A stretch of DNA of 64,000 nt from positions 1 through 64,000 of IMG/VR virus record IMGVR_UViG_3300042881_003464, one strand, 5' to 3'. Under the pieces are notes generated by a model. That model searched no databases, was not told where the DNA came from, and worked only from the letters and a program-made list of their open reading frames with translations. The stretch comes from a virus. Shown one piece after another: positions 1-64,000 of this stretch; positions within the stretch are counted from its first letter, which is position 1, and each line of letters starts with the position of its first letter. The translations under genes were made by a program, and so were the position numbers.

Positions 1-178
1 GTACAAAATCATACAAGGCGCAGAACAGACCATACGCGGCTCTAGGCCCATTGTGGTGGTAGAACAAAAACCACATGGTACCTACAGTGACAATCAACAT
101 GCGGCCATTGATCTACTGCGTCAGTTTGGTATGAAGAGACTGGATCAAGTCAAAGACGATTGGATCATGGGATACTAA
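1..178 (+). CDS. C-terminal fragment of a probable FkbM-family methyltransferase (5' truncated by window edge)
   Basis: Frame 2 reads YKIIQGAEQTIRGSRPIVVVEQKPH...DDWIMGY-TAA(176-178); the IIQGAxxTI...P.VVVE pattern is typical of FkbM C-termini. Confidence 0.6.
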   Translation, partial: YKIIQGAEQTIRGSRPIVVVEQKPHGTYSDNQHAAIDLLRQFGMKRLDQVKDDWIMGY

Positions 179-196
179 GCGGCAAAAGGACAGCAA

Positions 197-1138
197 ATGA
201 AAATTGTATTTTTTAGTAGTAGATTCAAAACCAAGCGTGCTAGCCATAGACTACGCGGCGAGCTCATGGCCAATACCTTGGCCAGCATGGGATATGATGC
301 CAGCTGTGGTCGTAGTCTTGAAGGAGTTGATTCTACAACCACTGTGGTGTTTTTAAAAAACTCGCAGCCCACAGACATACTAGAAGCCAAGCAACGTGGC
401 GCCCATACCATATACGATCTCTGTGACAACAAGTTTGACGAAAAACAAGAATACGAACCCTGTTGTGCTGCGGCTGATGCTATCACGGTCAACAGCGAAC
501 AGATGGGCATAAGTGTAAAACAAACCACTGGCAGAGACAGCACAGTGATTCCTGATCCAGCAGAACGTCCAGTGTTAGAGCCTAGATTCGCTCCGGGCAC
601 TGACATTAATCTTTTATGGTTTGGTAGTAGTGCCAGTTTGAAATTTGTGCCCTGGGTTGAACTTTGGCAACAGTTGGAATCTCAAATCAAAAACTATCAA
701 TTCACCATGGTCACTGCCAAGGCTGATCGCATCAAACACAAAATGCAGGAGCGTCAACAGCGTGGTGCTTTTTCAGGCGTTAACTTCAACAGACTACATT
801 TTTTAGAATGGGATTGGCAGTTGCAAGGTCAGCTTTTGGCTTCTACTGATATTGTGTTGATTCCAGTGGTGCATACCAACTATAGAACTGATACCAAAAG
901 CGCCAATAGATTGATTGATGGATTAATCAGCGGCAAATTTGTTATCACCACACCCTTGGCAAGTTACGTGGAATTTGATGCATGGACCTGGCAACAAGAT
1001 GCGATGCAAGGCATCCGCTGGGCTAGAGAACATCCTGGCAAGACTCTAGAAAAGATTCAAGCCGGACAACAGTATACTATTGAAAATTATAGTCCAGCAG
1101 CAATAGCAAAACAGTGGCTAGGAGTGATGCGTGGGTAG
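197..1138 (+). CDS. Putative glycosyltransferase (GT-B/GT4-like)
   Basis: IYDLCD, LLWFGS, DIVLIP, KSANRLI...G.FVIT.P and a C-terminal YSPAAIAKQW; AAGGA SD upstream. Confidence 0.6.
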   Translation: MKIVFFSSRFKTKRASHRLRGELMANTLASMGYDASCGRSLEGVDSTTTVVFLKNSQPTDILEAKQRGAHTIYDLCDNKFDEKQEYEPCCAAADAITVNSEQMGISVKQTTGRDSTVIPDPAERPVLEPRFAPGTDINLLWFGSSASLKFVPWVELWQQLESQIKNYQFTMVTAKADRIKHKMQERQQRGAFSGVNFNRLHFLEWDWQLQGQLLASTDIVLIPVVHTNYRTDTKSANRLIDGLISGKFVITTPLASYVEFDAWTWQQDAMQGIRWAREHPGKTLEKIQAGQQYTIENYSPAAIAKQWLGVMRG

Positions 1139-1754
1139 TCCAAATGATCTGTTGTATATCAAGAAAACCGTGGGCAAAATCAACGGTTCAATCCTAGAAG
1201 TTGGTGCAAGATTCAACGCCACAGGATTCAAAAAGTTTTTTACCGAACCCTGTGACAACTGTTTACACAATGATCCTGTACAGTATTTTGGCACTGATCT
1301 GGAAGCAGGACCGGATGTTGACTATGTCTGCGATCTAACCGCGGATGAAAACACATTACCAAAAAATGCATTTGATTTGGTGTTGTGTTGTAGTGTCATG
1401 GAGCATGTTACCAAGCCATGGGTCATGGCAGAAAAAATAACCGAAGTGGTCCGACCCGGAGGACAACTGTTTATCAGTGTGCCCTGGGCCTGGCGATATC
1501 ATGCGTATCCTGATGATTATTTTAGATTTAGTCATCGTGGCATTGAGTCGCTTTACCCTGAATTTACCTGGAGTAACTTTGCTTATGCTGGCGAGCAAGG
1601 TGGAGACATTCGTTGGGTCAACCCCGGTGAGATTGGCAGAGATAGCAAATGGACTATCATGCACACCAATGATGACGGAAGTCAAAAGAAATATATACCA
1701 TATCTATTGGTAATGATGTTGGGGACTAAAAAAGATGCTGAAACAAGCTGTTGA
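1131..1754 (+). CDS. Class I SAM-dependent methyltransferase
   Basis: ILEVGA motif I, FDLVLCCSVMEHV, RPGG.L, YHAYPDDYFRF; GTG start with AGGAG SD. Confidence 0.8.
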   Translation: MGSPNDLLYIKKTVGKINGSILEVGARFNATGFKKFFTEPCDNCLHNDPVQYFGTDLEAGPDVDYVCDLTADENTLPKNAFDLVLCCSVMEHVTKPWVMAEKITEVVRPGGQLFISVPWAWRYHAYPDDYFRFSHRGIESLYPEFTWSNFAYAGEQGGDIRWVNPGEIGRDSKWTIMHTNDDGSQKKYIPYLLVMMLGTKKDAETSC

Positions 1755-2283
1755 TAACTGCAATGGACCTGTGCGCTTACACCTTGGCTGTGGCAGTGTA
1801 AAACTTGCCGGCTGGATCAATGTTGATGGCGAATACATGAGTCATGATCCAGAAGTTATTATACAAGACATAACCAAGCCATTTGAACTAGCGGACAACA
1901 CCGTGGATGAAATACTCACAGTGCATGTAATAGAACATCTCAGTCGGCAGTATGTGATGCCCATGTTCCGTGAGTTCTACAGAATATGCCGTCCTGGTGG
2001 CTCTGTTGCCATGGAATGGCCAGATCTATTGAAAATGTGTCAAGAAGTACTCAAGTACCCTGACTGTTTTTGGACCACAGACAAACGGCTGACCAAACGA
2101 ACACTGTCAGGAATCTATGGAGACTCAGCAAGGTATCCTGATCCTACCATGTTACACAAGTGGGGTTACAGTGCAGAATCCATGTGTCGTCTGTTTCAAG
2201 AAGCAGGTTTTTCTCGCACAGAAGTACAACCCAACCAATTTGGTAAAAGCAGTATTGATTCAAGAGTAGTGGCTATCAAATAA
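1735..2283 (+). CDS. SAM-dependent methyltransferase (type 11)
   Basis: LHLGCG, GWINVD, HVIEHL, RPGG, PDL motifs. Confidence 0.8.
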   Translation: MLKQAVDNCNGPVRLHLGCGSVKLAGWINVDGEYMSHDPEVIIQDITKPFELADNTVDEILTVHVIEHLSRQYVMPMFREFYRICRPGGSVAMEWPDLLKMCQEVLKYPDCFWTTDKRLTKRTLSGIYGDSARYPDPTMLHKWGYSAESMCRLFQEAGFSRTEVQPNQFGKSSIDSRVVAIK

Positions 2284-3038
2284 TGGCAGCACGTATTGTC
2301 AAACAGTTTCACGGACACAGTGGCAGCAAGATTTTCTTGATGAACAAGCACGGCCGTTTGTTTGTGCGCAAACAGGGCGATATCGCAAGAAATCTTGATA
2401 GGTATACTGTGTTGACAAAAAGTCTGCCGTCAATTCCCATGCCAGAGATATATCATGTGTTTGATGATACCATAGACATGGAGTATATTGATGGCGTTGA
2501 CATGCGCACTTACCTATTGGATCATGATCCTGAACCATTGTTAGACTTTTTAAAAACGGTTATAACAAAGTTCACTATGATTGTAGAAACTGTAAATTAT
2601 CAATCCACAGTGCAGAAGTTTCTAGAAATGGTAGATCTTGATGTCATGCCATTTACTGCTGAACAACTGCTACTGTCTGTGCCCACTAGAATATCTAAAA
2701 GCTATTATCACGGCGATCTCACACTTGAAAACATACTATGGCATCCTACCAAGGGGTTTTATCTCATTGATGCGCAGAGTGGTATCTGGGATAGTTATAT
2801 CTTTGATATTTGCAAACTTAGACAGGACGTTGAATGTAGATGGTTCTTGAGAAATCAGCCTGCGGATCTTGATCAAAAATTACAATACATTAGACAAGGT
2901 ATACTGCAACAATGGCCAGATGCGGAGAATCCGGCCTTGCTGATTTTGATGCTCATGCGTGTTTATCGTTACTGTGACGAAAACAGTGTGGAACAAAAAT
3001 TTATTTTAGAGGCGATTAGAAACACATGGAAATCATAG
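2283..3038 (+). CDS. APH/choline-kinase-like phosphotransferase (putative sugar kinase)
   Basis: GHSGS Gly loop, MEYIDG, HGDLTLENIL catalytic loop, YLID, DICKLRQD. Confidence 0.75.
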   Translation: MAARIVKQFHGHSGSKIFLMNKHGRLFVRKQGDIARNLDRYTVLTKSLPSIPMPEIYHVFDDTIDMEYIDGVDMRTYLLDHDPEPLLDFLKTVITKFTMIVETVNYQSTVQKFLEMVDLDVMPFTAEQLLLSVPTRISKSYYHGDLTLENILWHPTKGFYLIDAQSGIWDSYIFDICKLRQDVECRWFLRNQPADLDQKLQYIRQGILQQWPDAENPALLILMLMRVYRYCDENSVEQKFILEAIRNTWKS

Positions 3039-4048
3039 TACCAGCTGCTGGACTCAGCACACGATTCCCCGGTATGCGACCAAAGTATACCTTGACTGAT
3101 CACAATGGTTCAATGATGATTGAACGTGCTATTGAACAATATGTCACAACGCACCGTGTGACCATTGGTGTACTTAAACAACACGTTGAATCCTATCCAG
3201 TGTTGCATTATCTCAAAGAAAAATATGGAGGTCAAATCAATACTGTGATATTGGAAGAACCTACAACCGGCCCGGCACACACAGTTCGTGAAATTATAAC
3301 CAGAGCCAATATAAGTCCAAGCAGTGAAATACTAATCAAAGACTGTGATAGCTTTTTCACACATAACAATCCACCTGGCAATTATGTTTGTGTAAGCAAC
3401 ATAGCACAGCATGACATTCTAAAAAGATTATCTAGCAAGAGCTTTGTACGGGTTGATGCACAAGATGTGATCACAGATATTGCAGAAAAACAAGTGATCA
3501 GCGAGTTTTTCTGTGTGGGAGGTTATAAGTTTGCCAATGCTGACACATTCGTCAAAGCCTATGATGAACTCAGTGATCATAACGGAGAAATATTTGTAAG
3601 TCATGTGATTAGACACTGCCTTGGACAAAATCATGTGTTCTTCGCAGAAACCGTGGATCACTATGTTGATGTTGGCACCGCCGAAGACTGGCATGCTTAC
3701 AACGATCTGGCTGTGATTTTCTGTGACATAGATGGCACGATTGTACATGCACAGGCCAGAGAAGATTTTGGTAAACCGCCTGTGCCTTTACCAAACAATA
3801 TAAAATTAGTACAACACATGGTAGCCCAGGGATCGCAATTGGTGTTCACCACAGCCAGACCCACAGAGAGATACCAAGAGATTCATGCCATGCTGGAAGA
3901 TTTGGGATTTAGAGATTTTACCTTGATCACTGGTTTGAAAAATGTAAAACGTATTTTGATCAATGATTATAACAAAGCCAATCCTTATCCAAGAGCCATA
4001 GCTGTCAACATTCCACGAGACAGCGATACCATAGGAGACTTTCTGTGA
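3026..4048 (+). CDS. Nucleotidyltransferase fused to a HAD-family phosphatase domain
   Basis: N-terminal IIVPAAGLSTRF...PK, DCD and DVGT; C-terminal FCDIDGT (HAD motif I), TTAR, RILIND. Confidence 0.8.
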   Translation: MEIIVPAAGLSTRFPGMRPKYTLTDHNGSMMIERAIEQYVTTHRVTIGVLKQHVESYPVLHYLKEKYGGQINTVILEEPTTGPAHTVREIITRANISPSSEILIKDCDSFFTHNNPPGNYVCVSNIAQHDILKRLSSKSFVRVDAQDVITDIAEKQVISEFFCVGGYKFANADTFVKAYDELSDHNGEIFVSHVIRHCLGQNHVFFAETVDHYVDVGTAEDWHAYNDLAVIFCDIDGTIVHAQAREDFGKPPVPLPNNIKLVQHMVAQGSQLVFTTARPTERYQEIHAMLEDLGFRDFTLITGLKNVKRILINDYNKANPYPRAIAVNIPRDSDTIGDFL

Positions 4049-4887
4049 TAGCAGTTTTCTATACCGGAGACATACGTCATAATCAACTTGTGGCTCGTAA
4101 AAATCATCAGCAATTCCTAGATGCTCTTGCGGAAATTGATCACTATCAGGTTTATGATTTCACGAGAAATGATCCCGAGCGTGGGCAATGTCCCTATGAT
4201 CCACCGCCTGAGCAGGCTGATCCTGACAATGTGTATCGTCGTGGCTTTGGTGGAGGAGTCCAGGTCTGGGATTTCATGCGAGGTGTTCAAAGAACAACAG
4301 AACCCGTGGTTATAAGACTAAGAACCGATCTTTGGTTTACTGCTTCAAGTATACAAGTAATCTGTGACGAGATTAAATTGTTAATCAACAACCACGCTGA
4401 CGTTGCATACTTTGGCAGTGATTGGCTTAATGATTCAGTTGGACAGATAAACATGAAGTTGCCTGTTAACATACACATAGATCCACATGTTCAAGATTTT
4501 GTTGTTGCGGCGCGGCGCGATGGAATCAAAGACTTTGACACTGTGATCAATGATATAAATGTACTCAATCCCAACAAACGACGCAGCGGTAACAAGCTTT
4601 TTAGATACATTTTAAAAATGAATGGTCTTGATCAAGTTAGCCGCGCACATAGAATATTGTGTCAACTTTGGTTAATTAGACAAGATTACGGTGATTATCC
4701 CACAGACTCCACTGTGGTTAGAGATTACATTCAAAGCTACATTGTTGATGACAAGGCCAAGGCTGGCAAGAAGAATATGTTGATACCGCATCCCATGCAA
4801 GATGCAGTTAACTGGTGGCGACAATGCCAGGGTTGGGAACCCAAGGAAATAGAAAATCAACGTTGGTGGGATTGGCAGAAACCATGA
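4045..4887 (+). CDS. Putative glycosyltransferase-like protein, paralog 1 of 3
   Basis: MIAVFYTG..R start, QVWDF, IRLRTD and VQDFVV shared with the next two ORFs; GTGA coupling to the upstream gene. Confidence 0.45.
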   Translation: MIAVFYTGDIRHNQLVARKNHQQFLDALAEIDHYQVYDFTRNDPERGQCPYDPPPEQADPDNVYRRGFGGGVQVWDFMRGVQRTTEPVVIRLRTDLWFTASSIQVICDEIKLLINNHADVAYFGSDWLNDSVGQINMKLPVNIHIDPHVQDFVVAARRDGIKDFDTVINDINVLNPNKRRSGNKLFRYILKMNGLDQVSRAHRILCQLWLIRQDYGDYPTDSTVVRDYIQSYIVDDKAKAGKKNMLIPHPMQDAVNWWRQCQGWEPKEIENQRWWDWQKP

Positions 4888-5552
4888 TTGGCGTGTTTTA
4901 CATTGGTGAACCAAGATTCGCTGATATTGGGCGTGCCAACCATGAAAAGCTATGGACAAGACTCAAACAGCATTGGCCCATGCACGTCTACGATTATACC
5001 TGGAATCAAGCTTGGCCACGAAATTGTGCCAGCGACCTGGCTGGGGTAGTTCAGGTCTGGGACTTTTATCAAGCACTGTCGCGTGTGTCTGAAAAGTACA
5101 TAATTAAAATGCGTACTGATGTTTGGTTAAGTGATGCCGCAGCTGATGTAGTGTTCAAAGAAATGCAGATGATCATCAACAATGAAAATGATCTTGCTTA
5201 CATTGGCATGGAATTGGTCACGGACTTTGGAACAAACTATAACCGTATTCCTGCACAGGGATTTCCCAAGGTACAGGACTTTGTTATCTGTGCTAATCGT
5301 GAACGCATTGCAGAGAGTGATGCTCCACTATGGGAAAGTCAGAATATCAAAAAACTCAAAAGCGGAAATCGCACATATAGACTGCTCATGCTACCCGAAA
5401 CTCGTGCTTACACAGTGAGAACTCACATGCCATTGATACGTAAAAACTATGATAGTATAGATGAATGGCAGCTCACCTATGATTTTATATCTCAGTATCA
5501 CAAAGCTCAAGAGGCAGTGGCCTGGTGGACACAACACCGTCCCAAAATGTAA
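4884..5552 (+). CDS. Putative glycosyltransferase-like protein, paralog 2 of 3
   Basis: Start reassigned to ATG 4884 (ATGA overlap with upstream stop): MIGVFYIG..R, QVWDF, IKMRTD, VQDFVI, KSGN. Confidence 0.45.
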   Translation: MIGVFYIGEPRFADIGRANHEKLWTRLKQHWPMHVYDYTWNQAWPRNCASDLAGVVQVWDFYQALSRVSEKYIIKMRTDVWLSDAAADVVFKEMQMIINNENDLAYIGMELVTDFGTNYNRIPAQGFPKVQDFVICANRERIAESDAPLWESQNIKKLKSGNRTYRLLMLPETRAYTVRTHMPLIRKNYDSIDEWQLTYDFISQYHKAQEAVAWWTQHRPKM

Positions 5553-5570
5553 TTCTAACGGTATAACAAA

Positions 5571-6245
5571 ATGATAGCAGTAATATACATCGGTCCTAAC
5601 AGATTTAGAGATTTCACACGCAACAATCACGAAACCTTGTTCAACGAGTTGCGATCAAATTGGCCCATTGGCGTATACGACTTCACTGCTCCTGTGATAG
5701 ATCGCAGCAGGATGAATTATCAAGGCACGCCGGACACTCAGGATGTATTTGATTTTTATCTTGGCGCTGTGACCACTCAAGCTAAATTTGTCATCAAGTT
5801 AAGAACAGACGCTTGGTTTACGGCCGCTGCTAATCAAGTCTTGATACAGGAATTCTCAAACATTGTCAACGAAGATCTAGATCTATGTTTTGTTGGCATG
5901 GAACTCAGTGAAGACTACGCAACAGACTACACCAGATTAGTAGTAGATAAAACAGTGAAGCTACAGGATTCAGTGGTCATGGCCAACATGAGCAAAATTA
6001 ATCCTGTTGATGTTGCCCTGCCCAATCTCATGGATGATCGTAAAGCCGTTAGCACTAATCGAGCTTTCCGGCATCTTATCGCTGCCACAACTCAAGTGGT
6101 CACTGTTCATACTCAGCTGCCCTTGGTAGTAGACGATTATCTTGATCCTGATGACAAACAGATTACCCTGGCCTACATCAACACCTACGGTGAGCGTATG
6201 CCAGCTGCTCGCACCTATTGGACTCTGCGCACTCCTAGGACCTAG
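5571..6245 (+). CDS. Putative glycosyltransferase-like protein, paralog 3 of 3
   Basis: MIAVIYIG..R, VFDFY, IKLRTD, GMEL, LQDSVV. Confidence 0.45.
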   Translation: MIAVIYIGPNRFRDFTRNNHETLFNELRSNWPIGVYDFTAPVIDRSRMNYQGTPDTQDVFDFYLGAVTTQAKFVIKLRTDAWFTAAANQVLIQEFSNIVNEDLDLCFVGMELSEDYATDYTRLVVDKTVKLQDSVVMANMSKINPVDVALPNLMDDRKAVSTNRAFRHLIAATTQVVTVHTQLPLVVDDYLDPDDKQITLAYINTYGERMPAARTYWTLRTPRT

Positions 6246-6447
6246 GACGCTTGGGTGGCTCAGGTGCCAACATTTTTTTCAATATCAGCATCACCCGACC
6301 TTTTTCTCTTTCAGCGAGAAGTTTGACCATGATTAACTTATCATCATAACTCTTTGCATTGTCCAAGAGATCTGATGGTATTGTCATTTTCTTTTTGGCT
6401 TTTTTTGCTTTTATAGGTTCATCATCTTGTTGCATCTGGAATTTCAC
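6235..6447 (-). CDS. Hypothetical small basic protein
   Basis: 70-aa Lys-rich ORF coupled to the upstream gene. Confidence 0.5.
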   Translation of the reverse strand: MKFQMQQDDEPIKAKKAKKKMTIPSDLLDNAKSYDDKLIMVKLLAEREKGRVMLILKKMLAPEPPKRPRS

Positions 6448-7213
6448 AATCTACCCATTTAAGGTTTTGATAATATTCATATGGCCAAGTGCCTTTAGGC
6501 AACAAACATCTACCCAAGTCAGGTCGGTTGTCTATTCGAATTTGCACCACGGCCCATATCAACCACGTGATATACAGTATACCTACACTGGTTATACTCC
6601 AACACATAAGTTTATAATTTCGTTGTCGCCGGGCTCGACGTGCTTTTTTCTCCTTTAGATCATTTTTACGCATTTCTAATGCAATAGCACCTGCTTGCTC
6701 TTTGCCTACCACTTTCATCATGGCTTCAACTTCGGTCCATAGAGCACCTAACTCCGGCGGACTTTGATAAACCATGATTTCACGCAGTTCATCGCCCATA
6801 GCTTGAAGTTGTTTTTTAAGAAGCACACGTTGTAATGCACGTTTACCTAGACTATCTTCGCCATGATAGACTTCGGTTTTACTGCGACGTTCTTCTTCTT
6901 CAAACACCGCATTGCATTTGTGAAGGTTATCAAAGTAAACACCTAATTGTTGCCCGATCTCTGTATAGATGTTGGTGGTCTCGCCGCCTTTTTTGTTCAG
7001 CTCAATTACGCGATTTTTTTCTGCTATGTATTGGTTGCGTTCCGCAACAGTGGGAGGATGATCTTTGTGCTTGCGATGGAATTGGTCGTCAAGGTCCTGC
7101 AGAACATCTTTGATGTCCCCGGCTGCTCCCTTGATATCTTTATAAAGCTTGCATCCTTCTTTTACAAGCTTTACTGCTCCGTTGGCTAGGGCAAAGAGGG
7201 TTAACGGATCCAC
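6422..7213 (-). CDS. Hypothetical coiled-coil membrane protein
   Basis: MDPLTLFALA amphipathic N-terminus, helical core, one C-terminal TM segment (LMCWSITSVGILYITWLIWAVV); SD AAGGGG. Confidence 0.65.
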   Translation of the reverse strand: MDPLTLFALANGAVKLVKEGCKLYKDIKGAAGDIKDVLQDLDDQFHRKHKDHPPTVAERNQYIAEKNRVIELNKKGGETTNIYTEIGQQLGVYFDNLHKCNAVFEEEERRSKTEVYHGEDSLGKRALQRVLLKKQLQAMGDELREIMVYQSPPELGALWTEVEAMMKVVGKEQAGAIALEMRKNDLKEKKARRARRQRNYKLMCWSITSVGILYITWLIWAVVQIRIDNRPDLGRCLLPKGTWPYEYYQNLKWVDCEIPDATR

Positions 7214-7264
7214 TTTGCTTGACCCCTTTATTGTTATTATTATAGGGTTCTATTGACCCAATGA

Positions 7265-7272
7265 TATTTATA
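7265..7272 (-). promoter_or_regulatory. T4-type late promoter TATAAATA
   Basis: Exact T4 late consensus; its TAA is the stop codon of the upstream gene. Confidence 0.7.
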
Positions 7273-8167
7273 GGAAGGGTAAGAATTTCTGGAATACCAG
7301 CCCGCGACGGCTTTCTTCGTCGCTCCAGTGGCAGGCTGCAAGATCGTAGATCCATTGCTCACGGGCAAACCAACGGGGCTGAGCAAGCTCGTCTAGACTG
7401 TGGTGAGATACGTCCCAGCATACCGAGCTACGATCGTCAACTAACAGAGGAACTCCTGCTAGAATAGATGCCACCCCCGAGCTAGAATTAAACACACAGG
7501 CACTTTGAGCATCGGCTAGATCATCAGCCAATGATCTTGTTTTACTAGGACTGATCATTACATTTAAATTTGCTAGGTCTGTAAGATCAATTTTTTTACC
7601 TGGATGGGGTCGAACTAAGATTGGTAGGTCAGTCACACGCCTTAGTTCATTTATTTTGTTACGTGTCCATTCAACTGGATTAAGACCTTTCATACTCCAG
7701 CCGCCGTCTCGTTGCATCAGCAACAAAACATAGTTGCCACCATTACGCCAAGGATGTAGTTGAAGATTTAGGTCTTGACTGATAGTAATCCATCTACTGG
7801 CATCACTGTTGCGATTGGCATATTCAGCTGTGTCATAAAACACACCATTGAGACTGTAGCGTAGATATTTGCCAGTGCTATCATGAAACTTAAATGTACT
7901 AGCATCAATGGCCATGACATGATTATTGGTACGCTTTTGTTCTTTTACCACTGCATGTCTAAGACGAATGTTGGGTCCATCTTGAAGTGGACTTGGCCAA
8001 CCAAGTATCACCGACAATCGTGCAGGCCTTATGTTGTAACTACGTTCAATTACAACTGATGCTCCTTGACTTCGGGCGCCGTCGGCAAAGGCCTGCAACA
8101 CATCAATCTTGCGACTGGGTGTTTGTTTCTGTAAACTACTGAAATAAACTACAACATCAATCGTCAT
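7268..8167 (-). CDS. Capsule-biosynthesis-like (KpsS/KpsC-like GT-B) glycosyltransferase
   Basis: Likely start MTIDVVVY at 8167; VRPHP, FNSSSGVASILAGVP, WIYDLA..HWS.EE..G; paralogous to the C-half of the adjacent gene. Confidence 0.5.
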   Translation of the reverse strand: MTIDVVVYFSSLQKQTPSRKIDVLQAFADGARSQGASVVIERSYNIRPARLSVILGWPSPLQDGPNIRLRHAVVKEQKRTNNHVMAIDASTFKFHDSTGKYLRYSLNGVFYDTAEYANRNSDASRWITISQDLNLQLHPWRNGGNYVLLLMQRDGGWSMKGLNPVEWTRNKINELRRVTDLPILVRPHPGKKIDLTDLANLNVMISPSKTRSLADDLADAQSACVFNSSSGVASILAGVPLLVDDRSSVCWDVSHHSLDELAQPRWFAREQWIYDLAACHWSDEESRRGLVFQKFLPFL

Positions 8168-9803
8168 TGAGAATCCGCCAAGCAGTACCATCACGCATTT
8201 CAGGTTCAGTAAACTGACAATATGCCAGATGCGCAAGCCATTCCTCTACTTCATCCAGTGTTGGAATAAAAGGATTCTCAATATCTTTTACTGACTGCGA
8301 ACACACGGGTGCTGCGGCACTTGGTCCAAGCACAATGGCCGGCTTTCCAAGGCAAATGGCCTCAACGGCTGCAATTGAACTAAAGGTAACCAAGCAATGC
8401 ACGTTTCGCTCTAGAGCCATTTCCATTGTGTCCGTGCTCTGTCTAACACTTCTACTGGCTTTGTTTCGAATAATGATCTCTCTATCAGTGAACAGTTTGA
8501 TCTGAGCCACAGTTTCTTCAAGCCATCGATCTAGGTCAATATCATAACACATCAGCAATTTTTGACTAGGTGGTGCCAGTAATATATTTGAACCTGGACG
8601 GAATTTACGCACTTGCCATCCTGTGGCTGACAATCTATCTCTTGGACGATGTTTTACTTCTCCAAGATACTGCATGTTGTTTTTGGTTATACGGTGATAT
8701 GTTTTTTTCCTACCGTTGCCAAAGTAACCAGTGTCAATATAGTAGAAATCTCTGCCGGTTTTTCTACAGGCATCCATGTGTTTGCGTTTGGTTACTCCAC
8801 GTACCACTATAGGTGTTTTACTTTCACTGGTTTTGTCCCAAACTGAAATCTGTCCGCCTGAACCAATGATAAAACTTTTCAAGAACGGATCATAATTTTG
8901 TCCTTTTGCTTCCAGTTTGTCGCTGGCTTCTTCTTCGGTATCTGCTTCAACAGCCACGCAAGCCTTGTTGTCTAACATTGCTAGTTCCTTGATGATACGC
9001 TCATAACCTGAATCTTTGTAGTAATTTCCTGCAGGATCATGGCGATAGTTAATAATTTTGTTAAACAGTGCTACCACGGGATCAGGTAAAGCATCAAATA
9101 ATTTAGGAGGTGGTTGCAACTGTTGGCTCTGACGCATTTGATTTAGTGCATCACCGTAGTACCATCCGTATGGAACACCACGTGCTTCTGGATGCCAAGG
9201 ACCGCCTTCGGTAAAGTGTATGGCCTTGATATCAGTGTTTAAAATTGTGGGATCAGTATGACCAGGTATAAACTGCCACTCTAGTCCCAAACCGCCAATT
9301 TCATTGCCTGCGGCCCACTCAAATCTGTGCAAAAAGTTTGGTTTAGCCGCGTGAATATATTCCGGGGTGAGTTCCTTGGTTCTATCATGACTGTTGTTCC
9401 ACAGCATTAAACTGCTCCAGCACTTGCGTCCATACACAGCATTGGGTCTACCATCTAGTCTGTTTTCAGACTGAGGTTTGTAAGGAGTTTTCACAACCAT
9501 GACTGCATGTTTGTGATCCATGGATTGAAAAATTTCACGTACATCGCCTAGAAACACATAGTCAGGATCCACATACAAACTCCAGCCCTGATAATTGCTT
9601 AGATGTGGTACAGCAAATCTAGTCAGAGTGGTTTCAGTTGTGGCAGCGTTATCTTGTTTCCATATGATTTTTTGGTCTTCAAGATCTTTTTTACGTAAAA
9701 AACTCACGTGCAGCGGAATAGTGCTATGCTTGAGCAGAGTATAACGACAGACTTCTGCGGCTTCTTGTTGTGCTGGATCCCACCCAATAAAAACTTTCCA
9801 CAT
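8157..9803 (-). CDS. Two-domain glycosyltransferase: GT8-like N-domain plus capsule-synthesis-like C-domain
   Basis: Start MWKVFIGWD at 9803; N-half has TRF.VP, YVDPD, RKCWSSLML, IHFTEGGPW; C-half has YIDTGY, FSSIAAVEAI..GKP, WLAHLAYCQFT. Confidence 0.65.
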   Translation of the reverse strand: MWKVFIGWDPAQQEAAEVCRYTLLKHSTIPLHVSFLRKKDLEDQKIIWKQDNAATTETTLTRFAVPHLSNYQGWSLYVDPDYVFLGDVREIFQSMDHKHAVMVVKTPYKPQSENRLDGRPNAVYGRKCWSSLMLWNNSHDRTKELTPEYIHAAKPNFLHRFEWAAGNEIGGLGLEWQFIPGHTDPTILNTDIKAIHFTEGGPWHPEARGVPYGWYYGDALNQMRQSQQLQPPPKLFDALPDPVVALFNKIINYRHDPAGNYYKDSGYERIIKELAMLDNKACVAVEADTEEEASDKLEAKGQNYDPFLKSFIIGSGGQISVWDKTSESKTPIVVRGVTKRKHMDACRKTGRDFYYIDTGYFGNGRKKTYHRITKNNMQYLGEVKHRPRDRLSATGWQVRKFRPGSNILLAPPSQKLLMCYDIDLDRWLEETVAQIKLFTDREIIIRNKASRSVRQSTDTMEMALERNVHCLVTFSSIAAVEAICLGKPAIVLGPSAAAPVCSQSVKDIENPFIPTLDEVEEWLAHLAYCQFTEPEMRDGTAWRILNDD

Positions 9804-9804
9804 A

Positions 9805-10491
9805 TTAATTGAGTCCTTGTTGAGTGCAATAGTCTGTGTAGATACGTTCCCTGTGCCATTCATCTGCCATGGGAGTCAGTGCAAAATCATGAAAGCAGGG
9901 AGTGCCCAAAGTGTAGTGTAGTAACTTGGCATCGGGGTTGGCACCGTATTCATCAGGTAACCAGTTCCATTCTTTTGGTAACTCACCGATGTCATCGTCA
10001 TCTAACCAGGTAAATCTGTGTAACTGTGCCCCTGATGCTTCTTGAATGAACTCGGGAGTAATTGTTTGATTTTTAGGATGACCGCAGTTCCAAAGTATCA
10101 CACTGCTCCAGTTTTTTCTTGGATAGTTTTGATTACGACTACCAAGGTACTTTTCTGTCATGCGAGTTTGGTAGTTGTGTTTTACAACCATTACCGCTCG
10201 ATTTTCATCACGCAGATTCCAAAGATTAGCAATATCGTCTCGCAACAACATGTCGCCATCCATGAATATAGCCCATCCAGAATAGTCTGTGAGAAACGGA
10301 GTCAGAAAACGACTGTAGATAAATTGGTTGCTACCATCAGCATGTGTTTCAGTATAGCCACCAAGATTTTTCAATGCCAAGGGAGTAATTGAAACAGGCT
10401 GCGAGCTATGACGAATAATACTGTTTGCACAAACGTGATAGGCAACTGCTTCGCGGGGGTCAAACCCGATAAAAATTGGAATGGATTTCAT
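9805..10491 (-). CDS. GT8-like glycosyltransferase
   Basis: Start MKSIPIFIGFD at 10491; SRFL.P, FMDGDM (DxD), YPRKNWSSV, EWNWL, LHYTLGTP. Confidence 0.75.
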   Translation of the reverse strand: MKSIPIFIGFDPREAVAYHVCANSIIRHSSQPVSITPLALKNLGGYTETHADGSNQFIYSRFLTPFLTDYSGWAIFMDGDMLLRDDIANLWNLRDENRAVMVVKHNYQTRMTEKYLGSRNQNYPRKNWSSVILWNCGHPKNQTITPEFIQEASGAQLHRFTWLDDDDIGELPKEWNWLPDEYGANPDAKLLHYTLGTPCFHDFALTPMADEWHRERIYTDYCTQQGLN

Positions 10492-10493
10492 AA

Positions 10494-10520
10494 CGCCGAT
10501 ATTTATTGTCAATATCGGCG
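10494..10520 (-). promoter_or_regulatory. Perfect 10-bp inverted repeat enclosing a late promoter core TAAATA (10500-10505)
   Basis: CGCCGATATT-N7-AATATCGGCG, ending 2 nt before the ATG at 10491. Confidence 0.7.
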
Positions 10521-10526
10521 CAGAAT

Positions 10527-11354
10527 TTAGATTTTGAGCAGGTCTTCTAAATTGTAAAGTCTGGGCAGATAATCGCTGGGATTATCTAGTACGCTGGCTT
10601 CTAAGTCGCCGCTGCGACGCGGTCCCACGTGAACTTGAAAATCGCAGTTGTTCACACGTTTGAACATGTCTATCATTTCTTGTACAGTGATGCCTGTGCC
10701 GTGTCCAAGATTTTCTAACCCATTTGCTGGACGATCAATGGCTCTAATCAAGGCATGACAAATTTCATTCACATGCACATAGTCACGCAAGCATGTGCCA
10801 TCTCGCGTACGATAATCTATTCCATTGAGTTTGAACTCGCCGGTATCACGGGCCTTGATCAGGTTCATCATTAGCCCATCTGGATTAGTAGGTGGAACAC
10901 CATCAGATCCAATAACATTGTAGAATCTAAATATTGTGTATGCACGTTCACGTTCTTGGCACACTTGTCGCACAACGTCTTCAGCTGCACGTTTACTGAT
11001 ACCATAGGGACTGGCCATGCCCGCGGCCGCACCTGTGCTTGCAAGTATGAAATTTTTGTAGCGTAGATTTAGTACATTGTATGTTCCAACAATGTTGGTT
11101 TCATAGTACCGCCAGGGATCACGTACACTGGCACCTACGTTCACAGATCCTGCTAGGTGTATCACTGTGTCAAACTCTGGCATTAGGTCATTGGTTAGAT
11201 GTCTAATATCCAATGGAAGAAACTGGTGTGGAGCCACATGTTCTGGAGCACGACGATCAAGACCATGTATCTCATGGTCTGTGAGTTTTTTAAGCAGTTG
11301 TACTAGATGACCGCCAATGTAACCAGAGCAGCCAGTGACTAAAATTTTTTTCAT
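10527..11354 (-). CDS. galE: UDP-glucose 4-epimerase-like NAD-dependent epimerase
   Basis: ILVTGCSGYIG, HLAG, PYGISK (YxxxK), FRFYNV.G, DGTCLRDYVHV, RRSGD. Confidence 0.85.
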   Translation of the reverse strand: MKKILVTGCSGYIGGHLVQLLKKLTDHEIHGLDRRAPEHVAPHQFLPLDIRHLTNDLMPEFDTVIHLAGSVNVGASVRDPWRYYETNIVGTYNVLNLRYKNFILASTGAAAGMASPYGISKRAAEDVVRQVCQERERAYTIFRFYNVIGSDGVPPTNPDGLMMNLIKARDTGEFKLNGIDYRTRDGTCLRDYVHVNEICHALIRAIDRPANGLENLGHGTGITVQEMIDMFKRVNNCDFQVHVGPRRSGDLEASVLDNPSDYLPRLYNLEDLLKI

Positions 11355-11695
11355 TTTGTGAATCCCACAGTTTCTCGTTCAATATCGTTGTGATCAAACT
11401 CAGCCCAATACAGTTCAAATGCAATGGTATCTTCCAGTGCTTCAAACTGATGGTACTCGCCTGGTGATACCTTGGTGTACATGCCATCCATGAGCACTGT
11501 TTCATCAACTAGATCATAGTTGTTTTTCCAAACACGAATCAACAGAGCACCTTGTTCTACAAAGAAGCCATTCCATTTATGACGGTGCTTGTGTTTTGAA
11601 CATACCCCGCCTTTTTTGATTTCTATGCGATGAAATTCCAAAACCCCATTGGCTTCGAGTAATTCAGTTTGTCCCCAGACTTTGCCTTCTATCAT
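11351..11695 (-). CDS. Cupin-domain protein (mannose-6-phosphate isomerase-like)
   Basis: GKVWG, SKHKH.HK..F.V..G, PGEYHQF.ALED cupin motifs; AGGAG SD. Confidence 0.75.
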   Translation of the reverse strand: MIEGKVWGQTELLEANGVLEFHRIEIKKGGVCSKHKHRHKWNGFFVEQGALLIRVWKNNYDLVDETVLMDGMYTKVSPGEYHQFEALEDTIAFELYWAEFDHNDIERETVGFTK

Positions 11696-11716
11696 GTGTG
11701 TTCTCCTGTGGTAATA

Positions 11717-11745
11717 ATTATAACACCAGTTTTAGGATCTGTCAA
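11717..11745 (-). promoter_or_regulatory. Consensus sigma70 (early) promoter
   Basis: TTGACA-17 bp-TATAAT with extended -10 TG. Confidence 0.85.
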
Positions 11746-13892
11746 TATTCTAGCAGTTGTATTTCTTGCCGCATCTGCTCTAGCAGTCTATCAGTTCTAC
11801 TAGCGCCGTACTCATGTGAAAAAACATCTGCTCGATGCTGTAATACCTTGCGCCAAAACGGTGCTTGAAATCTCCAACCAATACTGGCATTGGAATAGAA
11901 TCCAGGTGCGGCTATTGATTGTAATTGTCCTTGGTCTCTGTACTCACTATGATGATAATAAAGGTCAATGTTCTTGCAGATGTCTATGCCGTCAATAATC
12001 AAAGATTCTACCAATATGCGTTTGTCTGCGATAATGTTTCCATCTTGGTCAACTTCTGTGTCCTGGCCTGGTTGCTTGTTGTTCATGCCAAATTCTATAA
12101 AGTGATCCGCACGACCATAATCATAATCCAGCTGCAAGGTCACAGTGTGTTTGCCATGAGAAAGAAGACTTTCATAGATAACTTTGTCATTATACCTCAC
12201 AAAGAATCTTGGATCTCCATTACAAGAGTTAGCTTCAACTGTGAATGTGATTTCAGTGCTGGGGAAAAGCTGCTGTAGTCTACTATGCAAAAAATCATCA
12301 ACTTGATCCAGCAAGGCCACTGACTTATCACAAACCTTGTAATCAGAGGGCAACAAAGGTTGGTAAAAGTCTGCCCACTGATCACGTAGATCAATCATAC
12401 CTTCAATCACAGGAGTCAAGGTTTCATTGGCATTGAATGCTGATATATGCAGCATCTTATAGATCTTCCAAGTTGCGTATAATCTAGAAAATCTTGCCCG
12501 AGCAGTGAATGATGGATTTTTGTCGCTGTACCATAACATCACCCAATCACCTGTTTCCTTGTGTATGCCACTGTACTGATAGCGACTTGCGGGTGTGTTT
12601 TCTAATACCATGAAACCAGAGTTACTAATCAGCCCTGTGACTGTGCCTTTGGCATGATATCTTGCTAATTTAAGAATCATATCAACACTGTCAACAAAAT
12701 CTTCATATAGTTCACTCCAGTGTCCCACAATAGTGTTGACCTGTACTTGTATACCACAACGATCCATTTGTTCGAGCTCGTAGAACAGACCTTCCACGGT
12801 GGTCTTTTTTTGCATGAACTCAAGCACACGATTGCTACCTGACTCAGCGCCAATCACAAGAGATTCGCAACCACTGGCTGCTAGTAAATCAAAAAAAGCA
12901 GGCTTGATTGTGCCTGGTGGTCTGGCTATCCAGTTTCCTGCCCAGCGTATGCGTTGATCATGGGATTTCTTGGCATTGTATTCAGCGAGATGATTGCACA
13001 TCTCTCTAAGACTTTTCATGTTGCCATTGGCAATACTATCTTGCAAAGCAAAACTAAAAACATTGTACCTATCACGTAGATATATCATCTCTTCGGCAAG
13101 ACGCACACCGTTTTTGCTTTGAAACTTTACAAAATGCGCTCCTACATCACAAAAATCACAACTACGCACGCAGCCTTTGCTGCTGACCACAGGTAACTGT
13201 CTAAAACCAATTTCTGCGTTTCCATAAAAGTCAAAATCATAGTCATCAAAATTGCTAAACGGATAAGACAGATCAGGTAACGAAGGTTGCTTGCGTGACG
13301 TGTCTTCTACATCTAATCTTCCACTAAGCAAATCAATAATAGCATCTTCTGCATCACCAATAACCACTTGATGCACCAATCTACGTCGTTTCATGATTTG
13401 ATAGAATTCTAGATACTTTTCAGTTGGTTTGATTAAATTCTTGATAGCGACATTGTGATGCACACTACAGCCTTTGCCACCTAGTACCACTTGAAAGTCA
13501 TGATCATGTTTGTTTAGTCTTTCACATAGATCAAAAGTAAATCTGTGCTGATGCCCACTGAACACACTGATACCAAGGTACCTGCACTGCACGGTGTGTA
13601 TCTGTTCAATACAGTACTGATAAAATTTTTCAATAACTTCAAAATGCTGATGATTGTTATCAAACGCAGTTACCCAGGTACTCATGACCTCCACACGGTC
13701 AATTTCCGGAAATTGATTCATAAACTGATCAAAATCCACAGCCAGATCTCTGGTTACAATACTGTAACCATGAGACTGAGCTATACCTTTGAGCACAGCT
13801 GGCCCACAAGGAGGATAGCTCATTTCTGAATAGGGCACACTGATCAAAAGCATGTCAATTGGCTTTTGATCAGCGACGCTGGACTGGTGCAT
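11742..13892 (-). CDS. Cobalamin-binding radical SAM enzyme
   Basis: N-terminal B12-binding-like region (PPCGPAVLK, GISVF, VVLGG, GDAE), SKGCVRSCDFC (CxxxCxxC), IGAESGS. Confidence 0.85.
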   Translation of the reverse strand: MHQSSVADQKPIDMLLISVPYSEMSYPPCGPAVLKGIAQSHGYSIVTRDLAVDFDQFMNQFPEIDRVEVMSTWVTAFDNNHQHFEVIEKFYQYCIEQIHTVQCRYLGISVFSGHQHRFTFDLCERLNKHDHDFQVVLGGKGCSVHHNVAIKNLIKPTEKYLEFYQIMKRRRLVHQVVIGDAEDAIIDLLSGRLDVEDTSRKQPSLPDLSYPFSNFDDYDFDFYGNAEIGFRQLPVVSSKGCVRSCDFCDVGAHFVKFQSKNGVRLAEEMIYLRDRYNVFSFALQDSIANGNMKSLREMCNHLAEYNAKKSHDQRIRWAGNWIARPPGTIKPAFFDLLAASGCESLVIGAESGSNRVLEFMQKKTTVEGLFYELEQMDRCGIQVQVNTIVGHWSELYEDFVDSVDMILKLARYHAKGTVTGLISNSGFMVLENTPASRYQYSGIHKETGDWVMLWYSDKNPSFTARARFSRLYATWKIYKMLHISAFNANETLTPVIEGMIDLRDQWADFYQPLLPSDYKVCDKSVALLDQVDDFLHSRLQQLFPSTEITFTVEANSCNGDPRFFVRYNDKVIYESLLSHGKHTVTLQLDYDYGRADHFIEFGMNNKQPGQDTEVDQDGNIIADKRILVESLIIDGIDICKNIDLYYHHSEYRDQGQLQSIAAPGFYSNASIGWRFQAPFWRKVLQHRADVFSHEYGASRTDRLLEQMRQEIQLLEY

Positions 13893-13893
13893 T

Positions 13894-14658
13894 TTATTCT
13901 AGTGGTTGTCTTTGTATATCTTGTTCAACACAGTCGTCACCAAACTGAATTTCTATTAACTTTAAAGGTTCATCGGTGTGATTGCACAGCATGTGCCATT
14001 GATTACGAGAAATCCACGCATACTGATGTTCACTAAAGGTGCCTATTAGGTCTTGATCGCTGCTGTTGTCCAAGGTATACACCGAAGCTTCACCCGAGGC
14101 CACAAACCAAAACTCTGAACGGTTCTCGTGCTTTTGCATGCTCAAACAGGATTGTGGATTCACAGTGAGTTCTTTTAATTTGGTTCTTGATCCAACTTCG
14201 TGTAACACACGATAATAGCCCCAGTTTCTGGTGGTACGAGGCTTTTTCCAGTCTTCTAGTATCCAACTACTGGAGTTCTTTTTGTCTTCTCCGCCAACAC
14301 CAAACACAAACTCTACATCATCGAACACCATTTCTGGTATGTTGTCTGACGTACGATCTCCGCCATTGGCAAATATCAAATGATCATTAGGGTAACGTTG
14401 CTTGACTTGACGTATAGCATCAATACTGGAATTGTCGTGATCATCAAATGCTATCACCTCATCTGTCATGTGCAGATTATCCAGTATGGTCATGCGTTCT
14501 TGCCAGGTCATAAATGGACGACCTTTTTTGCGTGTGAGCCACGCATCAGAGTTTAGACCTACAATCAAATGATCGCCCAGGTGTTGAGCATGATTGAGAT
14601 ATGATATGTGCCCAGAATGAACTGGGTCAAAGCCACCGGTTACGAGTACAATTTTCAT
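13894..14658 (-). CDS. Cytidylyltransferase-like (HxGH) domain fused to a mannose-6-phosphate isomerase cupin domain
   Basis: Start MKIVLVTGGFDPVHSGH at 14658; GLNSD, FANGGDR, KKNSSS; C-terminal R.WG.Y, LSMQKH..RSE.W, IEIQ.G..EQDI.R. Confidence 0.85.
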   Translation of the reverse strand: MKIVLVTGGFDPVHSGHISYLNHAQHLGDHLIVGLNSDAWLTRKKGRPFMTWQERMTILDNLHMTDEVIAFDDHDNSSIDAIRQVKQRYPNDHLIFANGGDRTSDNIPEMVFDDVEFVFGVGGEDKKNSSSWILEDWKKPRTTRNWGYYRVLHEVGSRTKLKELTVNPQSCLSMQKHENRSEFWFVASGEASVYTLDNSSDQDLIGTFSEHQYAWISRNQWHMLCNHTDEPLKLIEIQFGDDCVEQDIQRQPLE

Positions 14659-14663
14659 GTGGG

Positions 14664-14669
14664 TATTTA
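14664..14669 (-). promoter_or_regulatory. Late promoter core TAAATA, 5 nt before ATG
   Basis: GTAAATAcccacATG; the TAA is the uvsY stop. Confidence 0.65.
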
Positions 14670-15119
14670 CACCCGAACATCTTCCATGCCCGCAGTTCTT
14701 AGTCTCACAATGTGACCAGCCATCCACTGCTTGCTGTCTAGTCCTTTCATGATACCAAGCCATTTGTTACGCAAGAGAGCCACTTCGTTGATAATAGTCT
14801 CAAAATCGATGACCTCATCCTCACCATCTACGTATTTTTCAGCGTCTCGGCTGGTAAGTTGCCGAGCATAAGCTTCAAGATACTTTTGAAAATGGCGTCT
14901 GCGGATCTTGCGTAACTGTATGTTGAGATAGTTCAGCACTGCTTCTATCTCTTGCAGTTGATTAAACCTATGTTCGGTTATACCTGGTAGAGCCGTGATA
15001 TTCTTCTCAACTATGCCAGACAAACGGCAGTCTTGTTTGGCATCAGCTAGTTCAGATTCATAGTATTCAATGAAGTCTGGAATAGCACTGAGATCAGAAA
15101 TTATGCGATTATACCACAC
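14667..15119 (-). CDS. uvsY: Recombination mediator UvsY-like protein
   Basis: Helical 150-aa protein with KYVDGEDE and closely downstream of uvsX. Confidence 0.65.
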   Translation of the reverse strand: MWYNRIISDLSAIPDFIEYYESELADAKQDCRLSGIVEKNITALPGITEHRFNQLQEIEAVLNYLNIQLRKIRRRHFQKYLEAYARQLTSRDAEKYVDGEDEVIDFETIINEVALLRNKWLGIMKGLDSKQWMAGHIVRLRTAGMEDVRV

Positions 15120-15122
15120 AGA

Positions 15123-15374
15123 TTACCATTCGTCGTTGTCTTCTTCGTCGTAGTCTTCTTCTTCGTCATCATCGTAGCCTTTTTCAGTGTCAAGATATTC
15201 CATCAAGGCCTGCTTGATGTCTCTATCACTTTTAAAAGCATCTTTGATATCGTCAACGTCTTCATCGTTGTTGATCAACACAGCTACCACAAGTTCCGCT
15301 GCTTCTGCGCGATCACTTGGTGGTATGTGTCTTTTGATTTCATACCATAGTTCACTTACCACTGTTGAATGCAT
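15123..15374 (-). CDS. Hypothetical protein with acidic tail
   Basis: ORF with GGAGGAG SD and a D/E-rich C-terminus. Confidence 0.65.
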   Translation of the reverse strand: MHSTVVSELWYEIKRHIPPSDRAEAAELVVAVLINNDEDVDDIKDAFKSDRDIKQALMEYLDTEKGYDDDEEEDYDEEDNDEW

Positions 15375-15375
15375 G

Positions 15376-16434
15376 TTACTCCTCCACTGTTGCTTCAGTG
15401 GTACTTAGTTCTTCGGGTTGATTTTTAAAGTCTGCCATTATTCGATCAAGGCAACCATCTTCGTTTGATTCCCATGCCTTGCGAAACTGCTTGATAATCT
15501 CACCATCAGTGGTAGTAAAGGCCAAGCGGTTACCATCTTTCTTAAGCAGTCCGCGCTTTTCAGCAAGATCCACTAGACCACTGTAGGGATTCATACCTGT
15601 TTCGTATGGAATCTTGACCTGCACGCCTTCAAATGGTTTAGCATAACGAGTTTTCATGACCTTGCATGCTGAACGAATACCCATGACATCTGAAATCTTG
15701 TTGCCATCTTCGTCCTCTTTTAGCTTGAGTTTCTTCATGGCAACCACAATACTTGATGCGTAGATAAAGCCCTGTCCGCCGCTGATCTTATCATCTGGAT
15801 CAAACATATCTTGGCTGGCGTAGGTATGGTTAGTACATACTAGACCTACGTTGTAGCTACCAAACATGTTCACACAGTTTCGCACCAATGCAGTAAGAGC
15901 TTTTGGCTTTCTTCCTAGATCGCCCTTGAGATCACCCGAGTCAAATTGATTGATATCGGTTGGTGTTAACAGCATGCCCAGTGAGTCAATAACAAAAAGA
16001 ACCTTGGGTCGTTCTCCGTCAGGCAGAGTTTTATACTCTCCCATGAAAGTACTAATTGTTTTAGCCACATCGTCAATCATGGCCATGCTGAGTTTGAGTA
16101 ACTTGCTTTCATCTGTGCTCACTCCCAGTGCATGTAACCATGCTTCGTCAAGAGCGTTTTCACTGTCAATAAGAACCACATAGATACCTTGTTCCTGTGC
16201 GTTCTTGATGATATTACCTGAACAAATGTAACTCTTGCCTGCGCCGGATTCACCAGCAAACACAGTGACCTTGCCCAAGGGCACACCCTTGTTGAAATCT
16301 CCTGATATCAAATAGTTCAAGGCATAGTTACCTGTTGAGATCCAGTCTGTGGGATCGTTAAAACCAATAGACAGTCCGTCAATGCTCTTGGTTATCTCTT
16401 TGCGAAACTTGCTTACATCAAATGGCTTGGGCAT
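15376..16434 (-). CDS. uvsX: UvsX RecA-like recombinase
   Basis: GESGAGKS Walker A, DSENALD, FVIDSLG, NHTY, SGG; start MPKPF at 16434 with AGGAG SD. Confidence 0.92.
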   Translation of the reverse strand: MPKPFDVSKFRKEITKSIDGLSIGFNDPTDWISTGNYALNYLISGDFNKGVPLGKVTVFAGESGAGKSYICSGNIIKNAQEQGIYVVLIDSENALDEAWLHALGVSTDESKLLKLSMAMIDDVAKTISTFMGEYKTLPDGERPKVLFVIDSLGMLLTPTDINQFDSGDLKGDLGRKPKALTALVRNCVNMFGSYNVGLVCTNHTYASQDMFDPDDKISGGQGFIYASSIVVAMKKLKLKEDEDGNKISDVMGIRSACKVMKTRYAKPFEGVQVKIPYETGMNPYSGLVDLAEKRGLLKKDGNRLAFTTTDGEIIKQFRKAWESNEDGCLDRIMADFKNQPEELSTTEATVEE

Positions 16435-16442
16435 AAGTTCTC

Positions 16443-17273
16443 CTAGTATTCTAAAATTGTACACGATGGGTTGGCGTTTTGCAAGCTGACTCGTGCCATT
16501 TTACAAGCTTCCCATCCCTGTTTAAAAATTGTGGGTTCATAACAAAAAACATTACTGACCCAAACCACACTGTTGGGCTCAAGTGTTGGTGCTGTAAATA
16601 AATCCATGAGTTTGAATTCTACTGGCATACGGTGCCAGACAGGCCAAAAACTCTTGATGTCTTCTGGAACTGTTCTGCTACCCATGACATCACCAGTGAC
16701 TTCAATATGATCAGCTATGTATGGACTGGAGTGTAGTTGCCGGGCAAAATCCAGCTGTCGTTGATTGCAATCGTATACAACAACCTTGTGAAAGTCACCA
16801 TCACGAAACATTCTCATGGTTTTCCAACCGCTGGCTAGACCATACAACACACTACCACTCAATGACCTTGGTTCATAATGTTCGGTATTGTCCAAATAGA
16901 TTAACTTAGAACTGCGTAACACTGTGCGATAGAGATTTTCCAAGATATACAGTTGTTTACTGCCCTGATCATAGGGAGGACGTTGATGCATTTCATAACT
17001 GTAATCTAATGTAAACTCTATTAGATCAGGATCTCCAATCATGTTGTTTTGCACTGTCCAATCCCAATCACGAGATCTAAAGTCAGTGGTTACAAATTCG
17101 CCACTGGCAATGATCACTCCATTTTGATCATTGACTTCTTCTGGGCTTTGTACTGTTACAATGTCGTCGGCCCAGGCAGTGTAACGATTGTTAGCATCAA
17201 ACATCACTTTGGTCTGCGTAAAACGCAGCAGTTTAGGATGCTGATGCCGATCAACTATAAAAACTTTTTTCAT
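16443..17273 (-). CDS. Hypothetical protein
   Basis: Long ORF; likely start MKKVFIV at 17273; no motif recognised with confidence. Confidence 0.6.
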   Translation of the reverse strand: MKKVFIVDRHQHPKLLRFTQTKVMFDANNRYTAWADDIVTVQSPEEVNDQNGVIIASGEFVTTDFRSRDWDWTVQNNMIGDPDLIEFTLDYSYEMHQRPPYDQGSKQLYILENLYRTVLRSSKLIYLDNTEHYEPRSLSGSVLYGLASGWKTMRMFRDGDFHKVVVYDCNQRQLDFARQLHSSPYIADHIEVTGDVMGSRTVPEDIKSFWPVWHRMPVEFKLMDLFTAPTLEPNSVVWVSNVFCYEPTIFKQGWEACKMARVSLQNANPSCTILEY

Positions 17274-17880
17274 AGCTTCTACGAACAATACCAGGTTTGA
17301 GTGGTGCATGTACTATCAAATGCAAACGCCATTCTTGAGATTGATTAACCGCGAAATGCCTACAACTGGTATCAATCACAAAGCCGCGACCCGAGGCAAA
17401 AGGTATGGTGCCATGATCTAAAAACTGCACTCTACAGTTGTCAGGATGGTCAATGGCAAGATTACATTCAAACAGTTGTCGTTGTTTACGATCAACGTGT
17501 GGCAAAATGTAACCATCTGGTGCCAACCACATGAATCTAATGCGCCCGGCAAGAGCTATGATCCAGTGTTGTTCTAAAAATGCCTTGGTTTGCGAACACA
17601 ACTGACCAATATCAGTCCATGCCATTTGGCCTTGGTCACTGCTGGTAGCCGTGGCTGATTCTCCGTACAAGCATAGGCTGTGCCAGCCTTGATTACCATA
17701 ACCCAAAACACTGTCTGTTTCACGATGTTCTACTCTACAATCAAACACCTGTGCAGCTTCTTGTGATATTAAATCACGTGGTATATCAATATCAAGTTCT
17801 AGCCAGGCCAGTCCAGAATTCAAAAGTATCCAGTCATCAGTGGGTCTATAAGGCAAAACTGATTTTATTAGAGGATTCAT
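17251..17880 (-). CDS. Aspartyl/asparaginyl beta-hydroxylase-like 2OG-Fe(II) oxygenase
   Basis: RIRFMWLAP.G.I.PHVD (HxD), distal H.AVN.S..WRLHLI. Confidence 0.8.
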   Translation of the reverse strand: MNPLIKSVLPYRPTDDWILLNSGLAWLELDIDIPRDLISQEAAQVFDCRVEHRETDSVLGYGNQGWHSLCLYGESATATSSDQGQMAWTDIGQLCSQTKAFLEQHWIIALAGRIRFMWLAPDGYILPHVDRKQRQLFECNLAIDHPDNCRVQFLDHGTIPFASGRGFVIDTSCRHFAVNQSQEWRLHLIVHAPLKPGIVRRSYEKSFYS

Positions 17881-18622
17881 TGTTTGTAAACAGATATCGC
17901 AACTTGGTCAGTGTTTTCACATCGTCATCAAAGTTGCCTATTCGCATGTTGCGACCAACTTCAGATATGTTGTGTAGAGCACACCAATTACTGTAGTTTT
18001 CTGGACTGGTCCACATCATGGGTCTAGCCAGCGAGATTTCTAGTTTGCCTGACAGCATGTCAAAGTTATTGGTATCAACTTCAAATGCATCTGAGTCATA
18101 GTTTGAAAACTTTTCCCAGGTACTGCGACCTAGATTGTCAAAGCCCAGCATAATATGACTAGTAGCATGGTCTAAAAACTTGGCGCCAAACTTATTGGCT
18201 GTTTGCCAAGGATGTAGATCGTAGTTTTGATACTGCCATGAAAAACAGCTTTCAAGACGGTGTATGTCTTCATTAATACCCCGCCATGCACGTTCTAATT
18301 TCAGTTGCTGCAATAACAGTGGCAATTTTGGCCAACGTTGTCCAGCTAAAACCCAATCCCTGTGCAACTGATTCAACTGCTTTTGATCAAATAGGTCACT
18401 GGGCCATTGGCTGATCAATGGTGGCAGTGCTGCTGTGATTCCTTGTATGGCATCGATGTTGCTTTGTAGCGACTGTCTAATAGCGTGAGCCTCGCTGACT
18501 TGGCTACAGAAAAAACTATTGTCAGTGCCTAGTTTGCCTAGCCAGTATAGGAATAGGTCTGGCCAGACCACACGGAATTTGACTTCTTCTCCGGATGGTA
18601 GCCAGACCAGACGTGCTTGCAC
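17846..18622 (-). CDS. Hypothetical protein
   Basis: 258-aa ORF coupled between gp32 and the oxygenase. Confidence 0.6.
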   Translation of the reverse strand: MQARLVWLPSGEEVKFRVVWPDLFLYWLGKLGTDNSFFCSQVSEAHAIRQSLQSNIDAIQGITAALPPLISQWPSDLFDQKQLNQLHRDWVLAGQRWPKLPLLLQQLKLERAWRGINEDIHRLESCFSWQYQNYDLHPWQTANKFGAKFLDHATSHIMLGFDNLGRSTWEKFSNYDSDAFEVDTNNFDMLSGKLEISLARPMMWTSPENYSNWCALHNISEVGRNMRIGNFDDDVKTLTKLRYLFTNNESSNKISFAL

Positions 18623-18624
18623 GA

Positions 18625-19653
18625 TTAGTTAGACTTTTGGCGAGCCCGAATCATGGCCAAGATATCTTCGGCCTTGTTGCCGCCAGCAGCTGGTTTCACC
18701 ACTGGTGCTGTGGCAGCTGGTACGTCGTCTTCGTCGTCAACAGCGGCTGTGACACTACTGGCAACTTTTGTTTGCACACCTCCACCGCCAGAAATTGGTC
18801 CAGAGGTACCACCACCTCCGCGTGCTACTGGAGTATCTTCGTCAACATCAGTGGCACCGCTGGGTGCTGCCATGCCTGCTGGACGGTAGTATTGACCCCA
18901 ACGGTCAGGATCAAATGGCTGTCCATCAACTGATGCTTCGAACATTTCTTTCATGACCTTGAGTTCAACTTCGCCTGGTTTCTTGGGCAGGAAGCTGGCA
19001 AGGTCAAACAAGCCAAACTTTTCAATTGCTTCTGCTTCTTCAGCAGTTAGTGAGCTTTCTTTGCGACTCCACTTTGAAGTGTTGTAGTCTGCGTAACCAC
19101 CCTTTTGTGTCTTGGCAATACGGAAGTCAAGACCGGCTGCATAGTCGGTGGGCATCTCAGTGAGCTCGGTGTCCATGAGTGCTGCCTTGATGATTGTAAA
19201 AATCTGAGGCCCAATGATAAAACGACGGATTGGGTTTTCGGGTGTTTTGTCTTCGCTCAGTGGATTCTCACGCACAAAGCCTTGAAACACATAACTGCGT
19301 TTCTTCCAGTATTTGCGACCCAGTTCTTCAAGACTTTTGTCTTTGAACCAAGGACGTACTTCTGCCAAGATTGGGCAGGCTTCGCCCCACATTTCTACGC
19401 AAGGTACCTGTACATAGGTTTGCTTGCTGTCGGCTTCGCCTTTGATGCCGTTAAATGGCAAGCGGATCATTGCACGCTCTACCCAAAAGAAAGTGTTCTT
19501 TGAGTTGCCATCAGGAAGGAAACGCACCAGTGCGCTGGTTCCTTCTGCTATGTTCCAATGTGGGAAAATTGCGTTGTCGCCACCGCCGGATTGACCGCCT
19601 TTGTTCGACTCTGCGGCTTGAAGTCGTGCGCGGATTTCTGCTAATGAGGCCAT
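18625..19653 (-). CDS. gp32: Single-stranded DNA-binding protein, T4 gp32-like
   Basis: VRFLPD, CP, YWKKRSY, KGGYADY.TS.W; strong AAAGGAGA SD. Confidence 0.88.
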   Translation of the reverse strand: MASLAEIRARLQAAESNKGGQSGGGDNAIFPHWNIAEGTSALVRFLPDGNSKNTFFWVERAMIRLPFNGIKGEADSKQTYVQVPCVEMWGEACPILAEVRPWFKDKSLEELGRKYWKKRSYVFQGFVRENPLSEDKTPENPIRRFIIGPQIFTIIKAALMDTELTEMPTDYAAGLDFRIAKTQKGGYADYNTSKWSRKESSLTAEEAEAIEKFGLFDLASFLPKKPGEVELKVMKEMFEASVDGQPFDPDRWGQYYRPAGMAAPSGATDVDEDTPVARGGGGTSGPISGGGGVQTKVASSVTAAVDDEDDVPAATAPVVKPAAGGNKAEDILAMIRARQKSN

Positions 19654-19721
19654 AATGTTTTCTCCTTTAATATGCCTAAGTTTTGCCTAATATGCCTTGC
19701 GGCATGTGCCTATACACTCAA

Positions 19722-19754
19722 TAAAAAAGCGCATACACACAGAGTATATGCGCT
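19722..19754 (-). terminator. Intrinsic terminator-like hairpin
   Basis: AGCGCATATAC-TCTGT-GTGTATGCGCT followed by TTTTTAT on the minus strand. Confidence 0.7.
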
Positions 19755-19772
19755 ATTGCTACTGCGTGTCAA
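19743..19772 (-). promoter_or_regulatory. sigma70 promoter for the gp32 operon
   Basis: TTGACA-18 bp-TATACT; the -10 lies in the 5' arm of the hairpin. Confidence 0.65.
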
Positions 19773-19775
19773 TGT

Positions 19776-19781
19776 TATTTA
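19776..19781 (-). promoter_or_regulatory. Late promoter core TAAATA
   Basis: Motif in the intergenic region upstream of gp32. Confidence 0.5.
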
Positions 19782-19783
19782 GT

Positions 19784-21199
19784 TCACATTTTGCCTATTA
19801 AACTTTTTAATCTTGCCAATTCTGACTCTTTCATGATACTCACGCCAGTTTCATTGGGGTTTCCCTCAAATGTGGCTAGATTGTCTGCTTCATCCACTGC
19901 GGGCTGTGATGCTTGTTTGTCGTCTGTGGTCTGTAATCTTACCAAAACTTCTCTAATGTCATTGTTACTGGTCATCTGTTCTAGACGCTGCATGATCAAA
20001 GGCTTGGCGTCAGCTTCAGGATCTCTTGATGCTAGATCTCTAAGTTCATCATACAACTGATCATCACCAAGCACACCGTCAAGTTGTGATATCACAGGCT
20101 CAGCGTCTGCTCCCACGGGTATAGTGGGTTGTGATAGTAGATCCACTAATTGTTGTTTGGCTTCAGGATTATCTGGTGTGTGCCAAATACCTTCGGCAAC
20201 GTTGGCTATCCAGGTTTCAAAGATTTCAGCTTCACGTGGTATTGATTCCTGTTGCTGGAGTGATACCAACAAAGGCAGTGCTTGTTCAATACGTTGGTCA
20301 AGAGTTTGTTCAATAAACAGTTGACGAACTTCTTCCACAAGCTTTTCTTCGGGCTTGATTTCCATTGGTTGCCAGTTTTCAAAGTAGTTGGCATAGCCCC
20401 TATGACTTTGTAGGCTTTTTAAATTTTGACGCAGAGTGGTATAGTAAGTGTTGCCCTGTTCAGCTAACGCACCTGCTTGACCTTCTAGAATGCGTCCTTG
20501 ATTGGCCTTGCGAAATCTTGATAGGATTGATAGGCTTTCAACAATACCAGCGATATGTACGCCACGAGGATCATAAGGACGGCCACCTTGACGCACATGC
20601 TCTAGCATGGCTCTACCCCCGCCAAGATTGCGGAATGGCAGTTTGAATCTTTCTCCGTCGGCAGTTTCAATAAACAGACTTTCTACATAACGATATCTTG
20701 CATCGTTTTCACCAAGAGTTCTGTTGTGTTTGATTACCAATCTTGCCTGTGTGGCTTCGCCCATGTAACTGACCTTGCGTGTGCCATAATAACTTTCAAA
20801 CAGGCCCTCTTTCACAGTTGATAAATTGGTGAGTGCAAACTTCAGCCTATTGATGTTTTGTGGAGTAAAGTTCATGAAATTTTTACTGGCAAACTTCTTT
20901 AGGTGTCTAAGGAACTGAAACCACTCTTCTTTATCAGCGTCCTCCATACCACGTCCCAGATTATCGCCAAAATACAGATTTAACACATTGTCGCTGTCAA
21001 TAAGAATTTCCGCTGTGCCGTAGTCTTTGCCAGATGAGCTGGTCCAATCAAACACAAACAGTTTGCCTTCGCCGATGTCCACTTCACCAGTCTTGGGATC
21101 AACTGGATTTTTACCTGTTTTAGGATCTAAAACTTCGGGATCAAGTCCGCGACTGGTCAACAAATTGTACAGATCTACAGAAATATTGGATGCGCTCAT
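19784..21199 (-). CDS. Hypothetical late protein (possibly virion or prohead associated)
   Basis: 471 aa, late promoter 7 nt upstream, C-terminal ELARLKSLIG motif. Confidence 0.65.
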   Translation of the reverse strand: MSASNISVDLYNLLTSRGLDPEVLDPKTGKNPVDPKTGEVDIGEGKLFVFDWTSSSGKDYGTAEILIDSDNVLNLYFGDNLGRGMEDADKEEWFQFLRHLKKFASKNFMNFTPQNINRLKFALTNLSTVKEGLFESYYGTRKVSYMGEATQARLVIKHNRTLGENDARYRYVESLFIETADGERFKLPFRNLGGGRAMLEHVRQGGRPYDPRGVHIAGIVESLSILSRFRKANQGRILEGQAGALAEQGNTYYTTLRQNLKSLQSHRGYANYFENWQPMEIKPEEKLVEEVRQLFIEQTLDQRIEQALPLLVSLQQQESIPREAEIFETWIANVAEGIWHTPDNPEAKQQLVDLLSQPTIPVGADAEPVISQLDGVLGDDQLYDELRDLASRDPEADAKPLIMQRLEQMTSNNDIREVLVRLQTTDDKQASQPAVDEADNLATFEGNPNETGVSIMKESELARLKSLIGKM

Positions 21200-21206
21200 A
21201 GTCTAT

Positions 21207-21212
21207 TATTTA
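21207..21212 (-). promoter_or_regulatory. Late promoter core TAAATA
   Basis: Overlaps the terminase stop; 7 nt before ATG 21199. Confidence 0.6.
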
Positions 21213-22775
21213 GCGGGCCAAGCTAATGAAGGGCATGGGTTCAATCACTACATCACCATGGTCGCGTACATGCTGATCTAGCTCGCTATGATAGGTCTGC
21301 AAAATCTGCAACATGCGCACCACTAAAATAGTGGCCATGATCAAGTCATCATGTTCGCCCACTTTGGCACAGTATGTGTTGCCCGAAGCCACAAAGTTTT
21401 TGAATTCGCTAACCAAGGGCTTGCTGTTGATTTTCATACGCCCAGATTCTATTAGATTTTTCAACTTTGCACAGGCCGCTAGTTTGCTTTTATTGGTGGT
21501 GTTAAAGCCCTTGCGCGATCGCCGCTGTCCTGGGCTGTTGGTGTCACTTAGAAAATAACCTGATATCTTGTCTTCTCCCCACTCATTGATAGATATCAAT
21601 GCTGCTTCACCAATGGTATTGTTTTCCACACTGTAATATATGTTCTGTGGGTCTTTTACAACGTCATAAAGTTCTTCAATAATACCAGCCATGATACGGA
21701 TCTGTCCGGGTATGTCTGTTTGATTGTGACGCCATTCTGCTACTTGTATTGTGGTGTTGGCTTCAAACACTTGTATTGCCGCTGGATCTCCGCCAGTGCC
21801 CAGACTGGGATCAAGGCCCACGCAATATATCTTGTTGGGATCTATGTTTTTGTACCAACGCACTTGCCCAGACTTACGAATGGGCTCCAGGCCTTCAAGA
21901 TCCAATAACTTGATCGAGGATATTAGCGTTTCATCGTTGATGATGAATTCGCATTCCATTTCACGACGAAATCGTTCTTCGCCTAGCGCAGCTCTTTGTT
22001 GTGCTGCCCAGGTTTCGTCACGGTCAGGATGCTCTTGCCAGCGAGATCTAAAGGCCTTGAATCCGTTGATACCAATGGGAGTAGGATTCCCAAATGAGTC
22101 CTCGCACTTGTTGGCACCTTTCCAAATTTCTGCAAATTGATCTTCATCTGAGTTAGGTGTGCTTGTTATAATTGCTTTACCACCTGTGGCCAGTGTGGGT
22201 GCAATAGAGGTCCAAAATTCTCTAGCTATAGTTGGACGTACAAACGCAAACTCATCAGCATACAGCAGTGAAATACTCATACCACGACCAGTGTTTTCTG
22301 TAGTGGTTTGTGATACAATGCGGCTACCATTTTCAAATTCTATGCTGCCTTTGTTGTAGTTGACAACACCTGCTCTGATATGATCTGGACAGGCTTCATA
22401 ACCAAAACGCACTCGCTGCATGATTTCCTGCGCTCCTAGATACTTGTGAGCTGCTACCAATATGGTGCTGTCTGGAATAAACATGGCGTACCAAAGTAGA
22501 TAACCTGCTGCCACTGTGCTTTTGCCAGTCTGTCGAGGCATCATGGAGATGCTAAAGCGATTTTGATGATATGTGTCAATCAAACGCTTTTGATAAGGAA
22601 ACGGATGCAATAGCATGCGTCCCTTGACTGGATGTTGAATAAAGAAAAAATTGTCAAGAAAATAATGAGGGCCGTTGACTTGATCAGCGCATTGGGCGAA
22701 TTCCGTGAGTTCGCCCTGACTGTACATCATGGGCTTGTGTGCTGGTTTTATTAGTACTGATTCTAAAGTGCTCAT
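21210..22775 (-). CDS. gp17: Terminase large subunit (T4 gp17-like)
   Basis: PRQTGKS Walker A, LLYADEFAFV Walker B, ITSTPN, F.RE.ECEF, GLDP, VENN, HDDL; likely start MSTLES at 22775. Confidence 0.95.
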   Translation of the reverse strand: MSTLESVLIKPAHKPMMYSQGELTEFAQCADQVNGPHYFLDNFFFIQHPVKGRMLLHPFPYQKRLIDTYHQNRFSISMMPRQTGKSTVAAGYLLWYAMFIPDSTILVAAHKYLGAQEIMQRVRFGYEACPDHIRAGVVNYNKGSIEFENGSRIVSQTTTENTGRGMSISLLYADEFAFVRPTIAREFWTSIAPTLATGGKAIITSTPNSDEDQFAEIWKGANKCEDSFGNPTPIGINGFKAFRSRWQEHPDRDETWAAQQRAALGEERFRREMECEFIINDETLISSIKLLDLEGLEPIRKSGQVRWYKNIDPNKIYCVGLDPSLGTGGDPAAIQVFEANTTIQVAEWRHNQTDIPGQIRIMAGIIEELYDVVKDPQNIYYSVENNTIGEAALISINEWGEDKISGYFLSDTNSPGQRRSRKGFNTTNKSKLAACAKLKNLIESGRMKINSKPLVSEFKNFVASGNTYCAKVGEHDDLIMATILVVRMLQILQTYHSELDQHVRDHGDVVIEPMPFISLAR

Positions 22776-22779
22776 GCCA

Positions 22780-23007
22780 TTATTTACTAATGGGCTTTTC
22801 ACCGGTTAGATAAGGCAGGCTGAACCATAATTGGAACCATTCAGGAGTGCCTGGTTGGATATTGTGTTTGCGTTGCAGTTCTGCTTTTTCGTTGCCAGTG
22901 ACGCTGATGTTAGATCCTTCAGGTGTATATGCTGTCATACGAGCAGCATTGCCAAAAGGCCTAATACCACTGAGTTGTTGTAGCCGTTCTAGAGTCACTG
23001 GCACCAC
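22780..23007 (-). CDS. Hypothetical small protein
   Basis: LERLQQLSGI and IQPGTPEWFQLWF; coupled to the nuclease stop (start uncertain, possibly 22998). Confidence 0.6.
   Translation of the reverse strand: MVPVTLERLQQLSGIRPFGNAARMTAYTPEGSNISVTGNEKAELQRKHNIQPGTPEWFQLWFSLPYLTGEKPISK
22781..22786 (-). promoter_or_regulatory. Late promoter core TAAATA, 5 nt before the terminase ATG
   Basis: GTAAATAatggcATG. Confidence 0.6.
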
Positions 23008-23429
23008 GACTGTTTGGCTTCACCGTAATACTCACGTGCGTAACCATTTTGAATTAGCATAGCACGTAGACTTTGTCCATCTAGGATCATGTCACCCAGC
23101 ACACGACCGCCAAACTTATCCCAACCATAGAGTATCACTTGGCGTTTTAGACTTTTAGCCACTGCATTCTTAGTAAAAGCCGTGGCAGCTTGTCCACGTT
23201 GGTCTTCACTGGCACACTGCGCACGATGACCTTTTTCAGGGGTGTCTACACCATAAACACGCACAGCTAGTTCTGGTTTGAGTGGTGCAGGCAAAAATGG
23301 AGCTGATATTACAACTGTGTCACCGTCATTGACTCTAAGAACCTGTGCGTCGTATGTGACGCCCTGTGGCGCCTTTTGAGCAAACACAAAGCCAGGAAGC
23401 AATATTAAAATAGTCAAAAGTTTTTTCAT
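22995..23429 (-). CDS. Thermonuclease (SNase-like) with signal peptide
   Basis: RVNDGDT, VRVYGVDTPE, DKFGGRVL, GYAREY; MKKLL...VFA signal peptide. Confidence 0.88.
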   Translation of the reverse strand: MKKLLTILILLPGFVFAQKAPQGVTYDAQVLRVNDGDTVVISAPFLPAPLKPELAVRVYGVDTPEKGHRAQCASEDQRGQAATAFTKNAVAKSLKRQVILYGWDKFGGRVLGDMILDGQSLRAMLIQNGYAREYYGEAKQSWCQ

Positions 23430-23430
23430 G

Positions 23431-24345
23431 TTATTTCCAAATCTCGAATTGAATGTTTAGGCTAGTGTTTGAAGCTGCCCAATAAAATGTAGATTGCCAC
23501 CACTCGTAAGCACTATTGTTTTGATTATTCGTAACCAATAATCTAAATCTTGTGCTGTCATAAGGCACTACCATGATTTGATTGTTCCAATGACCAGGCT
23601 GCACAATACCCCCAACAGTGGGAATATGATGTTGACACATACCATGGACATCGCCTGTCCAGGCATTGACACCATTATACAGAGGATTATAGGTGGTGTT
23701 GAATACTACACCTGTGGGTAAAGATAACAGGTAGGCCCCTGAACCTTGATTCCCGCCTTGAAAACCTAGTTTGTAAGTTAAACGTAGTTTATCTCCAACT
23801 GTCTGCGATTCAATGCGCTGTACAGTTCTTGTGCCTGTGGTAGGGGCGGTAACCGTTGCTCCAAGAGTAATAGTGTTTTGTACTGTGGTATTACTGATGC
23901 CTAATCCCGCTGGTCCAGTATCACCTTTTGGTCCTTGCGGCCCTGGTGCACCAATATCACCGGTGTCGCCTTTTGGTCCTTGTGGTCCAATTGCCCCAGT
24001 ATCACCCTTAGGTCCCTGTGGTCCTTGGATGCCTTGCGGTCCAGTGGAACCAGTGTCACCTTTTGGTCCTGGTGGTCCAGCATCACCTTTAGTGCCAGCT
24101 ATGTTATTTTCTGAAAATGTTAAATTGTTGCCATTAAATGCTGTGGTTTGTTCTGTGCCATCAGGAAAAATTAGAGTTCCATTGTTTTGAAATCTCCAGG
24201 TTTTATTAGATTCATCATTGGAATTAACAACAATATCAACATTACCTGATGATTTTAAGGCTGCATGATTGGTAGTAATCTCCATGCGATTATGGATATC
24301 ATTGGTACTTGGACCCATAATAGATCTACCTGCATTGAAAGCCAT
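23431..24345 (-). CDS. Collagen triple-helix-containing fibre protein
   Basis: About 20 G-X-Y triplets (GPQGPKGDT units) between N- and C-terminal globular domains. Confidence 0.8.
23905..24096 (-). repeat. Collagen-like (G-X-Y)n coding repeat
   Basis: Recurrent [10 protein letters not shown] units. Confidence 0.85.
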
Positions 24346-24346
24346 A

Positions 24347-25975
24347 TTATGTCATTTCCTGCCATTCAATGCTGGCGTAAATGTCTTGATTCTGTCCGGT
24401 AGTGGCCATGGTGATCACATACTCATAGGGTACGCCAGTGAATGGTTCACGTTCCAACTGATAGACAAATGAGAACTGTTCTTGTGTTGGAGCACTAGCA
24501 CTTTGATTGGTGCTGTTGATAAAACTCTGTTCCACAATGTCGCCTGACACCAAGGCTGTGGGAGCTAGGTTGTATTGTACTGCACTGTCAGCGGCTGAAT
24601 CAACCCAAGTACCACCAGACGTAATGGCATATTTGTAAACTCTAAACTGGAAAAAGCTCTGAGCCAAAGGTACAATACTGTAGTTAATGGGCACAACCAC
24701 CGCGTCCAACATAGTGGGTTTGAGTCTAATGGCTATCACAGGTACAAAACTCACATCATTGGGCAATCGTCGAGGAGTTCCTATCAAGTGTGAAGCAGCT
24801 CGCGGATTGCCCAACAACTGATAACCACCTTCTGAAATCACACTGGAGCAGATTTGCCGCAGGCTACTGGGCGATGCCGTAGTGCCAGTGTTGGTGATTT
24901 CCAAACGCAAAGGCAGCGTGGCTGTGGTGGTATAGGTTGTGGTGTTATTGACGAATGCTGTACTAGGCACGTTGGCATGATGGAAATGATGACATTCAAC
25001 GTAGTTGCCATCGATGATAAATCCTACCCGCACCGTTCCCACACCTAACCATTCAATGTCACAGAACCAGATCTGGTCTAGGGCTGTATTAAGTTCAATA
25101 CCACTTGGATTACTTGCGCCACCTAATCCAGACAATGTATCTACGTTCCAGTTAGCCTGTAGTACTCTATCTTCCACAATGGCACCCGAACTGTAGCTAC
25201 GGATCACCATGTAAAGATCAGTACCGGTGACTTCAAAGTATATGCCATTCTGAGCACCAAAATAACCCACACGCTGGCGCAGATTGACTTTGGCTTCATT
25301 CATACAGAATGACTGATAGATCAGCAGACTCTTGCCAGGTTGATAGGTAAAAGTTCTAACAGTTTCTCTAAGCACTTGGTCGCCAGATGCTGTGCCCACT
25401 GAACACAAAAATGAACTGGAGTTGGCATTGTAGACCACATTGGCAGTGGCACCAGTAATAGATGAACTGAACTGTTCATGATCATAATATCTAGCCTGTG
25501 TATCAAATATAGTAACAGGATTGCTGACACGCAAGCGGCCAAACGCATCTTTGAGTCCATCACCAAATGAACTTATGGCAACATTACCACCGGTGACATT
25601 GGCATTGACTGTGCCATCAACAGTGATTGATCCACCACCATCAACAACTGTGACGTTGCCGGTAATACCAGCTAGGTTGCCGTTTATTCCCACATTGCCA
25701 GATGTGATAGCTACGTTGGTATTGCCAGTAATGACCCATGGACTGGTGCCTTGGTACACAGTTACATTACCTGAACTTACTGTGACCGGCAGTGTGTTGC
25801 CTGAAATATCAACGTTGCCAAGACTACCAATAGCAACATTGCCCACTGACACGTTGCCAATAATAGCAGCATTGGTACGCACAAACACCTGGCCTGTGGC
25901 TGCATTAAGCTCCAGTGCCTGCGTGATGTTACGCAGGTACCACGGTGCTACTTCACTTGGATTTGGCTCAGCCAT
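24347..25975 (-). CDS. Putative virion structural protein (beta-rich)
   Basis: [36 protein letters not shown]; Asn/Val/Gly-rich N-terminus. Confidence 0.6.
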
Positions 25976-26361
25976 TATCGTGGATATCCTTTAAAACCTT
26001 TTACCACACTTTTGTTGTTGACAAAATTAGGTTCTTGGCTCTCTGGTGAGCTCACCACTTTTTTACCACCAGGCGTATTGGTCATTTGCAAAGCTTTATC
26101 GATTATTTTTCCAATACCACCGTTCATGCCCACTACCACTGCATTTTTACCAAATGCTGCTTCTGCACTCCACTCCGGTTTGTAAGGATTTACGTCATCT
26201 GGTTTGGCATCTGATCGAGCTCTGGCCACTGCCACACCCATTCTGTAGGTTTGATAAGGATCGCTGCTTTTTAATCCTGGAAGATTATACGCATATCTCA
26301 TGGGTTCGGCTGATTCAGGGGGCAGTTCCCGCTGCTCACGTATGAACTCACGAGCTCTCAT
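25975..26361 (-). CDS. Putative head-internal protein, paralog A
   Basis: MRAREFIRE N-terminus resembling a T4 capsid-targeting sequence; ends FKGYPR. Confidence 0.55.
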   Translation of the reverse strand: MRAREFIREQRELPPESAEPMRYAYNLPGLKSSDPYQTYRMGVAVARARSDAKPDDVNPYKPEWSAEAAFGKNAVVVGMNGGIGKIIDKALQMTNTPGGKKVVSSPESQEPNFVNNKSVVKGFKGYPR

Positions 26362-26729
26362 CTTGGATAACCTTTAAAAGCCCGGATAGGACTTTGTTTG
26401 TCGGTACTAGGAGGCTCCTCGGAGTCCATGTCACCGTTGTTGAGATCGTGCCAATCAGCACCGGCTGCTTTGTAGGCCATCTTCAACATGTCTTGTTCTT
26501 CTTTGGTATAGGGATGTGCGGTTTTGTGTTTGCCTACCCAACTGAGTTTGTTAAGCTCAGGCACAAAAGTTCCATCTGTAGAAGCCAAGGCCATCATCAC
26601 ACGATTGAGTGTGTAATCGCTGTTCCACTTATCGCCGTCACTGAAAATGTTCAATCCGCGGGTGGGGAATCGTTTGCCTTTGCTGAGTTTGGCATTTGTT
26701 GCTTCTTTGATGAATTCTTTGGCTCGCAT
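26358..26729 (-). CDS. Putative head-internal protein, paralog B
   Basis: MRAKEFIKE N-terminus; ends FKGYPR; ATGA coupling. Confidence 0.55.
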   Translation of the reverse strand: MRAKEFIKEATNAKLSKGKRFPTRGLNIFSDGDKWNSDYTLNRVMMALASTDGTFVPELNKLSWVGKHKTAHPYTKEEQDMLKMAYKAAGADWHDLNNGDMDSEEPPSTDKQSPIRAFKGYPR

Positions 26730-26739
26730 GCTGCTCTCT

Positions 26740-27036
26740 TTACAAGGACATCACAGCAGCGTTACCAGAACTTTCTGTGCCTAGTTCACTGATACTGGCG
26801 TTGCCGCCAGCAATGGTAATAAAGTTGCCTACTCCCACAAACATATCCATGCTGCTGTTAGCAGGTATGATCACTGCATTGCTATAAATTGTGTCGCTGG
26901 TCACACCAGCATTGGCCACATTTGCTACGTTGACCTGAAAGGTAACCGCATTGGTGCCTGTGTTGATTTGTACTTTGTCGGTGCGCCATACCACATTGGT
27001 CTGTGCTCCGGTATAAACATTTACTTGACTGGCCAT
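26740..27036 (-). CDS. Hypothetical small beta-rich protein
   Basis: AAGGA SD; 98-aa ORF in the late operon. Confidence 0.65.
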   Translation of the reverse strand: MASQVNVYTGAQTNVVWRTDKVQINTGTNAVTFQVNVANVANAGVTSDTIYSNAVIIPANSSMDMFVGVGNFITIAGGNASISELGTESSGNAAVMSL

Positions 27037-27050
27037 ATTTTATTCCTTGA

Positions 27051-28565
27051 TTACCACTTACGGCAACTCCAATAGCGTGCTTTGGTTTTTGGTCCCGGAT
27101 TCTCGCAGCGATGGCGTGCTCTAAAACTGCGACGACGTGCAGGATTTGATTTTTTGATACGCATGGTTTTGTCGCCAAAGTTTACTTTTTTCACATTGCC
27201 TGTTGTGGGATCTTTGACATATACCTTGAACTTTTTAACATCGCCTGCTGTAGGCTTGTTGAGTTGAACTTCGCGTCCTTGATATTTCGCTTCATCCATA
27301 TCAACTTCTTCAAGCTCTCTAGCTAGATTTGATTCAATGTAGTCTGCTGCTGTGTCTACATAATCAGCTGCTTTGTTGATCTTGGATTGTACCCACTCTG
27401 GCATGTTTTCGTTGTCATCTAACATACCTGTGAGTCTGCGAGCAGCTCTTACTATGGTCTGCAGATCGTCTTTGGCCATGTCGCCTTCATAATCATACTC
27501 ACCTTGATCTGCTATGTTTGGTTCTTCACAATCACAGTTTTCTGCCATGTCAGAGATACCAGACAGTTTACGAATGCGATTCATTTCTTCAAGATCTTCG
27601 TTGCTCTTGTTGCCCCAGTTCTTGGCGCCTTTTTTGCGGCATTGTACCAAGGCACCTGATGCGTAGGCCGACGGCCATACTTTGTAGCGACTGCGTACCT
27701 TGTGATAGCAAGCATCTTGTTTTTCAGCTAAGGCCTCGTCCTCGTACATAGGACCTCCGCAGTGGGGACAGGCTTGTTCACTAACAGGCACACAGTTTGG
27801 CACCATGCGGTCGCCTTTTTTCTTCATGCCTTGTTGTTCATAGCCATCCCAGCAGCGTTCGTCTAGTTGTTCTTCGTTGGTTTTCTTTGTGGCTACATTG
27901 ATAGCCTTGCCACTGCGTTCTGGATTAGGATCTTCTCTGCGTTTGCGGCTAGCGGCCGACGCACGGCCTTTTTTACCCAGTGCATGTGCCTTGGCCTGTG
28001 GCAAACACTTAGGCTTGCCTTCTGAATCATCACCACGAGCACAGTCGCCACGTATCTTACCGTCTGGACCAAAACGCACCCATTTTTGTTTGAACCAATT
28101 GCGTAGATTTTCTTCCATAGTACGTGGCACAATGTATCCCTGGTTTCTTCCCAGATGAAATTCGCCTACGATATCTCCGTCCCAGGTCTGTGCTACCACA
28201 TGCACTTGATTTTTTCCTAGGTGAGTATCTGCGCCCATGCTTTTGACTTGATCCAGCCAGCTGTCATAATCTGTTACTAGCTTTTTTGCCGGCGCAACTT
28301 CTGCTACTTCTTCTTCGGTGTCGTAGTCATATTGATCAACTTCAGTGCCATCAACATCAATCATTTTGTCTTCAAAGGCACCAATAGCCTCCAGCAACTC
28401 CAACACAGTGTCGTCGGCTAGCAGAGTAATACTATCGTGATCATGCTCAATGATTTCGCTTTCTAACAGTACCTCTTCACGCAGATTGAACGCAAACAAA
28501 TCGCCCGTTACCGGACGATTTTGTACTTGTTGTTGCTGTTCAAAGTAATCACGCAGTTTTTTCAT
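27051..28565 (-). CDS. Modular protein of basic/Cys mini-domains with acidic linkers (putative head-internal polyprotein)
   Basis: Likely start MKKLRDYFE at 28565; alternating acidic linkers ending in E and basic modules. Confidence 0.6.
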   Translation of the reverse strand: MKKLRDYFEQQQQVQNRPVTGDLFAFNLREEVLLESEIIEHDHDSITLLADDTVLELLEAIGAFEDKMIDVDGTEVDQYDYDTEEEVAEVAPAKKLVTDYDSWLDQVKSMGADTHLGKNQVHVVAQTWDGDIVGEFHLGRNQGYIVPRTMEENLRNWFKQKWVRFGPDGKIRGDCARGDDSEGKPKCLPQAKAHALGKKGRASAASRKRREDPNPERSGKAINVATKKTNEEQLDERCWDGYEQQGMKKKGDRMVPNCVPVSEQACPHCGGPMYEDEALAEKQDACYHKVRSRYKVWPSAYASGALVQCRKKGAKNWGNKSNEDLEEMNRIRKLSGISDMAENCDCEEPNIADQGEYDYEGDMAKDDLQTIVRAARRLTGMLDDNENMPEWVQSKINKAADYVDTAADYIESNLARELEEVDMDEAKYQGREVQLNKPTAGDVKKFKVYVKDPTTGNVKKVNFGDKTMRIKKSNPARRRSFRARHRCENPGPKTKARYWSCRKW

Positions 28566-28567
28566 CT

Positions 28568-30829
28568 TTAGCCTTGATACTTTTTCCAAAGTTGTTGTTC
28601 CAACATACCCTGACGCTTGGGATCAACATTGATCACAGGCACAGTGGTTTGACCAGTGCTCTTGGGCTTGTTGAGTCCACCTGCCAATCCTTTTGTAATA
28701 ACTTCGGTGTCAGCAGTGACTTCATCAGGACTGTTGGCCAAATCTTCTTCCACATGATCACATGCACAGGGATTCTGTCCACAGTGTGGGCATGTTTCAC
28801 CGTGATCGCCTAGTCCTGCCATTTTCAAAAGCATCAACAGTTGTTCTGCATCTTGATCCGTGGCACTGATACTAAGTGTTTTGCTAGGTCCGCCCTGGCT
28901 GTCAGTATTCATGCTGGTGCTGATCTGCATGCTTTCTGCGATCATGCCCTCTAGTTCGCGATTGAAACTGTCATAAATTCCTTTGCCAAACTGCATACCA
29001 CCTGAACTCTTGGGTGTGCTGTCCTTCTTGGCTGGTGATTTGTTTTCTTCAGTGGCTTTTTCTCTGACGCCCATGGGTGCCATTACTGGTGCAACGCCGC
29101 CTGATGTGGTCATTTCATCAGTTTTCTTTTTCTTTTCAGGCAAGCCCTTGTGTTTGGTTTTAGCAAAGTCTTTTGTGTCACCTTTTTTCATTGTGCTAGC
29201 AACTTTTTTCAGTTCCTTGCTGGCGCCGGGAATCTTCTCGCCTTTTTGCATTGCATGAGCCATGCCCATGAAACGCTGTTGTGCTTTGCTTACTGCTTTT
29301 TCTCCAAGCTCTTCTTCGCCTACTTTCTTCTTGGTGTAAGCAGTGCGATCTGCTTTACGACTCTTGGCTGTCACACGTTCTTGACGTGGCTTGTCCGCGG
29401 TGTATTTCTTTGGACGTCCACGACCACGCTTTTCACCTGCGGCTGGTTGCGCACGTTTTTTCTTTTCGTTACCCCACTCATCGTAGTCGTCATCGTTGCC
29501 GCTGTCGTCACGATCACTGCGATGGCCATACTTCTTATGAATATTACGATCGCTTTCTGGATCACTGTGTTTCACAGTTTTAGCAGCGTCTTTTTGCGCG
29601 GCCTTGATCAAATTAAGATCAAGCTCATTGACTTTTTCCATGTCACCGTCGCCGTCTAGGTCAGCTTTCTTTAGACCAGCAGCACGAGCCTTGGCAAGAT
29701 TGCCAGTAAACAAATTACCTTCGTCTACGCCTAGTTCATCTTCCAGCTTGCTCATGATCCACTCATATGGATCACCTGTGCGTGCCTTGGCAATACCATA
29801 GGGCATTTCGTCACGATAGTGATCGTATAGTGCGCTGTACAGCTCATCAGTTAGTTCTCCGCTGCGCTTGAATTGTTCAATGTCACGACTCATGCTACGC
29901 ATGATATTATCAAGACCTTCGCTCATTTGTCCTAGACGTCGCTTGGCTTTTTCAAGTCCCGCACGTCCAGTAGGACTTCGGCTGGCTTCGTCATCAAGAT
30001 CTTTTGTGCTGACTTTCCAATCACCACCTTTGGCCTTGCGTTGAAACGCAGGTACTTTGCTCTTGGCAGGTGAATCCTTGTATTCGCCTTCCGCCATACC
30101 TTTATCTCTTTTAAGTGCTGCTGGTGTTGCACTAGTATCATAGTCCCAGCTTGACCGTTGTCCGGATTTATCAAGATCTCTGGCACCTTTGCTTACTGCT
30201 TGACTATACCCAGAGGCACGTTTATCTGCCAGACGCCCAAATTTTCCTTCAGGATCTGCTCTTCGATTTCCTTGAGCTGCTGCCATGGCTCTACCGCCAG
30301 CCCAATTGCGTTGCCCTTTAGCCTTGTCTGCATAACTTGTTAAGGTATCTGGACTTAGTTCGTTAACTTGTTCTTTTTTATGTTTTTTTGCGTCTTGTGC
30401 GGCTTTTTTCATTGACTCTTTTTTGTTGCCATCTTTGTCAAGATCAATGTAATCTGGCTTTGCGGCTTCCTTCATGTTCTTCTTGACGTCTTTGGCAGCT
30501 GACTTCATGGGCTCTTTCTTGTTGCCATCTTTGTCAAGGTCAAGGAAGTCAGGCTTGCTTTCATCCATCTTGTCATGCTTTGCACGAATCTGCGCCATCT
30601 TCTCTTTACTGGCACCTTCGCGGCCGGCTTTTTGTAATGCTGCCATGCCTTTTTCGCCATATTTCTTTTTACCAAGGTATGCTTGTAGACCACTTTCTTC
30701 TACGGCCTCATCAATGCGAGACTGGAGTCCGTTGAGTTTTTCAACTTGATCAGCTGCGGTCTGTGTCGCTTCACTGGACTCCAGTGCGCGGAATTTATTA
30801 AGGATGTCATAGATGTCGTGTTGGTTCAT
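28568..30829 (-). CDS. Large Lys/Glu-rich modular protein (putative head-internal/core protein) with DxDxDG repeats and an AT-hook
   Basis: DLDKDGN x2, DLDGDGD, KRGRGRPKK, AVSKAQQRFMGM, CPHC..C.C. Confidence 0.6.
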   Translation of the reverse strand: MNQHDIYDILNKFRALESSEATQTAADQVEKLNGLQSRIDEAVEESGLQAYLGKKKYGEKGMAALQKAGREGASKEKMAQIRAKHDKMDESKPDFLDLDKDGNKKEPMKSAAKDVKKNMKEAAKPDYIDLDKDGNKKESMKKAAQDAKKHKKEQVNELSPDTLTSYADKAKGQRNWAGGRAMAAAQGNRRADPEGKFGRLADKRASGYSQAVSKGARDLDKSGQRSSWDYDTSATPAALKRDKGMAEGEYKDSPAKSKVPAFQRKAKGGDWKVSTKDLDDEASRSPTGRAGLEKAKRRLGQMSEGLDNIMRSMSRDIEQFKRSGELTDELYSALYDHYRDEMPYGIAKARTGDPYEWIMSKLEDELGVDEGNLFTGNLAKARAAGLKKADLDGDGDMEKVNELDLNLIKAAQKDAAKTVKHSDPESDRNIHKKYGHRSDRDDSGNDDDYDEWGNEKKKRAQPAAGEKRGRGRPKKYTADKPRQERVTAKSRKADRTAYTKKKVGEEELGEKAVSKAQQRFMGMAHAMQKGEKIPGASKELKKVASTMKKGDTKDFAKTKHKGLPEKKKKTDEMTTSGGVAPVMAPMGVREKATEENKSPAKKDSTPKSSGGMQFGKGIYDSFNRELEGMIAESMQISTSMNTDSQGGPSKTLSISATDQDAEQLLMLLKMAGLGDHGETCPHCGQNPCACDHVEEDLANSPDEVTADTEVITKGLAGGLNKPKSTGQTTVPVINVDPKRQGMLEQQLWKKYQG

Positions 30830-30832
30830 GTG

Positions 30833-31429
30833 TTATCTCGCATTAGATTTTACTGATGGTAACTTGTTGGTGCCAGTAATAGCACTTTTGTTGCCCATGG
30901 GCAGATCATTGGTTGTTTCAGCAGGAGGTGTTTTACCACCGGCCACTGAAAACTTGCTCCGGTATGAGTTTTTTAGCACCTCATGATCGTGTGGGTCAGC
31001 TGCATAGTCCTTGCTGAGAGCCTTTTGTTCACGACTGGGTGCTGGGTAATCGGTATTGGTCAATAGACCATCGTTGTTGTCAATTGCTTCGTATTCTTGA
31101 CCCATGCTTTGAGTGTAATCTTCGGTATGCATCACTATACGATTGGGATCAAGGCCTGTGAGTTGTGCCAATTGTTTGATCTGTGGCTCAATGGCAGGAT
31201 AGCGAAACTCCACATCCACAAAACTCACTCGCTCATTTTTGAATTCAGGAAAATCAGTGGGCAGCGGTAGCACTGGTGTGCTCTTAGCGTCGCTCATTTT
31301 CACAACTTCAAACTGCGAGAGTTTGTTTTTTAGATCTTGAAAAAAACCAGGGGGTGTTTCACCGCACACTTTGATGCGGTAGTTGTAGGTTTTTTCGCTT
31401 TCTATTAGATATTCTTTGAAATGTCTCAT
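30833..31429 (-). CDS. Hypothetical late protein
   Basis: MRHFKEYLIE N-terminus (capsid-targeting-like); late promoter and AGGA SD upstream. Confidence 0.65.
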   Translation of the reverse strand: MRHFKEYLIESEKTYNYRIKVCGETPPGFFQDLKNKLSQFEVVKMSDAKSTPVLPLPTDFPEFKNERVSFVDVEFRYPAIEPQIKQLAQLTGLDPNRIVMHTEDYTQSMGQEYEAIDNNDGLLTNTDYPAPSREQKALSKDYAADPHDHEVLKNSYRSKFSVAGGKTPPAETTNDLPMGNKSAITGTNKLPSVKSNAR

Positions 31430-31447
31430 GTCATGATCCTATAACAG

Positions 31448-31453
31448 TATTTA
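31448..31453 (-). promoter_or_regulatory. Late promoter core TAAATA
   Basis: Its TAA is the upstream stop codon; followed by an SD. Confidence 0.65.
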
Positions 31454-31924
31454 TTCTTTTTGCTGGTTTTGGTTATTGGCCAATATTTGTCTCAGCAATT
31501 CATTACGATCGATCAACTCGCCTTGGGCAGTGGGTACCTCTGCTGTTCCACTGTCGCGATCCATTTTCAACTTTTTGAGTTGTAAATCAATCATTTTGAG
31601 CTTTTTGTTCATCTTGGCAGTTTTGGCAGTGATAGCATGTCCCAGCATGTTGCTGGCAACACCAAAAATTTCACTGGCAAATCTGGCTTCAACGCTCATG
31701 CCAAGATCCATAAGGTTGTTGTAGCTCTCCATGGCGGATTTGGCTAGCTCGTCCATTTCACCATCACTGGCTTCTAGGCCTCGTACTGCTGGCAGAGCAG
31801 CTTCAATTTTGTCTATAGTGGCCAAGGTATCAGTGGTAACAGGCAGGGACTCAGCGGTGTCAGTGGGCACATCTGAGTCAGGTTCGCTGGGCAAATCAAA
31901 CAAAGATTCAAGTTTGCGTGTCAT
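31451..31924 (-). CDS. Possible terminase small subunit (gp16-like)
   Basis: Helical 157-aa protein with a central helix pair and IDLQLKK coiled coil, late expression; resemblance only. Confidence 0.4.
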   Translation of the reverse strand: MTRKLESLFDLPSEPDSDVPTDTAESLPVTTDTLATIDKIEAALPAVRGLEASDGEMDELAKSAMESYNNLMDLGMSVEARFASEIFGVASNMLGHAITAKTAKMNKKLKMIDLQLKKLKMDRDSGTAEVPTAQGELIDRNELLRQILANNQNQQKE

Positions 31925-31941
31925 GCCATATTTACCGGCAT
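31923..31941 (-). promoter_or_regulatory. Late promoter TAAATA (31929-31934) inside a hairpin that covers the start codon
   Basis: ATGCC-GGTAAATAT-GGCAT(G). Confidence 0.6.
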
Positions 31942-31956
31942 AGATTTAGGCAGGTC

Positions 31957-32388
31957 CTATTTGGACCCGTTGTGAAACATGTCGTCTTCTGTGATAACTC
32001 TAAAAGTAAGACCCTGCCTACGACACCATTTGGTAGCTGCATCCCATTTGGCATAATTCACAGCCACAGCAGCGCGATCTCGGGCGCTTTGTTTGCTTTC
32101 AATTACGCTTTGTTTTTTGGGTTTGATTTCTATTACTTCGGCTCGGACTTGGTTGTCCTTGGTTCTATAAGTGATAAAAAAGTCTGGAACATAGATGGTC
32201 TGTTTGCCACTGAGTGGATTGAGATAAGGAATGCTTATGCTTTCACTGGCCCACTGAAGTATGTTGTCGTTGTTATCACAAAATGCCATAAAAGCAAACT
32301 CCCATCCTGATCGGTATCTTGGTTTGCTTTTGCCCACGTACTTGGTGGGATTTTTTACTTCATAAACACCTTGTGCCCAACGTTTCAT
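31957..32388 (-). CDS. gp4: Head completion nuclease (T4 gp4-like, TnsA-type PD-(D/E)XK)
   Basis: NP.KY.G, YRSGWE, WASE, IPY, YVPDF, IEIKP, N.AKW.AA..WC, F.VITE. Confidence 0.9.
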   Translation of the reverse strand: MKRWAQGVYEVKNPTKYVGKSKPRYRSGWEFAFMAFCDNNDNILQWASESISIPYLNPLSGKQTIYVPDFFITYRTKDNQVRAEVIEIKPKKQSVIESKQSARDRAAVAVNYAKWDAATKWCRRQGLTFRVITEDDMFHNGSK

Positions 32389-32744
32389 GGTATAACATTT
32401 CTAGCCACATATTTGTTAGGCAACACACGTGCCTGAACACCCAGCAGCGTAGCTGAACTTTGAAGTCCATTTAGATAGTAAGCCAACACCGAAGTTAGTT
32501 CAGGTTGTCCATACCGTTGAAGTTCCTGCAATAGGTCCATGACATTGATGCCTGACTCTCCGCTGACTCTAAACAGTGTGGTAGTAAAGTTCGCAGCAGC
32601 TTGGTCAGTATTAAACACAGATCTCATGTAGGAAAACACAGCGTCGTACTGTGCAACTGGAATGCTGGAATCAAAGCCATAGAATTCATCAAACACTCTC
32701 ACAGTTTGATCAATTTTTAAATTTGGTTCGTTGACTGATGCCAT
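32385..32744 (-). CDS. Hypothetical protein
   Basis: 119-aa ORF in the tail operon. Confidence 0.65.
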   Translation of the reverse strand: MASVNEPNLKIDQTVRVFDEFYGFDSSIPVAQYDAVFSYMRSVFNTDQAAANFTTTLFRVSGESGINVMDLLQELQRYGQPELTSVLAYYLNGLQSSATLLGVQARVLPNKYVARNVIP

Positions 32745-32754
32745 GGTTTAATGT

Positions 32755-33927
32755 TTATCGCTTGGGTGGAGTTGGGAAGAATACACTGTCACTCTTGTTG
32801 ATAATGGCTCTTGTGGCGCCTGGTGCACCTGCACGAATAATATCCTTGGCTGAACCAGTGGCTTCTTCTCTGATAATGCCGCCAATGTCTGCGCCTTTGA
32901 AAGTACCGTAGGCAGTGCCAGCTTTTTGAACCGCACCAAGAATGCCGGCTGTGCCACCACGTTGCAGATCGCTGATGATACCAAGACCTGTGTCCAACAA
33001 ACCACCTTGACCCAATACACTGGCTGTGCTGCCAGGGCGTGCCAAAGGACTGCGTTGAGTATCATATCTTGATGGGTCAGCAAAACCTTTGACGTTGACA
33101 TCGCTGTCTGTGGGTTGATCCGATCCTGCTGGCGATCTAGATCCTATAGCACCACTGTAATACTTCACTGTTTCGTACTGAATGGTCATTTGATGCTGCA
33201 TTGGACCTGAATCACTGTAATCAAAGGTATCATGATTCCAGGCTGTGATCACAGGATTGATAAGCACATAACTCACAAACTTGTGTTGATTTAGACCATA
33301 GATTCTAATGTCTCTGAAAAACGGCGGTTTACCGCTGGTGTCAGTGCCATTGCTAAACGCCGCAGGATTTTGATAGCTTTCACCAATAAAGCCCCAATCA
33401 TTACCGTTGCGAGTGTTTTGATAGATATCTCTACCATTGTAATCAAATCCACTGCTGACATTTTCCGCAAGTCCATTGGTTCCTGCTGTACCTGCTCCAC
33501 CATTGTAGGCTTGACTAGGATCTTTGTAGTAGTAACTGAAATAGTTGTACCACATGTTTCTCACAAGATCACTACCGTCATCATGAAATGTAACAGTCAC
33601 AGGTTGATAGTTGATCTTGGTTTGCACCAGTCGTTTACGGTTGTATTGATTTAGAGTGTTTACTGCTAGTTCGTACTGCGGAAGTTGAATGTTTTTAACT
33701 GTTAAGCCAAGATTAGAAACGTCGGTGTTACTAAAAGCACCAGTGGGACCAAACATTTGTGGTATGTTGGCCGCATTGATTGTGAAGCTTACATGATAAA
33801 GAAACTTAAAACGAGGAGCCAGCTCGTATCCGTTTGTACGGAATACTTTGCTGGCATGTTTGTAGTCTCTAAAGGAATCAACACCAACGAATCCTTTAAG
33901 GAAGTCTTGACCCCAAGAAGCTGCCAT
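32755..33927 (-). CDS. Tail-tube-like / baseplate-tube initiator protein
   Basis: LP...NQYNRKR..QTKINY.PV..TFHDD, tube-fold pattern ending IQYE; next to gp19. Confidence 0.65.
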   Translation of the reverse strand: MAASWGQDFLKGFVGVDSFRDYKHASKVFRTNGYELAPRFKFLYHVSFTINAANIPQMFGPTGAFSNTDVSNLGLTVKNIQLPQYELAVNTLNQYNRKRLVQTKINYQPVTVTFHDDGSDLVRNMWYNYFSYYYKDPSQAYNGGAGTAGTNGLAENVSSGFDYNGRDIYQNTRNGNDWGFIGESYQNPAAFSNGTDTSGKPPFFRDIRIYGLNQHKFVSYVLINPVITAWNHDTFDYSDSGPMQHQMTIQYETVKYYSGAIGSRSPAGSDQPTDSDVNVKGFADPSRYDTQRSPLARPGSTASVLGQGGLLDTGLGIISDLQRGGTAGILGAVQKAGTAYGTFKGADIGGIIREEATGSAKDIIRAGAPGATRAIINKSDSVFFPTPPKR

Positions 33928-33934
33928 CTATGGT

Positions 33935-34576
33935 TTACGCTGCTGGAGCGCCCGTTAGTGATCCAGTGATTACATCGCCAACTGTTCGTCCAATGGTTGC
34001 GCCAACGCCAGAACCAATTGGTGTCTGCAGAGCATTGTCAAATGCCATGGTCATAGTAATTGTTACAGCTTCGCTTGATCCATAGTTTAGATCATTGTAG
34101 TTGACGCCTTTTAGGTAGCAACCGTAAATTTCCCAGGTTTCAAGAACCACTGGAGCACTGGTACCATTGCCGCCGTCTAGGATCTCGCAACGTGTGGTAA
34201 ATTTATAATCAATACCAGATGCAGCTGATGCCTGTTCCATGAAATCTAGTTGTTTCTGTAGTTGCTCACCAACACGTTTTTGAACATTACCACCTGCATC
34301 GTCACGTAGGTTAACTGTGACGTCACTCCAGCTGTGCTTGCCAGCTAGTTTCAAAGTGCTGTTATAGATTGGCACCAAGATTTCCTCAAAGGTAACCTCG
34401 GGGCGGGTAAAATCAATAACCTGCTTGGTAAGTTCAGTACGCGGTGTGCTCACACCCAAACCTTCAAATATCACTCTAAAGCGATACTTTAGTTTGGGCA
34501 TTAACAGGCCCTGGGTCGATGAACTTTGATCGCTGGCCAGTGGCACTGTCATTCTTGTTAGCGATGATACGGCCAT
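33935..34576 (-). CDS. gp19: Tail tube protein
   Basis: PKLKYRFRV, AGKHSW, LRDD, ETW..YGC, L.Y; directly downstream of the sheath gene. Confidence 0.85.
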   Translation of the reverse strand: MAVSSLTRMTVPLASDQSSSTQGLLMPKLKYRFRVIFEGLGVSTPRTELTKQVIDFTRPEVTFEEILVPIYNSTLKLAGKHSWSDVTVNLRDDAGGNVQKRVGEQLQKQLDFMEQASAASGIDYKFTTRCEILDGGNGTSAPVVLETWEIYGCYLKGVNYNDLNYGSSEAVTITMTMAFDNALQTPIGSGVGATIGRTVGDVITGSLTGAPAA

Positions 34577-34595
34577 GTTTATCTCCTATATACAG

Positions 34596-34601
34596 TATTT
34601 A
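34596..34601 (-). promoter_or_regulatory. Late promoter core TAAATA
   Basis: Upstream of the AGGAG SD of the tail tube gene. Confidence 0.7.
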
Positions 34602-34638
34602 TGGCACAACAATCCTGGAAAATCATGTCCATATTCTA

Positions 34639-37600
34639 TTAGATAGCCTGTGCTGATGCTGTTTGTCCAGCACTGATTTCACCAGTGTTCTTGATTCGCA
34701 GCGGAATGTAGATAAATTCAACTGCTTTAACAGGTTCAATAGCAATATCTACATAGAGCTCGTTACGATCAATTGTGGCTGGTGTGTTGTTGCTGAGATC
34801 GCATACCACAAGATAATCATATACACCACGCTTGGCCACAAGGTCAATCATGAGACTTTCACAGCTATTCTTGATTTCGTCTCGTGTGATTTGATCATTT
34901 GGTTCAAACAAGAACTGTTTACCAATTTGCTCTAGTCTGCCACGGATAAATGCAACCAAACGGGCTACATTGATACGATTTAGAGCAGAGCTAATGCTGG
35001 TAGCTGTCTTATTACCAAAGTTAGTGATGCCCACACCTGGAATAAAGGTAATTGGGTTGATAGCGTTTTCATACAACACATCTCTCAGGCCTTGACGCAC
35101 ACCAAGTTGTACAAACTCACCAGTTTGAGCATTGATATAACCAATGCGATCTGCATTGTCTACTAGACCACGACGTGTACCAGCAGGTGCCATCCAGGGG
35201 AAAGCCACTTCGTCGTTACGAATAAATGTACGCAGCATCATGTGAGTAGCTGGCTGCACAATTGGGTTGCCGCTGAGATCAGTAGTCTGACAGCTGGGAT
35301 AGAACGTTGCCATGTATTGATTAGCAGTGTTCAATCCATCACCAGTAGGCAAGCCTTCACCGTTGTTGTCAGTTACCCAATCAGTGATACCAGTGCCTTC
35401 TGGACTTAGACGCAGAGGTGTGTCAACCAACACAAAACCAGTGTTGTTACGCTCGTTGTTTAAGGCCACCATGTTCACAGCAAGTTCTGGATACTGTGGA
35501 GTAGCAATCAGCTGATATACCAACTGTTCTTCACGAAGTTGTGTGTTTGAATCAATGCCTGCTTTCAATGCCTGTACGACCAAGGCACGCTGTGCTTGAC
35601 GTCCCATGTATGGGCTACCGTCGTTCTTAAGTCCGCTGGCACTAACCCATGCATTTCTTTCAGCTGGCAGAGTTACATCTGGATAGTCAGTTGGGTTGAA
35701 GTAATTGACTGCAAATCTCTTGACATTGAATCCCGAACGACGTGTGTTAAACAACAGCATGCCTGTGGGATATAGATCAGGATCAGGTGCATCAAGATCC
35801 AGATAATCCGAAGTCAACAGACTCACAATACTTGGAATAGCATCAGTGATTGGATTCACTGATCCATTTGTGCCCCAACGTGCATCTGCAAATAGAATAC
35901 CATTTTCTGTGGTTTGATCAGCGTTGCTGATCTTGACCCATTGATCTTCACCATCAACATTTTCCCAGCGGTAGAGCTGTGGATAGTTTTCTAGGTCGCT
36001 GGTATCAATCCAAAGATCACCATACACCAGTGGACTCTGAGCCACATCATTTTGTGTGGTTGGAGCTGTGGTGCTGAACTGTGGACCAGTTGCATTGGTC
36101 AAGCTTAGGTTAAAGCCTCGCACATCATTGGTGACGTTTTGATAACCTTGCCATCCGTTGTCACCATTGATCATGATATCTGCTTGATCAACAGCGGAAT
36201 AGTACCATAGACGTCCATTGGCTGGATCTTGATCAGGTGCGTTGTCGCTGGCTGTGTAGTCAAACTCAACCCAGTTGCTCAAAGTATATGAACCATCTGG
36301 GTTGGCTCTAGCATTGATTGACTGGTCAAAACCAGCAGTCAGTAGAGGTGTACCGCTGACATCTTCAACCACTATCACACCGCCTAGTGCATGTGTAAGA
36401 ACCATTTGACCATTGGCGTTTACCGAAGCCGACACCTTGGGCACGTTGGCTGCACTCACAGCAGTCACAAAAGCTGCTGGGGTAGATCCATTAATAACCA
36501 CTGTCACAGGGTTTGTTAATGTATCGCTGTTGGCAGTGCTGGCTTGAATTGTAAATGATGTGCCATTGATAAACACTGGATCAATTTCGCTACCTGTGGC
36601 ATTGGTTGGTCCTGTGGCCAGGCGTTTTAGAATTTCTAGTGTAAATGTTTCGTCTTGTTCAACATTGGTAACTGCATAGGTTGAGTTAGCAGGAATATTT
36701 TGTCCACCGCCTGCAGGATCAAGTGCTTTGTTAGCAGCTTGGTCGCTGGAATAGATTGGACAGCCTTGCTGAACAAATGCGCCCAACACGCTGTCATAGC
36801 GTTTGATCACAAGATTAGCACCAAGATTGCTTGCAGTTGTTTTGTTCCATACACTGCCAGTGGCCTTGGGCTCAGCATCAGTTTCACGCCAGCGAGGTAC
36901 CTGGAAGTTAGGACTCTGTTGTAGTGCAGGAGCATAATATGATCTTGGAGTAATTCCAAGTTCGCCCAGCGGATTGCCTGTTACATTGTACAATGTAACA
37001 ATACCACCATTGGCTGTTGAACCATCACTTGTGGCCTGACTATCTGCATAGATTGTCAAGCGTCCGTCAACTTCTGCGGCTGTAACACCAGTGATGCTAG
37101 CAGCATTGATAGCAGTTACCACGTCAGTGATTGTGTTGTTTGGTGCCACTGAAATATTGATTGGCACATCGTTTACTGTGAAAACGGTGTTTGGAGTCAG
37201 TGATACTGGAGCCAGGTTACCCTGTACAGTTGGCCAGCTCAGTTTCCATGGATCACTACCAACCAATACCCAGTCATTCACTGAGTTCTTGTAGTAAACA
37301 GGATTGTTCGCATTCAAGGCATTGATAGCATAGCTACCAATTGTGCCAATTGATTGAAGTGGCAGTGTGCTAGGTGCTGGCTCAAGCTGATCAGTGCTTG
37401 TGATCACAATCGGAGTGATTTCACTAAAGGTGCCTGTGGCCAGGTTCCATTGGAAGATGCCCCAGCGAGTGGTTGCTGTGTCAAACCAGAAAGTGCCATT
37501 GTCAGGATCGCCAGTGGGGCGTACCAGTGTAGCAGTGAGTTCTGCTAGGTCAACGTCAGCACGCTGAACATAAGCACGGTTACTGATACCCAGGCATGAA

Positions 37601-37893
37601 TATGCAGCCATTAGGCCATATTCATTGAGTTCGTATCCATTGATTGGTGTTCCAGCTGATGTTTGATAGAAGAATGGTACACCAAAAGTAGCGGCTAAGT
37701 CACGCTGACTTGTGATAGTGTACACACGGTTAGCGTTTGCCGCTAGTGTTCCAGGTGCTACGCCGACGCCAGTGCCAGAAATTTTGTTCTGGGCAGTGGC
37801 TATCATGATAAACGGTACGGTATTGGTGGCTGCAGGGATGTAGTTACTTTCGTCAATAACGGTAACTTCTACGCCAGGTGATGTAAGTGCCAT
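34639..37893 (-). CDS. gp18: Tail sheath protein (enlarged, 1084 aa)
   Basis: L.SPGVEV..IDES N-terminus; PWMAPAG.RRG, LY...INPI, RINVARL, FEPND..TR, IDRNEL..DIAIEP.K..EFI. Confidence 0.93.
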   Translation of the reverse strand: MALTSPGVEVTVIDESNYIPAATNTVPFIMIATAQNKISGTGVGVAPGTLAANANRVYTITSQRDLAATFGVPFFYQTSAGTPINGYELNEYGLMAAYSCLGISNRAYVQRADVDLAELTATLVRPTGDPDNGTFWFDTATTRWGIFQWNLATGTFSEITPIVITSTDQLEPAPSTLPLQSIGTIGSYAINALNANNPVYYKNSVNDWVLVGSDPWKLSWPTVQGNLAPVSLTPNTVFTVNDVPINISVAPNNTITDVVTAINAASITGVTAAEVDGRLTIYADSQATSDGSTANGGIVTLYNVTGNPLGELGITPRSYYAPALQQSPNFQVPRWRETDAEPKATGSVWNKTTASNLGANLVIKRYDSVLGAFVQQGCPIYSSDQAANKALDPAGGGQNIPANSTYAVTNVEQDETFTLEILKRLATGPTNATGSEIDPVFINGTSFTIQASTANSDTLTNPVTVVINGSTPAAFVTAVSAANVPKVSASVNANGQMVLTHALGGVIVVEDVSGTPLLTAGFDQSINARANPDGSYTLSNWVEFDYTASDNAPDQDPANGRLWYYSAVDQADIMINGDNGWQGYQNVTNDVRGFNLSLTNATGPQFSTTAPTTQNDVAQSPLVYGDLWIDTSDLENYPQLYRWENVDGEDQWVKISNADQTTENGILFADARWGTNGSVNPITDAIPSIVSLLTSDYLDLDAPDPDLYPTGMLLFNTRRSGFNVKRFAVNYFNPTDYPDVTLPAERNAWVSASGLKNDGSPYMGRQAQRALVVQALKAGIDSNTQLREEQLVYQLIATPQYPELAVNMVALNNERNNTGFVLVDTPLRLSPEGTGITDWVTDNNGEGLPTGDGLNTANQYMATFYPSCQTTDLSGNPIVQPATHMMLRTFIRNDEVAFPWMAPAGTRRGLVDNADRIGYINAQTGEFVQLGVRQGLRDVLYENAINPITFIPGVGITNFGNKTATSISSALNRINVARLVAFIRGRLEQIGKQFLFEPNDQITRDEIKNSCESLMIDLVAKRGVYDYLVVCDLSNNTPATIDRNELYVDIAIEPVKAVEFIYIPLRIKNTGEISAGQTASAQAI

Positions 37894-37921
37894 GTTGATG
37901 GTTCCTTTTACAAGTTATTGA

Positions 37922-37927
37922 TATTTA
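37922..37927 (-). promoter_or_regulatory. Late promoter core TAAATA for the sheath gene
   Basis: Upstream of an AAAGGA SD. Confidence 0.7.
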
Positions 37928-37980
37928 TCGGAAACACCAAAAACTGCTGAGATACGTTGCCCTTTGCAAAGGTCCGCTAG

Positions 37981-37986
37981 TAAATA
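37981..37986 (+). promoter_or_regulatory. Late promoter core TAAATA, 5 nt before ATG (divergent)
   Basis: TAAATActcacATG. Confidence 0.6.
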
Positions 37987-37991
37987 CTCAC

Positions 37992-38339
37992 ATGAAACGT
38001 CCTATATGCACTGTGTGCCAACAAAGACCTTGTGCCGTGAATTATCATAGTCAAGACACAGTACACTATCGTAGCAAGTGTGATACTTGTTCGAGAAAAC
38101 ACAAGAAACTCAAGCCAAGAGAGCCCAAGTGGAAAAAGCAGGGATACAAAAAGAAATCAATCTGCGACTTGTGCGGATTCAAAGCCCGCATAGCCAGCCA
38201 GATCCTAGTGTATCACATAGACGGGGATCTAAACAACGTAGAACACCGCAACCTTCGCAGTGTGTGTAGAAACTGTGTAGAGGATATCAAACGGCAAGAC
38301 CGTCCTTGGCGGCGTGGTGATCTTGAACCAGACTTTTAA
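37992..38339 (+). CDS. Zinc-finger / HNH-like protein
   Basis: Four CxxC pairs; YHIDGDLNN..RNL..VCRNC. Confidence 0.7.
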   Translation: MKRPICTVCQQRPCAVNYHSQDTVHYRSKCDTCSRKHKKLKPREPKWKKQGYKKKSICDLCGFKARIASQILVYHIDGDLNNVEHRNLRSVCRNCVEDIKRQDRPWRRGDLEPDF

Positions 38340-38961
38340 GCTGCTGGTAAAGATCTTGTATAGAACCATTGTTGTCAAGCTCAGCATCAAACCGCTGTCC
38401 TATCCAGGCCCACTCGCTGTGATGTACGTCTGGAAAACGCTGCGCCATGAGTTCATGGGCGTCTTCCAGTAACCACTGATCGTCTTCTCCAGTGGTATTT
38501 TCCTTGAGCGCACACTGGTACCATTTGGGCAGGTCGCCGCGTTTGATCCAATAGATGCGTCCACCGGCCCTGCGAATTGCAGCTATTTCATTAGGAAAAC
38601 GCACGTCAGAAATCACCACGTGATCACTGCTGGTGTGAAGTTTGTTTTCTAAACTGGCTATCCAGATGTCATCATGAAATCCCTGGCGGCACACTTCTGT
38701 GCCCCAGTTTTGCAATATCCAACGAGGAGTTAGATCCGGCATGCCTAATCTCTGGCTCCACCAGGGATCAACTTTTTCTCTCCAGGCTCGACTTTCTGCT
38801 GTGCGTCCTTCCAACATCACTCGATCCCAGCCAAACACCGCACTCACAGCATCTTTGAGTGTGTTTGCAAAACTGTCACGTCTAAAACCATGAAAGTTTA
38901 CCAAATAATCAGCAGCAGTGTCTTTACCTGACCCAATTAATCCCACGAACCCTACTATCAT
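38287..38961 (-). CDS. gp1: Deoxynucleoside monophosphate kinase (T4 gp1-like)
   Basis: GLIGSGKDT, SFA..LKD, TPR.ILQ.WGTE, ISDVRFPNE, HHSE. Confidence 0.9.
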   Translation of the reverse strand: MIVGFVGLIGSGKDTAADYLVNFHGFRRDSFANTLKDAVSAVFGWDRVMLEGRTAESRAWREKVDPWWSQRLGMPDLTPRWILQNWGTEVCRQGFHDDIWIASLENKLHTSSDHVVISDVRFPNEIAAIRRAGGRIYWIKRGDLPKWYQCALKENTTGEDDQWLLEDAHELMAQRFPDVHHSEWAWIGQRFDAELDNNGSIQDLYQQLKSLVQDHHAAKDGLAV

Positions 38962-39524
38962 GCCATGTCCTTTATACCAATACGCCGGAGTGTTTCTTGC
39001 AGTAAATCAATCTGTCTGCGACAGTCGTCAAGAGCATGGTGGCTTGCGGGCCGGTGCGCTTGATTATTAATCAACATTGGAGCAACTGGTGTGTCGTTAA
39101 ATTTTTCATTGGGCCACAGCATATACACAGTACGGCAGTCTCGTACCTTGTAGTACTGCCAGGGCAAGGGCTTTTGATAGCTCTTGTACGCATGCTCCAA
39201 AATAGTCATGTCAAAGGTTGGCCCATTGGCCCAGATAGCACTGCTTTTCCAAATAAGTTTGCCCAGTTCGTCCAGCACTTGGTCCAGAGGCTTACGATTG
39301 TCTTCAGCAAAGGCTTCTTCTCTAGCAAAGTCACTTTGCTTGGCCCACCAATCCAGTGTTCCTTGTTCTATGCTACGATTGGATTGACTTTCAAGATCCA
39401 CCCTGGCATAGTAGTTAGAGTCGTAGTAACCCTGTCCTAGGGGGTCAAAGGCCTGTGCTGCCACAGTAAGGATTGTGGCTTCTGGAGCGGTGGCTAGAGT
39501 TTCTATGTCAATCATGAGATGCAT
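38958..39524 (-). CDS. DEDDh 3'-5' exonuclease (DexA / RNase AS-like)
   Basis: HLMIDIETL, WANGPTFD, RDCRT, HHALDD. Confidence 0.85.
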   Translation of the reverse strand: MHLMIDIETLATAPEATILTVAAQAFDPLGQGYYDSNYYARVDLESQSNRSIEQGTLDWWAKQSDFAREEAFAEDNRKPLDQVLDELGKLIWKSSAIWANGPTFDMTILEHAYKSYQKPLPWQYYKVRDCRTVYMLWPNEKFNDTPVAPMLINNQAHRPASHHALDDCRRQIDLLQETLRRIGIKDMA

Positions 39525-39530
39525 AGAAGT

Positions 39531-39558
39531 ATTATAACAGAAGTTGTGGTAAAGTCAA
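39531..39558 (-). promoter_or_regulatory. sigma70 promoter; probable leaderless mRNA
   Basis: TTGACT-16 bp-TATAAT with extended -10 TG; ATG 6 nt after the -10, no SD. Confidence 0.75.
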
Positions 39559-39566
39559 AGACTAGA

Positions 39567-40328
39567 TCAACCAATCACCCAGGTCAAGGGCTGTGATCCG
39601 TCTACGTAGTTTTTGAGCTGTTCGACCAAAGCATCCATTTGTGTCTGTGCTTCGGCTTTCATTGCTGTACCGTTGAGTGTGGTGCCGCCACCGGGTCCTG
39701 CTATGGTGGCAAATTTTTCACGAGCCTCGCCTACCATCATTTTGCTGGCAGCTACCATATAGTCCCTAATCCATTGACTGATTTGATAGTCTGACAACAG
39801 TTGCACCTCGGGCTTGAGTTGATACACCCACAGCAACACCTGTTCTCCGGAGCCTTTGGGATCACGTATCAGTTGCAACTTCTTGGTCACAGGATTCCAG
39901 GTAAAGTTGATAAAGCCACCAAACATACGTGCTGCTAGCTCAACATACTGAGTGTAAAAATCGTATGTGGCTAGGCCGCCGCTTTGGTTGAAGTTCATGA
40001 GATAAACCTGCATCTGAGCCTGGCTAAAAGGATCAAAAGCCGAACTAAAAGGTCCAGTGGCAATACCAAATGTTCTACGAAAGATCTGCTTGACCTGTAT
40101 CACTTCTTGGGGCAAGAAATACTCGTTTTGATCTGTGATCAACTCCATGAAGATGTAACATTCTTCATAGGCATTTTGCGCACGTTGTCTGTAGGTTCCT
40201 ATGGTTCGCTGATAAGCAGCCTCATAATGTGCTGGATCAAGCTCAACATCAATCATGAAATTGCCCAGCTGAAGCTGTGTATACTCAATTAGTTCTTGTT
40301 TTTTGGTTTCTAGGCTACCCTCGTGCAT
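39567..40328 (-). CDS. gp13: Neck protein (T4 gp13-like)
   Basis: LG...IDVELD, WIRDY..A..K..GE.R.KF, PGG.TTLNG...KAEA, P...IG. Confidence 0.85.
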   Translation of the reverse strand: MHEGSLETKKQELIEYTQLQLGNFMIDVELDPAHYEAAYQRTIGTYRQRAQNAYEECYIFMELITDQNEYFLPQEVIQVKQIFRRTFGIATGPFSSAFDPFSQAQMQVYLMNFNQSGGLATYDFYTQYVELAARMFGGFINFTWNPVTKKLQLIRDPKGSGEQVLLWVYQLKPEVQLLSDYQISQWIRDYMVAASKMMVGEAREKFATIAGPGGGTTLNGTAMKAEAQTQMDALVEQLKNYVDGSQPLTWVIG

Positions 40329-40339
40329 GATCGCTCCTG

Positions 40340-40357
40340 ATCCAGTATTTACCGGAT
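40340..40357 (-). promoter_or_regulatory. Late promoter TAAATA (40346-40351) within hairpin ATCCGGT-AAAT-ACTGGAT
   Basis: Its TAA is the upstream stop; the hairpin abuts the AGGAG SD of gp13. Confidence 0.6.
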
Positions 40358-41503
40358 TCGCAGCAGCAGCAAGTTCTCGTTTCCACGCCCATTGAACTTG
40401 GTTTCAGTGCTCTTGATATCTTTGAAATACTTTCTAGCAGCAGGAGCACCACCGCTCATCAGCGCCTTGATTTGCTCAGCTGGTTTACGCAGAGTTTTCT
40501 GTATGCTGTTTGTGGCATCATAGCCCAGTATAGCACTGTTCTTGACCGACAAGCTTTGTACATGACTGTCGGCCACAACATGAATCAGCTTGCGTTTTTT
40601 GCTGTCATACAACCAAGCTTCAGTGGCGCCAACTAACTTGGTCACAGGTTCCGAAGTAAGCTTGAGCTCTGGAAACTCTTTGAGGTACTTGAACTTGGCA
40701 GTGAGTTTTTCTGCACTCACTGGCTTTTTCTTGCGTGGTTTTCGCTCTACTTTTTTAATCTGCACATAACTGTCGCAGTCTGCTAGTACCTGCTCCGCAA
40801 ACTTGACTAGATTGCGTAGTTGTATTTTGCCAAAGCGACCGTAACCTTCGGCTAGTTGTGCATCTTTGCCTAGCACAGCTTCTGCAAATTCATCACGATG
40901 CTTGATCCAACTGTCTCGCACCACGCTGATATGCTGTGGACTGATGTTCATGCCGCGCAGTAGGTTTATGGGTTTGTGTTCTGCTGTGATCTTAACATCA
41001 TTGGCAATCACTGCATCTAGCATGCCTTCTAGTTCGCCTGCTACTTCCGCGGCTTTTTCGCGCAGCCTGTCTTGAATGTTGGGCTTGCTCACAGACTCTT
41101 CCACTTCTTCTACTACCTGTTTGACAGATTTAGCAGCAGCGATCAAATCAGCAATGTGAGTGTCTAGTTTTGCTCGTTCATCGGCCAAGAGTTCTAGCCC
41201 ACGTAGATTCATTCGGCTCAGCCAACCTATGGTGCAGCTAACAGATTGTTCGGGCACTCGCCCCAAGGCCTTAGCATCAGCTGATCTATCATTGCGTGCC
41301 AGCCAATCAATCAAGAGTTCTTTGGCTTCTTTTTTGCCAAAGCTATAGTGATACCATCCAAATGCCCGACTCAAGCTACTAACTCTGTTGTCGCTGTCCG
41401 GCTGCACTTTCCATTCTGGTTCTGACCCAGTGTACTTGACATCAGATTTTGAAGTCATTGCTTTGAGTGGGCGGTTTGTTTTCACAGATTTTGTAGCGTT
41501 CAT
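40349..41503 (-). CDS. Hypothetical basic protein, early-expressed
   Basis: 384 aa; C-terminal KTLRKP and NGRGN; own sigma70 promoter. Confidence 0.7.
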   Translation of the reverse strand: MNATKSVKTNRPLKAMTSKSDVKYTGSEPEWKVQPDSDNRVSSLSRAFGWYHYSFGKKEAKELLIDWLARNDRSADAKALGRVPEQSVSCTIGWLSRMNLRGLELLADERAKLDTHIADLIAAAKSVKQVVEEVEESVSKPNIQDRLREKAAEVAGELEGMLDAVIANDVKITAEHKPINLLRGMNISPQHISVVRDSWIKHRDEFAEAVLGKDAQLAEGYGRFGKIQLRNLVKFAEQVLADCDSYVQIKKVERKPRKKKPVSAEKLTAKFKYLKEFPELKLTSEPVTKLVGATEAWLYDSKKRKLIHVVADSHVQSLSVKNSAILGYDATNSIQKTLRKPAEQIKALMSGGAPAARKYFKDIKSTETKFNGRGNENLLLLRIR

Positions 41504-41529
41504 AGTAGCTCCGTATTCAACACCTAGTA

Positions 41530-41558
41530 ATTATAGCATTCCAAGCTTATTTGGTCAA
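41530..41558 (-). promoter_or_regulatory. sigma70 promoter
   Basis: TTGACC-17 bp-TATAAT with extended -10 TG. Confidence 0.8.
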
Positions 41559-41595
41559 CCAAATTGATAGGTGCTCTACACCTGGGCTTGTCCGG

Positions 41596-41601
41596 TAAAT
41601 A
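41596..41601 (+). promoter_or_regulatory. Late promoter core TAAATA
   Basis: Followed by GAGGA SD and ATG 41620. Confidence 0.7.
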
Positions 41602-41619
41602 CTACGAGGAACAGCCAAA

Positions 41620-42996
41620 ATGCCCAGATTAAGCCTATACCGCCCAAATCGCACCCGCGACTATCAGTTTTTGGACCGAACCATTTCGGAACAATACACC
41701 GTGGGCGGACTAGATATCTACCTACACAAGTATCTAGGCCCCAAGGTTACGGGCGATAGTTCAACAGACACTCAGCACGATGCTACCATGCCAAACTACG
41801 CAGGGGAAAGCCCGCTGTTTATTCAAGATCTGCTGTTGTTGGAAAACCGCGACAGAGCCTATGATCCAGATGTGTATGTGATGCGAGGAGTCTATCGCGC
41901 TCAAGACATTGATTTTGATCTAACCCAGTTTGGTTTGTTTTTAAACAATGACACACTGTTTGTGACTTTTCATTACAATGACATGATTGACAGTTTGGGT
42001 CGCAAGATCATGAACGGTGACGTACTGGAAGTGCCAAATCTACGTGATTACCATCCACTGGATTCAAACATTCCACGAGCACTGCCCAAGTTCTACGTGG
42101 TACAGGATGCTGCTTTTGCCAGCGAAGGTTTCAGTCAAACTTGGTTGCCACACCTTTGGCGTGTAAAAGCCACACCCATGGTCAATGCTCAAGAGTATCA
42201 AGACATACTACAACAGCCATTTGAACCAGAAAACGTCTGGGATCCAGGTAATTTTTATCCAGCCGGCAGTATTGTGAACTATGACAATGTTTACTATGTG
42301 GCTCTTAAAAACACACCTGCGGACATAGACATCACAAATACTGAATACTGGGCTGAAAAGAGTCGTATCAACACACTGGCGGATAGTGCTTCAACTCGCA
42401 ACAAAGATCTTGAGATTAATGATGCTATCTTGGTACAGGCCGAAGAAGAAGTACCAAAGAGTGGTTACGATACAGTAAAATTCTACATTCTGCCTACTAA
42501 CCCTGATGGATCGCCTGCTGATCCTAGCACTTATACTGCTGACTACACACAGACTGACGCCAGTCGTACTGTGAGCAATGAAAATCTAACACCAAGAGCA
42601 GATGGTTATACATCAGGTTATCTCACTGGTGATGGTATCGCGCCCAATGGTTTGCCTGTTACGCCCGGAGTTCGTTTTCCTTTACAGGCTGAAGTTGGAC
42701 AGTATTGCCTACGTCTAGATTACTTCCCTAATAGATTGTTTAGATTCAACGGCAGTCGTTGGGTAAAGATCGAAGAGGTTGTACGCACCAACCTTACACC
42801 TGGTGCGGACAACAATACCTTGCGTTCAGGCTTTGTGAACAATACATACACTGTGAACAGCACTGATCTTGGTCCAATACCCAGTAGACAAAGTCTTAGT
42901 CAAGCCCTTAAACCTAGAGCTGATAATGGAGATCAAGGTGGTAATAAAACGCCTAAGCCATATCCGCCTACCAAGCCCGGACAACCATCAAGTTAA
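41620..42996 (+). CDS. gp14: Neck/head-closure protein (gp14-like, extended)
   Basis: IQDLLLLENRDR.YD, LTQFGLFL, GDVLE.P; position between gp13-like and gp15-like genes. Confidence 0.65.
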   Translation: MPRLSLYRPNRTRDYQFLDRTISEQYTVGGLDIYLHKYLGPKVTGDSSTDTQHDATMPNYAGESPLFIQDLLLLENRDRAYDPDVYVMRGVYRAQDIDFDLTQFGLFLNNDTLFVTFHYNDMIDSLGRKIMNGDVLEVPNLRDYHPLDSNIPRALPKFYVVQDAAFASEGFSQTWLPHLWRVKATPMVNAQEYQDILQQPFEPENVWDPGNFYPAGSIVNYDNVYYVALKNTPADIDITNTEYWAEKSRINTLADSASTRNKDLEINDAILVQAEEEVPKSGYDTVKFYILPTNPDGSPADPSTYTADYTQTDASRTVSNENLTPRADGYTSGYLTGDGIAPNGLPVTPGVRFPLQAEVGQYCLRLDYFPNRLFRFNGSRWVKIEEVVRTNLTPGADNNTLRSGFVNNTYTVNSTDLGPIPSRQSLSQALKPRADNGDQGGNKTPKPYPPTKPGQPSS

Positions 42997-42999
42997 CCT

Positions 43000-44448
43000 A
43001 TGCAACAGTTCTTTTATGACGGTCAAATACGCAGATTCTTGTTGCAGTTCACAAGAATTTTTTCAAACTTCCAAGTGGAGTTTGGACAGAATCTAGCAGG
43101 AGTATCACCACCAGATACCTTGTATCGTGTGCCTGTGCGTTATGGTGATTCTAGTCGTAATGCGCAGACCATTATTCAGCAGAACTCTGCAAACAGCATG
43201 CCCAGCACGCCAATCATGACGTTTTACATTTCTAGTCTTGATTATGATCGTGGCAGAATCCAAGAACCAACCTTTGTTGACAAAATCAATGTAAGACAGC
43301 GTTACTACGACACAGACAGTGACACCTATGAGGTCACCCAAGGCAATGCGTTTACGATTGAACGTCTAATGCCTGTGCCCTACAAACTTACTATTACTCT
43401 GGATATCTGGACCAGTAATACCAACCAAAAAATGCAGATACTTGAACAAATACTGACCTTGTTCAATCCTGCTCTAGAAATACAAAGTACAGACAACTAT
43501 ATTGATTGGACCAGTTTGAGTGTGGTTGAACTTGAGTCAGTGTCCTGGAGTTCGCGTACCATTCCCATGGGCACTGAAGATCCTATTGATATCTGTAGTC
43601 TTAGATTTGGTTTGCCAATTTGGATTTCAAGCCCAGCAAAGATCAAAAAACTTGGTGTTGTGGAACGTGTTATTGCCAGCATCTACGATTCACAAGGCGA
43701 TGCTTCCAATGCAGTTATTGACAGCGATCTACTGTTAGGCACTAGAGTCAAGGTCACACCATATAGCTATCAGGTACTGCTGTTGAATGGACAGTTGCAG
43801 ATACTACAACCTCAAGATGTGATATCACAACCTATTACCAGTTTGACCCCACCCGACTCACCAGTGGACGATGAACTAGTATGGCCCAGCGTGATCAACT
43901 TGTATGGCGTACTGCGTCCGGGTATCAGTTATGTAACCTTGGACAATCCTTGGGATCCAGACAGTTACATTGTTGGCACTGTGGCACTTAATCCAGCTGA
44001 TGATAGATTTTTGCTGTTTAACATTGATCCAGATACAGTGCCACAAAACACACTGCCACCAATTGATGCAGTGATCAATCCTTTGAAAAGTGCGCCTGGA
44101 GACGGACTAGATTCCAGCATGACTGGACAACGTTACTTGTTTACCGAGGCCACTGGCAGTGCGGAGAACTACACCACCCGCACGGATCCCTTTGGTGATC
44201 CATATAGTTTTGATGCTAACCCAACTGCCTGGAGAGGTATAAACGGTCAGCCTTTGATTGCCAATGCCAATGATATCGTTGAATTTGATGGTCAACGCTG
44301 GCGTGTGGTATTTGACAGCCAAAGCCTGGCGGATGTACAATACGTGACAAATATCACTACTGGAATACAGTACAAATGGACAGGCGAAGACTGGGTAAAA
44401 AGCTATGATGGATTGTATCCGGGGGGATCGTGGAATCTAATTCTCTAA
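43000..44448 (+). CDS. gp15: Tail sheath stabiliser/terminator (gp15-like)
   Basis: FFYD.QIRR, VPVRYG, PVPY.L, QILEQI..LFNP, WIS.P. Confidence 0.85.
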   Translation: MQQFFYDGQIRRFLLQFTRIFSNFQVEFGQNLAGVSPPDTLYRVPVRYGDSSRNAQTIIQQNSANSMPSTPIMTFYISSLDYDRGRIQEPTFVDKINVRQRYYDTDSDTYEVTQGNAFTIERLMPVPYKLTITLDIWTSNTNQKMQILEQILTLFNPALEIQSTDNYIDWTSLSVVELESVSWSSRTIPMGTEDPIDICSLRFGLPIWISSPAKIKKLGVVERVIASIYDSQGDASNAVIDSDLLLGTRVKVTPYSYQVLLLNGQLQILQPQDVISQPITSLTPPDSPVDDELVWPSVINLYGVLRPGISYVTLDNPWDPDSYIVGTVALNPADDRFLLFNIDPDTVPQNTLPPIDAVINPLKSAPGDGLDSSMTGQRYLFTEATGSAENYTTRTDPFGDPYSFDANPTAWRGINGQPLIANANDIVEFDGQRWRVVFDSQSLADVQYVTNITTGIQYKWTGEDWVKSYDGLYPGGSWNLIL

Positions 44449-44927
44449 ACGCAGTTGGTGTGTTGTTTTTCAGCGTACACACACGCCGATATCTATATGT
44501 TATGCGTAATGATGTGCGCCATCCCAACACCTGGGGACTGCCTGGTGGCAAATGCGATGCAGGCGAAAGTCTGTTAGACACCATACATCGTGAATGTAAA
44601 GAAGAACTTAATCTAGATTTTGTAAACGCAAAATTTTTACCGCTTGAGAAATGGACATCGGGGGATCAAAGTTTTAGCTATCACACTTTTTTCTGTCAAG
44701 TTGATCAAGAATTTGTACCAGTGCTCAATGACGAGCATCTAGGTTATGCTTGGATAGATAGTGGAATATGGCCTAAGCCCATGCACCCAGGTCTTTGGAA
44801 CACCATGCACATGCAGGCTATTCAAGAAAAAATTGCTACACTAGAAGAAAACTTAGAGTCTACCAACTACTACGTTGATGACTCCCGTCCCTCCCTGGGA
44901 TTCCTCCAAAGCCTTGCCAATAACTGA
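44430..44927 (+). CDS. Nudix hydrolase
   Basis: WGLPGGKCDAGESLLDTIHRECKEEL Nudix box; LNDEH..YAW, HPG. Confidence 0.9.
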   Translation: MESNSLNAVGVLFFSVHTRRYLYVMRNDVRHPNTWGLPGGKCDAGESLLDTIHRECKEELNLDFVNAKFLPLEKWTSGDQSFSYHTFFCQVDQEFVPVLNDEHLGYAWIDSGIWPKPMHPGLWNTMHMQAIQEKIATLEENLESTNYYVDDSRPSLGFLQSLANN

Positions 44928-45866
44928 TCCAATACTGGGATTGGCGTCGGCTCTAGCATAACCATTGCCTGCGCTGACCATTAGATCACCTTTGCTCACC
45001 GGACCAATGACCTTGGTTGGCACTTTGCCCATCAAGGCCACAGGAGTGGCATTTGGCGCATCCATAACAGAGTTCATGATATAAGCGGGATCAGTAGACA
45101 CTACTCCTGCTACTCTACGATCACTGTCAACTACGCTGATAGTGACATCATTGGGTCCACCAAAACTCAAAACAGTACCAGGTTCGTAATATTCATCAGC
45201 TTGATACATCTCTGCCAAGTCAGCGTACTGTGCTGATGTGGCCTTGACAAACGCAGTGTTAAAGTAACCAGAACTGCTGCCAATGTTTCCCACAGCATTA
45301 CTGCCACCATTTATAATAGCAGATACAGCATTGTTAGAGTTCACTGTTAGAACTCCAGCTGTGGTTAGATTGCCGCCTGTGATGTTGCCTGTGATCTCAG
45401 CAAGACCTCCAGCATAGATATTGCCCGCAATGCCAGCACCGCCTGAAACTCTCAAGGCGCCTGAAGTTGTGCTGGTGCTGTTTGTGGTTGCAGCTACCAG
45501 TGCTGAATTTACATTAGCCAACCCTGTCACAGTAATATTACCGCCTGTGATATTACCTGTCACACTGGCAATGCCAGTGGTTATTAAGTTTCCACCTGTG
45601 ACATTTGCAGTGGCAGTGACATTACCACCTGTAATATTACCTGTGATGCTGACCAAGCCCACGCCCTGTATAGTAGGGGATGTGAGTGTTTTGTTGGTCA
45701 AAGTTTGCGCACCATCTGTGCTGACCAACGCTGTCCCCCCTGCGGTGGTACCGTCATGTACCCGCACAGTGTTGATAGTTGTATCAACTGTGATTTCGCC
45801 CACAGCACCTGTAAAAGCGTTGTTTTGCGAAGTTGTTCCACGTCTAAGTTGTACTTGTATGGCCAT
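44853..45866 (-). CDS. Tail fibre protein with Mtd-like N-terminus and a C-terminal chaperone/peptidase-G2-like domain
   Basis: QLRRGT...GEITVDT...VHDG.T.GG; ADLAEMY, VAGVVST.PAY.MN, GKVP.KV, KGD, IGKALE. Confidence 0.7.
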   Translation of the reverse strand: MAIQVQLRRGTTSQNNAFTGAVGEITVDTTINTVRVHDGTTAGGTALVSTDGAQTLTNKTLTSPTIQGVGLVSITGNITGGNVTATANVTGGNLITTGIASVTGNITGGNITVTGLANVNSALVAATTNSTSTTSGALRVSGGAGIAGNIYAGGLAEITGNITGGNLTTAGVLTVNSNNAVSAIINGGSNAVGNIGSSSGYFNTAFVKATSAQYADLAEMYQADEYYEPGTVLSFGGPNDVTISVVDSDRRVAGVVSTDPAYIMNSVMDAPNATPVALMGKVPTKVIGPVSKGDLMVSAGNGYARADANPSIGSVIGKALEESQGGTGVINVVVGRL

Positions 45867-45884
45867 TTGATCGTTCCTGTTAGA

Positions 45885-45890
45885 TATTTA
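45885..45890 (-). promoter_or_regulatory. Late promoter core TAAATA
   Basis: Upstream of an AGGA SD. Confidence 0.6.
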
Positions 45891-45896
45891 GTTTGG

Positions 45897-46202
45897 TTAG
45901 GAATTATCAGGTTTTGGGTACTTGGCTTTGATAGCGGCTATCTGTGTGTGCCAAGCATCAAATCCACCGTGAAACAGGGTATCCAGCTGATCTTCTATTT
46001 TTGGGTATTCTGCTCGACGCTGTCTAGCATAGTTTTGGTCATCGTAGAGTTTTTTGAGTCTAGCCATTTCAGCTTCACACTCAGCGCGACTTGGGGCTGG
46101 GCTGGAATCTCGCCAGTCAAGTCCTACATAATCGTCCCCGGTTAGAGCCCACTGCGCTCCAGGACGCAAACTCAATAGAGCTGCTGCTAAATCATATGCC
46201 AT
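45897..46202 (-). CDS. Tail fibre assembly/chaperone-like small protein (XkdW-like)
   Basis: L.PGAQW, Y.RQR..EYP.I.DQLD.L.H, IKAKYPK. Confidence 0.65.
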   Translation of the reverse strand: MAYDLAAALLSLRPGAQWALTGDDYVGLDWRDSSPAPSRAECEAEMARLKKLYDDQNYARQRRAEYPKIEDQLDTLFHGGFDAWHTQIAAIKAKYPKPDNS

Positions 46203-46203
46203 T

Positions 46204-46776
46204 TTAATCTCCTAATCTTTCTACAAAATAATCAACCATGCGTCCAATGTCACCTGTGGTGTTGCCGCACAGTGCTGAATAGTTGGTCCATCCTGGATTA
46301 CCACCACTAAAATCACTGGTAACAGTTTTACCAGCTGTTGACCATTGTTGCAGTTGATAGGTAGCGGAAGTGCTGTCAACTGTGTAAACAATACTGTAGT
46401 TTTCATTATGGCTGTCTTCGCTACCAGTTCTTGCACTGACTCCCACTGCCACACTGTTTCCTGCCTTGGTCACTGCTAACACTGTCCATACGTCTCCACC
46501 ACTGGCTTGCCTATAAGCTGTGTACACTCTATAGGTACCAGTGTAGGCATGTGTCCAGGTTGATGTAGCAGTGTTTACTGTTATATTTTGGCTTGGTCCA
46601 GCATTATTAAACAACATCTGTGTGCCTGTGCTACCAGTACTAGAAATAGTCAATGTAACTGCTGCATCATTCACAGCATAGTACATACTGGCATAGGCGG
46701 TACGACCAATGTTTTGTGTTGGTATGGTAAAATTACCCGTTGTGGTAGCTAGGTTGTTTACTCTTAGTGTGCTCAT
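46204..46776 (-). CDS. Putative tail fibre-associated beta-rich protein
   Basis: MSTLRVNNL start shared with neighbours; Thr/Ser/Gly rich. Confidence 0.55.
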   Translation of the reverse strand: MSTLRVNNLATTTGNFTIPTQNIGRTAYASMYYAVNDAAVTLTISSTGSTGTQMLFNNAGPSQNITVNTATSTWTHAYTGTYRVYTAYRQASGGDVWTVLAVTKAGNSVAVGVSARTGSEDSHNENYSIVYTVDSTSATYQLQQWSTAGKTVTSDFSGGNPGWTNYSALCGNTTGDIGRMVDYFVERLGD

Positions 46777-47294
46777 GCTACTACCTCTATTAAAGTAACT
46801 GTGCTTATTCCTCTTTTACCTGTGGTGTTATCTGCATCACTTACACTGCGATTGATATAGATCGCATTGGTATTGTCATTGTTTACGTAAAACTGATAGG
46901 TCAGCTGACTGGTTGTGTTTGGGGAATCAAGGTATGAATAAACAAAGGTGTTTGATTGATTACTATCAGAAGCCAGTGCCATGCCCATGGAAACTCGCTG
47001 CCTGCTGCCTGCGCCATCACCTAGACCAATATTAGTCGTTCCTCTCTTGAACCAACCACCATATGTAGTGCCAGTAGATGAATACATTATGTGACCTAGA
47101 ATTAAGATCTTGTTTGTAGATGCTGTGGGAGTTATATTAGCAGCCAAACCTGTTACCAGTAGTTCTGTGCCGTTAGCAGCAGCCACAAAAGTATCAGTTT
47201 TCACTGTTTGAACCACTTGTAGAATACTGCCGGTGGTTTGCAGTATGGTCTTGCCAGTTAAACTTTGCACTTGATTCAGCAGTAAAGTGCTCAT
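46773..47294 (-). CDS. Tail fibre-associated paralog
   Basis: GSILQVVQ, ITP....KIL, DSP.TT...TY, final LIEVVA. Confidence 0.6.
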   Translation of the reverse strand: MSTLLLNQVQSLTGKTILQTTGSILQVVQTVKTDTFVAAANGTELLVTGLAANITPTASTNKILILGHIMYSSTGTTYGGWFKRGTTNIGLGDGAGSRQRVSMGMALASDSNQSNTFVYSYLDSPNTTSQLTYQFYVNNDNTNAIYINRSVSDADNTTGKRGISTVTLIEVVA

Positions 47295-47866
47295 TGTTCT
47301 ATCTCCATTATTGTTCCTGTGCTAACTTGATATTCATGCGAATCACCTTGGTTTAAACTTCTATTTAAGTTAAATGTGAACTGTGACCCGTTTGCGGATC
47401 TTATGGCAGGAGTATAGGTCCTAGCCGCAGTAGATCCTGAAATTTCGCTGTATAGAATATACCAGTTTTGCGGAGTGCTACCATCATCACCGTCATACAT
47501 AGACGGCACATATCCGCTCCAACGCTGATTACCTGCTTGACTGTTGTAACCCTGATAACCAGCGGTAGTGATCAAACTGTCATTTTTGTGTATTACCCAA
47601 ACATTATCGTTGTTTACTTCGCCGCATATCATCCATTCTATGATCAACAAACTATTTGCATATACAGGAGTAAACGGCATAGCCAATGGGCCAATTAGTG
47701 TGCCATCACCCGAGGGAAATGAGCTATAGGAACTTACAGCATCAGCCCGAGTCAGAGTAGTTTGAATTATTCTACCTGGAAAACTAAACACCGAACCGTT
47801 GTTCATGGTAATAACGTTGCCGTTGTTAGCAGGGCCTTGAATTTGATTTACTGCCACTGTGCTCAT
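47291..47866 (-). CDS. Tail fibre-associated paralog
   Basis: PGRIIQ, W.I.GE.N, RTY.P, LNR, IMEIEQ. Confidence 0.6.
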   Translation of the reverse strand: MSTVAVNQIQGPANNGNVITMNNGSVFSFPGRIIQTTLTRADAVSSYSSFPSGDGTLIGPLAMPFTPVYANSLLIIEWMICGEVNNDNVWVIHKNDSLITTAGYQGYNSQAGNQRWSGYVPSMYDGDDGSTPQNWYILYSEISGSTAARTYTPAIRSANGSQFTFNLNRSLNQGDSHEYQVSTGTIMEIEQ

Positions 47867-48447
47867 GGTACTATCTCCATTACTATACCGTTACTAACAG
47901 CGTTCTCTTGATTGTCTTGGCCGGCACTAGCAGCTACCCTGTTGAAGAAAAATGTATAGGCAGCCCCATTTTCACTGGATCTCACCGCAGGTGCATAGGT
48001 TCTTGAATTAGTATTACTTGGCCTAATATAATATTGAATCCAATACATGGTGCCGGTACTGTCAGTGTTGTTGTCATACCAAGATGTAACATATCCACTT
48101 TGCAGATTCACGTTGCCAACCACATTGTTAAATCCTTGATAGCCTGAATCTGTGATCAATGCACCGTCGCGATGGATCAAAAAGTTTACGTTATGATTGC
48201 TTTCACCTGCAATGCTCCAACGAAACAGCAGATAGTTGTTGGCACTTTTTGGAGCAATGGTTAGATTCAAATCAGTTATGGTTGTACCTATACCCGAGTT
48301 GGGAGCGGAGTAAGTGGTAATTACGTCCGACCGTGCCGTGCGCACTTGTATCACTGATCCACCGGGTCTAATGTTTGTAGCTGAAGGAACTGAGATGGCT
48401 GTCTGTCCGTACACAGGTGACACATTGCCTACAATAATCTTGCTCAC
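47863..48447 (-). CDS. Tail fibre-associated paralog
   Basis: GSVIQV, W.I.GE.N, RTY.P, FNR, VMEIVP. Confidence 0.6.
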   Translation of the reverse strand: MSKIIVGNVSPVYGQTAISVPSATNIRPGGSVIQVRTARSDVITTYSAPNSGIGTTITDLNLTIAPKSANNYLLFRWSIAGESNHNVNFLIHRDGALITDSGYQGFNNVVGNVNLQSGYVTSWYDNNTDSTGTMYWIQYYIRPSNTNSRTYAPAVRSSENGAAYTFFFNRVAASAGQDNQENAVSNGIVMEIVP

Positions 48448-49982
48448 TGTGCAATCTCCATTACGTAGCCTGCGCTGACTGAGACTTCGTATGAATCTTG
48501 TCCGCTGCTACCATAGGTTCTGTTAAGACAAAAACTTGTGCTGCCGGCATTGGCTATTGCAATGGCAGGTTGATAGGTTCTAGTTTGAATACCATATGCT
48601 GGTATCAAATATTGAATACATAGGTTAGACATTGTAGAGTTATCGTCTCCTCGATCGTATCTTGACATAGCATAACCTGCAAAGTTAGCCAGTCCTTTTT
48701 GATTGTTAGTACCTTCAAAACCTGGTTGCACAATTACCTGTCCGTCTTGAAAAATTCGCCAGACCGTATCGTGATTTACTTCGCCGTTTATCATCCAACG
48801 ACACAAAATCAAACTAGTAGGACTTTTAGGAGTAATAGTAAGGCCAAGTTCACCTATGGCAGTGCCAGGACCGGCCGGTACGGAATAAACTGTTCTATTG
48901 TCTGTTCTAATATACTTGACCTGTATGATAGTTCCCGGCACAGCCACCACACCACCGTTGTCTACAGGAATCTTCTGATCTTCAGCGGTTAAAGGATATC
49001 GTACAACCACAATACCGGAACCACCGTTACCACCTTGGTTGTTGGCATTGTAATGGCTTCCGCCACCACCACCTCCGCCGGTGTTTGTGCCTCCATTGCC
49101 GCCCGGAGTATTGGTCTGCGAGCCAGTGCTGCCTCCACCGCCCGGACTGCCATTGTTGTATCCCAGTCCGCCTGAAGTGGTTCCTACTGCTCCGCCGCCA
49201 CCGCCGCCTATGCCACCGTTACCGCCATTGATACTGTATCCCGAACCACCTCCACCACCGCCCCAGTAGTAACCAACGCCAAGAATGTCACTGTATTTTC
49301 CAGGTCCACCATCGCTGAAAAAAGTGGAAGGAATACCAGCACCACCTGCACCACCACCGCCGCCACTGTAATACTGTCCGCCACCTTGGCCACCTGCATA
49401 GCCTTGTCCAGCAGTACCAGCACCACCAGATCTTGTGCCACCGTCACTGTATCCGCTGGCGCCACCACCTGAACCACCACTGTTGCCTGTGGGTCCTGGT
49501 GTGTATTGATAGTAGCTGCTGCCGCCGGCTCCTCCGCCCACAGCGGTTAGACCAAAAATTGAAGAATTGCTGCCATTGTAGGCCGGTTGTGTGAATTGAT
49601 GTGCGGTAGGCTGTCCTGATGTTCTTCCTGCAGGCCATTGACCTCCGCCAGGCGCACCTTGACCGCCTGCACCCACAACCACCATGTAGTCGCCGCGACT
49701 CACGGTAAACTTGCCTGTGAGAACTCCGCCTCCTCCACCACCACCGCCCATGTCCATACCACCGCCACCACCACCACCAACAATTAGGTAGTCAACTATG
49801 CCATTGGTTCCTGGACTGTTCACACTAAACCTACCATTAGCAGTAAAAATTTGAACTTGATACTGCACGCCATTTACAGTTATGGTATTGGTAATATCAC
49901 CGCCGTGAGCGTTTACAGGCACAAATGAGCTGGCTGCTGTGGTGTTTGCTTGTATGTTTCCAACTGTGAGTATGCTAGGCAT
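48444..49982 (-). CDS. Glycine-rich tail fibre protein with the same C-terminal paralog domain
   Basis: YLIVGGGGGGG...GGSGIVVVRY glycine-rich domain, then PGTIIQV...VMEIAQ. Confidence 0.7.
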   Translation of the reverse strand: MPSILTVGNIQANTTAASSFVPVNAHGGDITNTITVNGVQYQVQIFTANGRFSVNSPGTNGIVDYLIVGGGGGGGMDMGGGGGGGGVLTGKFTVSRGDYMVVVGAGGQGAPGGGQWPAGRTSGQPTAHQFTQPAYNGSNSSIFGLTAVGGGAGGSSYYQYTPGPTGNSGGSGGGASGYSDGGTRSGGAGTAGQGYAGGQGGGQYYSGGGGGAGGAGIPSTFFSDGGPGKYSDILGVGYYWGGGGGGSGYSINGGNGGIGGGGGGAVGTTSGGLGYNNGSPGGGGSTGSQTNTPGGNGGTNTGGGGGGGSHYNANNQGGNGGSGIVVVRYPLTAEDQKIPVDNGGVVAVPGTIIQVKYIRTDNRTVYSVPAGPGTAIGELGLTITPKSPTSLILCRWMINGEVNHDTVWRIFQDGQVIVQPGFEGTNNQKGLANFAGYAMSRYDRGDDNSTMSNLCIQYLIPAYGIQTRTYQPAIAIANAGSTSFCLNRTYGSSGQDSYEVSVSAGYVMEIAQ

Positions 49983-50753
49983 TTAGGCTATGGTCCAAAA
50001 AGCTCCGCTGGCCACGGTCACAGTGACATTACTGTTAATAGTCACAGGCCCTGCACTGAAGTTGTTGTAGCTAGTGGGCAAGGTAGTGTTCACGGTGATA
50101 TTAGCAGGATTCTGTTGATATCCAGATGTGTTTAAGAATTGTCCTGGAGTAGTGCCATCAGCACCATAAACGCCCATGGCGTTGCCCCCGGTATCTCTCA
50201 ATACCACATTGCCAAGAATTATGGTATTGCCAGCCATCCAAAGATTAGCCCATCGCAACGAGCTACTGCCAAGACTGTAGACATTGTCAGCGATGGGAAC
50301 AAAATTAGCCTTGAGAGTGGTATCCCCGTTTGAAAACACCGCAACATTTGAATTACCTGCGACAGAAATAGCAATGTTGCCATTGGCTGTGGTCACTGCC
50401 ACGTTGGAATTTCCGCTGACTATGTTGCTTACAGTAACGGCCACTCCTGTAATACAGGCACCGTTTCCCAAGAGAAAATTAGCTGATACGTTGCCAGTGG
50501 CAGTAATATTACCAAGTGAGCTTACCTGATTAGCATTTAACCAATCACCTGTGACGTTGCCAGTGGCAGTTACTGTGCCGGATGCAGTGATTGATGTAAA
50601 CGCTCCGGTGTTGGCCTGTACATTACCGATTGGAGTGTTGTTGATTGATGATGTGGCCAACAATGCCCAGGCACTGCCGTTGTACTGCCAGGTTCTGTTG
50701 TTATATGTATAAAGGTCACCAACTAAGGGCGAGCTAGGAAAATCTAATGGCAT
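49983..50753 (-). CDS. Putative tail fibre/appendage protein
   Basis: FPSSP..GD.Y.Y..RTW.Y.G.AW N-domain; GNVT/GNIT repeats; SAGPVTI...VTV..G..W C-terminus. Confidence 0.65.
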   Translation of the reverse strand: MPLDFPSSPLVGDLYTYNNRTWQYNGSAWALLATSSINNTPIGNVQANTGAFTSITASGTVTATGNVTGDWLNANQVSSLGNITATGNVSANFLLGNGACITGVAVTVSNIVSGNSNVAVTTANGNIAISVAGNSNVAVFSNGDTTLKANFVPIADNVYSLGSSSLRWANLWMAGNTIILGNVVLRDTGGNAMGVYGADGTTPGQFLNTSGYQQNPANITVNTTLPTSYNNFSAGPVTINSNVTVTVASGAFWTIA

Positions 50754-50778
50754 AGTTCTAGTCTTTCTCCGATGTAGT

Positions 50779-51018
50779 TCACAAAGAGTTTACCTCTTGT
50801 GCTTGCTGGGTTTCTTGTGATTTTTCATCAGGTCCCCATTTTCCAACTGGACAACTGGCTCTTGCCAAAGTGGTTTTCATTGGCATATAGCAACTGCATT
50901 TTTGACAGCGTTCTGATCCAAGCCAATTTAACTTTTTGTCAGGCATTCCATAGAACTCGCATGATTCACAAATGGTCATGCGTGCTGCGCTGACTGTTTT
51001 ATCTACTAAGATATGCAT
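50779..51018 (-). CDS. Small cysteine-rich protein
   Basis: R..IC..C...C..C.C....K.....CP..KW. Confidence 0.65.
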   Translation of the reverse strand: MHILVDKTVSAARMTICESCEFYGMPDKKLNWLGSERCQKCSCYMPMKTTLARASCPVGKWGPDEKSQETQQAQEVNSL

Positions 51019-51391
51019 TCAAAACCTCTTGATCGATTTCACCGTCCCCGGGCACTGCCATGGGTAACCATGTTGTCATTTGTTGTTCATTGTTAACAAT
51101 TCTAGCGTTTCGTAACACCGTACCATCAATGCTGTCCTTGACATGGCGTAAAAACTCTGGATCAAGTCTGTCAAACAACCATTGAGTTAAGAGATCTTTG
51201 GTTACCTGTTCAACTGGCACAAAATTTGGTTGATTAGGATCATGTTCAAGAGGTGTGGTACCTGCCACCGATGCATAGACTCCATTGGGATTTTTCCCCG
51301 TATAAACCCATGAAATATCACGAATCACCCATTTGGTGCCTTGATCAATCACAGTTAAATTAAAACCAGTTATGTTAAACTTGTAAATCAT
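50999..51391 (-). CDS. Hypothetical tail-cluster protein
   Basis: 130-aa ORF with FVP...VT....QW, in the fibre cluster. Confidence 0.6.
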   Translation of the reverse strand: MIYKFNITGFNLTVIDQGTKWVIRDISWVYTGKNPNGVYASVAGTTPLEHDPNQPNFVPVEQVTKDLLTQWLFDRLDPEFLRHVKDSIDGTVLRNARIVNNEQQMTTWLPMAVPGDGEIDQEVLNAYLSR

Positions 51392-52317
51392 GATGGAACT
51401 CTATATCTAATTACAACTATACCTGCTGTACCTGCGCCTTGACTACCGCCAGTTGCTCCTGTGCCATATCCACTACCGGCCCATCCAGCCCAGGTATAAC
51501 TAGGTCCTGCTGCGGTGCCGCTTTGCCCGCCGTTGTTGCCATTGGCTGAATATACCACTGATACTCCTGATGCTACGTTGCTACCACCGCCGCTGGTATT
51601 GCCGCCATTTTGTCCGTTGCCACCAAACCAACCACCGCCACCAGCTCCATATCCACCGCCATCACCGCCGCCATATCCAAAGCCGGCTTGGCCTGATAGT
51701 GTGCCTGTGTTGCCAATTCCTTGCACGTTGCCGCCGCACGCTGGCGAATCATTTGCTGGTCCTTCATTTGATCCACCACCTCCGGCACCGCCTCCTGCTA
51801 CCACTCTAGCGCCGCTTAGATCCACTGTGGAGAAAAATAAACCGCTAAGGCCACCACTACCACCGCCACCTCCTGAACAACAGCTGGAGCCAGCAGCGCC
51901 GCCTGCTGCGCCAAAATTAGCACCTGCACTACCGTTGCAACCACCGCAGCAACAGCCAGTGCCACCACCTCCACCACCGCCTACACTTGCATACCAAGTG
52001 CCTGCTACCGCAGTGACATTGGCTACCATGATTGCACCAGCTCCGCCACCTGCACCATTGGGACCATCATTTCCGCCAGCTCCGCCACCTGCACCCACAC
52101 ACAGCACTTCTAGAGTGTTGAAATCTGATGAACCTGTGCTGGAGATCGTAAAAGTTGTGTTGCCTGTGGAAGTAAAGGTATGCACTTTGTAATTAAACCC
52201 GCCGCTGGACACTGTGCTTTCAGTGCCACCTGTGGCCACAATCGCGCTGATGTTGGTGGTCATTGTGGCGTTGGCCATTGTGTATTTTTGCGATGTTCCA
52301 ATCAATCCAACAGTCAT
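51388..52317 (-). CDS. Glycine-rich domain protein (fibre-associated)
   Basis: ATGG...YKVHTFTS.G, VGAGGG, GIVVIRY; Cys clusters. Confidence 0.7.
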   Translation of the reverse strand: MTVGLIGTSQKYTMANATMTTNISAIVATGGTESTVSSGGFNYKVHTFTSTGNTTFTISSTGSSDFNTLEVLCVGAGGGAGGNDGPNGAGGGAGAIMVANVTAVAGTWYASVGGGGGGGTGCCCGGCNGSAGANFGAAGGAAGSSCCSGGGGGSGGLSGLFFSTVDLSGARVVAGGGAGGGGSNEGPANDSPACGGNVQGIGNTGTLSGQAGFGYGGGDGGGYGAGGGGWFGGNGQNGGNTSGGGSNVASGVSVVYSANGNNGGQSGTAAGPSYTWAGWAGSGYGTGATGGSQGAGTAGIVVIRYRVPS

Positions 52318-53219
52318 CTTATGTACACCTCTACTCTGGCTGAACGATTAATACCAGTTGTGTCTTGACAACAATTAATTCTGTCCCCGGCACTAAAACT
52401 TCCAAAACTTGAATCCATGCCTATGCCACCGCTGACATCGTCAGAACCTGGGGCACCGCCTGACGCCAAAGTTGATGGTCCTGTGTAATTGCCTTCGCCG
52501 TTTTCATTCCATCCAAATCCCCACCTAACATTTGCTTGAGTGCCATAATTTTTATTGTTTTTAAAGTTGAATCCATAGAAATTGATATCTGCCTGACTTG
52601 AAAAAATACCATTGCCCCAGTTAGAAGAACTTTTTGCCAGACCTGTAAAATACCCGCCATAATTACCAGAATCATTTACTGTACCAGTATTATAAGTACC
52701 TTGGGTATTAAAGAAGTTAACAAGTGTAGTAGCTGTGCCTGCAAAAAAATTGTTTTGTAACCAACTCCAACAACTGTAAGGATTAGATCCTAGGCCACCA
52801 CCATTGGTACCAATGTCCGGCCAAAGAGCCATGATGTCTTTAGCAGCAAAGTAATTCATGGTATTAAATTTAGCATCCCCATTGTTGCGATTATTTTCTG
52901 TGGGGTTGAGTGTGTTGATAGTGTTCCAATAGTTTGCGCTGTAATTAAATGTGGTTCCTGTTGTGGCTTTCATGGCCATCATCCAGCCTCCACCGTTAGC
53001 CGAAGAGTTCATCAAACAGTAAACTTCGGTGGGCCCAACAGTGGGCAAATTTATCCAGTAGACTCCGTCGGTGTTTGTTCCTGTAAGCGATTTGATAGCA
53101 GCAGCACTCACAGCGGCCTTGGCCGCTGATGAACCATCGTTTAATACTTGTCCAATAAAGTATGGTCCACCTTGAGCTCCAATGGCTATGTTGGCATTAC
53201 CTAGGAACTTCACTGACAT
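52314..53219 (-). CDS. Fibrinogen-C-like domain protein (putative receptor binding)
   Basis: DGVYWI...EVYCLM...GGGWM motif. Confidence 0.7.
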   Translation of the reverse strand: MSVKFLGNANIAIGAQGGPYFIGQVLNDGSSAAKAAVSAAAIKSLTGTNTDGVYWINLPTVGPTEVYCLMNSSANGGGWMMAMKATTGTTFNYSANYWNTINTLNPTENNRNNGDAKFNTMNYFAAKDIMALWPDIGTNGGGLGSNPYSCWSWLQNNFFAGTATTLVNFFNTQGTYNTGTVNDSGNYGGYFTGLAKSSSNWGNGIFSSQADINFYGFNFKNNKNYGTQANVRWGFGWNENGEGNYTGPSTLASGGAPGSDDVSGGIGMDSSFGSFSAGDRINCCQDTTGINRSARVEVYIR

Positions 53220-53548
53220 TAGGTAATCTCCGACCCAAACACATTAACAGCAATGTTTGCAGTTGAGCAGTTTGCTCTTATGGTATCTCCTGCTCCCAAG
53301 GTCACACCAAGAGTCAACGCTAGACTATTTTGAGTACTCACAGCAATGTTGTTGGCAATCTGCTGACTGGCTGTCCAGGTAGCATTACCTACATGCACAG
53401 ACAATGACACGTTGCTTGTAGTGGCACCAAAATTTGCACAGGTAATCGTGCTGACCACTGCTTGGGTGTTAGCTGGCACGGTATACACAGTGGTCAAAGT
53501 TGTTGCACTAGGGTTTGACTGTCCTAATATTTTATAGTTTGTTGGCAT
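53219..53548 (-). CDS. Small virion appendage protein
   Basis: YKILGQ..P.ATT.T.VYTVP...FGSEIT. Confidence 0.6.
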   Translation of the reverse strand: MPTNYKILGQSNPSATTLTTVYTVPANTQAVVSTITCANFGATTSNVSLSVHVGNATWTASQQIANNIAVSTQNSLALTLGVTLGAGDTIRANCSTANIAVNVFGSEIT

Positions 53549-53549
53549 T

Positions 53550-56500
53550 TTACATTCCTGCTAATAAAAATGGGTTGAGTATACCAGCACCTGAAATGTT
53601 GCCAGTAATTGATACATTACTTACGGTCATTACAGAAGTATCAATAGAAATTGGGACACCTGTACTACCTGCTGCGTCTTGATAGAACACACGGAAGCTA
53701 TTTGCAGAGTTGACGTCAATATTCCAGGTTGAGTTGCCTTGCCCTGTAAGCCCTGAGACCCCTTTCCATCCTAGAACAACCTGTCCACCTTCTGGTGCCC
53801 CTGTGAAAGAATTTATTATGATGTTGTTGTTGGCGCTTACTAAACCAGTGGTGTAGATTCCATTGTCAGAAATCACCAAAACATTTGCCGACGAACCAAC
53901 ATTTGCTGCGATGTTTCCGCTTGAAGTTGTGACTCTTAGGTTAGATGAGCCGCTGTTGATATTTGCTACGCTAGTAATCACACCTGTGAGCAATGCGCCG
54001 TTACCAAAGATGTAGTTTCCTGTAACGTTGCCCGTAGCCGTTAATGCACCTGATGCGATAACATTGTTGGCATAGATATTGTTCCACTGTAGACTTGAAC
54101 TACCAATGTCATAAGAAGCATTAGCTGCGGGCAACAAATTAGCACTAACGTTGCCAAAAGGATTACCGTTTTCAATACTGTACACAGAAGCCATCTGTGC
54201 CCACTGGCTACCAGATCCATCGTCAAAGTATAGATACAGAGTACCATCAACAACGTCAATCCATTGATCACCAATGCTGGGATTAGGAGGTGCTGAAGCC
54301 CCAACTGTGAGTGTACCACCAGCTGCTAATCCATATTCAAACACCCCTAGATCGTATGCTGATGTCACTGCATCTGTGATCAAGCCATTGTCTGTGATGC
54401 TGGTGGTTCCTTGAGTAACCAAGCCGGCATCGCCACCTGCACCCCATAGTGTACCATCATTGGTGCTGCCAATGATACTGATCACTATGTTACCAGTGAC
54501 AGCATTGCCCAACATGTTGATACCGTTGCCACTTTGTAACTGTAGATTACCTGAGCTATTGCTGGCGATCAGTACTGCATTACCTGTGCTGTTGCCTGTA
54601 ACATTACCTTGTAAATTGATTATACTGTACACCGACGATGCTGTGGCGATGCCTGTCATGTTTACCGCATTACCAAAATAGTAATTGGCAGTGATGTTAC
54701 CGCTGGCCACAATACCCGATGTATCAATATTTCCTGTCACATTGGCGTTGGCAGCTTCAAGCATACCAACCTGAAAATTACCATAACTGTTCACAGTGAC
54801 CAGTTCATTGGTAATAGTAACATTGGTAGCTGCAATCAGTCGGTTGCCGCTGTTGTCATAGCCAACAAAGGCAGATTTTTCTGAGCCAGAGTAATACCAA
54901 AGCTGAGTTCCGCGATCTTTACCATCATCTACTGTGAGCGGCGTGTTATTAGCGCCACGTCCTAGGCCAATTATGGGATCTTCAACGTTTAGTTCAGTAA
55001 CGTTTACATAGGTTGTGTTGCCAGATACTGTTAGGTTGCCACCAATCACAGCATCACCAGCAGTGACCAAATTGCCGCCTGTGACATTGCCAGTGGCTGA
55101 TACTGCGCCTGTGGTACTAATGTTTCCACCAGATAGGTTGCCAACCGCTGTGGCATTGCCTGTGACCTCTAGTGTGGCCACATTTGCCAAACCAGCTGTG
55201 GTAATGTTACCACCTGTAATGTTACCAGTGGCGTCAACTGCTCCTGTGGTGGTGATATTAGCTCCGCTGACATTGCCTGTGGCAATCACAGCAGCATTTG
55301 ACAGCACATTTGCACCCGTTATATTACCATTGGCTGTGATGGCTGTGGTTGCACTCACAGCACCATTGGCAAAGAAGTTTAATGCAGTAACATTGGCAGT
55401 GGCATTGATTGATCCACCTGTGGAAATATTACCAGCTGCCAAATTACCAGTAGCATCAACGTTGCCGCTGGTCACTAGATTTCCGCCTGACACATTGCCT
55501 GTGGCTAGAACCACACCAGTGGTGTTTAGATTACCACCGCTAACATTGCCAGTCGCAGATATTGTATTAGCTGTTACAGCATTTGATGCTGATACATTGT
55601 TGCCACTGACATTTGCGCTGGCCACTAGATTAGCAGCGTTTACACTGCCAGTTACATTGGCTTCTCCTGTGACATATAGACCTGTGTTGGCAAACACAGC
55701 CACATTGCTAGTGCCATCAATGTTGACTGTGGCATTGCCATTTGCAGACACAATTTTTACGTTGCTCGTACCATTTGCAATTAATGTGGTGTCAATGCCA
55801 GTGAGCAGGGCACCGTTGCCAATAAAGTAGCTGGCATGCACGTTGCCAGTGACCACAACTTGTCCAGAAGAAATTAAGTTTGCACCAGAAATATTAGCAG
55901 TGGCATTGATGTTGCCTAGACTGTTTACGTTGCCAGCACCTACATTGCCTGTGGCCTGTACTTCTTCAGTGGTTGAAATATTACCGCTGACAATCAAAAA
56001 TGACAGAGTACCAACTTGTGTAATGTTGCTTTGGACTCCGTCTGTGACTGTGTTAGCTGTGTTTGCATGACCAGTGATATCTATACCATAGGTGCCAGAC
56101 ATTCTAGCACTTGGCACTGTGCCTGACGCTAGACTTGATGCATTTGCGTTACCAATGAATTCTGCTGCTGTGACTTTGTTGGTTACACCAAGGTTACCAG
56201 AAACATTGGCCCCGTCTGTAGTAATAGCAAACACATTGGCTACACCACCCACATTGGCAAGAATGTTACCGCCAGAGCTTTCAATTCTTAGATTTGAAGA
56301 GCCATCGTTGATATTGGCCACACTGGTAATCACGCCAGTCAACAGAGCACCGTTGCCAAGAATATAGTTGCCGCTGACATTGCCCGATGCGGTGACATTA
56401 GCTATGGCATAAACATCAGTCCCTGATTCAATGTAGTTTGCATAGACATTGGCATTGGAAATCAAGTCATAAGAAGTTTCAATTGCCCCGTTGGCTCTAA

Positions 56501-59500
56501 ATATCCATGAATGCTGATTTCCTGCTTGTGTATTAGTCTCAATGTTCACGCCGGTATAATTCACATACAACCAGGCGTAGTCATCATTACCAGCAGGATT
56601 CAAATTTGCAATATTGCTGGTCCAATACAACTGTGCATAATTGTTTGAATTGATGCTGACATATTGACCATCTGCCGGTGTGATCCACAGTGGCGCAGAC
56701 TCAGTTTTGATATTAGCAGTAACGTTATTACCAAGTATCAGACCTTGGTCAGTTATAGTAATGACATTAGCTGTGCCGTTGACATTGGCTTGAATGTTGC
56801 CGTTGGCAGTTTCAATTCTTACATTTGATGTGCCATTGTTTATGTTAGCAACTGATGTAATGATGCCTGTTAGATAGTAACCGTTGCCCAAGAAGTAATT
56901 GCCGCTGATGTTACCATTGGCTGTGAGATTACCACTCAAGGTCATGCCTTGAACATCAATGTTGCCTGTTAATGTTACTAGATTGCTGGATTTATCAAAC
57001 TGGAAAGCTGTGACTGAATTCGCAATACTGTCATCATTAAACACCACACCACGATTAGGACCTTGTACAGCAAGATTACCTGAAATGTTACCTATTAGGT
57101 TGCCAATAAAATATGGAGCAGTTACATTGCCTGTGGCATACACAGGCCCTGATACAGCAAATCCGTTACCATGTTGGAATCTACCTATCTCATCACCGGT
57201 GTTTGCACCACCGGTTGAGAATATGATATCATTGTTTTCCAAGGTGCTGAGCACAAGATTACCGCCGCCGGTGGTGGTGTTTCCCGCAACATAAAGATAA
57301 CCATCGTTAACACCCTGTAATGCAAACGCAGGCTGGTTATAACCAGAACTGTTGATACCCATGTCAATATAGGTATCGTTGTCAGTGCCATTGTCAGCAG
57401 TGGCTACAAAGTCTGTGCTGGCCGCGGATCCGTTGTCTTTGTTTTGTGCTACTAATTGTACATAATTGTTAGCACTGCCAGCATATTGGAGGTTGGCATA
57501 GGCAGCACTAAAACTCAAATCTTGACCAACACGTACATTACCAATTGCACTTAGATTGCCTGAAATATTAGCAAATCCAGTTACAGTGAGATTGCCAGTT
57601 GCCACAGTGCCCGCAATGTTGGCCAATCCATTGCTGTTAATGTTTCCACCTGTGATATTTCCTGTTGCGTTAATTGTTGTGGCTGCTAGAAAACTGTTGG
57701 CAGATATATTGTTGGCGGTGATGTTGCCATTGACAATCAAACTTGTACCAGTGGCTGCTCCAATATTGGGCGTTGTCAAATTTGCACTGGCCTTGACAAC
57801 AATATTACCAGTGCCATCAAACGCTGTGGTATCGTTGTCTACCTTGGCTGTGATAATTGTGCCTGCTACATTTATGCCATTTCCACCAGTGTAAACCTGT
57901 GTGCTGCTAAACTGAGCAAATGCAATGTTGCTGGTACCAAAAGTAATTACACCGGTTGGCGAATCAACGATGTAGGCTGAGCCTTTGTTGACGTTACCTG
58001 ATGACACATAGAAATAATCATTGATAGCAAGTGTATTAGCACTGGCTACCCCATAAGTATCAGTATCTGAACTACGAGTAATCACTGTGGCGTTAGACCA
58101 AACATAGACACCGTTTAGTACCGCATTCGCTTCGTCTTTTACTAAGATTCTTGTGTTTGCTGTTTGTACATTTGCCGTATCAATCAGGTTAAATGATCCG
58201 GTTGTGGTAATTGTAGCGCCTACTCCGTTACCTGCTCCGTTGGGCTGTGAATAGGTAATTGTGCCACCTGTGGTGGTAGCCAAGTTAGCAGTGGTAGCTG
58301 CTACTACTGCCTCGTGATATGAGATAGCAGTACTCACCAAGTTATCAACATAGATCTTGGTTGCTGCATCTTGATCTTGTATAGGATTTGCAACACTGTT
58401 AATATAGTTGTTATCTAAGACAATGTTGCCAGTGCCTCCTGGATTCAACTCAATGTTATTGTTGCCGCTTGTGGTAATTACAATACCAGTAGAGCTGTTG
58501 ATATTGGCTGTGACAATATTAGCAGCAATCACATTAGCGGTGGTGTTTATGTTACCAGTTGCAACAACTTGTCCACTGGTAATTAGATTACCACCTGTGA
58601 CATTGCCAGTAGCAACAACTTGCCCAGCAGTGTTTAAATTTCCGCCAGTGACATTACTGGTTGCTGTCACGGCACCACCAACTGTTAAATTGCTGGTTAC
58701 ATTGGCATAACCTGCCACATCAAGATTACCTTGGCCGTCTTTGCCAACTTGCAAATTATTCTCAATGCCTACACTGCCAATTTCACCGTTGTTGACCAAT
58801 ACAATAGCAGTGTCACCGTTTTGGCTGTAAATATAACCGCCATTAACAATGATGTTACCACTGATCAAACTAACATTACCTGGTTCAAACAACAAGCCAG
58901 TGGTAGTTCCGGTGGTTATTTTGTTGCCAAGAATCTCAACATTGGCAGCGGCAATGATGTTGTTGCCATAGATGTTGCCAGTGACATTGGCTAAGCCGGC
59001 TGTGATCAAGTTACCACCAGTTATGTTACCTGTGGCTATTAGTTGTCCTGTGCTGCTGACATTGCCAGCATTGACATTGCCGCTAATATTAGCAGATGTA
59101 GCTGTGATTAGCTGTGTGGCAGATATGTTGTTGCCTGAAATATTAGCCGCACTTGTAATACTACCAGTAGCATCAATCAATCCAGCAGTGATTAAGTTGC
59201 CACCAGTAACATTGCCGGTAGCTGTGATCACGGCGTTTGAAACTAGATTTCCTCCAGTAACAGTGCCGTTGGCATTGATCAACCCTGCTGTGGCAATATT
59301 ACCGCCAGATAAGTTTCCTGTTACAGTTAAGGTTTGAGCAAAGGTCACAGGACCTGACACAGACATTGCACCAATGTTGGCGTTGCCTGCCCAGACATTT
59401 CTCCATTGGAAAGTGCTGGTTCCCAGTGTGTAGGTATTGCTGAATCTTGGATTTGCACTACCCCAAATAACCAAATTGTTTGTGGCAGGTGTAAGATTCA

Positions 59501-62483
59501 GGTCTGATCCACCAAGACTGCTGACATAACCAGTGATCAAGGTACCAGCAGCATTGGTCAAACTAATAGTAGGACCGGCTTTGTCAAACGTAAACAAAGC
59601 ACTGCTTGATATTAGACCATTGTCATTGAACATGACCTGTCTATTTGCTCCTGCTGCAACAAAATTGCCAGATATGTTGGCACTGCTTGTGATATTGCCT
59701 GTGGCTGACACTATGCCAGCCGTGATTAAATTGCCACCAGTGATGTTACTAGAGGCTGTGATCAAACCTGGTGTAGTGATATTACCGCTGGCTATGTTGC
59801 CAGTAACATTTACATTGCTGGTGATGTTGCCTGTGAAACTTGTAGTACCGGTTACTGCTAGAGTACCAAGATTAGCAGTACCAGCGGTTGTGATATTTCC
59901 ACCAATGATATTGCCAGACGCTGTGACCACATTGGACGATTTGTCAAAAGTAAACGCAGCACTACCTGCTAGAACATCGTTGTCATTGAACTGTATTTGG
60001 GTGTTCGCACCACCGGCATCAATGTTACCTTGGATATTTCCAATAAAGGTGTGCGCTGTAACATTACCAGTAAACGTGGCAGCAGTGGCTAGTACATTGT
60101 TAGCATTGACATTGCCGCTGGCTGTGACGTTTTCTGTGGTGACATTTTTAACAAAAGCGTTGCCAAAATAAGACGTAGCGTTACCAATTGAACCAGTGGC
60201 ATTGGTGCCAAAATTAACAATAGCCTGTGGTTGATTTCCAGTCACTGCCAGGCGGTATGCACCAGCTAGACCATTTTCGTTGTTGTAATTTAAAGTGAGA
60301 TTTCTTGAGCCGTTTGGTCCCAATAGATATCCACTGCCGCCAATTTGCACACCACTCAAAGCATCATAGCCGGTATCAGGAATCAGACTAATACTGCCAT
60401 TGTTGGTTATACGAGAATTAGATCCTGTTCCTGTCCAGCCAAATTGAGCTGCTGTGATTACATTGCCGGCGCTGACGTTGCCTGTGGCTGTGGCAGTTTG
60501 AATTGATAGATTGCCTGCTTCAACGTTGCCAAAATTATTAACAGTGACTATCTCACCGGTGATTGATACATCTTTGGCCAACAGCAAGTTACCTGAACTG
60601 TTGTCATATCCAAAGAAAGCAGATTTCTCACTGCCAGAATAATACCAAAGCTGAGTGCCTCTATCTTTACCATCATTGTTGGTCAACGGAGTGTTGTTGA
60701 CGCCTCGACCAAGAGCAATTATAGGATCTTCAACATTTAGGTCTTCAACGTTTACATAGACTAGATTGCCATTGACACTAAGATTACCATCAATCTGTGC
60801 ATCTGAAGTTACAGTTAGAATACCACCAACCAATAGGTTACCAGCTACATCAATTGAGTTGGCGGTGACCTTTCCTGTGGTGTTTATATTTGCGCCACTG
60901 ACATTGCCAGTGGCCACAACCTGTCCTGTGGTGTTTATATTTCCGCCACTGACATTGCCTGTGGCTGATACCACACCTGTGGTGTTGATGTTTGCACCAC
61001 TGATGTTGCTAGAACTAGTGATGGCACCCGTAGCAGCAACTTGACCTGGTGTACTGATGTTGCCGGCAGCAACATTGCCAGTGATGTTTAGATTACTAGT
61101 GACATTTCCTGCGAAGCTTGAAGTATTGGCTACAATCAAAGTGCCAAGATTGGCAGTGCCAGCGGTAGTGATATTACCACCAGTGATGTTGCCTGTGGCT
61201 GATACAACACCCACGGTGTTAAGATTGCCACCAGTGATGTTACCTGTGGCTGATACAACACCCACGGTGTTTAAATTAGATCCTGTGACATTACCCAAAG
61301 CACTGACTAGACCAGTGGTGTTGATATTAGCGCCACTAACATTGCCTAGAGCACTTACAACTCCAGTGGTGTTAAAGTTGGCTCCGCCCACATTGCCTGA
61401 AGCTGATAGCACTCCAGCAGTGATCAAATTACCACCAGTGATGTTGCCAGTGACAGATGCCACGCCAGAGGCATTCAAAGACACTGCTGATAGATTAGCA
61501 GATGCAATTAGATTGGCAGCTGATAGATTTCCAGACACAACTGCTGCATTGGTACTTTTGTCAAAGGTAAAACCATTGCTGCTGTTGGCCAAACCAGAAT
61601 CATTAAACACCACACCTGTGTTGCTGCCAGGCACTGTGAGGTTGCCACTGATATTACCTGCGAAATTGCCTAGGAAATATGAAGCAGTGATATTGCCAGC
61701 AGCAGTGATGGTACTATCAGATACAGTGACATTGCCAGTTTTTAAAATGTTACCAGTGATATTGCCAGTGGCCAGCACAGTGAGTGATGACACTGTGTTA
61801 CTTGCTGTTAAATTAGTGGTGTTAACTGTGACTGCATTAACGTTGCCAATGTTGGCAGTGCCATTGGCAGCTGAAATTGTACTGACTGTTAGCAGTGGAG
61901 TTGATACTAGACTTGACGCGGTAACAGTGTTAGCCTGAACATCAGTTGCCACCAAACTCTGTGACACATTGATATTGCCATTTAGATTTAGACCACTGGG
62001 AGTCACAGTAACTACATTGGTACCAGTGACTGTGAGAGTGATATTGCCGTTTACATTGGCAATGCTTAGATTGGTGTTTCCCCAGATCAATGCGCGAGGA
62101 GCTTCGGCAACAATACCTGTTAACAGACTACCATTACCAATAAAGTAGTTGCCAGTGATATTACCTACGCTATCAAATCCACCTGTGCCTAGATATAATG
62201 TGTTGTAACGTGCGCTGGGAGTGCCAAGATCATACACATTGTCCAGTCTTGGCATCACTGTGCTGTTGGTTTGTACTACCCCAATTCCGCGAGGCGCAAG
62301 TATTATGTTGCCATTGAGCTGGGAAGTAGAAATCGTGTTGTTGGCAATCTGTATGTTGCTGCCAACAGGACCAGCCTGATAAATTTCAGTGAAATTCTCG
62401 TTGGTCTTAATAAACGCAGTGCGTAATGGATCACCATCACCATTGTCTGGCTGCGATCCTACGTTGATTATTTGCTGTGCCAT
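53550..62483 (-). CDS. Giant repetitive tail fibre / baseplate-anchored appendage protein (2977 aa)
   Basis: N-terminus IINVG..PDNG.GDPLR.AF.K.N.NF.EIY (T4 gp9/gp10-type baseplate anchor), followed by Asn/Gly/Thr/Val-rich beta repeats. Confidence 0.85.
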   Translation of the reverse strand: MAQQIINVGSQPDNGDGDPLRTAFIKTNENFTEIYQAGPVGSNIQIANNTISTSQLNGNIILAPRGIGVVQTNSTVMPRLDNVYDLGTPSARYNTLYLGTGGFDSVGNITGNYFIGNGSLLTGIVAEAPRALIWGNTNLSIANVNGNITLTVTGTNVVTVTPSGLNLNGNINVSQSLVATDVQANTVTASSLVSTPLLTVSTISAANGTANIGNVNAVTVNTTNLTASNTVSSLTVLATGNITGNILKTGNVTVSDSTITAAGNITASYFLGNFAGNISGNLTVPGSNTGVVFNDSGLANSSNGFTFDKSTNAAVVSGNLSAANLIASANLSAVSLNASGVASVTGNITGGNLITAGVLSASGNVGGANFNTTGVVSALGNVSGANINTTGLVSALGNVTGSNLNTVGVVSATGNITGGNLNTVGVVSATGNITGGNITTAGTANLGTLIVANTSSFAGNVTSNLNITGNVAAGNISTPGQVAATGAITSSSNISGANINTTGVVSATGNVSGGNINTTGQVVATGNVSGANINTTGKVTANSIDVAGNLLVGGILTVTSDAQIDGNLSVNGNLVYVNVEDLNVEDPIIALGRGVNNTPLTNNDGKDRGTQLWYYSGSEKSAFFGYDNSSGNLLLAKDVSITGEIVTVNNFGNVEAGNLSIQTATATGNVSAGNVITAAQFGWTGTGSNSRITNNGSISLIPDTGYDALSGVQIGGSGYLLGPNGSRNLTLNYNNENGLAGAYRLAVTGNQPQAIVNFGTNATGSIGNATSYFGNAFVKNVTTENVTASGNVNANNVLATAATFTGNVTAHTFIGNIQGNIDAGGANTQIQFNDNDVLAGSAAFTFDKSSNVVTASGNIIGGNITTAGTANLGTLAVTGTTSFTGNITSNVNVTGNIASGNITTPGLITASSNITGGNLITAGIVSATGNITSSANISGNFVAAGANRQVMFNDNGLISSSALFTFDKAGPTISLTNAAGTLITGYVSSLGGSDLNLTPATNNLVIWGSANPRFSNTYTLGTSTFQWRNVWAGNANIGAMSVSGPVTFAQTLTVTGNLSGGNIATAGLINANGTVTGGNLVSNAVITATGNVTGGNLITAGLIDATGSITSAANISGNNISATQLITATSANISGNVNAGNVSSTGQLIATGNITGGNLITAGLANVTGNIYGNNIIAAANVEILGNKITTGTTTGLLFEPGNVSLISGNIIVNGGYIYSQNGDTAIVLVNNGEIGSVGIENNLQVGKDGQGNLDVAGYANVTSNLTVGGAVTATSNVTGGNLNTAGQVVATGNVTGGNLITSGQVVATGNINTTANVIAANIVTANINSSTGIVITTSGNNNIELNPGGTGNIVLDNNYINSVANPIQDQDAATKIYVDNLVSTAISYHEAVVAATTANLATTTGGTITYSQPNGAGNGVGATITTTGSFNLIDTANVQTANTRILVKDEANAVLNGVYVWSNATVITRSSDTDTYGVASANTLAINDYFYVSSGNVNKGSAYIVDSPTGVITFGTSNIAFAQFSSTQVYTGGNGINVAGTIITAKVDNDTTAFDGTGNIVVKASANLTTPNIGAATGTSLIVNGNITANNISANSFLAATTINATGNITGGNINSNGLANIAGTVATGNLTVTGFANISGNLSAIGNVRVGQDLSFSAAYANLQYAGSANNYVQLVAQNKDNGSAASTDFVATADNGTDNDTYIDMGINSSGYNQPAFALQGVNDGYLYVAGNTTTGGGNLVLSTLENNDIIFSTGGANTGDEIGRFQHGNGFAVSGPVYATGNVTAPYFIGNLIGNISGNLAVQGPNRGVVFNDDSIANSVTAFQFDKSSNLVTLTGNIDVQGMTLSGNLTANGNISGNYFLGNGYYLTGIITSVANINNGTSNVRIETANGNIQANVNGTANVITITDQGLILGNNVTANIKTESAPLWITPADGQYVSINSNNYAQLYWTSNIANLNPAGNDDYAWLYVNYTGVNIETNTQAGNQHSWIFRANGAIETSYDLISNANVYANYIESGTDVYAIANVTASGNVSGNYILGNGALLTGVITSVANINDGSSNLRIESSGGNILANVGGVANVFAITTDGANVSGNLGVTNKVTAAEFIGNANASSLASGTVPSARMSGTYGIDITGHANTANTVTDGVQSNITQVGTLSFLIVSGNISTTEEVQATGNVGAGNVNSLGNINATANISGANLISSGQVVVTGNVHASYFIGNGALLTGIDTTLIANGTSNVKIVSANGNATVNIDGTSNVAVFANTGLYVTGEANVTGSVNAANLVASANVSGNNVSASNAVTANTISATGNVSGGNLNTTGVVLATGNVSGGNLVTSGNVDATGNLAAGNISTGGSINATANVTALNFFANGAVSATTAITANGNITGANVLSNAAVIATGNVSGANITTTGAVDATGNITGGNITTAGLANVATLEVTGNATAVGNLSGGNISTTGAVSATGNVTGGNLVTAGDAVIGGNLTVSGNTTYVNVTELNVEDPIIGLGRGANNTPLTVDDGKDRGTQLWYYSGSEKSAFVGYDNSGNRLIAATNVTITNELVTVNSYGNFQVGMLEAANANVTGNIDTSGIVASGNITANYYFGNAVNMTGIATASSVYSIINLQGNVTGNSTGNAVLIASNSSGNLQLQSGNGINMLGNAVTGNIVISIIGSTNDGTLWGAGGDAGLVTQGTTSITDNGLITDAVTSAYDLGVFEYGLAAGGTLTVGASAPPNPSIGDQWIDVVDGTLYLYFDDGSGSQWAQMASVYSIENGNPFGNVSANLLPAANASYDIGSSSLQWNNIYANNVIASGALTATGNVTGNYIFGNGALLTGVITSVANINSGSSNLRVTTSSGNIAANVGSSANVLVISDNGIYTTGLVSANNNIIINSFTGAPEGGQVVLGWKGVSGLTGQGNSTWNIDVNSANSFRVFYQDAAGSTGVPISIDTSVMTVSNVSITGNISGAGILNPFLLAGM
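60860..61450 (-). repeat. 51-bp (17-aa) tandem coding repeats, GNITGGNLNTVGVVSAT type
   Basis: Near-identical adjacent 51-nt units at about 61178-61272 and 60868-60965, with degenerate copies around them. Confidence 0.8.
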
Positions 62484-62506
62484 CTCTGTCCTAGTTCCCG
62501 ATTTAA

Positions 62507-62512
62507 TATTTA
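62507..62512 (-). promoter_or_regulatory. Late promoter core TAAATA
   Basis: Upstream of the AGGA SD of the giant gene. Confidence 0.65.
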
Positions 62513-62534
62513 TCGTGAACAGAGATTTGGCATT

Positions 62535-64000
62535 TTAGCCGGTAGAATATCGGCGTATGATTTGCCTTGGATAAGCTAGACCTGCACTAGGGCGTAGCCA
62601 CCAGCGTTTTTGAGGCCAAACGTTGCCATTTATGGGTCTATCGTTGTAGTAGCCCATGAACAGATTCTGAGCTCCTCGCAGGCCTCTTTCACTCACAGGA
62701 CCCGGTGGCAGTGGGGTTCCAAAGTCTGGAATCACACCTTCTTGCGCATAGTATCGAGCCCAACGATAAGCGTCCATTTGGCTCATGTTGGGGTATATCT
62801 CGCACAGAGAAGCAATAATACCCATGACTTGTGGACTAGCCATGCTGGTACCAGTGAGTTTTGACATGAAAAAACTAGCATTTCTTGGGTCAGGTACTCC
62901 GCTGGTATATGGTGCCATGATACCAGTTCCTGGTGCCCAGACTGTGATTCCACGGCCTGCACTGGATGTTTGTTGTACCTGCTGATTGACAGTTTGATCA
63001 ATGTTACCTGTAACTATTACACCTTTGAAGCTGTCTGTACCTGGAGTACCTGTTTCAGTTGAAGCTGGTACTGGAAATTGATTATGATACCTTGCAGCGT
63101 AAAGCACAACAGTGCCAAAAGTAGCATAGGCCACATTTAAATTGTTGTTAAAATCAGGATCTCCGCTGAGTACACCTGCTTCGCCCCACTGGTTACCTGC
63201 TGCTGCTCCCCAGATTATACCCTCGTTCATGCCATCAATAATAGCAGCTGAAGCTGCTGCATCTTGCAGAGTATAGAAAAACAGAATAACACCATATACA
63301 TTGGCATATTCAGCATAGACCTGAATACCGCCATTATAGAAGTTGGTTAAAGTCCAGTTCCCGTTGTAAGTGGCCTGCAACGACGTTTGGCCCGCAGGGG
63401 GACTGGCAGGATGATTCTGTATCGTGCCCCGGTAATCAATTCGATTACACATCAAGATGTTGTTGCTTCTTGCGAATGTGTTGCCAAACAAACCAAAACT
63501 CATGTTTACCACAGTGGGATTTTTGATACCTGTGACAGGATTACGAGTTTTAACGCTGTTGTGCCAATAGCGAATATAGTTTACCAGCTGTGTTAGGTTT
63601 GGAGTGCTAGTGCCATTGGTTTGTTCACCATAGGGCGAAATATTGTAAATGGTACTATCTCTGGCCCATCCACAGGTGTTACCTGCCATGATACCACCAA
63701 CGTTATAACCATGTCCGTTGTTGCCTGCAGAACCTGCACCATAGTTATACACACCTGCTGGTTGTCCTGTCACAGCTGGGTTGTATGCCCACCAGTTAAT
63801 CTGATTGATTCGTGATCCGCCCGACCCATCGGCATTTCTGGCATATTCTGGATGATTTCTATCCATGTTGCCATCAAATACCACTACGTCAACATTTTTT
63901 CCTGTGCTGGTCAATGTGATAGTGGCACTTTTATTTGGCTCAGATCCGTCACTGCCCCAGTTTGGCAACGTGGTCCTGTTCCAACAGCGCAGCAGACCCC
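62535..64000 (-). CDS. S8 subtilisin-like serine protease (5' end beyond window)
   Basis: VVVFDG (Asp), NGHG (His), AAAGN oxyanion hole, GTSMASP (Ser); frame open to the window edge. Confidence 0.88.
   Translation of the reverse strand, partial: GLLRCWNRTTLPNWGSDGSEPNKSATITLTSTGKNVDVVVFDGNMDRNHPEYARNADGSGGSRINQINWWAYNPAVTGQPAGVYNYGAGSAGNNGHGYNVGGIMAGNTCGWARDSTIYNISPYGEQTNGTSTPNLTQLVNYIRYWHNSVKTRNPVTGIKNPTVVNMSFGLFGNTFARSNNILMCNRIDYRGTIQNHPASPPAGQTSLQATYNGNWTLTNFYNGGIQVYAEYANVYGVILFFYTLQDAAASAAIIDGMNEGIIWGAAAGNQWGEAGVLSGDPDFNNNLNVAYATFGTVVLYAARYHNQFPVPASTETGTPGTDSFKGVIVTGNIDQTVNQQVQQTSSAGRGITVWAPGTGIMAPYTSGVPDPRNASFFMSKLTGTSMASPQVMGIIASLCEIYPNMSQMDAYRWARYYAQEGVIPDFGTPLPPGPVSERGLRGAQNLFMGYYNDRPINGNVWPQKRWWLRPSAGLAYPRQIIRRYSTG

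What the first reader, a model, noticed from the sequence alone, without database searches (positions are those of the whole stretch)
27051..28565. Putative capsid-packaged polyprotein of small basic/Cys mini-domains released by the prohead protease
Seen: the protein is a string of compact, strongly basic modules, several with Cys pairs (NLRNWFKQKW...KPKCLP...; RCWDGY...MVPNCVP; KQDACYHKV...YKVWPSAYASG..VQCRKK; AKYQGREVQL...RRRSFRARHRC...RYWSCRKW), plus an acidic helical module (EGDMAK...PEWVQSKI). Each begins right after an acidic linker ending in Glu (TMEE, QLDE, ALAE, DMDE). Established: T4 gp21 cleaves head proteins after Glu in hydrophobic-X-E sites, and T4 internal proteins are injected with the DNA (IPI* inhibits the GmrSD restriction enzyme). 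Inference: one gene encodes a cassette of several mature mini-proteins (DNA condensing or anti-defence) that are packaged, cut apart and delivered on infection.
Basis: partly seen in the sequence, partly recalled or inferred. Interest (0 to 1): 0.8.

Follow-up and report, generated by a model that had tools for sequence, protein, structure and literature searches.

The report
Protease-punctuated capsid cargo polyprotein
A marine T4-like phage gene encodes a chain of small independent protein modules, each preceded by the sequence that the phage's head-maturation protease cuts, so it is probably loaded into the capsid and cut into several small basic proteins; this would extend T4's one-gene-one-internal-protein scheme to shuffled cassettes.

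Summary
Window 27054-28565 (minus strand) encodes a 504-aa protein. It has an acidic N region, basic Cys-pair modules A, B(+CxxC), C and D, and an acidic helical module H.

More than 8000 homologues carry the same modules in at least 27 orders, including all six permutations of A, B and C. The basic modules therefore move as independent units.

Every A, B, C and D copy is directly preceded by [LIVM]-x-Glu (96-99% of unique junctions; background 3.4%). This holds whatever lies upstream, and synonymous codons vary freely there. The motif is absent inside A and D and enriched in the N region. Family N-termini (MKSLREYIAE) nearly copy T4's capsid targeting sequence (MKTYQEFIAE).

The genome's only three ORFs with strict CTS-like starts flank this gene, and a T4-type gp21 protease is encoded. 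Homologues were detected in purified S-SM1 and S-CREM2 virions. Module D stands alone in non-T4 viruses and starts exactly at the predicted cut.

Cleavage, ejection and function are inferred, not shown. Module folds have no solved relatives.

The scan flagged the same phenomenon on other genomes. I found no paper on it in the library searched. Verdict: new variant of the T4 internal-protein system.

The parts
27054..28565 (-). CDS of the 504-aa modular protein (stop codon at 27051-27053). It belongs to the cyanophage cluster T4-GC119 'structural protein'.
   Evidence: A, B and C match S-SM1 SSM1_115 (annotated T4-LIKE GC: 119 in its record) and S-P4 GC0119.
28536..28565 (-). CTS-like N-terminal leader MKKLRDYFEQ (aa 1-10). 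The family consensus is MKSLREYIAE and T4 IPII/IPIII have MKTYQEFIAE.
   Evidence: The targeting positions 4 and 7 (L, Y) are kept. Position 10 is Gln here and Glu is at position 9.
28110..28565 (-). Acidic N region (aa 1-152, pI 4.25). It has a conserved beta/alpha core at about aa 10-65, rich in [LI]xE sites, and is a probable targeting/pro-domain. It ends in TMEE152.
   Evidence: [LI]xE 177 observed against 89 expected in N cores.
27858..28109 (-). Module A (aa 153-236): NLRNWFKQKWVRFGPDGKIRGDC...KPKCLP plus a basic tail. 9.4 kDa, pI 10.0, 2 Cys. Predicted N-terminus Asn153 after MEE152.
   Evidence: phrog_23735 (81-aa profile) E 1.6e-12. Junction motif in 103/106 and 64/64 contexts. No internal [LI]xE.
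27774..27857 (-). Module B (aa 237-264): RCWDGY...VPNCVP beta-hairpin with 2 Cys. Predicted N-terminus Arg237 after LDE236.
   Evidence: pLDDT 88-89. Junction motif in 68/71 and 43/47 contexts. Duplicated in some homologues.
27723..27773 (-). CxxC element (aa 265-281, ACPHCGGPMYEDEALAE). It usually precedes module C and ends in LAE281.
   Evidence: The Z-to-C junction carries the motif in 34/34 contexts.
27576..27722 (-). Module C (aa 282-330): KQDACYHKV..KVWPSAYASGALVQCRKKG. Basic, 2 Cys, DUF5872-like.
   Evidence: Pfam DUF5872 E 3.9e-4, 21.4 bits, below the cut-off of 27.5. phrog_727/38880. Junction motif in 91/95 and 54/54 contexts.
27492..27575 (-). Acidic linker L (aa 331-358) containing NCDC. 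Predicted disordered.
   Evidence: pLDDT below 50 at aa 338-357.
27291..27491 (-). Module H (aa 359-425): acidic helical hairpin EGDMAKDDL...PEWVQSKI, pI 4.1. Always preceded by GEYD and usually followed by D. Ends in DMDE425.
   Evidence: pLDDT 86-92. phrog_32745..
27054..27290 (-). Module D (aa 426-504): AKYQGREVQLNKP...RRRSFRARHRC...RYWSCRKW. 9.3 kDa, pI 10.9. An independent beta+alpha domain, distantly DUF5754/Tlr6f-like.
   Evidence: AF2 alone gives pLDDT 85.4 and pTM 0.71. 3844 representative clusters, C-terminal in 139/143, P1 Glu in 143/143. Stand-alone forms start M|A.Y.G.
30833..31429 (-). Upstream 198-aa gene with the CTS-like start MRHFKEYLIE|S. First gene of the packed late block.
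   Evidence: One of only three strict CTS matches in the 171.8-kb genome. Orthologues lie next to N-H-D genes in related contigs.
28568..30829 (-). Adjacent 753-aa gene, also a string of short modules (DUF3008-like unit, two DxDxDG repeats) with 16 [LIVMF]xE sites.
25975..26729 (-). Two downstream paralogous genes (123 and 128 aa) that start MRAKEFIKE / MRAREFIRE and end in FKGYPR.
   Evidence: conserved next to N-H-D genes in IMG/VR contigs.
31448..31453 (-). TAAATA (context AATAAATAC), a T4-late-promoter-like motif 19 nt upstream of the 198-aa gene. The genes from 31429 down to 24347 are tightly packed on one strand.
   Evidence: This is a motif match only. The exact TATAAATA is not present here.

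Best explanation
The gene encodes a capsid-internal cargo polyprotein of a marine T4-like myovirus.

Shown:
- The protein is a mosaic of small modules (N, A, B, CxxC-C, H, D), and the basic ones recombine freely among thousands of phage proteins.
- Every A, B, C and D copy is immediately preceded by hydrophobic-x-Glu. This is conserved at the amino-acid level and not at the DNA level.
- The family's N-terminus closely matches the T4 capsid targeting sequence.
- The genome encodes a T4-type prohead protease.
- Homologues are present in purified virions of two cultured cyanophages.

Inferred mechanism:
1. During late infection the protein is co-assembled into the prohead core through its N-terminal leader and acidic N domain.
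2. The gp21 homologue then cuts after Glu152, Glu236, Glu281 and Glu425, and at several sites inside the N region.
3. This releases mini-proteins of about 5-10 kDa: A (pI 10), B, C(+H) and D (pI 10.9). The acidic pro-region is degraded.
4. The basic products stay with the packaged DNA and leave the capsid with it, as T4 IPI-III do.

Function (weakest step): D is strongly conserved (about 80-90% identity across different host proteins) and also occurs in podoviruses, siphoviruses and archaeal spindle viruses. I therefore favour generic DNA binding, charge neutralisation or protection over a fast-evolving anti-defence inhibitor.
For: Modularity:
- 27 architectures, including all six A/B/C permutations.
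- Separate PHROG families hit separate segments.
- The full-length AF2 model has pTM 0.27 with low-confidence linkers at aa 145-152, 217-234 and 338-357. D alone has pTM 0.71.

Cleavage signature:
- [LIVMF]xE sits directly before A in 103/106, B in 68/71, C in 91/95 and D in 80/81 unique contexts, against a 3.4% background.
- It holds in a clear majority of unique junctions for 19 of 20 junction types, whatever the upstream element.
- It is reproduced in independent IMG/VR loci and in 143/143 representative clusters for P1 Glu.
- Junction codons vary freely: GAA/GAG matches background, and P3 uses all Leu codons plus Ile/Met/Val.
- Module cores lack the motif ([LI]xE: A 0 against 34 expected, D 0 against 7.9), while N cores are enriched, 177 against 89.
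- The gp21 specificity L/I-x-E is taken from PMC9026906. T4 gp23 reads FLTE65|A.

Natural experiment for D:
- D starts M|A.Y.G in a siphovirus, a podovirus, a roseophage and an archaeal spindle virus.
- It carries a leader plus [LM]xE in the T4-like phages HTVC008M, C48C1 and Melnitz and in the immuto myovirus.

Targeting:
- The family starts MKSLREYIAE, against T4 IPII/IPIII MKTYQEFIAE.
- The only three strict CTS-like ORFs in the genome flank the gene, and the same cluster recurs in related contigs.

Protease:
- A Peptidase_S77 gene is at genome position 71.7-72.3 kb, 35% identical to T4 gp21 with the His and Ser motifs.

Virion presence:
- S-SM1 GC119 gave 13 peptide counts.
- S-CREM2 ORF160 gave 7 unique peptides.
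- D is fused to an XkdF-type prohead protease in roseophage CRP-6.
Against: - There is no experimental N-terminus, gel band or ejection assay for this protein or any homologue. All cleavage evidence is comparative.
- The query's own leader has Gln at position 10 and Glu at position 9, and T4 work shows that positions 8 and 10 govern processing.
- S-SM1's virion-detected homologue has no CTS-like start.
- AF2 draws a low-confidence helix across LAE281|K, and the CxxC element plus C together have four Cys. That site could lie inside one folded unit.
- Homologue counts are not phylogenetically independent, and the shuffle controls ignore sequence conservation.
- H has no such site upstream.
- The specificity of this phage's protease is assumed from 35% identity to T4 gp21.
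Confidence: 0.62

Rival explanations
1. The protein is an uncleaved 'beads-on-a-string' virion or head-internal protein. The hydrophobic-x-Glu preceding each module would be a structural linker or cap feature that travels with the module. At most the N-terminal leader would be removed.
For: There is no direct cleavage data. AF2 puts a helix across LAE281|K. The motif always moves with the module, which is also what a module-intrinsic feature would do. The S-SM1 homologue lacks a CTS yet is found in virions.
Against: Four structurally unrelated modules share the same P3/P1 pattern with a free P2: the model starts A with a helix, B with a hairpin and D with a strand. Stand-alone D proteins in viruses without a T4-type protease omit these residues and start at P1'. 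The motif is depleted inside modules and enriched in the acidic N region.
Confidence: 0.2
2. The conserved junction is a DNA-level recombination site (micro-homology) that lets cassettes swap in frame. On this view the amino-acid motif is a by-product and has nothing to do with proteolysis.
For: An earlier follow-up in this scan (e1-5730568) reported a linker in another T4-like phage whose DNA is fixed even at silent positions. Modules are clearly exchanged at these borders.
Against: At the A, B, C and D junctions examined here, synonymous positions vary freely. P1 GAA:GAG is 52:12, 42:5, 48:6 and 39:6, against a background of about 82:18. P3 uses six Leu codons plus Ile/Met/Val, and P2 varies among D/E/N/A/T/L. 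Selection is therefore on residue properties.
Confidence: 0.05
3. The protein is cleaved in the prohead as proposed, but the products are specific anti-defence effectors (like T4 IPI*) rather than generic DNA-associated proteins. The shuffled cassettes would then reflect an arms race with host immunity.
For: T-even internal proteins are described as a diverse set of defence-countering proteins that share only the CTS (PMC3012670). There is extreme combinatorial diversity, including fusions with enzymes: cytidylyltransferase-like, pterin-4a dehydratase and HPPK fragments. This resembles the polyvalent proteins of PMC5512222.
Against: The individual modules are highly conserved: D is 80-90% identical across about 150 different 50%-identity clusters. 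D also occurs in unrelated virus types, including archaeal spindle viruses. That is unlike fast-evolving inhibitors. No module hit any PHROG or Pfam family with an assigned function at the thresholds used. The PADLOC library was not searched.
Confidence: 0.25
4. The protein is not a virion component in this phage. It would be a late intracellular nucleic-acid-binding or regulatory protein, and the virion detections of homologues would be carry-over.
For: Proteomic detections are for distant homologues only, at 7-13 peptides. No data exist for this uncultured phage.
Against: Two independent CsCl-purified virion proteomes detected homologues. The family has CTS-like N-termini. The gene sits in a block with virion structural genes and other CTS-like genes. 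D is fused to a prohead protease in CRP-6.
Confidence: 0.05

Closest known systems
[quoted passage not shown]
   Same: A 10-residue N-terminal leader of the same form: the family has MKSLREYIAE and T4 has MKTYQEFIAE. The predicted cuts follow hydrophobic-x-Glu. The products are small and basic (8-10 kDa). Several CTS-led genes are clustered. A gp21 homologue is encoded in the genome. The proteins are associated with virions.
   Different: There is no sequence similarity to the mature IP regions. In T4 each gene yields one mature protein after one N-terminal cut. Here one gene carries up to five or six unrelated modules, each with its own site, in freely permuted order. The modules are conserved rather than hypervariable. 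The query's own leader lacks Glu10.
Ejection / inner-body proteins of giant phages phiKZ, 201phi2-1 and SPN3US
   Same: These are head-internal proteins processed by a gp21-related prohead protease after small-x-Glu motifs. They have long propeptides with several cleavage sites that probably act in targeting (PMC5694885). The acidic 152-aa N region here could play that role.
   Different: In the giant phages the extra cuts lie within propeptides that are discarded, and one mature fragment remains. Here the sites separate several conserved folded modules that all look like products. The protease family (S80 against S77) and the motif (S/A/G-x-E against L/I/V/M-x-E) also differ.
Polyvalent proteins of phages and conjugative elements (Iyer, Burroughs, Anand, de Souza and Aravind 2017, PMC5512222)
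   Same: Many unrelated domains are joined in one polypeptide, with extensive mosaicism. They are proposed to be delivered with the DNA, and the authors draw an analogy to viral polyproteins.
   Different: None of the hallmark polyvalent domains or embedded peptidases were found. The modules here are mini-domains of 25-85 aa. Release would be by the trans-acting prohead protease at a uniform site. That paper does not mention cyanophages.
T4-GC119, cyanophage-only 'structural protein' cluster (Sullivan et al. 2010, PMC3037559)
   Same: This is the family the gene actually belongs to through modules A, B and C. The cluster is present in 15 of 16 cyanomyophages, gene length ranges from 276 to 2985 nt, and it was detected in S-SM1 virions.
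   Different: The paper treats it as a hypothetical or structural protein of a mobile cassette. Modularity, cleavage sites and the CTS are not discussed. The N-H-D part of the query is not found in cultured cyanophage isolates.
Pfam DUF5754 (Tlr6f, found in polinton-like viruses, giant viruses and phages) and DUF5872
   Same: D aligns to the whole 49-position DUF5754 profile and C aligns to DUF5872 positions 12-43. Both are function-unknown families of aquatic DNA viruses.
   Different: The scores are below Pfam's cut-offs (16.8 against 27.4, and 21.4 against 27.5). Some homologues pass for DUF5872 but none pass for DUF5754.
Adenovirus core-protein precursors pVII and pre-mu, cut by the viral protease inside the capsid (my own knowledge, not checked here)
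   Same: Basic DNA-associated peptides are generated by a packaged maturation protease within the particle.
   Different: This is an unrelated virus realm, protease and set of proteins. It is an analogy only.

Membership tests
T4-type CTS-targeted internal head proteins | N-terminal propeptide of about 10-19 residues resembling MKTYQEFIAE, with key residues at positions 4 and 7 | tested here: met
   The family consensus is MKSLREYIAE. The query has MKKLRDYFEQ with L4 and Y7 kept. The role of positions 4 and 7 is from PMC9026906.
T4-type CTS-targeted internal head proteins | L/I-x-E processing site ending the leader (Glu at position 10) | tested here: inconclusive
   Most family members have [IL]-x-E10. 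The query and its closest relatives have Y-F-E9 followed by Q, T or H. Further sites follow at LRE30, LLE35 and IIE40.
T4-type CTS-targeted internal head proteins | T4-type prohead protease (Peptidase_S77, gp21) encoded by the same phage | tested here: met
   PF03420 hit of 91.4 bits at G000:C1:71859-72299. It is 35% identical to T4 gp21, including the H and S motifs.
T4-type CTS-targeted internal head proteins | Present inside mature virions | not testable with these tools
   Only homologues have data: S-SM1 GC119 with 13 counts and S-CREM2 ORF160 with 7 unique peptides. The location within the virion was not resolved.
T4-type CTS-targeted internal head proteins | Demonstrated cleavage by the prohead protease and ejection with the DNA | not testable with these tools
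   This needs N-terminomics and infection assays. Here there are only the conserved junction motif and the convergent N-termini of stand-alone D.
T4-type CTS-targeted internal head proteins | Sequence homology of the mature part to IPI, IPII, IPIII or Alt | tested here: not met
   No PHROG, Pfam or NCBIfam hit to internal virion protein families. So the protein may work like an IP but is not a sequence member of those families.
Polyvalent proteins (Iyer et al. 2017) | Two to fifteen unrelated domains in one phage polypeptide, with mosaic architectures | tested here: met
   There are six or seven modules and 27 architectures among homologues.
Polyvalent proteins (Iyer et al. 2017) | Hallmark effector or enzymatic domains and often an embedded peptidase | tested here: not met
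   Pfam finds only two sub-threshold DUFs in the query. Some homologues carry CTP_transf_like, Pterin_4a or GP88, but none has a peptidase.
T4-GC119 cyanophage structural-protein cluster | Sequence similarity to the cluster's members (for example S-SM1 SSM1_115 and S-P4 GC0119) | tested here: met
   BLASTP of modules A, B and C against SSM1_115 and S-P4 gave E-values of 5e-15 to 3e-25. tblastn hit 392 phage records, mostly cyanomyophages.
Pfam DUF5872 | Score at or above the gathering threshold (27.5 bits) | tested here: inconclusive
   The query scores 21.4 bits. Homologue P0075 scores 32.6 bits over the same module.
Pfam DUF5754 (Tlr6f) | Score at or above the gathering threshold (27.4 bits) | tested here: inconclusive
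   The query scores 16.8 bits over profile positions 2-49 of 49. The best of 55 D-bearing proteins has E 0.0018. The Atlas neighbour cluster has DUF5754 on 16% of its members.

The most novel reading that the evidence does not exclude
Marine T4-like phages run a combinatorial 'cargo cassette' system. The prohead protease acts as a universal release enzyme for a library of ultra-conserved mini-proteins, encoded as freely permuted polyproteins. At least one of these, D (possibly Tlr6f-related), would be a virion DNA-associated protein shared across virus realms: tailed phages, archaeal spindle viruses, and perhaps polinton-like and giant viruses. Its free N-terminal Ala would be made either by Met removal (stand-alone genes) or by gp21 cleavage (polyproteins). 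This would point to a conserved and still unknown function in genome packaging or delivery.
Probability: 0.3. Interest if true: 0.85.

Novelty: new variant of a known kind. Interest (0 to 1): 0.72.

Why it matters
T4's capsid-targeting and processing system is a textbook mechanism, but it is known almost only from coliphages, where each gene yields one cargo protein. This gene family has more than 8000 members in metagenomes and is present in most cultured marine cyanomyophages.

- It would show that ocean T4-like phages package cocktails of mini-proteins made from shuffled polyproteins. That would explain a very abundant 'hypothetical structural protein' (T4-GC119).
- It gives exact, testable cleavage sites and product N-termini.
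- It provides natural tags and sites that could be used to load proteins into cyanophage capsids.
- It links a cross-realm virus protein of unknown function (the D module, possibly Tlr6f-like) to the capsid interior, which makes that protein's function experimentally approachable.

Tried and rejected
- Foldseek of the full-length model against PDB found nothing with E <= 0.001. The weak rows were Sm/Hfq/Tudor-like.
- VIA-align of the D model against 48,161 PDB representatives gave a best Z of 2.5. BFVD returned only uncharacterised phage proteins.
- A PDB sequence search gave no match. NCBIfam gave no hit.
- The first MAFFT alignment of mixed architectures (A1) misaligned the N module and was discarded.
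- An exact TATAAATA late promoter is not near the gene. Only the shorter TAAATA was found.
- tblastn of the 198-aa CTS neighbour against phage isolates gave no match.
- There are no paralogues of any module elsewhere in the 171.8-kb genome.
- DNA-level conservation of the junctions was tested and rejected for the A, B, C and D junctions.
- With F allowed at P3, module A seemed enriched in internal sites. This is the invariant WFKEKW helix, and it disappears with [LIVM] or [LI] at P3.
- Literature searches for a capsid targeting sequence in cyanophages, for prohead-protease polyproteins and for the DUF names found no paper describing this arrangement.
Full report
**1. What is there**

Window 27054-28565 on the minus strand (stop codon at 27051-27053) is a 504-aa ORF.

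The window is the first 64 kb of a 171.8-kb IMG/VR virus record. This is a T4-like myovirus. Its gp23 and gp21 lie at 69-72 kb. gp4-like, tail-fibre and 'virion structural protein' genes lie next to the target. The nearest DNA matches are Synechococcus myophages.

Genes from 31429 down to 24347 are tightly packed on one strand. A TAAATA late-promoter-like motif lies 19 nt upstream of the first of them. That is a motif match only.

**2. Anatomy**

PHROG profiles hit separate segments of the protein rather than the whole. Two of those profiles are only 81 and 96 positions long, so such modules also exist as small stand-alone proteins. From these hits and from alignments I divided the protein as follows:

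| Segment | Residues | Properties |
|---|---|---|
| N | 1-152 | acidic, pI 4.25 |
| A | 153-236 | 9.4 kDa, pI 10.0 |
| B | 237-264 | Cys pair |
| CxxC element | 265-281 | Cys pair |
| C | 282-330 | basic, pI 9.5 for 282-327 |
| linker L | 331-358 | acidic, contains NCDC |
| H | 359-425 | acidic helical hairpin, pI 4.1 |
| D | 426-504 | 9.3 kDa, pI 10.9 |

The 12 Cys fall as one pair per element. B with its CxxC tail is not basic in this copy. H is preceded by GEYD, not by hydrophobic-x-Glu.

**3. The modules are independent**

The protein has more than 8000 homologues in each of two length classes (the searches were capped), and none is collinear with it. Among 240 retrieved homologues there are 27 architectures:
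- N-H-D, 46 proteins
- B-A-C, 39
- A-C-B-D, 37
- A-B-C, 29
- B-B-C-A, A-C-A and others

All six permutations of A, B and C occur. The query looks like an A-B-C cassette inserted into an N-H-D protein.

Homologues also carry enzymes between modules: a cytidylyltransferase-like domain, pterin-4a dehydratase and GP88.

AlphaFold2 of the full protein gives pTM 0.27. There are confident islands at N 1-60, B 241-260 and H 361-410. The linkers at 145-152, 217-234 and 338-357 are below pLDDT 50. D alone folds with pLDDT 85.4 and pTM 0.71.

**4. The junction signature**

I anchored each module on its own conserved residues and read what lies upstream.

| Module | Unique contexts with [LIVMF]-x-E directly upstream | Independent IMG/VR DNA contexts |
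|---|---|---|
| A | 103/106 | 64/64 |
| B | 68/71 | 43/47 |
| C | 91/95 | 54/54 |
| D | 80/81 | 47/47 |

- The background rate is 3.4% per position in the same proteins.
- P1 is Glu, P3 is L/I/M/V, and P2 is free (D/E/N/A/T/L).
- The motif is present in a clear majority of unique junctions for 19 of 20 junction types. It does not matter whether the upstream element is a short N-terminal leader, another module or unrelated sequence.
- In 143 D instances from 146 different 50%-identity clusters, P1 is Glu in 143/143.
- Four structurally different module starts share the pattern (helix for A, hairpin for B, strand for D). This argues against a fold-intrinsic reason.
- The pattern equals the published gp21 specificity, L/I-x-E with the cut after Glu (PMC9026906). 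T4 gp23 reads FLTE65|A in the T4 record.

**5. Protein-level, not DNA-level conservation**

An earlier follow-up in this scan reported a DNA-fixed linker in another phage (e1-5730568). I tested that idea on the junctions found here.
- P1 codons are GAA:GAG 52:12, 42:5, 48:6 and 39:6, against a background of about 82:18.
- P3 uses all six Leu codons plus Ile, Met and Val.
- P1' Ala uses four codons.

Selection therefore acts on residue properties. A recombination micro-homology does not explain these junctions.

**6. Site avoidance and enrichment**

| Region | [LI]xE observed | Expected from shuffles |
|---|---|---|
| A cores (144 unique) | 0 | 34 |
| D cores (226 unique) | 0 | 7.9 |
| N cores | 177 | 89 |

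With [LIVM]xE the figures are 8 against 55 for A and 0 against 32 for D.

This is the pattern expected for protease-resistant products and a pro-region that is degraded. The caveat is that the sequences are related and the shuffles ignore conservation.

**7. A natural experiment for D**

| Virus | Type | How D begins |
|---|---|---|
| Kolga | siphovirus | M\|A.Y.G |
| HTVC111P | podovirus | M\|A.Y.G |
| CRP-901 | roseophage | M\|A.Y.G |
| Nitrosopumilaceae spindle-shaped virus | archaeal | M\|A.Y.G |
| HTVC008M | T4-like Kyanoviridae | leader, then ..PLEE\|AEF |
| C48C1 | T4-like Kyanoviridae | MKKFKQYIDE..ELTE\|AEY |
| Melnitz | T4-like Kyanoviridae | leader, then PMME\|SEY |
| immuto | 160-kb myovirus | leader, then ELDE\|GEY |

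In the first four viruses D is a stand-alone protein of 79-93 aa that starts exactly at the predicted P1' residue. Met removal before Ala would give the same N-terminus as the predicted cut. That last point is an inference from the known specificity of methionine aminopeptidase.

In roseophage CRP-6, a D-like domain is fused to an XkdF-type prohead protease (Peptidase_S78_2, E 7e-18). That places D inside procapsids in another lineage.

**8. Targeting**

T4 IPII and IPIII start MKTYQEFIAE|A. N-module proteins start MKSLREYIAE|SE, MKTLKDYLTE|AE and similar. A-first and B-first homologues start MRANEFVTE|NL and MRYQEILE|ACW.

In the whole genome only three ORFs match a strict CTS pattern. All three flank the target: 30833-31429 starts MRHFKEYLIE, 26358-26729 starts MRAKEFIKE and 25975-26361 starts MRAREFIRE. 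The same gene set accompanies N-H-D genes in related IMG/VR contigs, always on the same strand.

The query's own leader, MKKLRDYFEQ, keeps positions 4 and 7, which T4 genetics link to targeting. It has Gln at position 10, which T4 genetics link to processing. Further sites at LRE30, LLE35 and IIE40 follow.

**9. Protease and virion evidence**

- The phage's gp21 homologue is 35% identical to T4 gp21 and keeps the His and Ser motifs.
- Its gp23 has ILE34|N close to the position that aligns with the T4 cleavage site. This is an inference.
- T4-GC119 was detected in purified S-SM1 virions with 13 peptide counts (PMC3037559 Table S8). Its sequence is X-A-C-B-X, with VAE|, VLE|, IQE|, FQE| and LNE| near the module borders.
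- S-CREM2 ORF160 (X-A-B-C, with NLEE|KKNCW and EISE|GKKDACY) was detected with 7 unique peptides (PMC10665884 Table 3).

**10. Mechanism (shown against inferred)**

Shown:
- the mosaic of independent modules
- the conserved protein-level junction motif
- CTS-like leaders and their clustering
- the presence of a gp21 homologue
- virion association of homologues

Inferred:
1. [quoted passage not shown]
2. gp21 cuts after Glu152, 236, 281 and 425 and within N.
3. The basic products are retained with the DNA and ejected with it.

Function is unknown. D has no solved structural relative (best Z 2.5). Its PHROG and BFVD relatives are uncharacterised. It is at best a distant relative of DUF5754/Tlr6f (PMC12220804).

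The modules are strongly conserved and D spans very different viruses. I therefore favour generic DNA association over specific anti-defence, at roughly 45:25. Lysines of the T4 internal proteins contact DNA phosphates (PMC3012670).

**11. Comparison and novelty**

The gene works like the T4 CTS/internal-protein system. It is not a sequence member of the IP families. It is a member of cyanophage cluster T4-GC119.

It differs from T4 (one product per gene), from giant-phage ejection proteins (extra cuts only in discarded propeptides), and from polyvalent proteins (large effector domains and embedded peptidases).

No paper in the searchable library describes the arrangement. First readers and follow-ups of this scan noted the same phenomenon on other genomes.

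I class it as a new variant of a known kind.

Noticed in passing
window 28568-30829 (-): The adjacent 753-aa protein is built the same way. It has two tandem DFLDLDKDGNKKE units, each preceded by M-x-E, and a DUF3008-like unit preceded by LGE. It has 16 [LIVMF]xE sites in all. Its PHROG hits cover only short segments.
   Followed up: partly
window 25975-26361 (-) and 26358-26729 (-): Two small paralogues (128 and 123 aa) start MRAREFIRE / MRAKEFIKE and end in the shared C-terminal motif FKGYPR. They have no family hit. Orthologues sit beside N-H-D genes in many IMG/VR contigs (for example L013, L020, L034).
   Followed up: partly
window 30833-31429 (-): A 198-aa protein starts MRHFKEYLIESEKTYNYRIK. 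The start is conserved (MKHF[KR][ED]YL[IV]ESE[KR]TYNYRIK) in related contigs. There was no match in cultured phage isolates and no family hit.
   Followed up: partly
L088:835-1524 (Roseobacter phage CRP-6 gp55): A D-like domain is fused N-terminally to a Peptidase_S78_2 (XkdF) prohead protease. The module is therefore physically tied to the head-maturation protease in a non-T4 phage.
   Followed up: partly
own genome G000:C1:72369-73271 (-), outside the window: A 300-aa extremely acidic protein lies immediately upstream of gp21. It has repeated EKV(E/D)EAM units, each a [LIVM]xE site. It is probably a prohead core or scaffold component that is cut into small pieces.
   Followed up: no
homologues P0075-P0078, P0104, P0374: The modules are fused with enzyme domains: cytidylyltransferase-like plus B-B-C-A, pterin-4a carbinolamine dehydratase inside B-A-B-C, and an HPPK fragment plus D. 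Cytidylyltransferases are repeatedly detected in cyanophage virions (S-SM1 GC190; S-CREM2 ORF154). These enzymes may also be capsid cargo.
   Followed up: no
L005:1498-1749 (Nitrosopumilaceae spindle-shaped virus ORF8): Module D (about 54% identical) occurs as a stand-alone 83-aa protein in archaeal spindle-shaped viruses, which have no HK97-type capsid or prohead protease. This is an unexpectedly wide host and virus range for the module.
   Followed up: partly
window 23431-24345 (-): A 304-aa collagen-repeat (G-X-Y) tail-fibre-like protein lies directly downstream of the 542-aa 'virion structural protein' (phrog_1645).
   Followed up: no
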